A DNA stretch of 64,000 bases from Chlorokybus atmophyticus (Eukaryota > Plantae > Mesostigma and Chlorokybus algae): the NCBI GenBank assembly GCA_009103225.1, contig RHPI01002438.1, positions 1,122,755 through 1,186,754 of the forward strand, written 5' to 3'. This document shows positions 1 through 64,000 of this stretch, piece after piece. Position numbers and translations under genes: made by a program. Under the pieces are notes generated by a model, which did no database searches, was not told the origin of the DNA, and worked only from the letters and a program-made list of their open reading frames with translations. Position 1 is the first letter of the stretch; each line of letters starts with the position of its first letter.

Positions 1-47
1 GTGTGTGGGGGGTGGGGTGGGTGGGTGGGGGCGCGCAAGCACGCACG

Positions 48-52
<5 letters not shown>

Positions 53-84
<32 letters not shown>
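53..84. repeat. (GA)n microsatellite abutting an assembly gap
   Basis: Pure AG dinucleotide run ending at the first N (85). Confidence 0.95.
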
Positions 85-866
85 NNNNNNNNNNNNNNNN
101 NNNNNNNNNNNNNNNNNNNNNNNNNNNNNNNNNNNNNNNNNNNNNNNNNNNNNNNNNNNNNNNNNNNNNNNNNNNNNNNNNNNNNNNNNNNNNNNNNNNN
201 NNNNNNNNNNNNNNNNNNNNNNNNNNNNNNNNNNNNNNNNNNNNNNNNNNNNNNNNNNNNNNNNNNNNNNNNNNNNNNNNNNNNNNNNNNNNNNNNNNNN
301 NNNNNNNNNNNNNNNNNNNNNNNNNNNNNNNNNNNNNNNNNNNNNNNNNNNNNNNNNNNNNNNNNNNNNNNNNNNNNNNNNNNNNNNNNNNNNNNNNNNN
401 NNNNNNNNNNNNNNNNNNNNNNNNNNNNNNNNNNNNNNNNNNNNNNNNNNNNNNNNNNNNNNNNNNNNNNNNNNNNNNNNNNNNNNNNNNNNNNNNNNNN
501 NNNNNNNNNNNNNNNNNNNNNNNNNNNNNNNNNNNNNNNNNNNNNNNNNNNNNNNNNNNNNNNNNNNNNNNNNNNNNNNNNNNNNNNNNNNNNNNNNNNN
601 NNNNNNNNNNNNNNNNNNNNNNNNNNNNNNNNNNNNNNNNNNNNNNNNNNNNNNNNNNNNNNNNNNNNNNNNNNNNNNNNNNNNNNNNNNNNNNNNNNNN
701 NNNNNNNNNNNNNNNNNNNNNNNNNNNNNNNNNNNNNNNNNNNNNNNNNNNNNNNNNNNNNNNNNNNNNNNNNNNNNNNNNNNNNNNNNNNNNNNNNNNN
801 NNNNNNNNNNNNNNNNNNNNNNNNNNNNNNNNNNNNNNNNNNNNNNNNNNNNNNNNNNNNNNNNNN
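85..866. other. Assembly gap (782 N)
   Basis: Continuous N run. Confidence 1.
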
Positions 867-991
867 GAGCGAGGGAGGGAGCGAGCGAGGGAGGGAGCGA
901 GCGAGGGAGGGAGCGGGAAAGGGAGGGAGGGAGCGGGAGGGGGAGGGAGGGAGGGGGGGAGGGGGGGAGCGAGCGAGCGAGCGAGCGAGCG

Positions 992-1033
<42 letters not shown>
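867..1033. repeat. Purine-rich GAGC/GAGG/(GA)n low-complexity repeat
   Basis: Mixed gagg/gagc units grading into (GA)n to the right of the gap. Confidence 0.95.
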
Positions 1034-1035
<2 letters not shown>

Positions 1036-1960
1036 GACCCGCCTGTAAACCAAAAACAGTAATTGACCTTATTTAGGCAGGAGTAGACCGCCGACAAGAA
1101 GGTTGCAAGCACCGCCGCTTGTGTTCAGCAAAAATGACGTTTGCGCAAGTCTAACAGTGTACAAGCTACCCCAATACTGCCGCCTTCCCCGCCGATGCTG
1201 CAGCCACCGAAGTCTTTGGCTTTACGTGCTACACCTGGGACAGGATACCCATGAGACATGTTCTTTGCTGAGTTCCCCTGCCAGGAGAACTCAGCAAAGA
1301 CAAGCCCTGCACTGGGCAGTGCCAGGGTTTTGTTTCTGCCAGCTTGAACTTCTTATCCCAGGCAACGCACATGTTGAGGTGTGCGGTTTCAACATAGTGA
1401 GATTTGGTTCGCAGTCGTTTGCATGGTGCATCTGCGTAAAATTGGATACAAGATGTTCATAACAGGACCATGACAATGCTCACAACGCTCAACGCACGGG
1501 TTGCTGATGCATTCTTCAGCAATTCAAGCCTGCTAGCATGGGCTGCAACATGAGGGCATTCCTGGTAGGCTTGTGTCTGCAGGTGAGATGATAGGTCACC
1601 TGCTGTATGCAAGAATCTGGAGCTGCTTGAGACAATAGCATGTCACACATCTGATGCCACACAACGTGTCAACGCCTAACCCAAAGCGGAGACTTACAGC
1701 AAGTCCAGGCAACCAAGCAGGCTGCCCACAGTTGTCACGTGGTGGTTACGCTCAACGACTGTACAGCTGGTAAATCATGGCCTGTCCAGCGAATGCCCTG
1801 CCTGTGTATATCCTGCCAAGCCCAATACCTGTCACGTTGTAGTAAGGAATTATGACTGTACAAATGGCCAGCAAGTAATAGCTCTTCAGCCATCGCCCTA
1901 CAATTTGGCATAATCGCTACTGCTAAGTAATCTATCATGGCTCTCTGCTGGTCATACACC

Positions 1961-4900
1961 TCAGAGTTGCACTGCAGAGGTACTGTCTGTCGGATCTGCT
2001 TTGACTGCCACCTGCGGCAGATCTGCTGAACAACCTACTCGAGGCTTTTTCTCAGCGCTCCCTGAGCCTCCTTCTAATGGCCTCTTCGGATCCGACAAGC
2101 CTGCTCTTGAGGATGGAACACTCGAAGCTTGCATGCATGGGGGGATTGCTGTCCGCTCAGCCTTGACGGTTACGTGCGGATAGGATGGCACATTCTCTTT
2201 GTTGTCCGTGTCGATCTTCACTGGACTCAACTGACTGGCATCCAGCTTGTGCTCTAGCTTCACCGGCACTTTGGGTTCGTCGTCTTCATCGTCAATCAGG
2301 TTCACAATGTCATCATCATCGTCAATAACGATAGACTGTCTCCTGACAACGGGTGTGCGGCTTGCAGTGCCTGCTGCTCGTGCAGGGTTGTCATCATCGT
2401 CGAGTACAATCGCTTCTTTTTTGACAGAGTCAGGTACATGGGCTGGTGTGCTGAATGCTGATGTACTTGTAGCCTGCGGCTGAGAGCTTAATTGTCATTC
2501 CATGCTTGTTGAGTGCGTAATAAAGTACTTGTGCATGACTGATACCTGATCAGAGTGCATAACATGTGCTTGTGGAACGAAGAGAATCTCATCAGCTTGT
2601 GAACTCGCTGCATCGTCTTCATCCCTGTCCCCATCCTCATCATCAGAGATAGGAGCATAGAGATCATCCAATTTGGCCAGTTCCCAGCAATGTCGCGGCG
2701 CAGCCTGGTTGCCTCCACGTGTTTGTGGTATAGCAGCCGGAGTGTTAGCGGATTGGGGTCGAGATGTTGAGGGACTATCCATTGAAGCCTGCATGCACAC
2801 AAACTCGTATGAGTTGCTCAGCCAAGAAGTTGTTACAGCAAGTAAGCACTTACAAACTGCGCGGCAGGTCGAGGTCCTGTCCTTGGTGTGTGGATCGGTC
2901 GACTCTCGTTCACAAGTGGTGGCTCAGGCACCTGTTAATCCAGCTATGAGTATGCAAGACAGCTATTCTTGAAGTCCCATCTCAGGGTGTGCACAAAAGA
3001 CAGCTGCATTACAACAGTTGTGCGTGTCACACATGTTGCACATGCCACCTTGTGGTGCCGCACGGAGCAGACAATGTGCATCTGAGACAGGTTACGTGCG
3101 ACTGCAAGTAACCTGTCTCAGATGACATAATCAACAAGCGTGCATACATACCTCTTCCCACAGGCCGGATGTGCGGAGGCGCTGCAGCTCTTCTCTACTC
3201 ACTGGTGCCGTCTTAGACATCCTGTTTGTCGGCCGGTGACCTGAACCGACGAGCACCATTGCTTGCGAAGCACGCCTATCTGAGGTTGCCGCGGGCGTGG
3301 CCGGGGGTGCATCATCGTCAAGCTCACGAGCGAGAAGTGGTGCTGTCTCCAGCACACGCAACAACAACTGTACAAGCTCGCTTTTATTCGAGCACAAGGC
3401 TGTGCTGTGGCCTCGCTCTTCGATCAAGGCTGTAATCTTTTTCCTTGACATTGCCTGAACAGCGGCCCTCACATCGCCTTCAAACAGAGTCTCTTCTGGC
3501 ATGAGTTCTGCTTCGGGCACAGAAAGCTCCTGGCATGTGTTTGTTGGACTGCCGTTGGGTTCGTCAGTCGGCTTGTTGTTGCCATTCTCCATCTGATGTC
3601 GTTGTTTTGCTGCTTCGGCCCATAACAACCTAATGTCTCGCACGCAGGCCCCAATGGCAGATTGGTGGATGTATAAGCCAACAACAGCATCCTTCCCCTC
3701 TGCGACAGCAAAACACGCATGAACAACCAGAAACCTGCAACAGGCTCAACACCCGTGTGATAAGCTCATCTGCAATATGCTTGCCAGGCACTGCGCGATG
3801 GAGATGAAGCCCACGTCTGCCAGATCCAGAGGCTACTTTTCCACCTGTGGACTTTTCAATGGTTTTGTACACTTGCAAAATGCCGCCGCTTAGCAGATGA
3901 ACCTACAAAAAGGAACACATGTGAGGACAAATAGCTCACACGCATCAGTGACGGCAATGGAGTCAAGCGACCGCGCTGGTGTGCCTGCGCACCGTTGAAG
4001 GGTGCGCTTGTTGAGTCTGCTGTTGCCATGTAATTCTATAACTCTTCAGTTGCGCAGGTGTTGGCACCACCGCATTGTCAGCCTTAGGGTGAGACATGAC
4101 CAGCTTGTATTTGGCTTTCAGCTCAACAAGGCTAGGCCTTTCACCCGAATAACCTGAGCGAGGTCTCTGTTGCACAAAGGAAAACTTACAATGATGGAGA
4201 CCTTCCAAAATGCTGACGCCAGCACACAGCAAAGTGATAGCTGACCAGCATCAGAAAGTGGGTGAAGCTTTCTGCCTTGTGCCTGTAGGGTGACACGTCA
4301 TGTCGAACTTCAACTGCCAGACACATGTTCTGCGTGTGCAAGCTGGCTTGACTCCGGGGCAGGTAAAATCCATCATAGGGACCTGCAAGCAGAGGCACAC
4401 AAGTTGTAAGGCTTGCACTGCATCGAACTTCAAAGTCATCTCGCAGTGCTGATATACCAGTTTGCTACCTGGATGCTTGTACAACTCTAAGCGCTGCAGT
4501 GCAACCTCGAAGGTAGTGCCTGCATTCAACTGCAACTGGTGGTGAACCAGCTGAGCACCTGTCTGCAGGTTCTGATACAGCACCTGTGTGCGGCAAAAGT
4601 TGGGAAAATCTTGCGATTGATGCAACCGCAGTGTGTTGGATTACTACGGCGACTCACCTGTGGGGTTTCAAGCTCCGTAATCTTATCGCACTGAAACTCC
4701 AGAATGCTGTCACTATATGACCGGTCTGTGATGGCCAGCGCAACGCCTCCATCATACAAGCATGAGAAGTATTCGAACAGCTGGTTCTGTAACAGTCGGA
4801 AAAATTGATACACGCAGTTTATATATGTGGCAAGTGCCATGTACCGTTCAGAAACGAAAAACAAGAGATGTGGACTTTGCCAGCTACCAGCCAACAAGAA

Positions 4901-7900
4901 GCGACTTCATCGACATTCATCCAACATCAAACACAACTGTGGGTCCCATGCTCAATGTCTGCACATGTGAATGATGAGCTGCAGCAGAAAAAAGGCTGCA
5001 CCTGGATATCGATTGGTAGACCAAGCAGCCTGTTCAGGAATCCGGGGACACTGCCTGTGGAAATAGCAATACGTGCGATGATAAGCTAAGTACAGGACAC
5101 CTGAATCAATGTCTCGTTCATACCTTTGCGTGGTTGAATACCACCTGAGGGATCGCGCTTGAAGTAACCCACCTGCATCACCAATAGGTCAATATACAGC
5201 ATCCTGTTGATGCACCGGAGTTGAAGCTATATCTAGATGCTGCGAGCACCGCATGCTAAAGCCAACACACGCACCTTGACTAAATAGTCTTTTGCAGTGT
5301 GACAGAACTCGCTGATGGCCCTTGCTCGATCCGCAGCCGCTGAGATGAATTCAGGGACGGGCTCCCCAGTAGCAACCCAGCTGGCACAACGAAGAGAGTC
5401 ATGTACTCATATACTCATGTACTGTGAAAGCAGGGAGGCACAGAAGCGGTGAGTGGATGTTCATATGGCGTGCCTTTGTTGAATTTGCTCACCCAGAAAT
5501 GAGTATGTTCTGCAGCTTGGTAATGGCTTCTCGCCCGTACTTGTTCGCAATGTCAAATTCGCGCATGTCGTTGGCACTGTTGTGCACTCGGCGATCCCCT
5601 TGCACAAGAGCACCCAGGGACTGCAATCGACTGGCAACAGCCGAAGCAAAGCGCTGCTCACCAGCCACATCCGTCACAACCAGATGGTAGCGTGGAGCTG
5701 ACACCTGAACAACGATATCATCATGCACACATAAAACGAGCACAAGATAAGGCCAATTTACCAGGTTTATGGCGAGTACATGTGAGTGAGCACAGTGCAA
5801 GCACAACAACTCACTTGGTTGGAGCGGTGTGTCCTGCCCAGCTGTTGCACAGCCTTGTCTGCAGACCATGGCAGTTCCAGAGTGATGTGGTTGCGCCGGC
5901 GTTGGTTTTTGGCTTTCCTGTCCGCCTGCATACACGCAATCGCTAGTATTGAACAACGCCTTGTTCACAACACAAAGAGCAACTGCATTTGTGTTGTTCA
6001 AACGGTACCTGCAACGATATGCCTGCTGATGCTGCATCGCTAATGATGCAGACAAGCTTGCCACCGCTCTGGAAGTGCTCCTTCTCTATGATGTTGACCT
6101 GCAGGACAGCCCAATAACGTTAACAGGCTCATACTTATGCCAGTATGCAGGTATGCATCACAAGCAGTTGGTACATGCGGCGATAACGCGTACACATAAG
6201 CGCAAGCCTGGTGAACTATGTTGGAAACGGATGGCTGCACTTTTGAAGGCAATTGAGCAGAGGAGTACCAGCAAACTGCATCAATCAACCGGAGTGCATC
6301 ACAAGCACCTTGTCACCACTGACGCCATCTGCCTTTGCTCTTTTCTCGAGCACGGTGACTCCGTTCTTTTTCACAAAGTGCTGCTTTCGGCCAGTCATTT
6401 CTGCCACCTTTGAGGACCCACCCAACCTAAGCGCACGGTGGTGGCTTATATATGCATCAATTCACTTCTGCGCTGTCAACCAACACGTACTATGCAAGCA
6501 TCACATACTGTGCTTTGAGGTTGTCCAACGGATTGGAAGGCAGGACCAAGTCAATGGCTTCGCTCAAAAGCTCCTCGCATCTAACACGAAACTTGGGATC
6601 CTTTGAGACACCTGCAGTCTGCTTAATTGTCTCAGTCAACAGCTGCACAGGTGCTGAGGCAAAGTCGTCCGCGTCAACATCTGCATAAGTATGGTTGGCT
6701 TAACATTGAGAAAGTCTCAAGCAGATATTCACATGACACGCGTGCCCACGCACACGAGCCCATAGAGACAACCATGATATGACACCTGCGTGCATCACCA
6801 TTGTCGTGTGCTACCTGGCTTGCTTCCTGACATGCGTGCAGCCGCTTCTGCTCGCTGCTGGTGAGCCTCGCCAGTTGTCTGCAGGCCAATAACAACTGCC
6901 TCTCCATTGGCAAGCGCAGCTTTGGCAATGCGTACGACGGTTTCCACCTGCATGTCTTGCATTGCATTAGCGTGAAGGCACGGGCATGCACAGCGATGCT
7001 GCAGCTGTGTGTGCCTTACCTTGACAGCCACGCACAGCTGGCGAAAGAAGCGCTGATGCGAGGCCCAGAAGAGACCAAGCGTCTGGTAGACAGGAAAAGG
7101 CAAACCCATGATAACCAAACAGATACCGCAACCAACTCATTGTAGTGCATGGTGTAATAAACGCACCATTGGCACGCGAGGTTCAGCTGGCCACTTTTCA
7201 GTTTTTCTTGCTGCAGTGGCCTTGGTCAGGGTATCAAACAGCTCAACCCACATATTTGCACAACGGTCATAAAGGTCGCGCATCTCAGGGCTCAAAGTCG
7301 CCCTGTGGATGATGGACTCCGCATGCTTGTAACTGAGTGCCCGGCTAACAAACTGCGAATTGGCCTTCATCTGCATGGAGAGCAGCTCCATAACGCTGCG
7401 AGCAAAGGTGTAAGCATATGCATCAATCGATGTTCACAGCCATGCGGAATTTCTGATTACCCCACTCCGCGATTTTCAACTTTCTCCCTTAGCTCCCTGC
7501 ACACGAACAGGTCTCATTGTAAAGACCGCATGTCATGCTTGAAGTAGCAAATAACCTCAGCATCTCAGCAAAAATGCTCTTACTTGAAATCAAAGAAAGG
7601 GGCATCCCGAAAACCCCACAGACCCAACCGAGGCATGTACAACAAGTTTAAGGGCTCAGTAGCCCCAGTAGCCGATACATACATCACTCTGGCCCTACAG
7701 CCATTGTCGTGTCAGCAGCATTGTTGGTGCTGGAGTTGAGAGGTAGAAGTAACACGCATTGCATGATATCATACTTGGGCAAGCGAAGTTGTAGCCTTAT
7801 AACAGCGTCTGCGGTTTGCGTCCCGACTAGCTTTTGTTTATTGAAAAACGACCTCTTTGGCTCGTCGAGATCGTCATCATCTGCGTAAGGATCTTCTATG

Positions 7901-9628
7901 TCAATCTCCTCGCCATCCATGGCCTGGTTTGCCTGATTCTGTAAATTTTGATACATGGTGGCCTTTTCTAAGCCTGCATTCTTTGCCTGTGGATAGTTGT
8001 CACTCAAGTCAGCCGTCAATACGCACCAAGCGCACATAGCCTTAATACAAACGATACGCAGAATACCAGACCATACACTTGCTAACGGGGATTTAAGACA
8101 AAACAGACATTGTGAACACGACTGACGAAAAGCTTACTTTGTGTGCTTCATCATAGATGATCAGCCCATCAAACGACGAGCCTCCGCACCACTCGATAAG
8201 TTGCTCCTGCACAAGATGTGGTCCGCAGGCTGCCTCAAATGCTACCGGCTTCTCATAGAAGAACACAGGACACATGGACAACATGTAACATACCATGCGA
8301 GTCTGGGAGGCGCTTTTGGCAATCAGCGTGTTGTATGTGGCGAAAATAACTCCGCTGTCCAGCCTGACCAACAGAGTGTGTGAGTGCTGCCACCATCACA
8401 ACGAGCCATTTGTCAGCACTGCCTGCTTATTACAAAGCATGCACAGCATTACAAGAGCCAACAGCAGTACCCTGCCATGCTTGAAAGGTCGCCATAGCCA
8501 TACTGCTTGAGCGCATGTAAGTGAATGTACTTGAGAGCATCCAAATCAGCCAAATCCCGCTTGGCATCCAAATGCAAATCAGCTGACGCCGACAGCCAGA
8601 TGTGCTGCACCAATGTCAACGTCAGGAAGCTGCATCACCCATACTCAGAGTTGAGTAGCGATTGCACGTAAGAACCTATGCACATTGCCGTGCACATGTC
8701 ACATTCTGCGCTGACCCAACCTTCACGCTGCACCAAAGTGCATGCAATGCTGGTCAAATAATGCAGTGCAATGCGTACACTACGTGGCAGCCTAGCACAA
8801 ATCTATAAGCATCACACGGTGCAGAACCAACACCCCCGATGCCAATAAACCTAACATTGTCAACACTCACTTTGGTCCTCCCCCGGAAGACATTTTCCAC
8901 AACAACAGCTGCAATCTGGCGGCCTTTCCCAACCCCGGCGCCTGCAAGAACACAATGCTGTAACTTAACAGGAAAGAGATGCACCGAATAGCCAGGAGCG
9001 TGTGTCAGGCTCTGTACCATCAGCCAAGAAGAACCCTCTGCGAGGCCCATTGTCCGGTAAGAACTTTTCATGCTGGTGGCAAGCAAGCAGCACTGTCTCC
9101 AACTGCAACTGCGACAGGCCTCGTATGGTAGCGGGTGGCAGTGCAATCTGTGCAACGGCGGACAGTTTAGCGCACTTCATGAAGAACCATACCATGCAAC
9201 TGCTTAGAGAGTCTCCAACAACAAGGCAAACTACCTTGTATCGACCTGCCAAGTCTGGTGTCTGCACGGATGACAAGCCGGCAGCCTCAACCACCGGGTC
9301 GGGGTGAGGGTTGCCTATGGTGATGTGCTTCGGGTCATACTCGCAGAACTGTAGTGCAACACACATCGTCACAATGACACAACTTGCGCATGACATTTGA
9401 ACTAGATTCTTGACAAGTACCAGTAAGGACTGCATGTACCGTGACTGAAGCGACTCCCCCGGCCATGTCGTCCTTTGGTTCTGCACCAGCTTGCGGCATG
9501 GCTCCATTGCCAGCAGCAGCAGTGTTGAAGCCAGCTGCATCGAAGGGAGGAGCTGCCGTACCGTCCTCATTGCGCTTGCCAAACAGCTGTTCTGCCAGAA
9601 GCTTGGCAATCTCAGCAAGCTTTTCCAT
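1961..9628 (-). CDS. Strawberry notch-like (SBNO/FGT1 family) SF2-type helicase-like protein, multi-exon, with a long acidic C-terminal extension
   Basis: Spliced exons give hallmark SBNO motifs: [27 protein letters not shown] (9250-9350), GFFLADG|[10 protein letters not shown] (8900-9040), [100 protein letters not shown] (~5810-5880), [25 protein letters not shown] and [16 protein letters not shown]. The start (ATG 9628) and stop (1961) are best guesses. Confidence 0.9.
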
Positions 9629-10884
9629 GTTGCTGGCCTGCAAGGCGGTGAGGTGGTGAGTTTCATGGCTTCATACTTGCGCATGTTGATGGGTGCATGC
9701 GCGTGTGCGGGGTGTGTAGCTGGCTGTTTTAGCAAAAGCGTATCAAGTGACAACTGTACACTCAAGTTTCTATTCCAATAACAATCACATCTCTGTCAAT
9801 ACACACTGTTGCAACTGCATCTGAGTGCTGTTTCGATGCACTTGCAACAGTGAAACACCCCACCCCAATGATAACCACAGTCAACTGCTTCACAACGAAG
9901 GAGCTGAAATTAATGAAGTGGGCACAGGCCGGCTGTGTGACATTCTTGGGAGACGCCAAGAAACAGCAATTGATTGTTGTACACCGAGCTGATTGCCTCG
10001 AGCATGTCGTTACCAAGAGTTGTTGATCTTAACTTCACGTCATCAAACGAGTATGACAGCAGTTCATTCTGCGCTGTATGTAAGCTTTCGCAGCTCCTTG
10101 TGTGCGTCTATACATGTGTGCGTGAATGAAGAAGGAACAGTGCTTCCTCCTCCTATGCAGTGCTTCATGAAGCGCTGGACTACATGCAGCTAACAACTAC
10201 TCCACGCGGCACAACAACTGCAATGGCTGTATGCACACCACCTGTGGTCGAGGGGCCGGCTTAGCCGGCATAGCAGACTGTGCGCTGCTTGCGCACAGCA
10301 CACGACTTGTTTTCACGCAGGCAGCAATAACATTGCCATCATAGCATGCGCTTCTCCAGCTCCAACTTCTCACTCGCAGAAAGCCTTTTGCTTAGCTCCA
10401 GCTTTCACCTCAGCTCACCAAACACTCCCACAGCAGGGGCTAAGCGTGCTGCTGCTGCTGCCTCCTGGAAGCAAGAAGAGACGATGTCTTCCTCCAGCTG
10501 TATCAGCTATACCAGCTGTTCTATTCTTGACAGACAGCAAACACCTCAATAGCTAGCCCTCAACCAGCTCCAAGCCTCCTCCCCACGACAACACCGCCGC
10601 CGCCGCCGCCGCCGCTGTAACAGTAGCAACAAGCTGGCGCTAAAGCAAAGTTTGAAGCAGGCTTCCGCCACATCAAATCAGACCAAAACTTCACGTTGGA
10701 AAAACCAAAATCATTGCAACGTTGACGCCTACGGTAACGTTACTGCCGAACCGTCGGATTGAAGCAGCGATACTTGACGTGAACGGTGTCGATAAAGGCG
10801 GCGGCGGCGGTGGCGACTGGGTTGGGCTTGTTGCCGTTAAGGTGGTTGCTGTTGACGACTTGGGAGGTGGCGTAGGAGTACTGG

Positions 10885-12754
10885 ATGGTGAAGACGTGCG
10901 AGCTGTGCTTCGAGCGGCGGGCGGCGCTGCGGAGGCCCAAAACGCACCAGCAGGTGGTTGCCAAAGAGATGAACACACAGCTCTGCTTGGGGCTGCATGT
11001 GGTTGCCAAAGACACGAACTATGTCAATGAATACAAGTGGCATGCATGTGTTGTGTGCACGTTGTAAATGCCGACGAAGTAATCTGAATGTAAGCAAAAA
11101 AGGAAAACAGCACAAGTTGAAGCTGCGTCACAAGTGTGGTTGCAGTCGCTTGTTGCTGTCAACGTTGCTCACAGCTGCTGCGGCAACGTGGCACTCGTTG
11201 ACTCAAGATGCTGCACAGGTCAAGCATTTTAGTGACATGTATTGTGTGTTTAGTGTGATGGATCATGGATCTCCTTCTCAGCTTGCATGCATGAATCAGT
11301 GCTTGCTGCAAGTTAGTTGGCCATGACTGAAAGCAGCTACCCAAAGGTTGATATTGCTTTCGCACAACCCTCCACTCTTGCTTGTTTATTGTTACGGTAC
11401 TAGCGTGCTTGGTTTTGTGTTGATTCAACTGTACTGAGATTTGTTCTTGTCGGCATGTGAAGCTGTGGTGTGCTTAGCTTTGGACGGGCTTTGCAGGTTT
11501 GCCGCGAGTGCTTTTACGAGGCTTTTGAGGCTGAGATTCACAAGACAATTGTGGACAACAGGTTGTTTGTGCGAGGGGAGCGCGTTGCAATAGGCGCCTC
11601 AGGCGGCAAAGGCAAGAACTCAACTGAGAAGTGGTGTTGCCAGTTGCTTGCGACTTGCCCATCTGCAATCACTTGAAGTAACTTGTGGGTCTGCAGACTC
11701 AACGGTGCTTGCGCATGTGTTGACGCTACTTAACTCACGACACAGTTATGGTCTTGACCTGTTCTTGCTGTCCATCGATGAGGGCATCACGGGGTACCGA
11801 GACGACTCGCTGGAGACGGTCAAGCGCAATGAAAAGCAGTATGGCATCCCTTTGAAGGCAAGTTGCGCCTTGTACGTGTGCTTGTGTTGCTTGTTGGGAT
11901 GTGGGCTGCTGTGGATTGATTCGCGACCAATCAAATCTTGTCACACAAGTTAGTCCAGTGTTCATACTTGTACCTGAAGTTTGTGCAACAGATCCTGTCA
12001 TATAAGGAACTCTATGGCTGGTCCATGGACGAGATTGTGAAAGAGATCGGAAGAAAGAACAACTGTACATTCTGCGGTGTTTTCAGGCGACAAGCTCTGG
12101 ACAGAGGTAACATTCAACCTGCATGTTGTGTGCCAAATGCAGCAGTCGCCTTCTCAGTGTCCGCGTGTGCTTGCGCATGCATGTATCACAGTGTAACCTC
12201 TCACTGCAGGTGCTGCAATGATGGGAGCAACCAAGATGGCCACGGGGCACAACGCGGATGACATTGCAGAGACAGTGCTGTTGAACATCCTACGTGGGGA
12301 TGTTCCCCGCCTCAGCCGGTGCACGTCCGTTATCACGGGCGAGAACAGCGTCCTGCCGCGCTGCAAACCCTTCAAGTACACATACGAAAAGGAGATTGTC
12401 ATGTACGCATACTTCAAGCAGCTGGACTACTTCTCCACCGAGTGCGTGTACTCACCATTCGCATACCGAGGCTTTGCGCGGGAGTTCATCAAGGACTTGG
12501 AAGCCATTCGTCCAGCTGCCATCATCGATATCATCAGGTCGGGAGAGGAGTTTTGCTTTGATGTCTCCTTCAAGATGCCAGAGCAAAGACGCTGCGAACG
12601 CTGCAACTATATATCAAGTCAGAAGCTTTGCAAAGCCTGCGTGTTGCTGGAGGGCCTTAACCGAGGGCTGCCAAGTCTTGGCATAAGCCGAACACGCAGA
12701 TCGGGGTCTGTTAAGTTGAGACCATCTGGCGGCCTGCCAGTTGCTGTAACATAG
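10885..12754 (+). CDS. CTU1: Cytoplasmic tRNA 2-thiolation protein 1 (CTU1/NCS6/ROL5)
   Basis: Five exons: 10885-10953, 11497-11611, 11697-11857, 11992-12106, 12210-12754. N-terminal CxxC..RPKT..CxxC zinc site, PP-loop [66 protein letters not shown], and C-terminal CxxC..CKAC. Confidence 0.97.
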
Positions 12755-13442
12755 TGTCAAGCCCTGCTTGTGTTGCTGATTCTCAGGGCATCCGCACCAG
12801 GCTAGGTCTGTTTGTATAGTTGCTCGAGTCCTGTCTGCAGGCAAAGACATTGTGTGGCAGCAGGCTGGCATGTCATGGTCTCAATCTCTGCAAGAGCGCT
12901 CCATCTGTGCTTTTTGTAATTGTACGTGTACGTGCTGTAAGCACTTGCTCAAGTACTAAAGGTTGGGGGAAAATTGGCAAGCATCCAGAATAGTTGACAT
13001 CAATAGTATGAAATTGTAATATAGCTGTAACAAGCAAGTCTTAAAGTCATATGATCTACAATGGTATGTACAAGCCATCATCTCACCCATAGTTGTGCGG
13101 TGATGTCTCGCAACAGCATGACTAGTACGATATTGTGATACAAGATGTCTGACATGTACTTTTACGCGGTTTCGTGTATAAGCCTGAAATTTGCAATTAT
13201 CAATGCGTAATCGGCATGTAGACATGCACACGTACCATGGTTTACAAATGCATGTGATCATATGCTTTGAAGGCCATGTATTCTTGCGTATGTAATGTAC
13301 AACATGTTGGCTCACATAAGCCAACATGTTCATATGTACGCCGCCTTGCTCCTCTGTGCTTCTTATTTTGAACGTGGTAATGTCTTGGTCAACATGCAAA
13401 ACAATCATGTCATAACTCAGGACAGTGTCGTGTAACACCCTA

Positions 13443-13963
13443 TCAGAATAAGCTTCGTATCTCATGAAGCATCGGCTTGTTTAAGTAAAAAGCATCTGTC
13501 GTGTGTAGACACAACACACAAGAAATGCAATGCTGCAGTTGCAACCATTGACGCGACATTCATACTGTAAGCTTGTGTGGGTGTGGCTTGGTGTGGCACT
13601 GTAGCTATCTTCAAGTTCAAGTCTACCAGATTGAATTGCAATGTCCTGTCCTAGCCCTGGTACGTAGCTGAATGGAAAGCGTTTGCAGGGACACTTCCCG
13701 TTTCCCAAACTTCCACGGGGTAGCAGCCTTCTGCTAGCCGTACACGTACGACACCCCGCACGTACAGCTGGGTCTCGACCAGCAATCACGGAAGCGCCTT
13801 TGTGGCTCGCAAACACCGTGGCAGCCCCAGCCCTAACGTACACAAACTATGCTTTGCTAACGTAGGCGGTGCTCGTTGGCAATGCCTCAAAGCTACGCTA
13901 ACGTTGCTGTCGGTAGTACGTTCGGCGCACCCTTGCCACTCTGGTGGGTGTAGCTGTCGACAT
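13443..13963 (-). CDS. Candidate 50-aa three-exon small protein, divergent from PGRL1
   Basis: GT-AG-bounded exons 13963-13931, 13730-13664 and 13495-13443 join in frame to MSTATPTRVARKAATPWKFGKREVSLQTLSIQLHAFYLNKPMLHEIRSLF*. The ATG is in a gccATG context behind a (GCC)n leader like the one before rbcS. No homology recognised. Confidence 0.3.
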
Positions 13964-14194
13964 GGCAGCGTAGCAGCCTACGCAAGCTTGGCAGAGTGTC
14001 ACAGGTGCTGGCGGCAGCAGCGGCGGCGGCGGCGGCGGAGGAGACGGTGGCGGTGGCGGTGGCGGAGAAAGTGGGAGTTGCCGAGGAGTCCTTTGGAGCC
14101 AGATTGGGAGTTGGCAAGCTCGCGTGAGTGTGGATAGTGTCTAAGTGGCAGGGGGAAAGGGCAGAAAGGGCAGAAAGGGCGGGTGATCGGCGCC

Positions 14195-16274
14195 ATGGCG
14201 ACTGTCAGCACAGCGTCGTCGTCGTCGTCCGCTGTGGTTTCGATGCTGGCGGGGCGTGGCTCGTCCTGCGGCTGTCGGTCGCTGCGCCCCCAGATGCCGG
14301 GCGCAAAGCAACTGCAGGCTGCCGCCTCCAGAGTACGCAGCTCCCGCACACAGACGCCCACATGGCGTCGCTCCATTCGCATGGAAGCAGCCAAGCAAGG
14401 TGGGTAGCGTGCTCCTCTTGCCTGGTTTGGCACAATGCATCCTGCGCTTGCCTTAGGTGAAGGCCTTTACCTGCTAACAGCTGTTCAGCTTGTTTCACTA
14501 ACAACAATATACATGCTGTCAGTCACCCCATGCGCAGTGCTTGAAGCATTGGAGACATTACACTTACAGCATTGCACGCGTTACCGCAGCTGCTGTCAAA
14601 CCAACAGCGAACGATGAGGTGGATGCTCACATTCAGCCATATTGCGACATCAAGCAAAAGAAGAAGACGCTGGGAGAGATGGAGAATGAGTTTCTCCAAG
14701 CCTTGCAGGTGTGTATGTGGTGGTGTCATTGCCACCTGCGAGTCATATGCGGTTCAATGTTTAACTTTTATGATATGCACTCAACATTTTATGTTTTCGT
14801 TGTTTGCCAGTCCTTCTACTATGACAAGAAGCCCATGATGTCTAATGAAGAGTTCGACAACCTTAAGGATGAGCTGATGTGGGAAGGGAGCTCTGTGGTG
14901 GTGCTGAGTAAGTCTATAACATTGCATATGCAAATCGCTGTTGGGGTGGGTAACGGCGCAGAATTGTATATAAACTAAACGAGCATGGGTTTAATGCTGG
15001 CTGTGCATGGCAGGTACTCTGGAGCAGAAGTTCCTGGAGGCTTCCATGTCATACCAAGCCGGCAAGCCTATTGTCTCAGATGAAGAATTTGATGTGATGA
15101 AGCAAGAGCTGCAGGTGCTGATGCTTGTTTGATAAGTTGAGATACCTGTGCAATGCCTTGTAGTTACATGGTTGGATGGCACGGAAGTTGATCCTTGCTG
15201 TCGTGCTTGTAGAAAAAGGGCAGCCCCATTGCCGTGCAAGGTCCGCGTTGCAGCCTGCGAAGCAAAAAGGTACAAGGCATCAGACATAAAAACCAGCCAG
15301 CAGTTGCTCATGCAGTCACAGACACAAAGCTAACTGCAGTGATCATGTGGCAGGTGTACTCTGATGCGCGAGTAGATTACCTGCGCATGCTCGCGTTGAA
15401 TGTCCCTGCAGCTCTGGCAGCGTTGGCGCTGTGAGTGGCTGTTGCTGGACTGCCGTGCATCCCGTTGCAGTGGTAACACTTAGAACCAGCTGAATACTAA
15501 CTCATCGCACACTCTTTTCCACAGACTCTTCGTGATAGATGATGCCAGTGGTTTCCGGGTTACGCAGCTGGTTGAGGTGAGTATGCAGGGGGCTCTGTGT
15601 TTGTCAGAACATTCCCTAGCATCGCCCTGAGTTGGTCTAATGTGGGTGCCTGTGTGCATGCAGCTACCGGAGCCCTACGGCATTTTCATTGTTTGGTTGC
15701 TGGTGTTGCCAGCTGTGTACTATACATCGCAAGCGCTGATCAAGCTGGTCTTGACGGACCCCCTCGTCTTGCAGGTATTAGTCCTGTCTAACTGAGCGTG
15801 TGAGTGTGCTGCAGGCGTGTATACCTGTGCGTTGATACTGCTGAATTGGCTGCATTCCCATTTTGTGCAACTTTGACAATGTGTTCTCGTAGGGCCCCTG
15901 TCCCAACTGTGGACATGTAAACAACTCTTTTTTCGGGGCCATCTTTGGTATCAGCAGTGGCGAGTCGGTCAACACGCTCAGTTGTGAAAGGTGGGCATGC
16001 CCCAAGCCAACTGTTGTTACGCAGTTTTGCCATGATAGGTTGTCCGCTGTTAACACTCATCTTGCACTCGCAGCTGCAAGGCGACGCTGACATACAACAG
16101 GAAGAACCGGCGAATAACTCTGGAGTCGCTAAAGCCACCCGGCAAGTCTGAAGGGGTAAGCTTGGTGCAGGCATCACTGTCTGTCGCCCACAGTTATGCA
16201 GCACATGTTGCGTACAACATGCACCGCCTCACACAGCATGAGACGTAACTCATACCACACTGCAGCCGCAATAG
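14195..16274 (+). CDS. PGRL1: PGR5-like protein 1 (thylakoid cyclic electron flow regulator), multi-exon
   Basis: Ser/Arg-rich transit peptide, then QPYCDIK..KKTLGEMENEFLQALQ, SFYYDKKPMMSNEEFDNLKDELMWEGSSVVVL, EQKFLEASMSYQAGKPIVSDEEFD, GPRCSLRSKKVYSD, NVPAA, GPCPNCG and SCESC (all six conserved Cys). The final micro-exon (stop at 16274) is tentative. Confidence 0.95.
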
Positions 16275-17149
16275 ATTGAGGAACAATCAATTGAGCAATT
16301 AGTCACGCGGTTTGCTTCCACAACAGGAGGGAAAGTCCAAGCCGGCGCCAAAGAAGGTGCCCGCCAAGGCTCCCGCAAAGGTGGCCTAAAGGTTGTTGGT
16401 AGTCTTACTTTCCAATATATGCGATATAACCATAGCTGCGGATGGGTGGGGTGGGGTGGAGTTCCATAGCAAGTGCAGGATGCAGGCGGAGGGTGATGTG
16501 TTGGTACAGTCTTGTGCTGTGTTGGTTGACAGACAAACGCAATGAACATGTAATTGTAATCTCCTACGCAGTGTTTTCCGCAAGAACCACCAGAACTCGC
16601 TTTGTCATGTTGGTTGCTTTGCTTGTGCAGCCTTATCTGCTGCTCATGCACAAATCCAAACGCCATGCAGGTATCGGATCACAAACTATGCCAGTCGCGA
16701 GGAAGTGAGCTGCTGACGACATCAACCATCACTAAACAAGCGTGCAATCTTGGTTCTCAGAACAGAACATGCAGTATGTACATGGTCTTGAGGTGCTGCA
16801 ATGACATGCAATCACGAATGATTGGTGCACTCCGCAAATCAGTGATGCAGTTGATCATTCAATATCCAATACATCCACAAGTCAGCTATGCAGTTCAAGA
16901 ACACAAAGTATCAAATGACAAATCACATCACAACATGCCACCTTTTGCACTGACCTGCGTGTTACATGTGGCACCATGTAACAAATGGGTGTCTGTTTCC
17001 ACCACAATGCAAAGAATTGCGCATGTGCACAACCACTGCTTGTCAAAAATGTATCCCTGGTTCCTGGCCCACCGCGTCTGCCTGCAACACCTGGCCTTGC
17101 CTCCAACCTCCAACTCCAACCAACAGCCTGCAACACCTCATCGCTGCAG

Positions 17150-20100
17150 TCAACCAGTTGAGGATGGCCCAGGCTCCAGCGGCAGAGCTTCTGTATTACT
17201 AATCGTGTTCCCGCCTTTACTATTGCTTGCGGACGTAGCTGTGCTGCTCGCAGCATTGCTCGCCTGTAGCGTTGGCCACTCGCCTTCTAGCACATTCCCA
17301 CTACTGTCCACAGTAGGTACTTCGCCTCCTTGTCGTGTCGGGCTTGTTGTGGACATCCCTCCCACAGCAACGGTGGAAGCATCCTCGTCCTCCGCATGCA
17401 AGTTTACATCGCCCGAGTGGCCCTCCATGGAATGCGCGGGCAACGACACGCTGTGACCAATAGCTGCACCCTTGCCCGAGGACTGGCCGGAAGGGCTGGT
17501 CAGGCCGCCTCGGCTGCGATGGCGTGTACGTGTCCCCTTGGGCACGCCGCCAGTGTGGGAGACAGCGGAGGGTGAGTCAGCCATGTTGGGCGGGATCTCC
17601 AGCCGCTGAAGGTAGGCCATGCTGCCTCCAGCACGGTTGTTGTACGACGAGTCCACGTCAATGTCCGTCACGAGGCTGCTTGGAGAAGGCAGGTTGTAGG
17701 ACAGGTGATGCGAGAGCTGCGCCGCGGGGTGCATGTGGCTGAAGTCTGTATAGTGCGCGTGGTGAAGCGCGGCGGCATGGTGCGCGTGGTGAGAAGGAGG
17801 AGGGTGGGTCTCAAACTGTGGGTGGTCAAACTTGCATGTGTAACCGAACTTGCACGACCCGTAGTTCATGTAATACGCGCACTGCTGCTGCCCTGGTCGC
17901 AGCGGCAGCCCAAGCGAGTTCAATGGCGGATTCGGGTCCAACAGCGCCCCCACTGCTGTTGACAGCGGTGGGTGTCTGTACTTGCACGTCGGCCCAAACC
18001 GACAACTGCCCGTCTTAAGATAATACTGCCAACCAACACAAGCACCATCAAGCACAACAAACTAAACACACACACTATCGATCGCACAACCACTTGCTGT
18101 TGACTGCCTCGCTTACCATGCAATCAGGTTGTTGCTGGGAATTAGGCTGCGGCTGCTGTGGCTGCAGCTGTTGTTGTTGCTGCTGCGGCTGCTGTTGCGG
18201 GGCTTGCTGCGGCACGCTTGGTTGCTGCTGTTGCTGGACATTGTTGCTGGCGGCGCTGCCCGGCTGGCCTCCGGAGGGAGGCACGTAAGGCGGGTATGTG
18301 CGCGGGCTGTGCTCCAACATGGCGGGCCCCGGAGGCACCGGATAGAAATACTGCGGGACTCCACCCTCTCGTAATGCACCCTGTAAGCGAGTGTCAGTTT
18401 CAGAACGCTTTCCAAGCTCGGCTACAAATGGTCACTAGGCTTGCAATAATGTCTTGCAAGACTGTTGATGTATGTTGTGTGCCAAGCGTATACGGAAGCA
18501 CTCTCATGTGCATGTGCTAATCAGTGAGTGCAAGACGCCAACTCACAGCCGTGAAATGCATCACACACGTTTATGGAATCAACAAGCACCGGCGACAACA
18601 CCGACTGCTCTGTGCTCTAATCTGGCTGAAACCGCACTCGACAGACAGTCCATTGCAACATCGTGTGTGCGCCCATTTCCACAGCAACTTGATGAGAACA
18701 CACAACCAACTGAAACGAGCGGTGTCCATGGTATAGACTGCATGTATGAAAACCACTTCCTGATAGATGCTTACATGTCTGCGATCCGTTAAATACACAG
18801 CATGCACAATCAATGCATGGCTTGTGCATTGAGAAGCAGGTGCGAACAATCGGTGCAATGAGAGAGGGCGCTGACCTGGTGAGGGTAGGCATGGTAGAAC
18901 ATGCCGCTGGCTGTGCGAAAGAAAGGGGCCGGTTGTTGGAAGTGGCCCATGGCTGCCATGGGGTGATGATGTCCCGACAACCCAAGTGGGATGTGGCTGG
19001 CATACGGGTGGTGCAGCAGCCAGGGGCCCTGATGATGCACCTGAGCTGCAGCCGCAGCCGCTGGACTGATAGCCAGGCTTGCTAGGGACAGCTGGGATGG
19101 GACCTCTGCTCCTGCTTGCTGCTGCTGCTGTTGCTGGGGAGAGGCGGGCACGCTTGCGTTGTTGCTGTTGGCGTTGGTGGCGCTGTTGCGTGGAGACGAC
19201 GAGGTCATATTGATGGGGGCCGAGTGATGGTTGGCGCCCATTAACGGATGCTGGAATTTGCAAGCGTGGCCATAGCGGCAGCTGCCCGTGCGCATGTAGA
19301 ACGCGCACTCGCGCCCGCTTTGCTGCTTGCACCAACAACAACAACAACATCACCACATGCACGGCGTGATGTGACAGATCACAAAAGTTGGGTTGGGTGG
19401 GAGCATGAACATGCATGTGGGCAGCGGGGGTACTGGCTCCCTCACCAAGCGATTGTTGTTGGGCGGGTTTGCAGTGGGATCCAGAGGCGGATGATGGAAA
19501 CGACACACGGCTCCATACTTACACGTGCCCGTCTTCAAGTAAAACTGCACGCATGCAAAATAATACTAAAACAACCAACACAATCACGACCAATATACCA
19601 TCAATATTCCACACATGACTTAAGATGCAGTCAAGCCAGAGTAGAGACCACACTGTTAAGTAGGCCTCACCTGGCATTCCTGGGCGTCAGGTCGTACGGG
19701 AAGTTGCTGGGATTGTTGTAGGTCGCCAGGGGAGCTCTGGGATGCATGGGGACCGCCTGCTGCGGCTGCAGCTGCAGCAGCTGCGGCGGCGGCGGCCGCC
19801 CTGTCCGCAGGATGGTTGAACCTGCAGGCGGCGCCATAGCCACAGGAGCCTGTGCGCACATAAAACACGCAGTCTTTCTCCCCAGGCCTTTCTGGGTAAG
19901 GTCCTCCACCAGCTAGTCCTGCTGCTCCACCTCCGCCGAGTCCAACTCCAACGACACCGCCGCCGCCTGCACCAGGTGCTCCTCTCCCAGCTCCCGCGAA
20001 GCTGCTCACGCTGCTGGTCCGGCCCGCAGGCGGGGGTATGGACGGACCTGCATCATTGCGCGTCAACAACAACGACAACGACAAGCGCACGACGCCTGCG

Positions 20101-20378
20101 TCCCGCCGCCGCCGGCCTCGCCACCGCCCAGCAATGCCCCAGGCAACGACCACAGCAACAACCACAACAAGCCGCACAACCGTACCGTACCGTACACAAG
20201 CAAACCCCTTTTGTGACGTACCAAAAGCGCTGCTGCCAATCCCTCCTGCTCCTCCTCCTGCTCCTGCTCCACCTCCGCCTACTCCACCGCCTCGTCCGGC
20301 TGTTCCCCGAGACGCGGAGGACGGCCTTGCCACCGGCGGCTGCGGCGGCAACTCATTTGCAGGCTCCACTGCAGCCAT
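17150..20378 (-). CDS. Tandem CCCH zinc-finger RNA-binding protein (plant ZFN/HUA1-like, 3+2 fingers)
   Basis: Five C-x8-C-x5-C-x3-H fingers, three of them with P-x-RP leaders: [39 protein letters not shown]|[46 protein letters not shown]|[51 protein letters not shown]-rich linkers. Start MAAVEPANE at 20378. Confidence 0.93.
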
Positions 20379-23300
20379 TGCCACAGTGGAGCCTGGCCGG
20401 CTATGTGCGGACACCTGCGCTGAACCTCGTAGCGGCAGACCCAGTAGCCCCTGAGTCTCCGGCGCCTTCCCTCGTGCACCACAACCCCTCGCTCGTCCCA
20501 CCGCCCGCCGCCGCCGGCGCGGCACACACTTTTCACCCCAAACTAAGCTCCTGCCAGGTGGCACCTACAGCAAGTCTGTAAACCCTAAGTTCTAAAAACG
20601 CTAACCCGTCGCAATTTTGTCCTCCTCCGGATGTGTGTGCTGCAGCCGTTGTCAAAACTTTTCTCCAATGTAACGTGCGCCACGGATAAACAAACCACCC
20701 GCGCCCGCAATCATGAACCAAAGCAAAAGACAGATTCCCAACCCAAGGGCTAAAACTTTCAGGCTAAAAACTTTCCTTTGCGTGAGCAGTCGTCCTGTTC
20801 CATCCCACGCTCAATACCACCAATCCGAAAGGAATACGGGTAATGATATCACCAACATCCTTTCACAACAGCCTGTCATGAAGTTATCTGACATGTGGAA
20901 GGACGGGTCTTGGCTGAGACAAATTCCTTACCACACAGAAAGTTGTACTGAGCTCAACTTGTCGTGAAGGTTGCCCATCATGAGGGCCTCATGGCAGGGC
21001 CGCGGTAGACTACCGCTGGTAGTTGTTGGCGTCGGTTCAACGTGATGTTAGCTTCGGGATAACGACGGAGAAGGGGACGATAAAGCCGGCATTTGTAAAT
21101 GGTAGAAATTGCCCACGGTACTGTGCACTGGGCTTATTCAGTCCGTGTCGCAGGTCGTTGGTACGTGACACAGTGTAGGAACACTGCTCGATTTGCTGTC
21201 TGCGTGTACCGTACACCCTATTGGATCACCGTTACACCTATTTGGCGCGCGCTTGACAGGCGTGATGGCAAAGTCTCTTTCCAATCTGTATACAGGACAT
21301 TGATCCGATGCGCGGTACCCTCTTGGTCAGTACCCTCGCCGAGTCTCGCGCGCGTTGCATCAACTTGCATGACCCTTTTTGCGCGTCCCCTGTCGGTAGG
21401 AGACTTGTTCTCGCAAGACTTGCTGTGGAACTCGACCGCGCGCCGCCGACGGCAAGCACAGAGCTTGACCATTGCGAGAGCTAGCTTTCGTGCCCATCAC
21501 CACGCAGGGGGTTGTTGGTCTTTTTCTCCATGTAAATTTGTATATGCCTCGTGCCTGACACACTGGCAAGTCGCGACCGGTGGCAAGTTCGAACGGCGCG
21601 GCCGCGGAATCCTCTGGCGCGCTCCGCATCACTTGCCAGCACAGCACACAATTCTTTCTTTGTTAAACTGCCACATCAAGCATACAGTCATGTACTAAGT
21701 TCCATGCTTAGCAACACTACCAGAGTTTCTGCTAAGCACTTTGCATTGGCTCCGCAGTGGCTCTGAAACTTATATCACACCACCAAAGAGAGGCACAAAT
21801 TGCAACATGCAAGCCATTACATTAATGGATGCGTAAAATATTGTGCATATTAGGTTAAAATGTGGCTCTTGTAGCTCGAATTTCAAAAAAACTGAGCCAA
21901 GGTGTGCCTTTCCAAGGGTGTAAATTTAGCGTGTTTTAAAGTCAATTCTAGGCAGTTGTACAAAAGAGTCATTTAGGCTTCTTGGAGCCAATTGGAACAC
22001 TAAACACTACCCATCACACAATTATTGCACATTTTTGCTGAGCGGACGCATGGGTTTCAAACGCAAATATTGGCATGTAGCAGCTGGTGCGGGCCCAGAC
22101 TTCTTATATATATAAAAAGACTTCTCGTTATAAATTCCTGAAGTTTATCTTTATATATATATGAAGTTATAAAGGGTCTATTATCTATTATTATCATAAA
22201 TGAACTCAGTTGCATAAAGTGCTCTTGTCAGGCAATCAGCACAGGCTGTTGTTAAGTTATACATGCCTTTCTTGCGCTGCACAGGTATGAATGGGCGCAA
22301 CTTTAGCCTATTTGCTGCTACCCTACCGTTGTAGTAACACATAGGATCAGCGCTTTAACCGGAGTTTGTGTTAATGTTGATGGTGTAATGATTTGAGCAG
22401 TGCCCTTGCCTTGCTGCTGTCGTGCTACCATGCATTACTTACTTTCTTGCTGTATGATGCGTTTCAAGATGACCAAATGTTGTGATCGTTAATGATCATT
22501 TATTATGAAGACAATATTGTACGTAAAGTCAATGGCGAGAACATTACAATTGTTAAGGTCAAACCACTTCATGTGTAATATTGTGAAGCCAATCTCATCT
22601 TATGCACAATCTTTAAAATACACGCATGTTTTTCATGTATCATTAATGCATCACATGTGTCACTGCATATCACGTTTTTAAGCTATTACTCATCAACTCA
22701 TTTATGCCATCTGTTTTTATTTCAAATATGACCCGCATGCATACTACACAACAGATTAAAGTATATGATACTGCCCTCACGTGCACATCTTTGTGAAATG
22801 AATGTGTAACATACACGCATGAAGCATTAAGATGTACGTATATATACGCATAGTTAAAATAGCTGTATATAATGGATTAGACACACGTTTTGTTATCACA
22901 ATATCTGCAACAGCCATTATACAATGGTGTAGTCGTTCAGGTGCATATTGATATTAAAGGTGCAATCTATGTGCATATATGCATATGTGCACATATGCAT
23001 ATGTAGCAGAACACATGAAACGGCCCTGTGGGCAGGTAACACCATGTCAACATGCATGCATGGCTAACGGGGACGGGCGGTAGTGTCATAGTAATAGTGG
23101 TTAGCCCGGTAGTGATGGTGTACAACTTGATAAACTGAATTGGTAGTGTGCATGTGAGTGTTGGTGTGCATGTGGCATATGTATGCGTGTGTCTCACACA
23201 GCACTTCACATACCCTATACATACTGTGTAACTTTATGTGTATGCTGGCAAGCCCCCGTAAGAATAAAAGTGTGGTCATGCAGCATCTATGAACTCAATT

Positions 23301-24305
23301 TAAACTAACTCACTATAGGCAAGTTAGACACGTATATATATTTCCGCATACTCAACACATGTTGAACAAGTATAAATACCTTTCATCATATAATGTACTT
23401 TAACACGCTGAACGGTTGCGACATGGCCGCCATTAGGCTGTGGTCAAGAAATTTTTGAAATCTTATAGTGAATGCCATAGGAGCAGCCACGTGTCCCATA
23501 TGTGTCCCATGATCACATCGAGTGGTTACGTAATGTCGTTGTGAGATCGTGTTACATATCATGAAAAGAGAATAATGCACGTATGCAGTCTGTATACTGT
23601 GTAGCTAAGCTTGCATATATATAGTAGTGCAACATATTCACTTCAATTAGCAATTGTTAGTTGTAGCACGATGAAACCTTAATTCATAGTAGAAGCTTAA
23701 TACCAGTGGCATTTGCAAAACATTTCTTACATATTGGTGCAATGATGATGTACGAGACATTCGCATAGATAATGGCAACGTATCTCCGCCCACACTTCAT
23801 GTTACTGACTGTGACACTTGTGTTTTAAATGCACTTAAACAAGTGGGCTGCTAACATTCTTTGTATATCCCTCTCTTCTTTTTCTCACTTCCTACCTATG
23901 CATCTGAGATCTATTATTCACATACCGCTTGGTGCTTTGGTGTTAAGCAATGGCGGTTAAGAACTTGGTATCAATATATAGCAATTGTTTATCGTCACCA
24001 CGCTACACATAACCGTGTACATATCACACAAGAGTTGCAGGCCTTGTTGCAAACTCCGTGGTATATATAGCCAAGGTAATGCACAAGCGAAGCAAGCAAG
24101 CAAGCAAGATTAAGTGGGGGCCAAGACAGGGTTACACCTACTCCCGAACTAACAACTCAACAGTTAGACCTAGAGACCCTCAAGCCGATGCAGTAACAGC
24201 AGGTTGTGGCAAGCAGGCAAGGCAGCAGGGTATCAACCTGATGAGCGTAGAGAGACATATGTATACGCTTTCCAATCACGGGCAAAGCATCAGAGCAGGC
24301 CGCAT

Positions 24306-24356
24306 TTAAGTTGCTCCTGCCCGTGTAAAAAAATGACACGGACAGGAGCAACTTAA
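24306..24356. repeat. 21-bp inverted repeat (1 mismatch) with a 9-nt loop
   Basis: ttaagttgctcctgcccgtgt (24306-24326) pairs with acacggacaggagcaacttaa (24336-24356). Confidence 0.9.
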
Positions 24357-25019
24357 TGATACGGGCAGCAACCAAGCTTAGCTAAGTGCGCTAGCTACGT
24401 GCTTGTGAGCGCAGGGGTGGGGCGAGGAGCAGCAAGGCAAGGCAAGGGAGGGGAGGGGAAGCAAGTTCAAGGTGGCAAGGGAAGCAGCCCTGTGCGCACA
24501 GGGCTGGAGGTTAGGCTGGTAGGTTGTAGCATAGGCAAGGACGGCAGCAACAACAGCAAGGCAGAGCGAAGGGCGAAAGGCGGTGATGCTATGTTGTGGT
24601 ATGCAATGCATGTGTATAGCGAAAGACAGAGATTGTGTATGGAGCGGGCCTTGATGGCTCATTCACAGATACTGTTTCTATGTATTTGCAGCTGTTCATC
24701 ACTGTCACCTATCTATGCGTCCATGACTGATGTACTGCTTGATGCTCTGATCCTAGGGCCTTCGTACCTCTTTGTTTCAATATGGCAGGGCTGCCAAATG
24801 CTGCCTTGTAGCATCCAGGCAAATCACAATTGTCCAGCCATGGCGAAGCTAGCGAATTCGCAAGTGTAGTATAGCATGCACATGCACGTTGGTATCACAT
24901 GTACAAATAATGCGCAACAGACTGGCCCATGCATGGCGATGGTTACAGTATTCAAATCAGTACGGTATGACAATATCACCAACACGTCCGTGTGATGCAC
25001 TAAAACACATGCGATGCGG

Positions 25020-26272
25020 CTAGAAGTAGAACTTCACATAGACAACCGAGTCGGCGGAGACAGCATGCGCGCCGCCGTCCTTGCTGTGATACACAACCCA
25101 ACTGCCGTCTTTCTTATCGCTATCCTCATCGTCGTCATCATCGCACTCGCAGCTGGAGCAATCGCAGCTGTCTCGCGGGTTCGACATCAGTGAATCTGAA
25201 CTCGATTGCTCTCGAGACTCGTCCGTCGCAACGCACTCATCGCATTGACACGTGACGCGCTTGCGGTGGGCTTTTGCCAACCCAACGCCGCTCTCCAACC
25301 GACGTAACAACTTGGCCACCTCGGCGTTGGTCAGGCCCGCGCCAACATGCCTTTGTTGTTGTTGTCTTGATGAGACCGACGTGCGATGCGATTTTTGTGT
25401 GGAAAAACTCTGTGAGCGCGGCTTCTCGAAAGCCAAACCCTTTGCCAAAGACCCCTGCACATGTGGCAAATGCACATCATGCATAAGAACGCACTACACA
25501 AACTACAACCAACATCACCTCAGAACGTGGGTTGTTGCAAGACAAAAACACAGACCTCTTCATATGTAGCCGCTTTCGTGGTAGGCAACGGAGGTTTTGA
25601 TGATGAATGCAGGCGCTCTGGCGTCGCTTCGGGCGAGACGCTTCCGCTCGCTGATCTCAACGTGGCTTTATGCTGCGGATCCCCCGAGCTGAACTCCTTG
25701 GCGAAAGTCCCGCCGTTGTGCCTCACCATCGCGCGCTCGGGACAGTTCAGGTGCAGCAGCGGGTACGTCTGCCCACACTTGTTGCACCTACACAAAACAC
25801 ATTACAACAATACACTCGAATCAGACCAGGACAACTAGAGAAGCGCAAGAAGAAAAGACAACACAAGCCAACACAACAACGTTCACTTGCCTGTGTGTGA
25901 ACTCATCCACCACCGATGTCGAGTATCCTCTCCTCTTATCAAGGCTGGCCGCCTTTGATATATGCTCTTTAAGGTCTCTGATTTCCGCTGCCGACCGCGC
26001 AAAAGACCGTAGCGCTGCGGGAAGCTCTTTCGACACAAATGTTGGGTCCGTCGGGTGCGCCGCGAGCCAAAGGTCCCTTCTGCTTGGTTGTTGGCTTGAT
26101 GTTGTGCCCGCCGTCGCAGACTTGCCTTTGCTGCTCGCGGCCGTGGCAATATCAGCCAACTTTTGGAAGAACATCACGGCACCGTTCTCGCCATCGGAAT
26201 CGCCAGATGACGCCTCGGCTAAATCGCGAACCTGTTGACTTTAGAAGGTGAGTAGCACAGCAGCTGGGATCA

Positions 26273-26323
<51 letters not shown>

Positions 26324-27251
26324 ACACATGCTGGTGTATACCTCTACACCTGCATGTGATTGGTACTATGCTCAAGGGTATGTGCAGCATACATGCAGTA
26401 TAGGTTGATATCCAACTTGCCTGTTGAAGAATGCAGAGCATGCAACTGAAAAGACACAGACGCATGTCCACAAGATGCGCACACGCGAAAGTGCGCGTGC
26501 ACGGCCGCTTACACAGAGGCATGCCCATTCGCGCTCACGCACATGAGTGCTCACACCCACACATGTGCACGCGCATAAAATCACACAAACGCATGCGCGC
26601 GCATGCACAGGATCCTCAACAACTTCAACCAGCGCATACCCTTTCGGGATCCTGCAGTCCGCGCTCGACGGCAGTGAGGAACGTGTCGGCCTGACGCCAC
26701 AGCTTGATCCTCTGATCCCGCAGCTGCGCCGCTTGTTTGTATTCTGTTTTTTCCGCCGATGCCAACTCGTCCTCCTTCAACTTTTTCGCCCTCAAACCCA
26801 ACTGTGGATACAACACGCATATTAGCATCGCTAATGCTGTGCACGCGTTACGTATGCAAATTCGATTGTAGGTAAAGTGACATGTTCACAAAACAGACGC
26901 ACTCATCTACACAAATAGTAACATGCAGAGACGCGCACATGCGAGCGTTCGCACATGACAATGCCCACACGCACACACGCGCATACGCGCCCACATGCAC
27001 TCGCACGGTCACAACCAACTACAGCTGTACCGTATTTGTACCACATAATGACCAACATCCCACCCCGTCCTCACCTGTACAAGTCCCTCTGTGATCTCTT
27101 TGTATGCGGCGGCTTTGGCGTAGTCGCTCGCGGCGGCGGCGGTGTGCATCTTCTCCTTAGCCTCAAGCAGCTTCTCCACGAGGTGGAAACCGTCCGCCTC
27201 TCCCAAATACTCGCACGCGTCCAACTCCAACAAAGACAGCGAGATCGCCAT
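25020..27251 (-). CDS. Uncharacterised multi-exon protein with two UVR-like helical motifs and Cys-rich C-terminal segments
   Basis: Coding-like exons with GT-AG ends: ~27251-27075 (MAISLSLLELDACEY..AAAASDYAKAAAYKEITEGLVQ), ~26805-26640 (LASAEKTEYKQAAQLRDQRIKL), ~26235-25885, ~25790-25560 (CNKCGQTYPLLHLNC) and ~25455-25020 (CQCDEC, CDCSSCEC, stop at 25020). The 5' end is uncertain. Confidence 0.6.
26276..26322. repeat. (CA)n microsatellite (intronic)
   Basis: Pure CA run of ~47 bp. Confidence 0.95.
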
Positions 27252-28920
27252 CGCAAAGGTGACCAACTTTCGGTATGTATGTAAGCCTACTATCTATCTA
27301 TGTAGCTCGCTATTCAACACCTGCATGCATAAGCACTAGTCAGCTAAACATCAGTTGTTGCACATTCTTGATGACCTCTCCTTGGCTTCTAACTCGAGTG
27401 ATCAGATGGATACAACTTGAACAACATCTACCTGTACAAAAGTGATAGCAGGTGTTGCTGGCAGCGTTGTAGCGATGGCTTGGCTCGATTAATGGACATC
27501 GGGCGTCACTTACAACCACCGCCTGAAAACAAAAGGATAACACCTGAGACATTCTTACTCGGTGTTGCTTGGCAGTGGGCTAACCAGCACGGTTGTAAGC
27601 AAAACAGAGTCATGCATTTCGACAAGTATGACAGAGCAACAGTTGTGCTAGATGCTTCTGACCTGGTCATTGCCATCCATGTTTATGAGACCAGTCGGGA
27701 GCATCCGCAAGCATTGGTGAAACATGCACTCTCCTAAACGTCATGAGCACGTCATGAAGTCATGAGTGCAACGCTCCCTGCGCGGAAACGCATTGGCAGC
27801 GTCATCATCACATTGCAAGCACCATTAACTACATGCAATGAAGAAAGAGAAAGAGACACACAACACTTGACTGTTCGCATGGAATGCATCTTGTCATAAC
27901 AGCCCTCGCAAACAGCATCCAACACTTCTAACGTAGGATGGCAAAAACACAGGTGAGAATCAAACAGACACGTACGTGCATACGCATGCAAATACACGTG
28001 TGTTAGCTGCTTACATGCACACATATACGTACAAGCAGCAGCACGCGCACATCACACAGCTTGGGAGTGCCTGCTTGTGCTGCAATCTGCAAGCCATACG
28101 AGCAACTGCACCTGTCATGCATCGCAGTCCATGATTCTAACAACACGAACTCATGCTAGGTAAGAATCTGCACCCCACTTGCTGTGGTACACCACAGCAA
28201 CCAAGACCACAATGCACACAATATACATTTAGTACACACAGGACACGCATAAGTCACACCATAAACACAATGCACGAACGATGCACACACTATGTGCAAC
28301 ACGCAATGCACATGTAATGCAGACACATCCAAGCCGCAATTCAATCTAACCAAATCAGAATCAGATCTCAGGCTGGCCATCAAACTTAAACGCCCACTCG
28401 GGTTCCAACTCACCGTATGGTTGATGGGTGTGTCACCAATACCACGCCTGGCTTCAGTCTAGACAGGCCGAACCCGTGCCACCTCTCCGCATTTCCGCCT
28501 CATGACGCCTGCATTAGCTCTGATATGCTACGCTGCCACACTGTGGCTAAACTGTGCAACCTTTCGAGCTATATCAGGTCATTAACAGGATGGCTTGAGA
28601 ATCACTACTCCCAGCAGAGGCAACATACACTCCCTCTCTCCAATGACCACCACCACTACCACAAGCACAAGCGCCCTGCCGCCGCCGCTAGTTTTTGTCA
28701 ACCCTGAATTTGTATTTGTATTTGTATTTCCGCCCGTGTTGGCTATTTGCGTGACACTTGGCCAAAAAACAAAAATGCAAAAAGAAAGGAATGGAAAGGA
28801 AAGAAAAGGAAAGGAAACCCTAATCGGCTCAGTTTAGGATCACAATTGCTGATATGGATCGGCTTGGATCAGTGTTACTTGTGATCGCAGTGATCACAGT
28901 CTGCGGCCTGGTCGCTGGCG

Positions 28921-30826
28921 ATGGCGCCAGCGGCGGCGGCGGCGGCGGTCGCCTTGTTGTGGGTGACGGCCTTGCTGCTTTTGTCATTGGGAGATCTGAG
29001 CATCTGTGACGCCGCTGCCACGCAGACAACCTCCTCCGCTGCCGCCGCCACCGCCGCCGCCTTGCGCTCCAGGCCACGGGGCGGAGGCTGGGCTAACGGT
29101 GCAGGCGGCGGCGGCGGTGGTGTGGGTATAGGTGTCGGTGTAGACGTCGCCGCCACCCGCGCGGACGCCCGAACCGCCGCCACGCACAGGCTGAAGGATG
29201 ACCTCAGCGTTGGCGCCACCCTTAGCGACAAGCACCAGGCCAGAACTGCGCCCCCACAACAACAACAACAAGAGTCTACTAAGCCCACCCGGCAAGCGAA
29301 GAGAGGTGATGATTGTGAGAACACAAGGCAGGGCCGCAGCCTCATCACAGACGACAGAGGCAAGTGTCATGGCTTACATTGCTTATAGACATCAACCGCT
29401 ATGTCTGCATACAATGTCTGCGTCATCACAAAGTTTCAAGTCTCACACGCACACATGCTATAGCCGGTAGTCTAGAGCATCCACCTCATGGCATTGTGTG
29501 CGTGCAGGGTATGTGTGTCCTGTGCAGCGTGTTGACGTGACAACCGGTTGCTGTCGGGTTGGTGGCATCGTCAGCGCTGTCAATAGCGACACGTATAAAG
29601 AGGAGGAGCCGAGGTACTCGTGCCGCGGTTGCGACGCCGAAACGGGCTGCTGCGACGAGTTTGAGTTCTGCGTCGCGTGCTGCTTGAAACCCCAGCGGAA
29701 TATCGCGCATATTGCCCTCGGCACCTCAAGGTGCGCGGACGTGGGGGTGTTATGCATGAGTGCATATGTGCCTGCTTGCGTGCGTGGGTGTGCGTGTGGA
29801 TGTGTCAGCGCGGGTGCGCACAAGTGTGTGAGTGTGCGTGTTGTTGCTTGTGTGTGTGTTCGTATGCTGGCGCACGCGCGCACACGTGCACACACGTGCA
29901 TTAGTCTAGTGTGTGTATGCATACGCGTGCGTGCATTTGTATGTGTGTGTGGTTGTAGTCATGCCACTCCGTACCGCAAGCTGATTAGGTTCATTGCACC
30001 AACAGGGGCCGAACACCCAACACGGGCACTTTCAGCGCAGTCTTTGACTACTGCCGCGCGGCGTGCCGCACCAGCTCCAAAAGCGTAGTATGCACTCTCA
30101 CACACCCAACATTATCACCAACCAACATTACTCTTAAGTACGCCACACATGCCATCTGACCCCACCCTTCAGGTGCACGAGAACGCGTACGTGACGGAGC
30201 GGCACCACTGCTATGCGGGTCCGAGCGCAGGCGTGGCCGTCGTCACGCTGTCCGCAACGTCATCTCCACCAACAACCGAAACAACATTCGTGACGGAGTC
30301 AGTGTCAACAACGCAAGAAGCCTCTGCTTCGACGCAGATTGAAGTTGTTATCGGCGAGTAAGTGTGAAACGCGTGTGTGTGGCAAGTAGTGTCATGCACA
30401 GTAGTCAATGTTGGTCACTTCCAACATGCGCCAGCAACATTACCCATGCGCTTCACTGTGAGCCACCCAACGCTGCATGTGTGTGTGTGTGCGCGTTTGT
30501 GTGAAAACCAACAATACTGACCCTGCTCTTACTGTTCCAGGCGTGGCCAGTCTTGCGACGCAGCGTGCGCGGGTCGCGACAACAAGCGTTGCGCGGGTGC
30601 GGTGGCGTTGGCGGAGCTGAACACCTGCGCTGCGTTGCGGGCGAGGATGTCGTGCGCGGGGGGCTGCGTTGGGGGTCACGGCGGGCCCGATCAGCCCTCA
30701 ATGGTCGCTGCGGACGTGCTACGACCAAAGCAGCCCAATGTTTGCGTGTACACGCTCAACACGCGCAGCCTCACGTGCTCAGGAGCGCACCCGGACACAC
30801 TTCGTCTGTGCCCTTGCATGGCATGA
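28921..30826 (+). CDS. SPRING1/C12orf49 (DUF2054)-like secretory-pathway protein with an extra C-terminal Cys-rich domain
   Basis: Exons 28921-29359, 29508-29730, 30006-30087, 30173-30357, 30541-30826. N-terminal signal/anchor. CENTRQGRSLITDDR|GYVC..GCC..YSCRGC..GCCDEFEFCVACCLKP..FDYCRAACRTSSKSV|VHENAY..HHCY matches the recalled C12orf49 pattern (CRNSIQGKHLITDELGYVC..GCC..CVSCCLQP..CLAKCRTSSQSVQHENTY). A Ser/Thr-rich linker leads to GQSCDAAC...TCSGAHPDTLRLCPC. Confidence 0.85.
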
Positions 30827-31334
30827 GTAGTGTAGTGTATGATATGTTAATCCCATAGTACGTATAGTGCGTATGTACAATAGCCAATACCTCTGCGTGT
30901 TGAACAGTGCCCTTGCACTGATGTTGTACAACAGCGCTGCAAGTGAATTGACTCGATGTTTGAGCACAACGCGGGCGGTAATGAGATGGCTATTGCGCTG
31001 TAGCCGCTGCCGTGCTATAAACCAATCTGGGACCTTGTGGTGGTTGTTCGTGGAACAAGAGAAAAGCAAAGTATAGACTTCAAGCCCACACAATTCCAGT
31101 GCAGAAAGTAGCAGCCATTGATGCAGCAAAAATGGCAGTGGGAACTGGATATGCTGCGCACCAGCAGCTGTACACAGACTGCTGCAGGACAAGAAGCAAT
31201 GCGCAAGGAGGAATGGTCCAAACCATCACGCTCCTGCATCTGATAATACAATGTTGCAAGACTATAATGCATGCCAAAGTTTGGGAGTTTCAGAAGCACT
31301 TGCCATGCAAACACAGAGAAGCATCATCTTTTTC

Positions 31335-32258
31335 TCAGCAAACATAAATCCCATTTTCTAGGGGCCTGCTATCTTTGTCATCAACAAAGTAGTTGATGTC
31401 CGCGACGGGCGCGCCAAAATCATCTTCGTAAACAGTGTGCACTAGCCGCACGCCGGGATCCAGCAGCTCTTCATGCAACACCCCTCCTTTGCCGGTATCC
31501 AGAAAACACAGCACACCCTTCTCCTGACAAACCAACCACAACACATTCCTGTAGCGCATGTGGTTTTCATCATACACCACTCTCGAGCCCTGCTGGCAGT
31601 AGCCCAAATGGACAGGGAATGCCTCGTGACAGTAAGCAGGGTACTCCTTGCAGTGAAAGAGCATGCCGAGGAGGCGAGGGGAGTTGTCATGGCTTCTCGT
31701 CATGAATGCGTGGCCGTGAAACAGATCGAACCTATTGAGATGGGTCGCTGAACCAACTGTGTGGTTTGACCTGTCGCTTATGACATGAAACAAGCGTGCA
31801 AAGTAGCGGTTGACTTCTGGTGCTATAAATCTGGTCGCACTTGGATGTCGAGTCAGCATGCAACCGTTGCCATTGTTGGGCACAACCACATGGCCGCTGA
31901 CCAACGCTTCATGAAACGCATCCACGCCATGATGTTGTACTTCACTTGCCAATTGCTGCAGCGCCGGCGGCATGCGAGGCAAATGGGTGTCACCGACAGG
32001 CAACACGCACTGCGCGATTGCTGCATCATACTGCTGCTGTGGCAGAAGTTGTGAATGCTGATGCACATGGGTGTGCCTTGCAGTAAGGCACCTGATAACA
32101 GCTGTGGCACATTCGCGCCTTCCCCGCGGTATTGTTGCTTCGTCCTTGGTCTGCTTATTGAATGTACTCGCTTGCCAACAGCATGAGGGTTTGCTGCATG
32201 GTGCTACGAAAATGAAAGCAGAAATCTTGGTTGTTGTCGGTGTTGTTGCCAACAACAT
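31335..32258 (-). CDS. Intronless 307-aa conserved plant/algal uncharacterised protein, possibly organelle-targeted
   Basis: Open frame from ATG 32258 to TGA 31335. The N-terminus is Ser/Thr/Ala-rich. The C-terminal half has a globular motif block RFDLFHGHAF..LLGMLFHCKEYPAY..FPVHLGYCQQGS..RNVLWL..TVYEDDFG..DINYF, which I recall from uncharacterised land-plant proteins but cannot name. Confidence 0.8.
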   Translation of the reverse strand: MLLATTPTTTKISAFIFVAPCSKPSCCWQASTFNKQTKDEATIPRGRRECATAVIRCLTARHTHVHQHSQLLPQQQYDAAIAQCVLPVGDTHLPRMPPALQQLASEVQHHGVDAFHEALVSGHVVVPNNGNGCMLTRHPSATRFIAPEVNRYFARLFHVISDRSNHTVGSATHLNRFDLFHGHAFMTRSHDNSPRLLGMLFHCKEYPAYCHEAFPVHLGYCQQGSRVVYDENHMRYRNVLWLVCQEKGVLCFLDTGKGGVLHEELLDPGVRLVHTVYEDDFGAPVADINYFVDDKDSRPLENGIYVC

Positions 32259-32263
32259 CGTTG

Positions 32264-33104
32264 CTATTCCTGTCTTTTGGCTGCCTGCATCGCATGGAAC
32301 TCGTTCAGCACGGCTTGCTCGCACCGGCTCATGCGCTCGTGATCGGTGTCGCTGTCGTGCGTGTAGCCCAGCAGATGGCACAGCCCGTGCGTGAACAGCG
32401 TGGGCAAGTGCTGCTGAACACTCAACCCCTCCTTCACGCACTGCAAAACACGCACGAGACGAGCTTATGGGCATGTAATGATCTTGAGCGCTGTATTGCG
32501 ATGCCGGCCAGCACAACATCCACGCGTATGCGCATTGACACTTGCACGCACTCATGTGCACACACGCACAGAGCAAACAATTAACCAACCAACCAATCAA
32601 ACATATGAACCGCTCAGCACATAAAGCACGCATGCAGCAAAAACCAAATAAGCAGCAACAACAAATCATGCCGGCCTACACTAACCAGCAAACAAAGCTC
32701 CATGCACATCTGTTGCAGTGACTTGACTTACATATGCGCGGACGTACGGCATGCCGAGCACGAGCTCTCCAAGATTGCGGTCATCTTCACGCTTCACTGC
32801 CGGCAACTTGCCAGGTACTCTGATCTAGCAACGACAATGACAACCTGTCATGTACTAGACGAGTAATAGAGGCACAAACCAACACGCCACTTGCATCATG
32901 AAATTGAAAGGAGAGGACGTCAGTGGGTGCGTCTACTCCGCGGTAGGTGCGGTTGAGGTCATGGATGGCACGGTTCGATGCCAGCCAGACGCCCAAGTCC
33001 CAGTCGGGGCAGCCCAGCACGGCCAGCAGGTCCCGCAGCTGCGCCCTCACCACCGGCACTGACAGCCGCACCGTCCGCTGTGTGTTGCGGATGGCTATCG
33101 TCAT
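32264..33104 (-). CDS. YBEY: Endoribonuclease YbeY (UPF0054), stand-alone ~160 aa
   Basis: Exons 33104-~32899, 32824-32732, 32440-32264. LNRTYRGVDAPTDVLSF, NLGELVLG and the metal-binding motif HGLCHLLGYTH (H-x3-H-x5-H). Confidence 0.92.
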
Positions 33105-33819
33105 GCGCGGGCACAAGTGCGTCGAGTGCCTGTATGTGTGCAACTGCGCGTGTGCGTGCTTCGGTTGCTGCTGGTTTGCTTGTGCGCAAACCATGCATGT
33201 TTCAAAGCGATTTGCAAGTTGCATCCAACCTGACAGCGCCCCCTGCTCCGGCACCTCCTCCTGAGTCGTCTCCTCCTTGCGCCCCAAGTCTACAGCGAGC
33301 GCCGTATGCATGCAATCCTACGGGTCGACCGCTTCCCGCCTTAACCTTGCCCTCTCCGCAGCCTGACGCTTTTACATGTTGACGAAGTTCAAGACGGCGG
33401 CGTTACGGTACAGCGGCGGCAACGCAGGCGGGATGGATTAGAGTTGCATGCACAGCTGGAATCAGCTGCCTGCCTTAAGCGGCTCAGATGGGCAAGGGCT
33501 GTGGTGTTTCACATGCGCATGCGTGCAATTTTGTGCACAAGGATGGTTTTGGTATGTAACCGTGCGTACGCTCCCACGTGAAGCAGGCACTAGCAAGCAA
33601 CGAAGCGAGTGGTTGCATGCTGTGGGCATGCAATTGCATGGTGCGCGTGGTGGACGTGCATGATGTGTAGCAGGCCAGCTGAGCACACTCGCATACCACC
33701 CGTATACACATGTGCGTGTGGTGTAATCGTTTTATTAAGCTTACACAGAGCCCAAGGTTATAAGCGTTATACAGGCTATGAAGATGCGAGCCCAACACAC
33801 ATGTATTTATGCGTGTAAA

Positions 33820-34400
<581 letters not shown>

Positions 34401-36865
34401 ACGTGTATCTCGCACTCTCTGGCTTGATTATGGTCATTGCATGCGTGCATGCCACGTGTGCTAGCATACGCATCGTGCATACTGGTGCAATCGTAACCAC
34501 TACTCTGCGTACACACAGCCCAACATGCCAACATAAACGTCTCGTGTGCCTTGCTACTTGCATGCTTACCTGCACTGCATGTTACTAGGAGTGCTCATGT
34601 CACAAGCGTGCATGATGTCCATGTTTGTGTGCTCGTTTGATGATAATTGCTACGGTTACCTGTTGGGGTCCCAGGAGAACAACCACCCCCCCCCCCCCCT
34701 CCCCCTAAGCATGCACAATGCTTCGAGTCAAGCCTAACGTTGCAATGCAACATTACTAGCTGATCTACTGTATTTGCATTGTTTGTGAGAATAGGTGTAG
34801 GTCTTAATAGGAATGCCGCAATAACCTGACAAAAGGTTTGAAGGCATATCGTGCATGCGCATTATCAGTTGCTTCCCATCAACTGAACAATCGGCAGCAT
34901 GATTATGGCAGCTAAGATGTATATGCATGCATGGGCGATGAGCAAATAGTGTTTGTACTTGCATGTGCATGTACTGGTTGGGTCTTGATTCAGATTTGTA
35001 ATTCAGTCGTGAGTGTCTTCATTTGGTCTGATAACAACTCATAATTGCGTGCAATCTCTACACATATGGTCGGGCGCTGCCTTCCTTCAAATATAAGCAT
35101 GTCATACTTGCTTACATGCATACATATAAGCCTTAAGTTACTTTCTATGGGTAATTGTTATGGCTGTTTCTTATTGTTGATTGGCACTGTGCCATGTTGC
35201 ATCAACCTGCGTTTTGAGCTTCCGTTACGGTATGAATAATCTACATCAGGTATACGTCATAAATGTTGTCAACACATTCTATGCGCATCATCAAGTATAT
35301 GACATTGTTGGCGCAGTATGGCATTTCAACAATCAATAAGCAAGTTTAAAAACAAGCAAACTTTCAACTACTTAAAGAAATAAATAAAACCATTGCAAAT
35401 CTCGAATCACGCAAACTAAGAGTTAATATGTACAGTGTTAACCCATTAAGCGTAATTGTGGTAAGTCTAATAACTGCACATAACTTTATACATGTGCGGG
35501 TGAGATGCATAATGTGGGTATGCTTAAATGCGCTGCATGCTATGCTGTGTTTGTGTGTAGGTTGTAAGTGCACGCCATTTTATGTCAGCAATAATTCTAA
35601 TGAAGATGAAGATGCACAAAATAAATATGATGTGCACATTGTTTGTATATATACAACTATAGCATGTAAAATCGTCATTATACATTATGCATTGCAAGCA
35701 TTTTCATGTTTCATGTCATTAGAGAAATACATGCAAAGTCGTCATTACATCATGCATTGCAAGCAGTTTTATGTCAATACATACATTCAAATGGCTTATG
35801 AATAACAGGGGACAATTCTTAGGACATGATGACTAGCATTGCAACTTGCAAGCACGCAAACGTGCATAAGATAAATTCAAAGCGGTCATGCAGCAAGGAC
35901 TCATGCATGACTTCTGCAATTTATTGCAAAAGACTACAGTCATGAAAAACCTGTCAGCATGATCCCGCTGACGCAACGACCAGTCGATTCCCTGTAGTGG
36001 ATGGTTGAGGGTGAGACACATGCAACACAATCGTTTATTCCCTGGCTTATGCAGGGGGTCTGCCTTTACAAACGGTTGCGGCGCAACCGTTTCACAATTG
36101 AAACCTTTCCCGCCATTGCGGCCCAACCACGTCCCGTTGTTTACCAGTTTGCTGACTGGACACTATCGGGGGCATCGCCGTCAGTTTGCCAGTGACGAGA
36201 CACTAGCTCAGTGAGCTACGCGTTTCCCACCCTACTGAGGACGGAGTCCAGAAAGTCATGAAGCACGAGCAATAAAGTCTGTTCTGCACTGAGTCCGCCA
36301 TAACAGGCAGGGAGCGGGTCCATGCACGCTCCTGCAGGGTAGGTCAGTCTCCAACCGTTTGTACGGTAAGTACGAAGTTCAAATCAGCCGCTTTGCACGT
36401 ACATACGTGTACTCTTAACCCGTTATATAATCAATATCTAGTAGTGTGCAAAGCGTAAAGAGTATCGATATCTGCAGCATCCGGAGAAACTTTGAGCGGC
36501 GGAACTTCCAATTAGGGTTGCGATCTGCCTGCCTGAGAAAAACATAGAACAGAGAAAGTGAAGGGCTGGTAATGTGGTGGAATCTGCGGCAGGCGGAAAA
36601 TGCACGTCCGGCCGGCGTATAAACGCAGGCACTGCGGTGTGTGTGGCGGCCGTGGCGGCGACGGCGACGAGGAGGGGGAGGAGGAGCTGGAGGTGGCGGT
36701 GGTGGAGGTGGGGTGTTGGTGGGAAGGGTGAGGAGGGGGGCTGAATGTGTGGGGCTGATGGCGGGGTCTTGATCGCTGCGGCGTGAGGGGGGAGGCGGAG
36801 TTTTTTGTGGAGGGGGTTTAGGGTTTGTTTCCTGCAGGCATCGCTGCTGCTGCGGCAGCTGCGGC

Positions 36866-39800
36866 ATGCTGCGGAAGAGCTTTGAGGCGGCGGCGGCAGC
36901 AGCTGCCGGCGCCCAGATAGGGCAGGGGCCGGGGGTGGGCCTCTCTGGCTCTGCGCCGCAGTCGCGAGCGCCCAGCCGCTCAAACTCCGGGCGCAAGCCA
37001 CCCTTCCTGAAGGGCAGGACCGCCAACAGCTTGGGGGAAATGGGGGGTTCAGGGATGTCGTCGCGCGTTGTGCCTTCGCAGCAGCTCATCAAGGATAACG
37101 TCTGCGAGCAGGTTCTCTCTAGGCTTAGAGAGACGGAGGATTCTGCCACTGTGCGCTCGGCTGAATTTGCGGCGGCGTTGCACGATCACTTCCATCACCT
37201 GCCTTTCAGGTCAATTGCCTGGAGCCGCAGATATCAAACTGCGGGGAATGGTCTTGTGACGTTGAGGCATGCACTTGGTTGATGTGTGGACGTCCACATC
37301 GAGCAGATTTTGCTGCATATTGTGTTGCTTGTTTAGTGGTGCAGCTGCTTAGCAGCGCCGCCATGCGCACAATCGAGTTCGGGTGCGTGATCAGGGTGTT
37401 AGTAACGGGACATGTTCTGGCGACAGGTTGTGTAAGAGTTGGTAGTAGCTGTCCTGGTTGCATTCTTGTTTAGTGTGGCAGCAGCTTTTTCTCAATGTGT
37501 ACACGCTCACATGTAGACGCCATGCGTGGCCGTGGCCTTCGATCCATGCACAGCATCACTGTGAACTATTCTCCAGAACATAAAGCACAGCGCACGTGCT
37601 GACGAGGCAGGCCGCAGAGAGGCCGGTACTCGCTTCATCGTTCCTATCTATGCATCGTCATGCCGTATGTTCTGCTTGCACGTAGTTATGCCTGTTCATG
37701 ATGATTTGCTGATGGGACATGTGACAAGACAGAGCAGTGAAAAGATGTTGCTGCAGAGAAATGCAGCTACACTGCGCTTTGATTGTTACATGGCAATTGG
37801 TATCTACCAACTCACCTGGCCCCAGTGTTGCCATATAGCTGACAAAGGGTAGCACTGGCTCTGGTGCAGGTATGCGCAGGATGTCGATCCCGAGCGCGCG
37901 GATGATGTCTACATGCACAAGCGTCTGTTGGATGTTGCCCGCTCTCGAGACAGCCCCATACCTGCTTTCCATGTCAGAGCTGTGCAGGTAAGTTGATTGT
38001 TCTCATAGTGCATAGTTGCACTATTCACCGCATCTTGGATCACTTGTCCATCCGCCCAGAAAAGGCTCCAGCTTGTTGATGCGAGCATCGCTCAGGTCCC
38101 AGTTCCTGGGTTGGAACGCGGAGATGATCAGTCTGAATCCCCTGACATATCTCCGCAGCCATCGCCGCAAAGTGCTCCAACCGGCGTACGCTTAGCGCAC
38201 GCAATACCTGTACGCACTCACCCACCACCCTCTTTCGGGTCTTCTCCTAATCTTGAGGCACTCGCGCTCGAAGCTGCGCAGTCCAGCAATTCCGTAGAAA
38301 AGAGCACAACGCTTGCAAGGTGAGGATGGGGCACGTTGGTGGTTTCCGTATTAGATCGTTAGCAGTGGCATATGTATTGAAAATGTCGGTGTTCATAACA
38401 CAATGGGTACTGCAGTCCGCTCATGGAGCATCCAATGCATGAGCTCACATTTTCAGTAGCAGACAAGCCTCGGCTTCTAAGCAAGGTGAGTCGCAGCAAC
38501 ATGATGCTGTTCAGGGCCTTTTGCGCAAGGGACTGGTAAGGTGCTTAACCCTGCCTGGTTGCAGTTGTCAACGGTTGTGGCGGACGTTGGCCTGCACATC
38601 CGGGAGGCCCATGTATTTTCCACAGATGACGGATATTCATTGGACGTTTTTGTTGTTGACGGCTGGCAAAGTGAGGTAAGTTACTGCATGCCTGCGTGTA
38701 GGATTAGTACTATGGCTATTGCTTTTTGCTGTTGTGAGAACCATGAGTAGCAAGTGCTACTGCTGTGGCCTCACCATCATACAGCGTGCACCACTAACAC
38801 GTCAGATTACAGGAAGTTGATGAGTTGAGGGAGACGCTGGAAAATACGTTGCAGGCTATGGAGGTAGGGTGTGCGCCTACCTGCTGCTGGGCTGTTGTAA
38901 CCAAGCAGAATGACTTCAATCTGATACCTTCTGCATGCAGAGTTTTCTGGCTTATGTACCTCCTGGTGCGCCTGCCAGCGACTCTGAAGGCATTTCCCAG
39001 CCTGACAGCGGCACTGTGTCACGACCAGCTGGCCATGCTGGGTCATTACCCAGCTCGCCGGAAGCCAGCACACCAAGTCCCATGCAGGCATTGCTACCTG
39101 GGCAGCAGGATTGGGAGATTGACACCAGGCATCTTGTGCTGGGACAGAAAGTTGCAGCCGGCTCTTTTGGAGACCTGTAAGTTGCTTGGCCATTAAGCTA
39201 ACGACTCTACGTAGATTTGCGTGCTTACCTCTGGTTCTTGTGTCAGGTACAAAGGCACGTACTGCGGCCAGCGAGTAGCCATCAAGATCTTAAAAGCAGA
39301 GCGCTTAACTCACACCTTGCAAGCGGAGTTTGCCCAAGAAGTTTCTATAATGCGGTAAGTTCATTCTTGCGGCGGATGTGGTCGCAGAGTCTCTTCTTTT
39401 TTCTGTGTACTCATGCGGATTGTATTGATTACAGTAAGGTTCGGCACAAACATGTGGTACAATTTATTGGAGCCTGCACCAAGCCTCCCAACCTCGCTAT
39501 TATCACAGGTAAATATTATAGGCTTCAATTGTTAGTCACAAAATGCGTGTTGTGCTTGGTGCAAGATGTTGGTTTCCGCAGAGTTCATGGATGGCGGGAG
39601 TCTTTACGATTATCTGCATAAGAAAGGCATTCAATTGAAGCTAAACATGTTGGTGAAAGTATGCATTGGCGTTGCTAAAGGGATGGATTACCTGCACCGG
39701 AACCAAATTATTCACAGAGACTTGAAAGCTGCAAATCTCTTGATGGATGAGCATGAGGTATACTTAGCTCGAAAAGTGGATGCAGTGCAAGTGCGTTGTG

Positions 39801-40488
39801 CGACTTTACTGCATCATATTGACGAAGTGCAAGAAGGACAGCCTATACCAACCATCTTATATTTTGGCCATCTGCAGGTTGTCAAAGTTGCCGACTTTGG
39901 GGTAGCCAGGGTGCAAGATCAGACAGGCATCATGACGGCGGAGACGGGTACTTACCGATGGATGGCTCCTGAGGTCATTGAGCACAAGCCATACAACCAT
40001 AAGGCTGATGTTTTTAGCTTTGGCATTGTCGTCTGGGAGCTGTTGACTGGCAAAGTTCCATACACGGACATGTCACCTCTGCAAGCAGCTGTCGGTGTTG
40101 TGCAGAAGGTAGGTCGCTGTGCATTTGGCAACGACTGCTTTGGTTCATTATGAGCTGCACAGCAGGCTTGACACAATTGTGTCTACGACAGGGCCTTCGT
40201 CCACCTATTCCACGTGGAACCCATCCACTTCTCGTGCAACTCATGGAGGCCTGCTGGCAGTCAGTACCCTCCCAGCGACCCGAGTTCAATGAGATTGTGA
40301 ATGCACTCACTCAGGCATGAGCTTGCTGTTTCACACTGTGCAGCAATATGATGCCGGCAACAGCACATTTATGTGCTAAGTGCTTATATGGGTTTACTTT
40401 CGCGCAGTTGGAAGCCGAGTTGGGTGAGGGCAAGGGAGACAAGAAGGCCGGATTCTTCGCTGGCATCAGGAGAAGCATGGCCAAGTAG
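36866..40488 (+). CDS. ACT-domain Raf-like Ser/Thr/Tyr kinase (STY8/STY17/STY46 family)
   Basis: HFHHLPF|[18 protein letters not shown] and [19 protein letters not shown] domain [17 protein letters not shown]|[34 protein letters not shown]. Kinase domain [14 protein letters not shown]|[56 protein letters not shown]. Terminal [11 protein letters not shown]. Confidence 0.97.
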
Positions 40489-42653
40489 CCGCAACTTGCA
40501 CCACAGGAACACACAGCACCACGCACGCCGTGCACCAGCCACTAGTGTGGCAGCGATTTTGTTTTATGACATGTAGTAATTGCCATTGCAGTCTTAAGTG
40601 CTGCAAAGGTACGGAAACAATGAGTTTGTGCTGACGCATAGCGGAGTTGATCAAGCACATTCAAGAACTTTGAGATGTACTTGGTGCGGCTGGATATGCG
40701 CGCTAAGTGCAAAGTACATCTCTTGGTACAAACTTCAGGTTGAGCAGATAGACTAGAGCCATCCTTGATGGGCTTAGAATTTGCCAGGCACCTTCGCCTT
40801 GGTTGTACCTGAAACCTGTGCATTCAGTCGTTGCAATGAACGCGCAGGTACATAGGCTTTTCAGCAGTGAGAGCACAAGGTCCACAGGCACATTGCCGTT
40901 TCGCATTGTATGTACACACAAGCATAGCAGCACTCCAGCCCAAGCAGAACTGTTATGACAAGCGCACGGGAATGCACTGTGTACTGTCTAAGTGCTTGAG
41001 TTGGTACATCTGCCTGCATTGCTGTTACTATGAGTGCGTGCACTTGCAATTATCAATGGACAATAACATGTTCATCCGCATTTAATGTACACCCATTGCA
41101 ATGAGTAAAGTTGGCTGTTGTGCGGTGGTTACTCTGACGTGAAGGTATTACAACTTCGTGCAGCAATGCCTGCGACGTAGTGTCCGCACATACAAGTGTT
41201 CTGCAGGGAAATGCTGACACTGACTATATTACCTATATGCATGCTGCTGGATTAGAATGCTTGTCTTGGTTAGTGAGTGTACAGGATATGTCCGAGGCAG
41301 TTGTAAACATGCATGTTCACACCATGCATCACATGCTGCACGCATCTTCATGCTGTATGCACGACCCCCGGGCTGTGTGTGCGTGCTGCGCATACTTGCA
41401 ACCATGGAATATCTGTGTAGTGGTAGAAGTAGTGGGGCAGTTGACTGGATTGATCCGGTTGTCTACAATATGCTTTGCTATTATTGGAGGTTGCTGTGGT
41501 ATGTGGAGTATCAACCATGCATGTGCATTGGACGTTGTGGAGTTATATGCTCAATGTACAAAAGGGGTGTGCTACTATGCCGGCATGCATCGTGTACCGA
41601 GACATGCAAGCGACATGCATCACACTACATGGGTAAACACATTCTATTCACCACCGGGCTAGTATTTCTATGCTATGCCAACTTTAGCCTGCCCCGTTAG
41701 CCATGCAGTCAGCATGCAGAATTGTATTCACCTTTGCAGCGGTGGTAGTTTGCGTCATGTGTAGTCCTCGTAGTTGACACGGGCAGACTTCACTGCTCCC
41801 CATGTAATTGCACGTATGGATTCGCCTAGCGTCGTGTGGTCTTCGCTGTCTGTCATCTTCAGCACTGCCCTGCAAGACCCGACAGGGCGGGATCTAACCA
41901 TTAACTGTGCTGCCTACGCATGCAAGGTGCTTCCGGTGAAGCGCCCCTACCACTATGACAGTCACACACTCCCAGACCAACCACTGATTCCCATTCACCA
42001 CACAACATGCACCCCTCTGCAAAGTGATAGAGGGTAGCAAGGAAGCATTGTTTGTACATGTGTATTGAAAATGTACAAACAATGCTCTGTTATTGTTGGA
42101 GGTTGCTGTGGTACGTGGAGTATCAACCGTGCATGTGCATTGGATGTTGAGTTACAAGCTCAATGTGTATTGAACATGTATAAACAATGCGGAGATAAGC
42201 CTGTGCAATTAACGACTTGCTGGAGGGTGAGATTTGATTCAGACTAGACCGTGTATCTAGTATAACGGCGGTTACTTGTTGGGTTATGCATGGGCCAGAA
42301 GAGCTAGCTTACTAACCACTTATTGACCACACACACACACAGCGGTGGACAGATCTGTGCTTGTTGCTTACTACATGCATGTATGTAACGGTACATACAG
42401 CAAAGTTGTTCGTACCGAACGCCATTACCACAGCATGTACACGAGGGTGAAATCCAACGCAGTGCAAAGACACAAGGCAATTGCAACTGCCAGGGAAAGT
42501 GTAGTCAGCGTATAGAGAGAAGTCACATGGGCAGGAAACAATTGTACATTGTATAACATTAGGGTTCGCCTATGGTTGACATAGCTGGACACTATGTAAT
42601 ATTCCACTGCAAGCAGTTGCTATGCAAGGAGTCTACTACCTAAGTGTTTGCGT

Positions 42654-43428
42654 TCAGTAGCGGGAGCCGCCATAGCTTGAGCTCTGCTGCTGGCCATAGC
42701 CGCCGCCGCCACCGCCGCCGCCACCACCACCGCCAGTGCCGAAGCCCTGCTGGCCTGGGCGCTGGACAATGAAGCCGGCGCACTGGACCTGGCGCTGGGC
42801 GTCGAAGCCAATGACGCGGATGTAGGCGTTGGGGTAGGAGCGCTTGGCCTCAGAGATCTCCTGCAGAACCTGCTGGGAGTTGTTGCAGCCGAAGAGGGGC
42901 AGCTTCCACATGGTCCAGTAGCGGCCGTCATAGTATCCGGGGCCGGAGTTGTACTCGCGGGAGACGAAGCCGTTGTGGTCGAACTCAATGCAGGGGATCC
43001 AGCCCTGGGCAAGCAGGTAGTCAATCTGCCTGGCAATGCCGTCCGCGCTGAGGGGGGGCAGGTAGGACATGGTCTCGAATTTCTTGTTGTTGGTCGGGGG
43101 CCACACCTGTTCGGCAAGGGACCATAGGCAGTCAGCAGCCGCTTAGCAACCCACACAGTGCTTGGCTGACGACAGGAAAACAGAGCAAACAACAACAGTA
43201 CAAGCAGTCAACAGCAGCCTAGCATCCCACACGTGCATTTGGCACAAAGCAACACACCTGCATCATGGAGACGGTGGCGCCATTGCTGACGGTCTTCTGG
43301 GAGAAAGAGGCGGAGGCCTTGCCGAAGGCAACATTCTTCCTGAGGCCGCTGAAGGCGGCGACGGGCTTGACCGAGGCCGAGGCGGCGACGGTGGGGATGA
43401 CCGCCGCGGCGGAGCTGATGGCAGCCAT
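42654..43428 (-). CDS. rbcS: Rubisco small subunit precursor with an unusual 33-aa Gly/Tyr/Gln/Ser C-terminal extension
   Basis: Exon 1 (43428-43258) encodes the transit peptide plus MMQ; exon 2 is 43106-42654. The intron lies at the conserved MQ|VWP position. Core [49 protein letters not shown], then GQQGFGT(G)12[14 protein letters not shown]. Confidence 0.98.
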
Positions 43429-43489
43429 GGTGCTGCTTGCGGCGGCGGCGGCGGCTCTAAGCTGCCGGCAACTGCAATGGGCAACTCGG

Positions 43490-43595
43490 AGCTTATCCTC
43501 ACAATATATATGATTCCCTCTCGGTGGAATCGTCGGCTGCAATTCAACGGCAGCCTAGCCAAAGCTTAACCAAGCGTTGTAACCGGATAAGGTGG
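43490..43595 (-). promoter_or_regulatory. Putative rbcS core promoter: TATA-like box and I-box-like GATAAG motifs
   Basis: TATATAT ~80 nt upstream of the ATG (43504-43511). GGATAAG reads on - at 43492-43498 and GGATAAGG on + at 43585-43592. GATAAG (I-box) is a known plant rbcS element, but such short motifs also occur by chance. Confidence 0.35.
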
Positions 43596-44544
43596 ATAGG
43601 GCTGTAGCCTTACCGATAACGTAATTACACTGTTACCGAAACAACAGAGCGTAGCTGACCGAGACTTTTGGTAACGACAGTAATGTGACAATCTACCGTG
43701 ACTTGTAACTTACAGCTGCATGCACTGCAGTATGCCTATACCGGTATATCCTCCAAGCATACACACATACAACTGCATACATAGTCATAGGTCGATAGGG
43801 TACATGTGTACATCATCTATGCATGTTGATACATTGATACACACACGTATCATATGAAAGAGTAATCATGTGCAAATAATAAATATACATACATACATAT
43901 ACATATACGTATTTGCATATGCATACCCTCAAACATACGGTTATGTACATGTATCATGACTTATCATGTAGAACATAAATGCATATGCATGTATGTATAT
44001 TTATTCATAGGTATCCTCGATTGCAGTCAAATGTGTGCATGAAGCTGTATATTGCAAGGCCTTTTTCCCGCATGTTACAATATGACAAGCGGGAAAAAAG
44101 TCTAACTTATAAAACTCCTCTGTAGACATTGCTCGACATCGGCAATACTTATGAAAGTCTATATACGGAAAGAGAGATATACATACATATATATATATAT
44201 ATATGTATGTATAACATCATAACAGCACAGGCAAGCAAGCAAGTGTGCGTGCTTGTATTCATTTTCACCATCACAACTAACAGCTCAGTTATAGTAGCAT
44301 GGGCTGGCTCAGGCCCCTACACATAGCAAACATACAACGGCATCACCATACGTAGGCGAGGTTGGTGTAGCTTGCCAAGCCGCCTTGACCAACGCCGCAC
44401 CTGATCACATAAAGGCTGAGAAAGACAGTTGCCTTGCAGACAACCTCTCACTGCAGACGCCACTGCCTTATCCTTCTTCCAATTTGTAAATGCTTGCAAG
44501 AATTCACAAAATGACTGCAGACGGTTAAGGCATTGCGTATTATA

Positions 44545-47727
<3,183 letters not shown>

Positions 47728-47728
47728 N

Positions 47729-48126
47729 GTTACAAATTGTAGAATGTCACTTTTATACCTACCAGTCTGCACATGCTACTACTGTCTAGACGATTCTAGC
47801 GCTAGACGGAACTAGAAGGTAAGATATAATTGCAGAATCTTGTAGTACACTTCTAGACCTTTCCAACGTGCCAAAGATCTCCTAATTTGCTGCTCATATG
47901 GTCAAGTTATACTACTTGGCGCCAGGCCCTTCCAGAAATCTGGTCGAGCCCTTCTCGACTGGCCCTCCGTTTTCTGGCACCTTCCGGACTGGTCTTGGGG
48001 CCCCGGTCGATATCCGCGGCAGACTCATAACTCGCCGATATCCGCCACAAGTCATAAAAACATGTACCTTACAAATAAGGCCTAAAACGGCCATGAAAAT
48101 CATAGAATTTAGCCTTGACTGTTACA
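47729..48126 (-). repeat. 3' LTR of copy 1, truncated at the (TG)n/N junction
   Basis: Matches 53043-53440 with 3 substitutions and one 3-bp indel that I could count; begins TGTAACAG on the - strand. Confidence 0.95.
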
Positions 48127-51100
48127 CTCCTCCCCCCCCCCAGGTGAGCTTCGTCCTCGAAGCTCGCGAGGTTGTCGTCGAGCAAGATAGGCACGCACAA
48201 CGTCTTGAGCATTAGTCAAGTGTGCCTCTGGCTCCCAGGATGCTTCATGCAACGGATAGCCCTTCCATTTCACTAAGAACTTGCGTACGCCATGCACAAA
48301 CTTCTCACCAAGGATGTCTTCTACCTCCCACTCTGCTTCACCGTCCGTGCCAACTTCGGGGGGCGGCCTTTCTGGCGGTTGTCCTCGATATGCTTTCAGA
48401 AGGGAGACGTGAAAAACGGGGTGCACATGCATGGTGTCGGGTAGCTCCAGTTTGTACGCCACGTCCGAGATAACTTTGCTGACCTTAAATGGTCCCAACC
48501 AGCGTTCATTCAGCTTTCGAACTCCCGTACGCACCTGGACGTGCTTCGCGGAGAGTAACACAATGTTGCCTTCCTGAAACGTGAGGTGTCGGCGATGCGC
48601 GTCCGCGTACTGTTTTTGCCGATTTTGTGCCACCAATAGCGCCTCCCTAGCTGCCTTGTTAATGTCCGCGCACTTTGTAAGGAAGTTATTAGCTACCTCC
48701 ACACGCACGTCATGTCGTCGCGGTGTCCATGCCGTCAACGGTGTCAATGGATGTTGCCCGTAGTTCATAAGGAAGAGAGTGACACCTGTGCTTGCATTGT
48801 GGTGGTTGTTGATCGCAAACTCAACCAACTCAAGCAGCTCCGCCCAATTGTCTTGTCGCGCGTTAACGTAGCAACGCAGCATGTCCTCGATCACACGGTT
48901 GGCCCGCTCCGTTCGCCCATCAGTTTGCGGGTGGAATGCCGTGCTAAACTTCAGTGTGGTACCCAGTGCACTATGCAGCGCCTCCCAAAACTTACTTGTA
49001 AAGCGCGGGTCGCGATCACTCACAATGCTTCGTGGTAATCCATGAGAACGAAATACATGCTTCACAAACAAGCGTGCTGCCTCCGGTGCCGTGCAAGACT
49101 CACTACACGGTGCCAAGCGTACCATTTTGCTGATTTTGTCGGCGAACACAAGTGTAGCATCGTACCCTTCTTTTGTCTTTGGTAGCCCCGTGATAAAGTC
49201 CATGGTAACTTGCTCCCACTTGGATAATGGCACAGGGAGAGGTTGCAGCAACCCACCTGGCTTTTGGTTGCTTGCCTTCACCCTCTAGCATGCGTCGCAC
49301 AACGCCACGTAGTCGCGCACATCGCGATGCATCTCTCGCCAGTAAAAACGCTGCTTCAAGCTTGCCAAAGTCCTCTCCAACCCTTGGTGACCAGCAATGG
49401 GCACGTCATGAGCTTCCTTCAGCAACTTCACACGGATATGCGCGGCGTTGGGGATGTACAAGCGCCCGTGGTGCAAAAGCAGCCCGTCGCGCATTGACCA
49501 ATGCCCACTTGTATCCGTGGCTGCATTTTTCAGCTCTTGCAACACTTTCATACCCTCCGTGTCTTCACGAAGCACTTGCCGAATCTGGTCGGTCCACTCG
49601 GGCTGCACTTGAGCTAGGGCCACAATTGCATTAAGCCGGCTCAGCGCGTCAGCAACACCATTTGACGTACCAGGCTTGTACTTGATATCGAAGTTAAAAA
49701 GTTGAAAGAACTCAAGCCATCGAGCTTGTCTGCGACTCAGATTAGGTTGTGTTTGTAAGTACCTTAGTGGAGAGTGATCCGTCTTAAGCACGAACTTTTT
49801 GCCTTCCAGAAAACAACGCCATTGTCGTAGCGCCATGACTTGCGCCAAAAGTTCCTTCTCGTGCACGGGGTAATTCAGCTCCGCACCACTCATCTTCTTG
49901 CTGAAGAATGCTACTGGTTGAAGGCCGTTGCCATGGTCTTGCTGCAAAACAGCTCCTACGGCTGTGTCGGACGCGTCGCAAGCCAAAATAAATGTCTTTT
50001 CCATGTCGGGGTGAGCCAGGACTGGTGCCTCCGTCAGCGCCTTCTTCAACGCAGCAAATGCATGTTCCTCTGTTGCTGACCAGCTCCAAGGCTTTCCCTT
50101 CTTGAGTAGGGCAGTCAAGGGAGCAGCTATGCGCGAAAACCCCATGATAAACTTGCTATAATACCCCGCAAGGCCTAAAAAAGACATCACCTCCTTTACG
50201 TTGGTCGGGGCAGCCCACTCGCGCACCACCTGCACTTTGTTGGGGTCCGGCTTGATGCCTTCATGCGACACGATGTGGCCTAGGTACTCCACCTCTCGAA
50301 GCAAGATTTTGCACTTTTGTTGCTGGGCGTACAATTTGTGTTCGCGCAAACGCTGCAACACGCGCCGTAGAAGTGCCACGTGCTCCTCCTTTGTTGTCGC
50401 GTATATCAAAATGTCGTCGAGGTACACGAGGACTCCCTTACCAATCAAGTCAGCAAAAACGCTGTTCATAAGCGTTTGAAATGTTGCCGGTGCGTTCGTA
50501 AGTCCGAAGGACATGACCAACCACTCGTAGTGCCCATAACGTGTGTTAAATGCTGTTTTCTCCACATCCTCGGGCGCGATGCGGATTTGGTGATAACCTC
50601 CAGCAAGATCAAGTGTTGTAAAGTACCGCGCACCTTGCAATTGCTCCAACTACTCATCGATACGTGGGAGTGGAAAGCAATGCCTCTTCGTGATGTTGTT
50701 GAGAGTCCGGTAGTCGACGCACATGCGCAAGCTCCCGTTCTGCTTTCGTACGAACAAAATAGGTGCACCATAGGGGGACTTACTAGGCCTGATGTAGCCT
50801 CTTTCAGCAAGTCCGCCACCTGCCTCTCGGCCTCCTCCAGCTCCAAAGGTGACAACTTGTATACGGGTCAATACGGTGGCTTGTGCACGCCCTCAATCAG
50901 CTCCACCCGGTGGTCTACGCTCCGTGGAGGTGGTAGACCAGATGGAAGTCCGTCGACCATGATATCTTGGTATTCTTTAACAAGTTTACACACCTCGGGG
51001 TCCATTGTAGCCGTCTTAACATCGTCACGCAACTCTGGTGCTGACTTTGCAGTGTTTTCGTGCACCACGCACAACCATGCAGCCTTTGCCTTTCGTAGAG

Positions 51101-51725
51101 ACAATAACTTCCTCAATTGCAAATAAGAGATCTGGGCAACAGTCGTACCACCTGATTGTGCGTGCCGCGCCTCGATGACGTCCGACGCAGCTTGAATGGA
51201 TTCTCCACCATTTTCTTTAATGGTGAGCGCGCGCTTCCTCCAATTGATGGATGGATTATGTTGCCATAGCCACGGTAGTCCCAATATCCCGTCAAATCCG
51301 TTCCGTAGGGTGATGCAGCAAAATCGCATGTTCTCCTTCATCTTCCCAATGCGAACGCACAACTCTTTGGTCATAAACGCAGCGCCATCACCTCCAGAGG
51401 GTGGCTCTCCATCAGCGAGCTTCACTTCACCTCCTCGTAATGACGAAAGCCAACCGTAACGCCGCGCAATATCAATACTCATGAAGTTGCTGTTGGCACC
51501 GCTATCAATCATGAGCTTGCACTCTCTCCATCGTCCTTGGTCATCGCAAATGTGTGCTCGAAGCCCAAAGTACTTTGTTGTCTCCTCGTTTGTATAACTT
51601 ACCACCATTTGCGTGTTTAAAGCCATCTCCTCTTGCTTCTTTAATGGAAATGTCACAGCATCCGTCCGTGCATGAGGCTCCCTCCTATCCCCAGTCGTAG
51701 CCTCCTCACCTACTGGGGAAGTCGT
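48109..51725 (-). pseudogene. pol: pol (PR-RT-RH-IN-chromodomain) of copy 1, disrupted
   Basis: ORF pieces 50868-51980, 49285-50649 and 48109-49281, separated by stops or a frameshift. Confidence 0.93.
48127..48141 (-). other. Polypurine tract of copy 1
   Basis: GGGGGGGGGGAGGAG immediately before the 3' LTR. Confidence 0.9.
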
Positions 51726-51729
51726 TTTC

Positions 51730-52737
51730 CTACTCCACGCCATTTTGCTCCATGGTGTTGACGCGACGATCACGGCGAGGGTTGCCATCCGGTGTTGGCC
51801 TTTGCGTGCTTCGTTTGGGGCATCCGTACGCCAAATGCTCCGTCGACCCACATGCATAATACTTGCGCACACCGTTACCTCTTTCACCACGTCCGCCGTG
51901 CTTCGCCTCACTCCCATGCGTGTGTATGGCACCCACTTCCATGAGTGCAGGCCCAGAGTCGGCTCCACCTCCATTGGCAAGTGTTAAACTTGGTTCTCCT
52001 CGTCTCCATGCATGTTGAAAGCCTCCCCGGGGCTGATCACCATGCCTTTGCCTCCAGTCATTGTTTCTTGTGGTGGACTTGAAGTACAACGCGTCGAGAC
52101 GCTCCGCGATGCGTATAGCCTCCGCGAGTGTTTTCGGGTCCCGTAGCTCCACTTTTTTACGCCCCAAAGGTTTAAAACCACGTGTATACCTGTTCAGCTG
52201 CTTCTCCTCGGTCATATTGGGTATGGACATCACTCATCGCTGAAACGCGGCCGTGTACGCCATCAGCGACCCCATTTGCACAAGGGCTGCAAGTTTGTCG
52301 CGTGCGGCCTTCACGCTCTCAACGGGAACAAATTGATGCCTGACCTCCAGTGCCAACTTTTCCATGGTGGTCAATGGTAGCGTCAACCCGTTTGCAACAC
52401 GCGTACATCGATGCCTCCACCACACAAGTGCTGCACCTTCAAGCCATGTCGCTACAACCTCCACGTGCAGATGCGTGGGCACCTCCGTGCGCTTCAACCA
52501 AGACGATACTTGAAAAATCCATTCATCCACTGCATCTCCATCATGTTAACCCCTGAATGGCTTGGGCTTTGGCACCTTCACATGCACGCGCGAGCTTGAT
52601 GTTATGGGAATTTGTACACGCGCCATCGCATGCTCATACGCCTCGCGTTGTGCTTGTGCCGCCGCTTGCATGTGATGAAGCTCTTTTCTTAATGCTAAGA
52701 TGGCAGCTTGAAGCTCTTCCATGCGAGCATCCTCCAT
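51730..52737 (-). pseudogene. gag: gag of copy 1, disrupted
   Basis: MEDARMEELQ..KVPKPKPFRG*..EWIFQV..LEGAALVWW..AARDKL..; zinc knuckle YYACGSTEHLAYGC (CYACGPTEHLAYGC in copy 2). Confidence 0.9.
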
Positions 52738-52755
52738 CTCCCCTTCGTAAACCGT

Positions 52756-52767
52756 GCTCCGATACCA
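52756..52767 (-). other. Primer-binding site complementary to the initiator tRNA-Met 3' end
   Basis: TGGTATCGGAGC, 2 nt after the LTR CA. Confidence 0.9.
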
Positions 52768-52769
52768 GT

Positions 52770-53440
52770 TGTGACGGTGCTCGTGCCTTGCTACCTGTGA
52801 GTTGGTTCAATCAACAACCCTCTCACCAAGACACGGTATTCACATCGGAACCTTGCCCCCTCTGCCAAGCACACACGCGCGCCCCGCCACTCGCGTACGC
52901 ACGCGCATGCGCTCGAAGCTACACACCGACTTGTGTAGCGCCTTGGATCGTCACACAAGCAAGCACACACCGGTGGCCACACACTAGCAACCCCTGCTAG
53001 CCACCACCAAGCTTGCACACCAGAAACTAGGGAGCTAAAGGTTGTATTACAAATTGTAGAATGTCACTTTTATACCTACCAGTCTGCACATGCTACTGTC
53101 TAGACGAATCTAGCGCTAGACGGAACTAGAAGGTAAGATATAATTGCAGAATCTTGTAGTACACTTCTAGACCTTTCCAACGTGCCAAAGATCTCCTAAT
53201 TTGCTGCTCATATGGTCAAGTTATACTACTTGGCGCCAGGCCCTTCCAGAAATCTGGTCGAGCCCTTCTCGACTGGCCCTCCGTTTTCTGGCACCTTCCG
53301 GACTGGTCTTGGGGCCCCGGTCGATATCCGCGGCAGACTCATAACTCGCCAATATCCGCCACAAGTCATAAAAACATGTACCTTACAAATAAGGCCTAAA
53401 ACGGCCATGAAAATCATAGAATTTAGCCTTAACTGTTACA
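52770..53440 (-). repeat. 5' LTR of copy 1 (671 bp)
   Basis: TGTAAC...GTCACA termini; homologous to 47729-48126 and, inverted, to 60151-60810. Confidence 0.95.
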
Positions 53441-54046
53441 TGCAATTTGTCATTTAAAAAATAAAATATTGGTTGGCATTATGTGCAAGCTATTGCAATT
53501 GGAACACGGCCTGCGTTCAAGCATGATATAACACACTATTGATGACTTAAGCAACACATCTGAGCGTGGCATTACTCAAGCATGCTAATTATAAGGCATA
53601 ATTGATTAATTATAAGGCAAACTTAGAGCATTTTTATGGCAATGAGCTTATGCATAGGAAGCACATATAAACACATGTAAAGAACTTTATACATTGAGGA
53701 AATCTGTACACACAAGGGCAACCTACACAGCATACACAACGTCACAAACAAGCCCACTATACAACCTTCAATACAAGCTAATTTGTTAGTGCAACAGTTA
53801 TCGTGGACACTGAGAGCATCAAGTTGGTAGTACTCTACTATCTTGAGCCTTCAAGGCGGCGAGGCATTGCTCGAGACTTGGCTTGCACTTGGGATGCAGA
53901 GTTGGCTGGCAGAACCGACCACATTCCAGGTTGAAAGGCTCGCGCCGACGCTGCTTGCAGCCTTCAACATCTCGGCAGACAATGCAGCCTCGTATGCTGC
54001 ATTGTCTGCCGAGATGCCTGGGTTGTCTTCCCTTGGTCTACCATTG

Positions 54047-54819
54047 TGTGACGTCGAGCATTTCCACTAGGCCATGTAAGCAAAAGGCGCTTACATGTTG
54101 AGGTTTTCCTAGGATTGATAGTTATTCAAGCGCCCACCCAAGGGCTATCGTAACAAACCTGCCCCTTTAACTGTGAGTGATTTCACTCACACATTAACGG
54201 GAGACCTCCTGCCGTCCCCGTAGGGTGAGTAGGCCTACGTCGCCGCGTCCCCAACTGACGCACCCGACCGACCCTGGTACAGACTCTTGGGTTCCCCGCG
54301 CGTTCACCGTCCGCGCGTTACTCGCCGACGGCCTGCCCGGGTGCGCTACGCGACTTACCCCGCGGCCAAGCACAGGCCCGCGACCGTCACGCACCGCGAC
54401 TCGCCGACAACGGCTGTCCGGGTGCGCCCAAGGCGACTTATTCCGCGGCCTGCGTCAGTGCGCGACCGCCGCGTCGTCTGGCCCAAGTGCGCCCGCAGGC
54501 GACTTACCCCGCGGCCCGAGTGGTCCCTCACCGCTTTACCCAGCGGTCGGCCGTCACATCAATCGGTGACGGGCCTAAGAGACAAGCAGAGACGTGAGGA
54601 AGCGACCCCCCATCATCCCTGGTCCCATTCATGCATTCAATTCGTTCTTGAATGCCAACGTTTTCTGTCTCGGCCGGTTCTATCTCCCTTGGGAGTCGAA
54701 CGCGCGCCGCCAGCCTCCGATACCAACGTCGAGCATTTCCACTAGGCAAGCAGCTTACATGTTGAGGTTTTCCTAGGGTTTATAGTTATTTAAACCCCCA
54801 CCCAAGCGCTATCGTAACA
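54047..54819 (-). mobile_element. TRIM-like non-autonomous LTR element (773 bp)
   Basis: Direct terminal repeats of ~95-115 bp (54047-~54157 and ~54726-54819; TGTTACGATAGC...CTCGACGTCACA on -). PBS TGGTATCGGAG next to the 5' repeat, PPT AAAGGGGCAGG next to the 3' repeat, and a non-coding GC-rich interior. Near-perfect 5-bp TSD cattg/cactg. Confidence 0.85.
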
Positions 54820-55391
54820 CACTGCCTGTGGTGGTGTTTTGTGCACAGATTCTGCTGAACCTCTTTCCCGGACCCTATAAGCGTTTAATATACTCGTCAT
54901 GCAGTAACTTGGCACACCCTGATGCACCGCACTTGAGGTGCATGCTGTCAGAGTTCTAGCAGTTCTATTAGTCCAGGCTATACCGCTAAGCACATGAAGA
55001 TGTGCTGAGAGGGTTGCGCTGTTCCAGCGCTCGTGCTGAGTTCTGCAGACGGGTGCACATGGTGCCACTCTACAAGTGAGACACATTTTGTGTATCAAAC
55101 ATTAATATTGCTCGGCTTTTGTGAAGACCCGCGCTTAGACATAAAAAATAGGGTTTGCATTGTGTGCTTATTGTATAGCAAGTTGCACAGTTGTGCAGTT
55201 GCAATGTTGCACGGTTGCAACGTTGTAGTTCGACGCAAAATGTTTCCCCTGACAGCCGACTACATATTGGCAACGGCCGTGCACCAAAACATACTTATGT
55301 AGGCTATCGTGGCTCAGTTCACCTGTAATCTTGATACAGGGACCTGAGTATAAATTCAGTTAATATTAGGCCCTTCTCGTTACAATTCGGT

Positions 55392-55655
55392 CTTTAACAT
55401 TTGACTACGCCTATATAACAGGCACATGCTAGTTTTTTAGTTTAGCCTTAACAAGTGACTATGCCTAGTTAACAGGCACGGTTATTTATTAGGCTTTAAC
55501 CGGTGACTATAACCAACTAACGGGCACCTGTAGGTTGCACATCAGACCTTAACAGGTGACTGTACCTAATTAACATGCACCTGCACATTACACATTAGTC
55601 TTACTTAGGTGACTCAGCCTATATGACAGGCACCTGCAGGTTACACACCAGTCCA
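55392..55655. repeat. Degenerate ~53-bp minisatellite (about 5 units)
   Basis: Consensus approx. cyttaacaggtgactaygcctannnaacaggcacctgcaggttacacatcag; units start near 55392, 55446, 55494, 55547 and 55600. Confidence 0.85.
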
Positions 55656-56054
55656 GCGCAGGCAACTGAGCATAATTTACAAGCTCCAATTAGGTAATAA
55701 TTAGGTAATAATCAACAAGATAAGGCATTCTTTAAGCAAATAAAAGTGACTGATGCCTAACCGTTTTATATATATTTGCATAGCATGACTACACGCGACT
55801 GTCACTGACTGCCAGCATCATTTTATGCATGTGCTGTGTACAGGTACCTGAAATGTGTACAGTGTCTGTCAGTCACTTGCCAAGGCTTGTAGTTCGATTA
55901 TGTGACTTGCAGTTCTGTTGTATATCATGGCGATGCAAGTTTTTACATGCATAAGCATAATGACAATCGCTTGAGTTGGTTTAGGATGCACAACATTAAT
56001 TCACAAGAGCCTTGCAGCTGCGCACACTACCAGTTAAACGGACTACCAAATGCG

Positions 56055-57360
56055 CTACAGCTCCTCTCCATCATCGCCTTGCACGTCATCATGGAATAAA
56101 GCACCACGCGCTGGGGCCTGTAGAGGAGACGCCGGAGCTTGCTCTTCCTCCTCCTCAAACAGTTGCACCAGCCAACCAAATGCCGCTTCTGCCTCAGCGA
56201 GCGGGTCACGAGCTGCTGTCTCTTGCGGCCGGCGCCGATTGGGATCTTTTTGGTATTCGACACAAGATGCAGTGCGGCGTTTCACAAGGGTGAATGGCTG
56301 GAGGGCTGCGTACCGTTGCCTCAACTCTCACTTCATTGACATGATCATAACGTTGATTTCGCTGAGGTACTCTTTATATGTGTCGATACTAGCAGCTACA
56401 AGAGGGTCTCCATCCTTGCCTTTTAAAATGCGCTCCACTTGCGTAGTTTACAGGCATGTCTTAATGGCATTGAAAGCAACTATTCACTGCAGCGCGTTTG
56501 CAAGCCTGTAATTTGGGGCTACAGCATTCCTCCATTGCTGGTGATTTCATTCAGAGTGCTCACCGTCAGCAACAGATATGGTGAGGTGGTTAACTGTCAG
56601 CTGCCGGCGACCACGTGTAGTGACGGCGTAAGACCAGCATTGCACGATCATTTGCCAGATTATGGGATTACCCCATTTACAGATGTATCTCCTCCGCTCC
56701 GGGTTTGCATTGTCGGTCACGTCAAATTTTCGTCATAACTTGTCTGAGAGTTATACCAACAAGGCATTAGTCACGATATAGCCAATTCAAGTTGAGCTTG
56801 CACTAGGCTAGAATAGTGCCTATGACTTACATTGGAGCGCGTTTTGCGCATTTGGGCTTTGGGATCTCGGGGTCCCCAACTCACTTGCGCTTGTCGATGT
56901 TAAACAGTGTCCACTTGTACTCCTTCTCAAGGACATGCTTGATCTTGGTGAGGTTTTTAAACCGAACCTGTGAAGCTTTCTTCAAGGCGACACTCCAGTG
57001 GAAGGGGCACTCCTTGGGCGTCAAGTACACCTCATAAAACTTGGCTGCATCGGCCTCGTCGTTATGGTCGAAGCCAACTACCTGTCACGGGCATGTTGGT
57101 CAGTGTCACGGTGTAGTGAGGTCATGAAGCATTCACAGCACCTGACACATGATGTTACGAATAGTGTCCTCCTTGGGATAGACGTGGCTCTCTACCCGAT
57201 GGTCGTTTACGATTTTAACGACGGCATTTCGCAAGTGCTGTTTACAAAAGAACAATCCATTACACACAGTCTCACAGTGTCGCAGTGTCACACAGTCCTT
57301 ACCTTGTTGCCAATCTTCCACTTGCTTAAGGAAGGGTTGCTGACGGCCGAGGTTGCTACG
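56055..57360 (-). pseudogene. Degraded coding remnant, possibly a Mutator-like (MULE) transposase
   Basis: Stop-riddled frames. EDWQQG-x15-LFFCKQHLRNAV has the Asp-to-CxxHL spacing typical of the second catalytic Asp region of MULE transposases. The rest is not recognisable. Confidence 0.3.
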
Positions 57361-58199
57361 TCATGGCCAAATGTGTTTGGGTTGCGGGTTCCAATCGACC
57401 TCCTGCAAGCACAACCACGTGAGTCATGCTGTTAGCCATGAAAGATGCAACCCTCACAGTCGAGCAAGAAGAACAACATGCACAGAGTTTCCAGAACGCA
57501 TGCAGTGAGTCACTGTGCCAATCATGAAAGGAGCAAGCATCAAAGTTTGAAGTTGAGCAAGAAGCAACGTGCACAGTGCATTAAGAATGCATGCATTCTA
57601 GCTTGCCCTTGCGACTGCGGTGTCAGGTGGAGTTGTTGTGATGGGCTGGGCGTTAGCGCGGGGTCTTCCTGCACTTGGCTGGCCCAAAGTGGCTGCTGCT
57701 GGTTGGCGACAGTTGCCTGGTTGACCACTGGGGGCAATGTGGACTTGGGGCGCCGACCTCCGCGACGAGGTGCACCCACAAATGGACCACGAGGCATCTC
57801 TCTAATAGTCGGATGCCGCCTGCTTGGCTGGTGGCGCTGCCGCATTTAACGCTGCCGCTGCCAGATGGCCCGCCAAAATGTACGAGGCGCGAAAACGAAA
57901 CTGAGGCGGTTTTGAACGTCTGGTGTCTCGCGCTAGAGTTGCACTTGTAGTGCGTCCTTCTCTCCTATGGTTGATGGTACGACTTATGCATGCATACCAC
58001 CTATGCTTTATACAATTAAGGGTAATAATGGCGTGGAGATAACATCATGGTACGACAGAGGCACCTATCATCTAACCCCAGCCATTGGCGTACCATGGCT
58101 CCATCCATGGTACGACAGAGGCATCGCTCGACCAGCCATAATGGGAGTTAACGTGCACTCACTTAAACAGCTTCATTGATGGCGGGATGATGGCACGCA

Positions 58200-60124
58200 G
58201 GGGCATCAGGTCGATGATGGGACGAATGTCAGGCATAGTGGACCTGAATTCGATTAGGAGGCGGGAGACCAAGCGTAGACGGCGGCGGCGGCGGCGTGGC
58301 ACATCCTGCAAGAAGTTGTGGTCGTAAGAGTTCAAGCAACGAAGCCAGCTAATCTTGGGCGCCACGTCATGGATCATGGTAGGCGTGTGCAATGGGGCTG
58401 TCCAACATGCATCACCAACATTGGATATACCAGCAGGCAAGCCATCAAGGACCATCTTCACACAGCGAGCTGCTTGGTGGCTCGCTTTCGGCAACAAGGA
58501 GTGTATCAGGAGCTGCAGTCCTTGGAGCCCCTTGTCAGAACCATGCGGGACCAATTGCGACTGTGGGAACAAGCACAAAGGAATGTCGAGGTACGCTCAA
58601 CACATGCATTTCCTTGCAAGAGCAATGTTTGTTTGGGGCGCAGTCCATGTTAACATGTAGCGTGGCTGCAAGCCTCCACTATTCACCCATACCCACCCCA
58701 CAGTCAAGGCGACATTGCGGAAGCCAGAGCAGATAGACAGAGCTGGGCGGCGGTAAGTTGTTGCCAATCTCGCTGTGCATGTTGACTGCATGCACCTCCA
58801 ATGCATGCCTACATTTGCATGCTAGGATGTGCGTGAGCGTGCGAAGTCGCGCGCGCGTGCTGAACGAAGTAGGCTGGGTTAGAGCATCGGAGCGCGTGGC
58901 CATTCGTCCGGCATTCAACAAATAGTGCATCAACCAGCAATAAGGCAGTCCATGCAATCATTTGTGCATCAAGCAGCAATGCCGCAGGTGACTGTTCGAA
59001 ATAACCAATTGATAACGGTGTGATGCAGTTACCTATTGCAATTGCAATGTCGCAAGCATGCATCCAACCCACATGTGATTGGTTGACAGCAACACAGTGC
59101 ACTGGATCCTGTTAGAGCTCTTATGCAAGCCTGCAGTCAATCCCATCACCTGGTCCTTCAATCCCACTTGCTAATGGGCGCGGCGGCAATGCGGCATCAG
59201 TTCAACATGCATGTTGGCCTATTGAATCCCGACATGTCCATTGGGACAGTGGCGCATCCTGTGCCCATGGCTCACGAGCTCCGTGACGAGTCTGCGATTG
59301 AGGGTGGTGAGGAGAGTGCACCCAATACCACCTTGTTAGCCCCCAAGGCTTCCCCTGCTCCATGCAGCCCACGGGCCATTGAGGTAAGTTGCTGTCATTT
59401 ATAAGGGTACCTTGGTAACTATGCATCAGGCACATGCATAAGCTTATATTCGTTCTTTGCAACATTGTGAGCCATCTTATTTTGGGTGCTATTGACAGCC
59501 CCCCTTGCTGCATGCACAAGTGGTCTCACCTGCCGCACCTACTCCCCTCGCAGCCACAGCGCATCCACCTTCCGCGGCACCAGTCCTTCATGCACTGCCG
59601 TCTCCTCCACGAGCAGCACCGGTGATTGCGGGGTAACAATCCTTCTGAACGCAACCGGCAAGACCATAGCGTAATGCAACAACCGATGCGGCTGTTGCAC
59701 CTACCTTACCCCACCTCCTGCAAGTTAAAGCCGGCAGTCTGCCCAAATGCTTAGGTACTTTATCAGTCACTGTGACTCTTGCCATCGACAGTTGGGCACA
59801 CCATTTGAGTGCTGTATGCGCATGCACCAGGGGTCACCACATGTCTGCGAGTCATCACAGGAGCTGGCCGCAAACCGCATACGGCCACCAGTTATGCTAG
59901 GTGGCCAGCTCGCCTCATGGGACCACTTCAATGCGCTAACGGATGATAATTGCTTCTACCATTGTGTGTTTCGCGCCAAGCCATCTATAGCGCAAAGTGT
60001 TCTAGATGAGCACAAGTGCCCCAGCTCGAGCAAATTTTGGGCCATGATGGACACCATGGATGACGACGGCAGGGGGGACACTCTCCGCAAAATCACCGCC
60101 AGGCTGTCGATGCAGGCGTGGTGA
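58200..60124 (+). pseudogene. Decayed Cys/His-rich gene remnant
   Basis: The frame with WGCPTCITNIGYTSRQAIKDHLHTASC (C2H2-like) is preceded by two TAG stops; CDSCHRQLGTPFECC..H occurs at 59750-59850. No intact gene model. Confidence 0.3.
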
Positions 60125-60150
60125 GCAAACTTCTGCAGAGCCACTAGTGC

Positions 60151-60810
60151 TGTAACAGTTAAGGCCAAATTTCGTGATTTTCATGGCCATTTTAGGCCTT
60201 ATTGTGAGGTATTATGTTTTTCATGACTTGTGGCGGATATCGGCGAGTTGCGAGTCTGCCGGAGATATCGACCGGCCCAGGGCCTGTCTGGAAGACGCCG
60301 AAAAACGGAGGGCTAGTCGAGATGGGCTCGACCAGATTTTTGGAAGGGCCTGGCGCCAAGTAGTATAACCTGATTATATGAGCAGCAAATGAGGAGATCT
60401 TTGGTGCGTCTAGAAGTGTACTACTAAGATTCTGCAAGAGCATTTTAGTTTCTAGTTCCGTCTAGCGCTAGAACCTTCTAGACAGTAGCATGTGCAGACT
60501 GGTAGGTATAAAAGTGACATTCTGCAATTTGCAATACAACCTTTAGCTCCCTAGTTTCTTGTGTGCAAGCTTGGTGGTGCTTAGCAGGGGTTGCTAGCGT
60601 GTGTCCACTGGTGTGTGCTTACTTGTGTGATGATACAAGCGCTACACAAGTCGGTGTGTAGCTTCAAGCGCATGCGCGTGCATACGCGATTGGCGGGGCG
60701 CGCGTGTGTGCTTGGCAGAGGGGGCAAGGTTCAGGTGTGAATACCGTGTCTTGGTGAGAAGGTTGTTGATTGGACCAACTCATAGGTGACAAGGCACGAG
60801 CACCGTCACA
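60151..60810 (+). repeat. 5' LTR of copy 2 (660 bp)
   Basis: TGTAACAG...GTCACA; reverse complement of 52770-53440, visibly more diverged than the two copy-1 LTRs are from each other. Confidence 0.95.
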
Positions 60811-63800
60811 ACTCGTATCGGAGCACGGTTTACAAAGGTGAGAGCGGAAGTGTGTGGGCGTTTACACTTTTCATTCGGAAGCGGAGTGTAGTGTGTTAGT
60901 GGAGATGAAGGATGCTCGCATGGAAGAGCTTCAAACTGCCATCTTAGCATTGACGAAAGAGCTTCATCACACTCAAGCGGCGGCACAAGCACAACTCGAG
61001 GCGTATGAGCATGCGATGGCGCGCGTGCATGTGAAAATGCCAAATCCCAAGCCATTCAAGGGTCAACGTGATGGAGATGCAGTGGGTGAATGGATTTTTC
61101 AAGTATTGTCTTGGTTGAAGCTCACGGAGGTGCCCACGCATCTGTACGTGGAGGTTGCAGCGACATTGCTTGAAGGTGCAGCACTTGTATGGTGGAGACA
61201 TCGTTGTACGCGTGTTGCAAGTGGGTTGGCGCTACCATTGACCACCATGAAAGAGTTGGCAATGGAGGTCAGGCATCAATTTGTTCCCGTTGAGAGCGTG
61301 AAGGCCGCACGCGACAAACTTGCAGCCCTCGTGCAAATGGGGTCGGTGATGGCGTACACGGCTGCGTTTCAGCGATTGGTGATGTCCATACCCAATATGG
61401 CCGAGGAGAAGCAGCTGAACAGGTATACACGTGGTTTTAAACCTTTGGGGCATAAAAAAGTGGAGCTACGGGACCCGAGGACACTCGCGGAGGCTATACG
61501 CATCGCAGAGCGTCTCGACGCGTTGTACTTCAAGTCCACCACAAGAAACACTGACTGGAGGCAAAGGCATGGTGATCAGCCCCGGGGAGGCTTTCAACAT
61601 GCATGGAGACGAGGAGAACCAAGTTTAGCACTTGCCACTGGAGGTGGAGCCGACTCTGAGCCTGCACCAATGGAGGTGGGTGCCATACACACGCATGGAA
61701 GTGAGGCGAAGCACGGCGGACGTGGTGAAAGAGGTAAAGGTGTGCACAAGTGTTATGCATGTGGGCCGACGGAGCATTTGGCGTACGGATGCCCCAAACG
61801 AAGCACGCAAAGGCCAACACCGGATGGCAACCCTCGCCGTGATCGTCGCGTCAACACCATGGAGCAAATGGCGTGGAGCAGGAAAACGACTTCCCCCAGT
61901 AGGTGAGGAGGCTACTGCTGGGAATGGGAAGGAGCCTCATGCACGGAGGGATGCTGTGACATTTCCATCAAGGAAGCAAGAGAATATGGCTATGAACGCG
62001 CCAACGGTGGTGAGTTATGCAAAGGAGACAACAAGGTATTTCAGGCTTCGAGCACACATTTGCGATGACCAACGACGATGGAGAGAGTGTAAGCTCACGA
62101 TTGATAGCGGTGCCAGTAGCAACTTTATGAGTTTTGTTATTGCGCGGCGTTACGGTTGGCTTTCATCATTACGAGGAGGTGAAGTGAAGGTCGCTGATGG
62201 AGAGCCACCCTCTGGAGGTAATGGCGCTGCGTTTATGACCAGAGAGTTGTGCGTTCGCATTGGGAAGATGAAGGAGAACATGCGATTTTACTGCATCACC
62301 TTACGGAACGCGTTTGACGGGATTTTGGGACTACCGTGGCTATGGCAACATAATCCATCCTTTAATAGGAGGAAGCGCGTGCTCACCATCGAACGAATCG
62401 GTGGAGAGTCCATTCAAGGCATGCGCGCATGCCCTGTTGAACAGGAAGATCGCTTTGTGGAAAGCAAGAGAGATTATGCCATAGCTGCGTCGGACGTCAT
62501 CGCGGCACGGCACGCTCAATCAGGTGGTACGACAATTTCCCAGATCTCTTATGTGCAATTGAGGAAGTTATTGTCTCCACGGAAGGCAAAGGCTGCATGG
62601 TTGTGCGTGGTGCGCGAAAACACTGCAAAGTCAGCACCGGAGCTGAGTGACGGTGTTAAGATGGCTACGATGAACCCCGAAGTGTGTAAACTTGTTAAAG
62701 AATACCAAGATATCATGGTGGACGAACTTCCATCTGGTCTACCACCTCCACGGAGCGTAGACCACCGTGTGGAGCTGATTGAGGGCGTGCACAAGCCACC
62801 GTATCGACCCGTATGCAAGTTGTCACCTTTGGAGCTAGAAGAGACCGAGAGGCATGTGGCGGATTTGCTGAAAAGAGGCTACATCAGGCCTAGTAAGTCC
62901 CCTTATGGTGCACCTATTTTGCTTGTACGAAAGAAGAACAGGAGCTTGCGCATGTGTGTCGACTACCGAGCTCTCAACAACATCACGAAGAGGAATTGCT
63001 TTCCACTCCCACGCATCGACGAGTTGCTGGAGCAATTGCAAGGTGCGCAGTACTTCACAACACTTGATCTTGCTTGGAGGTTAGCACAAAATCCGCATCG
63101 CGCCCGACGACGTGGAGAGAACAGCTTTTGACACACGTTATGGGCACTACGAGTGATTGGTCATGTCCTTCGAACTTACGAACGCGCCGGCAACATTTCA
63201 AACGCTAATGAACAGCGTTTTCGCTGACTTGATTGGTAAGGGAGTCCTTGTGTAACTCGACAACATTTTGGTGTACACAAAGACAAAGGAGGAGCACGTG
63301 GCACTTCTACGGCGCGTGTTGCAGCGTTTGCGCGAACACGAGTTGTACGCCTAGCTGCAAAAGTGCAAATTCTTGCTTCGAGAGGTGGAGTACCTAGGCC
63401 ACATCGTGTCGCATGAAGGCATCAAGCCGGACCCCAACAAAGTGCAGGTGGTGCGCGAGTGGGCTGCCCCGACCAACGTAAAAGAGGTGATGTCTTTTTT
63501 AGGCCTTGCAGGGTATTATCGCACATAGCTGCTCCCTTGACTGCCCTACTCAAGAAGGGAAAGCCTTGGAGCTGGTCAGCAACAGAGGAACACGCATTTG
63601 CTGCGTTGAAGAAGGCGCTGACGGAGGCATCAGACCTGGCTCACCCCGACATGGAAAAGACATTTAATTTGGCTTGCGACACGTCCAACATAGCCGTAGG
63701 AGCTGTTTTAAAGCAAGACCATGGCAACGGCCTTCAACCGTTAGCATTTTTTAGCAAGAAGATGAGTGGTGCGGAGCTGAATTACCCCGTGCACGAGAAG

Positions 63801-64000
63801 GAACTTTTGGCGCAAGTAATGGCGCTACGACAATGGCGGTGTTTTTTGAAAGGCAAAAAGTTCGTGCTTAAGACGATTACTCTCCACTGAGGTACCTACA
63901 AAGACAACCTCATTCAAGTCGCAGACAAGCACGATGGCTGAAGTTCTTTCAACTTTTTGACTTCGATATCAAGTACAAGCCCCGTACGTCAAATGGTATT
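60151..64000 (+). mobile_element. Ty3/gypsy chromovirus LTR retrotransposon, copy 2 (same family, inactivated, runs off the window)
   Basis: 5' LTR 60151-60810, mutated PBS TCGTATCGGAGC (60813-60824), gag from ~60906, protease LTIDSGASSNF. The RT catalytic YLDD is destroyed (GTG TAA CTC GAC AAC at ~63250), with further stops and frameshifts. RNase H region from ~63650. Confidence 0.96.

Follow-up and report, generated by a model that had tools for sequence, protein, structure and literature searches.

A nuclear rbcS gene of Chlorokybus with a glycine- and tyrosine-rich C-terminal tail, and its candidate role in Rubisco clustering

Condensation of Rubisco into pyrenoids is understood in few algae, where it depends mostly on separate linker proteins, and we know of no Rubisco linker in streptophyte algae or prasinophytes. 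In the Rubisco-binding motifs of two such linkers, the key residues are W and R/K (EPYC1) and Y and K/R (SUPA1). An RbcS with a disordered extension in Ulva was judged unlikely to drive condensation, which is achieved there by the separate linker SUPA1. A linker built into the small subunit has been described in the hornwort Anthoceros agrestis: the C-terminal extension of RbcS-STAR alone is reported to condense Rubisco, both in the hornwort and in Arabidopsis (Robison et al. 2026, Science 391:1070, as reviewed in PMC13655443).

The locus described here lies in a 64-kb window of Chlorokybus DNA (the window being the whole stretch that was analysed) and encodes an RbcS that likewise continues past its fold. 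An earlier note, made from the sequence, had proposed that the continuation is a prion-like tail that condenses Rubisco and had named a C-terminally extended hornwort RbcS as a precedent. That precedent is real, being RbcS-STAR, and its coiled coil makes it mechanistically different.

Gene model, protein core and surroundings

The flagged stretch (42654-42755, minus strand) comprises the last 33 codons and the TGA stop of an rbcS exon, as given by the open reading frame list and its translation. Translation and splice reconstruction yielded a nuclear two-exon rbcS, encoding a 207-aa precursor once spliced. The features of the gene are summarized in Table 1.

Table 1 Features of the tailed rbcS gene, with the evidence for each.
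Feature	Position	Strand	Content and evidence
rbcS exon 1	43258..43428	-	Start codon 43428-43426, transit peptide and first mature residues, ending ..VSMMQ; translation
Intron, 151 nt	43107..43257	-	GT..AG (GTGTGT..GAACAG ends); splice reconstruction and RNA-like contigs
rbcS exon 2	42654..43106	-	Mature RbcS core, C-terminal tail and TGA stop (42654-42656); open reading frame list, translation
RuBisCO_small fold (PF00101)	42756..43079	-	Residues 10-117 of the exon-2 product; Pfam, PDB, AlphaFold2
Low-complexity C-terminal tail, 33 aa	42657..42755	-	Precursor residues 175-207; translation, codons, pLDDT
Gly12 spacer, interrupted GGC/GGT run	42699..42734	-	Codon list
3'UTR, ~190 nt, GC 0.435	42463..42653	-	RNA-like contigs

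The exon-2 product matched the Pfam RuBisCO_small profile over its whole length (positions 1-97 of 97, E=5.5e-38). Plant and algal RbcS chains in the PDB were matched with a best E of 1e-55, with the alignment confined to residues 1-118 of the exon-2 product; because solved structures align only through residue 118, about 30 residues lie past the canonical RbcS C-terminus. The AlphaFold2 model of the core, based on a 30-sequence alignment, showed the expected helices and strands with a pLDDT of 85-95 over most of its length and ~62-73 at residues 41-70.

The leader encoded by exon 1 is 55 aa long, Ala/Ser-rich and ends in ..SMMQ directly before VW, which agrees with the M(Q/K)VW pattern of mature starts. 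This putative plastid transit peptide aligned with Chlorokybus and Klebsormidium RbcS leaders, and was closely similar to the leader of P0002, an RbcS of Chlorokybus Chlat1 (JGI). P0002 was also the closest protein overall, with 90% identity by BLAST and 92% over 117 core columns, in line with the earlier assignment to a streptophyte alga, and the protein is a genuine RbcS. No second rbcS copy was found in the window by tblastn.

Several repeats surround the gene. About 1.1 kb upstream of the rbcS ATG begins a nearly perfect (TG)n microsatellite of 3.2 kb (44545-47727), with 1591 copies and 99% matches, which accounts for the extreme GC and AT skew at 44-48 kb; it stops at a single N (47728), possibly an assembly join. 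Just downstream of the rbcS 3'UTR, two 68-nt direct repeats (41470-41537 and 42082-42149) are 91% identical and 612 nt apart, and are probably part of a dispersed repeat. A scaffold gap of 782 N occupies positions 85-866.

Transcript evidence and reading frame of the tail

Three sequencing runs (X1-X3), which represent one organism and two independent studies, were compared with the gene; labelling them as RNA is a guess, backed by the empty intron and flanks. Depth was zero across the intron (43107-43257) in all three runs. A contig joint in run X3 skips the 151 nt, and a loose end at 43253 in run X1 carries exon-2 sequence. Exon 1 was matched exactly by RNA-like contigs at 43266-43417. At the other end of the gene, contigs of X1, X2 and X3 match from 42463/42488/42493 to 42689 with zero differences, an interval that includes the 3'UTR, the TGA stop and the final 11 tail codons, and none of the runs had depth below 42441. 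Further contigs begin at 42747 and enter the core; several contigs are longer than their placed part and so reach into the Gly run. Positions 42690-42746 were masked as a repeat in the read comparison, so that the exact RNA match covers both sides of the Gly run and not the number of its glycines. The transcripts bear out the splicing, the tail end (42657-42689) and the 3'UTR.

In X1 and X2, contigs at the stop codon and along the 3'UTR account for a considerable minor share of the depth summed over rbcS, and in X3 for a tiny one; contig depth is a rough measure that cannot rank expression. The tailed rbcS is clearly expressed, and the gene is a genuine expressed nuclear rbcS paralog of Chlorokybus. 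In X1, depth at 42582-42675 was ~8,800-16,700 compared with ~4,100 on the distal 3'UTR contig; this excess by the stop codon may reflect alternative polyadenylation, or k-mers common to a paralog.

After ..FIVQRP the frame runs on as GQQGFGT-G12[14 protein letters not shown] and ends in frame with ..SSSYGGSRY, confirming by translation the 33-aa tail that had been reported. The Gly run consists of one GGC, three GGT, three GGC, one GGT and four GGC codons (8 GGC, 4 GGT). The tail has a GC3 of 0.76, compared with 0.90 for the remaining CDS, and an overall GC content of 0.74 vs 0.435 in the 3'UTR, and it shares the CAG and GGC preferences of the core, in agreement with the mixed codons and GC3-rich style noted earlier. 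An open frame of 33 codons is expected by chance at UTR composition with P ~0.12, so that the open frame alone is unremarkable. By composition, the tail is 55% Gly, 82% G/S/Q/N/P and 15% Q/N, with four aromatics (F, Y, Y, Y), a single Arg and zero acidic residues. It contains two [G/S]Y[G/S] motifs (GYG and SYG), in addition to GFG and an RY at its very end. In the AlphaFold2 model, residues 123-149 of the exon-2 product had a pLDDT <50 and no secondary structure; the tail is thus predicted to be disordered.

The tail end ..SSSYGGSRY resembles ..SSSFGGRYKY of the Klebsormidium-like protein P0278. This likeness pins down the frame before and after the Gly run, since a hidden frameshift would break it. 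The two alternative frames of the tail give Ala/Val-rich or Arg/Trp-rich products without relatives. These observations bear on the reading of the tail as an assembly or annotation artefact, in which the Gly run would hide a frameshift or the stop would be misassigned, and the real protein would end near ..QRPGQ. Such an error would draw on the masking of the Gly run in the reads and on the absence of the exact tailed protein from the protein collections searched; exact look-ups in a contig index with P0002, a 34-aa tail fragment and the exon-2 product likewise gave zero matches. We regard it as extremely improbable, as the post-Gly sequence is in frame and like its relatives, RNA contigs are exact on both flanks and extend into the masked stretch, and the independently annotated paralog P0002 is also tailed. 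The codon style, the exact RNA contigs at the tail end and 3'UTR, the P0278-like end and the ~30 residues past solved RbcS structures all argue that the tail is real.

Tails on the RbcS of other algae

We took as tail everything past the conserved ..F[IL]VxxP fold end in the proteins returned by the searches (Table 2). P0278 and P0004 derive from the same JGI sample, where they lie on mRNA-sized, intron-less contigs.

Table 2 C-terminal ends of RbcS proteins from other algae and from the Chlorokybus paralog.
RbcS	C-terminal end
Chlorokybus paralog P0002	18-aa tail, Q/N-rich, ends ..GRNYY
Klebsormidium-like RbcS (core 80% identical to K. nitens), short forms	5 aa, GQAQF and similar
P0278, Klebsormidium-like	16 aa, start GQQQFGS, end RYKY
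P0005, Klebsormidium-like	61 aa, QGYG units
P0004, Klebsormidium-like	79 aa, GYG/SYG units and RGRGRDRD patch
P0030 (core clusters with type B, the second RbcS type of K. nitens)	87 aa, Ser-rich, three SW[DE] motifs, two of them then PSFFG
Micromonas commoda XP_002501187 (P0297) and marine relatives	Gly run (G9-G11), Pro run, conserved QQNYSW end
P0122, P0228 (unplaced)	YSW end
Ostreococcus lucimarinus P0373	Plain 15-aa end; neither Gly run nor Pro run nor QQNYSW
Amorphochlora amoebiformis P0273 (chlorarachniophyte)	56-aa tail, three SSSFG units

The tail had been put forward as a possibly unique solution, and this did not hold: related tails are widespread on the RbcS of several early-branching green lineages. 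The survey of paralogs and relatives gave tails on P0002 and on Klebsormidium-like, Micromonas and Amorphochlora RbcS, and none on the annotated RbcS of K. nitens (P0010, P0016), Spirogloea, Mesotaenium or land plants. Like the Chlorokybus tail, those of P0278, P0004, P0005, Micromonas P0297 and Amorphochlora P0273 combine G/S/Q/P spacers with Y/F/W residues as putative stickers and an aromatic end. An aromatic residue stands at or beside the C-terminal end in nearly all tails, and some ends are conserved across differing cores, namely QQNYSW, AGYSW and PSYSW in one set and R(x)Y in streptophyte algae. Individual features also recur, with runs of G9-G11 in Micromonas-like tails and a GQxxFG start and RY end in Klebsormidium-like ones. 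Chlorokybus and Klebsormidium type-A RbcS share the common frame QRP-GQxxFG[ST]..[YF]GG..R(x)Y; outside these two groups the sequences cannot be aligned, and the lengths of the other algal tails compared range from 16 to 87 aa.

The tree of cores alone placed the window RbcS with P0002 at 100/99, followed by the Klebsormidium type-A clade with modest support (86/77). Tailed and tail-less forms, with tails of 5, 16, 61 and 79 aa, are interleaved within the type-A clade, and tails have therefore often been gained, lengthened and lost.

Other searches added little. A metagenome scan with the exon-2 product found 58 RbcS loci with zero close relatives of Chlorokybus, the sole tail among them being of the P0004 type. 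A search scored on residues 96-150 for similar C-termini retained P0002 alone among four candidates. When P0004 was the query, the sole additions were RbcS of the polyprotein type (P0305, P0306) and one duplicate from a faulty assembly (P0304), with no named tailed species. Long "tails" of the land-plant proteins P0001, P0006, P0093, P0133 and P0154 resembled duplicated exons, read-through or mis-annotation and were not counted. Gly/Tyr or related tails on algal RbcS were undescribed in the literature searched, which misses most subscription journals and is thus weak evidence of novelty.

The SW[DE]/PSFFG tail of P0030 is shared by P0275 and P0277 (JGI and Logan contigs for the three); its sequence has the look of a genuine sticker motif in repeated form and not of mere low complexity. 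Micromonas commoda (tailed) and Ostreococcus lucimarinus (plain end) would offer a natural contrast if Ostreococcus is without a pyrenoid, and we know of none in that genus. A Rubisco matrix is present in Micromonas (PMC10473226).

Selection was assessed on a related tail and not on the Chlorokybus gene, using the orthologous 79-aa tails of the Klebsormidium-like relatives P0004 (L002) and P0289 (L008). The two tails differ by eight synonymous and five non-synonymous changes, corresponding to a dN/dS of 0.15; five or fewer non-synonymous changes out of 13 would be expected under neutrality with a binomial P=0.0019. Ten of the 11 aromatic positions are identical and the remaining one is changed from Y to F, while the remaining substitutions and both indels all fall on G/S spacer residues. 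On these counts, purifying selection acts on the 79-aa tail of the Klebsormidium-like proteins, and the pattern fits constrained stickers on looser spacers.

A tail of this kind could also be a tolerated, near-neutral extension with no specific function: in GC-rich genes, slippage of trinucleotides and drift of the stop codon would make the solvent-exposed RbcS C-terminus longer or shorter. The Gly12 encoded by a GGC/GGT run is what slippage could leave, close relatives and paralogs differ widely in tail length and sequence (the four type-A lengths and the differing Chlorokybus tails), pyrenoid-bearing K. nitens has tail-less annotated RbcS, and a chance open frame of this length is not rare. 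By contrast, the GGT interruptions indicate that the Gly run is no fresh slippage product, the end motifs are kept across different cores, similar architectures occur in four lineages, and the related long tail combines a low dN/dS with kept aromatic positions. We judge a near-neutral origin of the Chlorokybus tail somewhat unlikely.

A possible sticker role and its relation to known systems

The Chlorokybus tail may be viewed as a GQQGFG stub, a flexible spacer of 12 Gly and an end piece with three Tyr and one Arg ([14 protein letters not shown]). As Rubisco is an L8S8 complex, each holoenzyme would display eight such tails, at a C-terminus of RbcS that tolerates extensions and tags. The aromatic/Arg end could make weak contacts with other tails, with a neighbouring Rubisco surface or with another pyrenoid protein, and such contacts could help Rubisco to stay in the pyrenoid matrix. 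We tentatively favour this possibility, in which the tail would be a tethered sticker aiding Rubisco clustering in the pyrenoid, with somewhat less than even confidence. The role is physically reasonable because the STAR extension condenses Rubisco and because, in Amorphochlora, an RbcS-GFP fusion assembles and reaches the pyrenoid.

Favouring the sticker role are the recurrence of tails in pyrenoid-bearing green lineages, the conserved aromatic ends, the dN/dS of 0.15 in a relative, and the RbcS of Ostreococcus lucimarinus, which is without a low-complexity tail. On the other side, the tail is short, has four aromatics and is more than half glycine, and a poly-Gly run in a GC-rich gene can come from slippage. 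The tails of the Chlorokybus paralogs are strongly divergent, so that selection, if any, would act on composition and the end motif and not on the sequence. Pyrenoids are present in K. nitens and many zygnematophytes, and the tail-less RbcS annotated in K. nitens and found in the zygnematophytes Spirogloea and Mesotaenium implies that a tail is not required for a streptophyte pyrenoid. The extended RbcS of Ulva, judged not to be the condensing factor there, also counts against the role. Similar RbcS tails in further early-branching green algae point to a contribution of the tail to Rubisco clustering in the pyrenoid without proving it.

The same data could be explained by a function other than gluing Rubisco to Rubisco. 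The tail might serve for docking or regulation through another factor, for example activase, a chaperone of assembly, a tether to the starch sheath or to a membrane, or an enzyme that modifies Arg or Tyr. It might instead be a tag sorting isoforms between two pyrenoid types, or a solubilising entropic bristle. Short linear binding motifs typically have this form, with conserved terminal residues carried by a flexible spacer, Chlorokybus has at least two differently tailed rbcS paralogs alongside its two kinds of pyrenoid, and Chlamydomonas, Chlorella and Ulva condense Rubisco by separate linker proteins. However, no candidate partner emerged, and homotypic sticking fits the same data equally well; we consider such a function unlikely.

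A broader version of the tethered-sticker reading seems improbable. Under it, aromatic-tipped disordered RbcS tails would be an old and widespread means of linker-free or linker-assisting Rubisco clustering in Chlorokybus, Klebsormidiophyceae, Mamiellophyceae and the chlorarachniophyte plastid, gained, lengthened or lost with pyrenoids, and the Chlorokybus paralogs would sort Rubisco between starch-sheathed and naked pyrenoids. The Chlorokybus cell has one pyrenoid of each kind (PMC8611356). For Amorphochlora, the accessible part of the pyrenoid proteomics study proposes a separate linker, PPAP28, and does not mention a C-terminal extension of RbcS (PMC10927497).

The 2026 work on RbcS-STAR showed that the small subunit can itself carry the glue, a one-gene route that is attractive to crop engineers. 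If it is true that short Gly/Tyr tails condense Rubisco, they would constitute an even smaller, sequence-tolerant module, and would give a pointer to pyrenoid formation in streptophyte algae and prasinophytes. The comparative pattern provides concrete test proteins, including paralogs with and without a tail that occur together. Should the tails be inert, they would be a useful warning against assigning function to low-complexity ends.

With regard to the EPYC1 site, the contact positions D23, E24, M87, L90, R91 and V94, taken with the Chlamydomonas construct sequences from the He et al. 2020 preprint, correspond to A, D, Q, L, Q and S in the Chlorokybus tailed RbcS when aligned by eye. Four of the six contacts are thus changed (D23A, M87Q, R91Q, V94S), E24 is replaced by D and L90 is kept, which bears out the earlier remark that several EPYC1-binding residues are missing. 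The difference says little, because EPYC1 and its RbcS site are conserved in Volvocales only (He et al. 2020 preprint).

The description of the tail as prion-like or FUS-type was overstated. What it shares with FUS-type domains and plant glycine-rich proteins is a Gly/Ser/Gln-rich composition, tyrosines in GYG and SYG and predicted disorder. The FUS low-complexity domain has ~214 aa and ~27 Tyr, and the default core length of PLAAC is 60 residues. Unlike FUS, the Chlorokybus tail is about six times shorter, is dominated by the homopolymeric Gly12, has a low share of Q/N and falls short of the 60 residues; octameric display would be needed for useful valency.

With EPYC1 of Chlamydomonas, CsLinker of Chlorella, SUPA1 of Ulva and PYCO1 of a diatom, the tail would share the logic of stickers on flexible spacers, with multivalency as the driver. 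In these linkers, helical motifs are repeated 5-6 times or more on a protein of their own, whereas the putative Chlorokybus sticker is part of Rubisco itself, with a single copy on each small subunit. RbcS-STAR is closer in layout: it too is a specialised RbcS isoform expressed beside other rbcS genes, with an extra C-terminal region, in a streptophyte with pyrenoids. The coiled coils of STAR are formed by two regions predicted to be alpha-helical, whereas the Chlorokybus tail is a mostly Gly stretch of 33 aa with no predicted helix. The product of this gene is, as a protein, a normal RbcS whose end is out of the ordinary. The candidate mechanism would carry the idea of a built-in linker, established by RbcS-STAR, over to a disordered tail.
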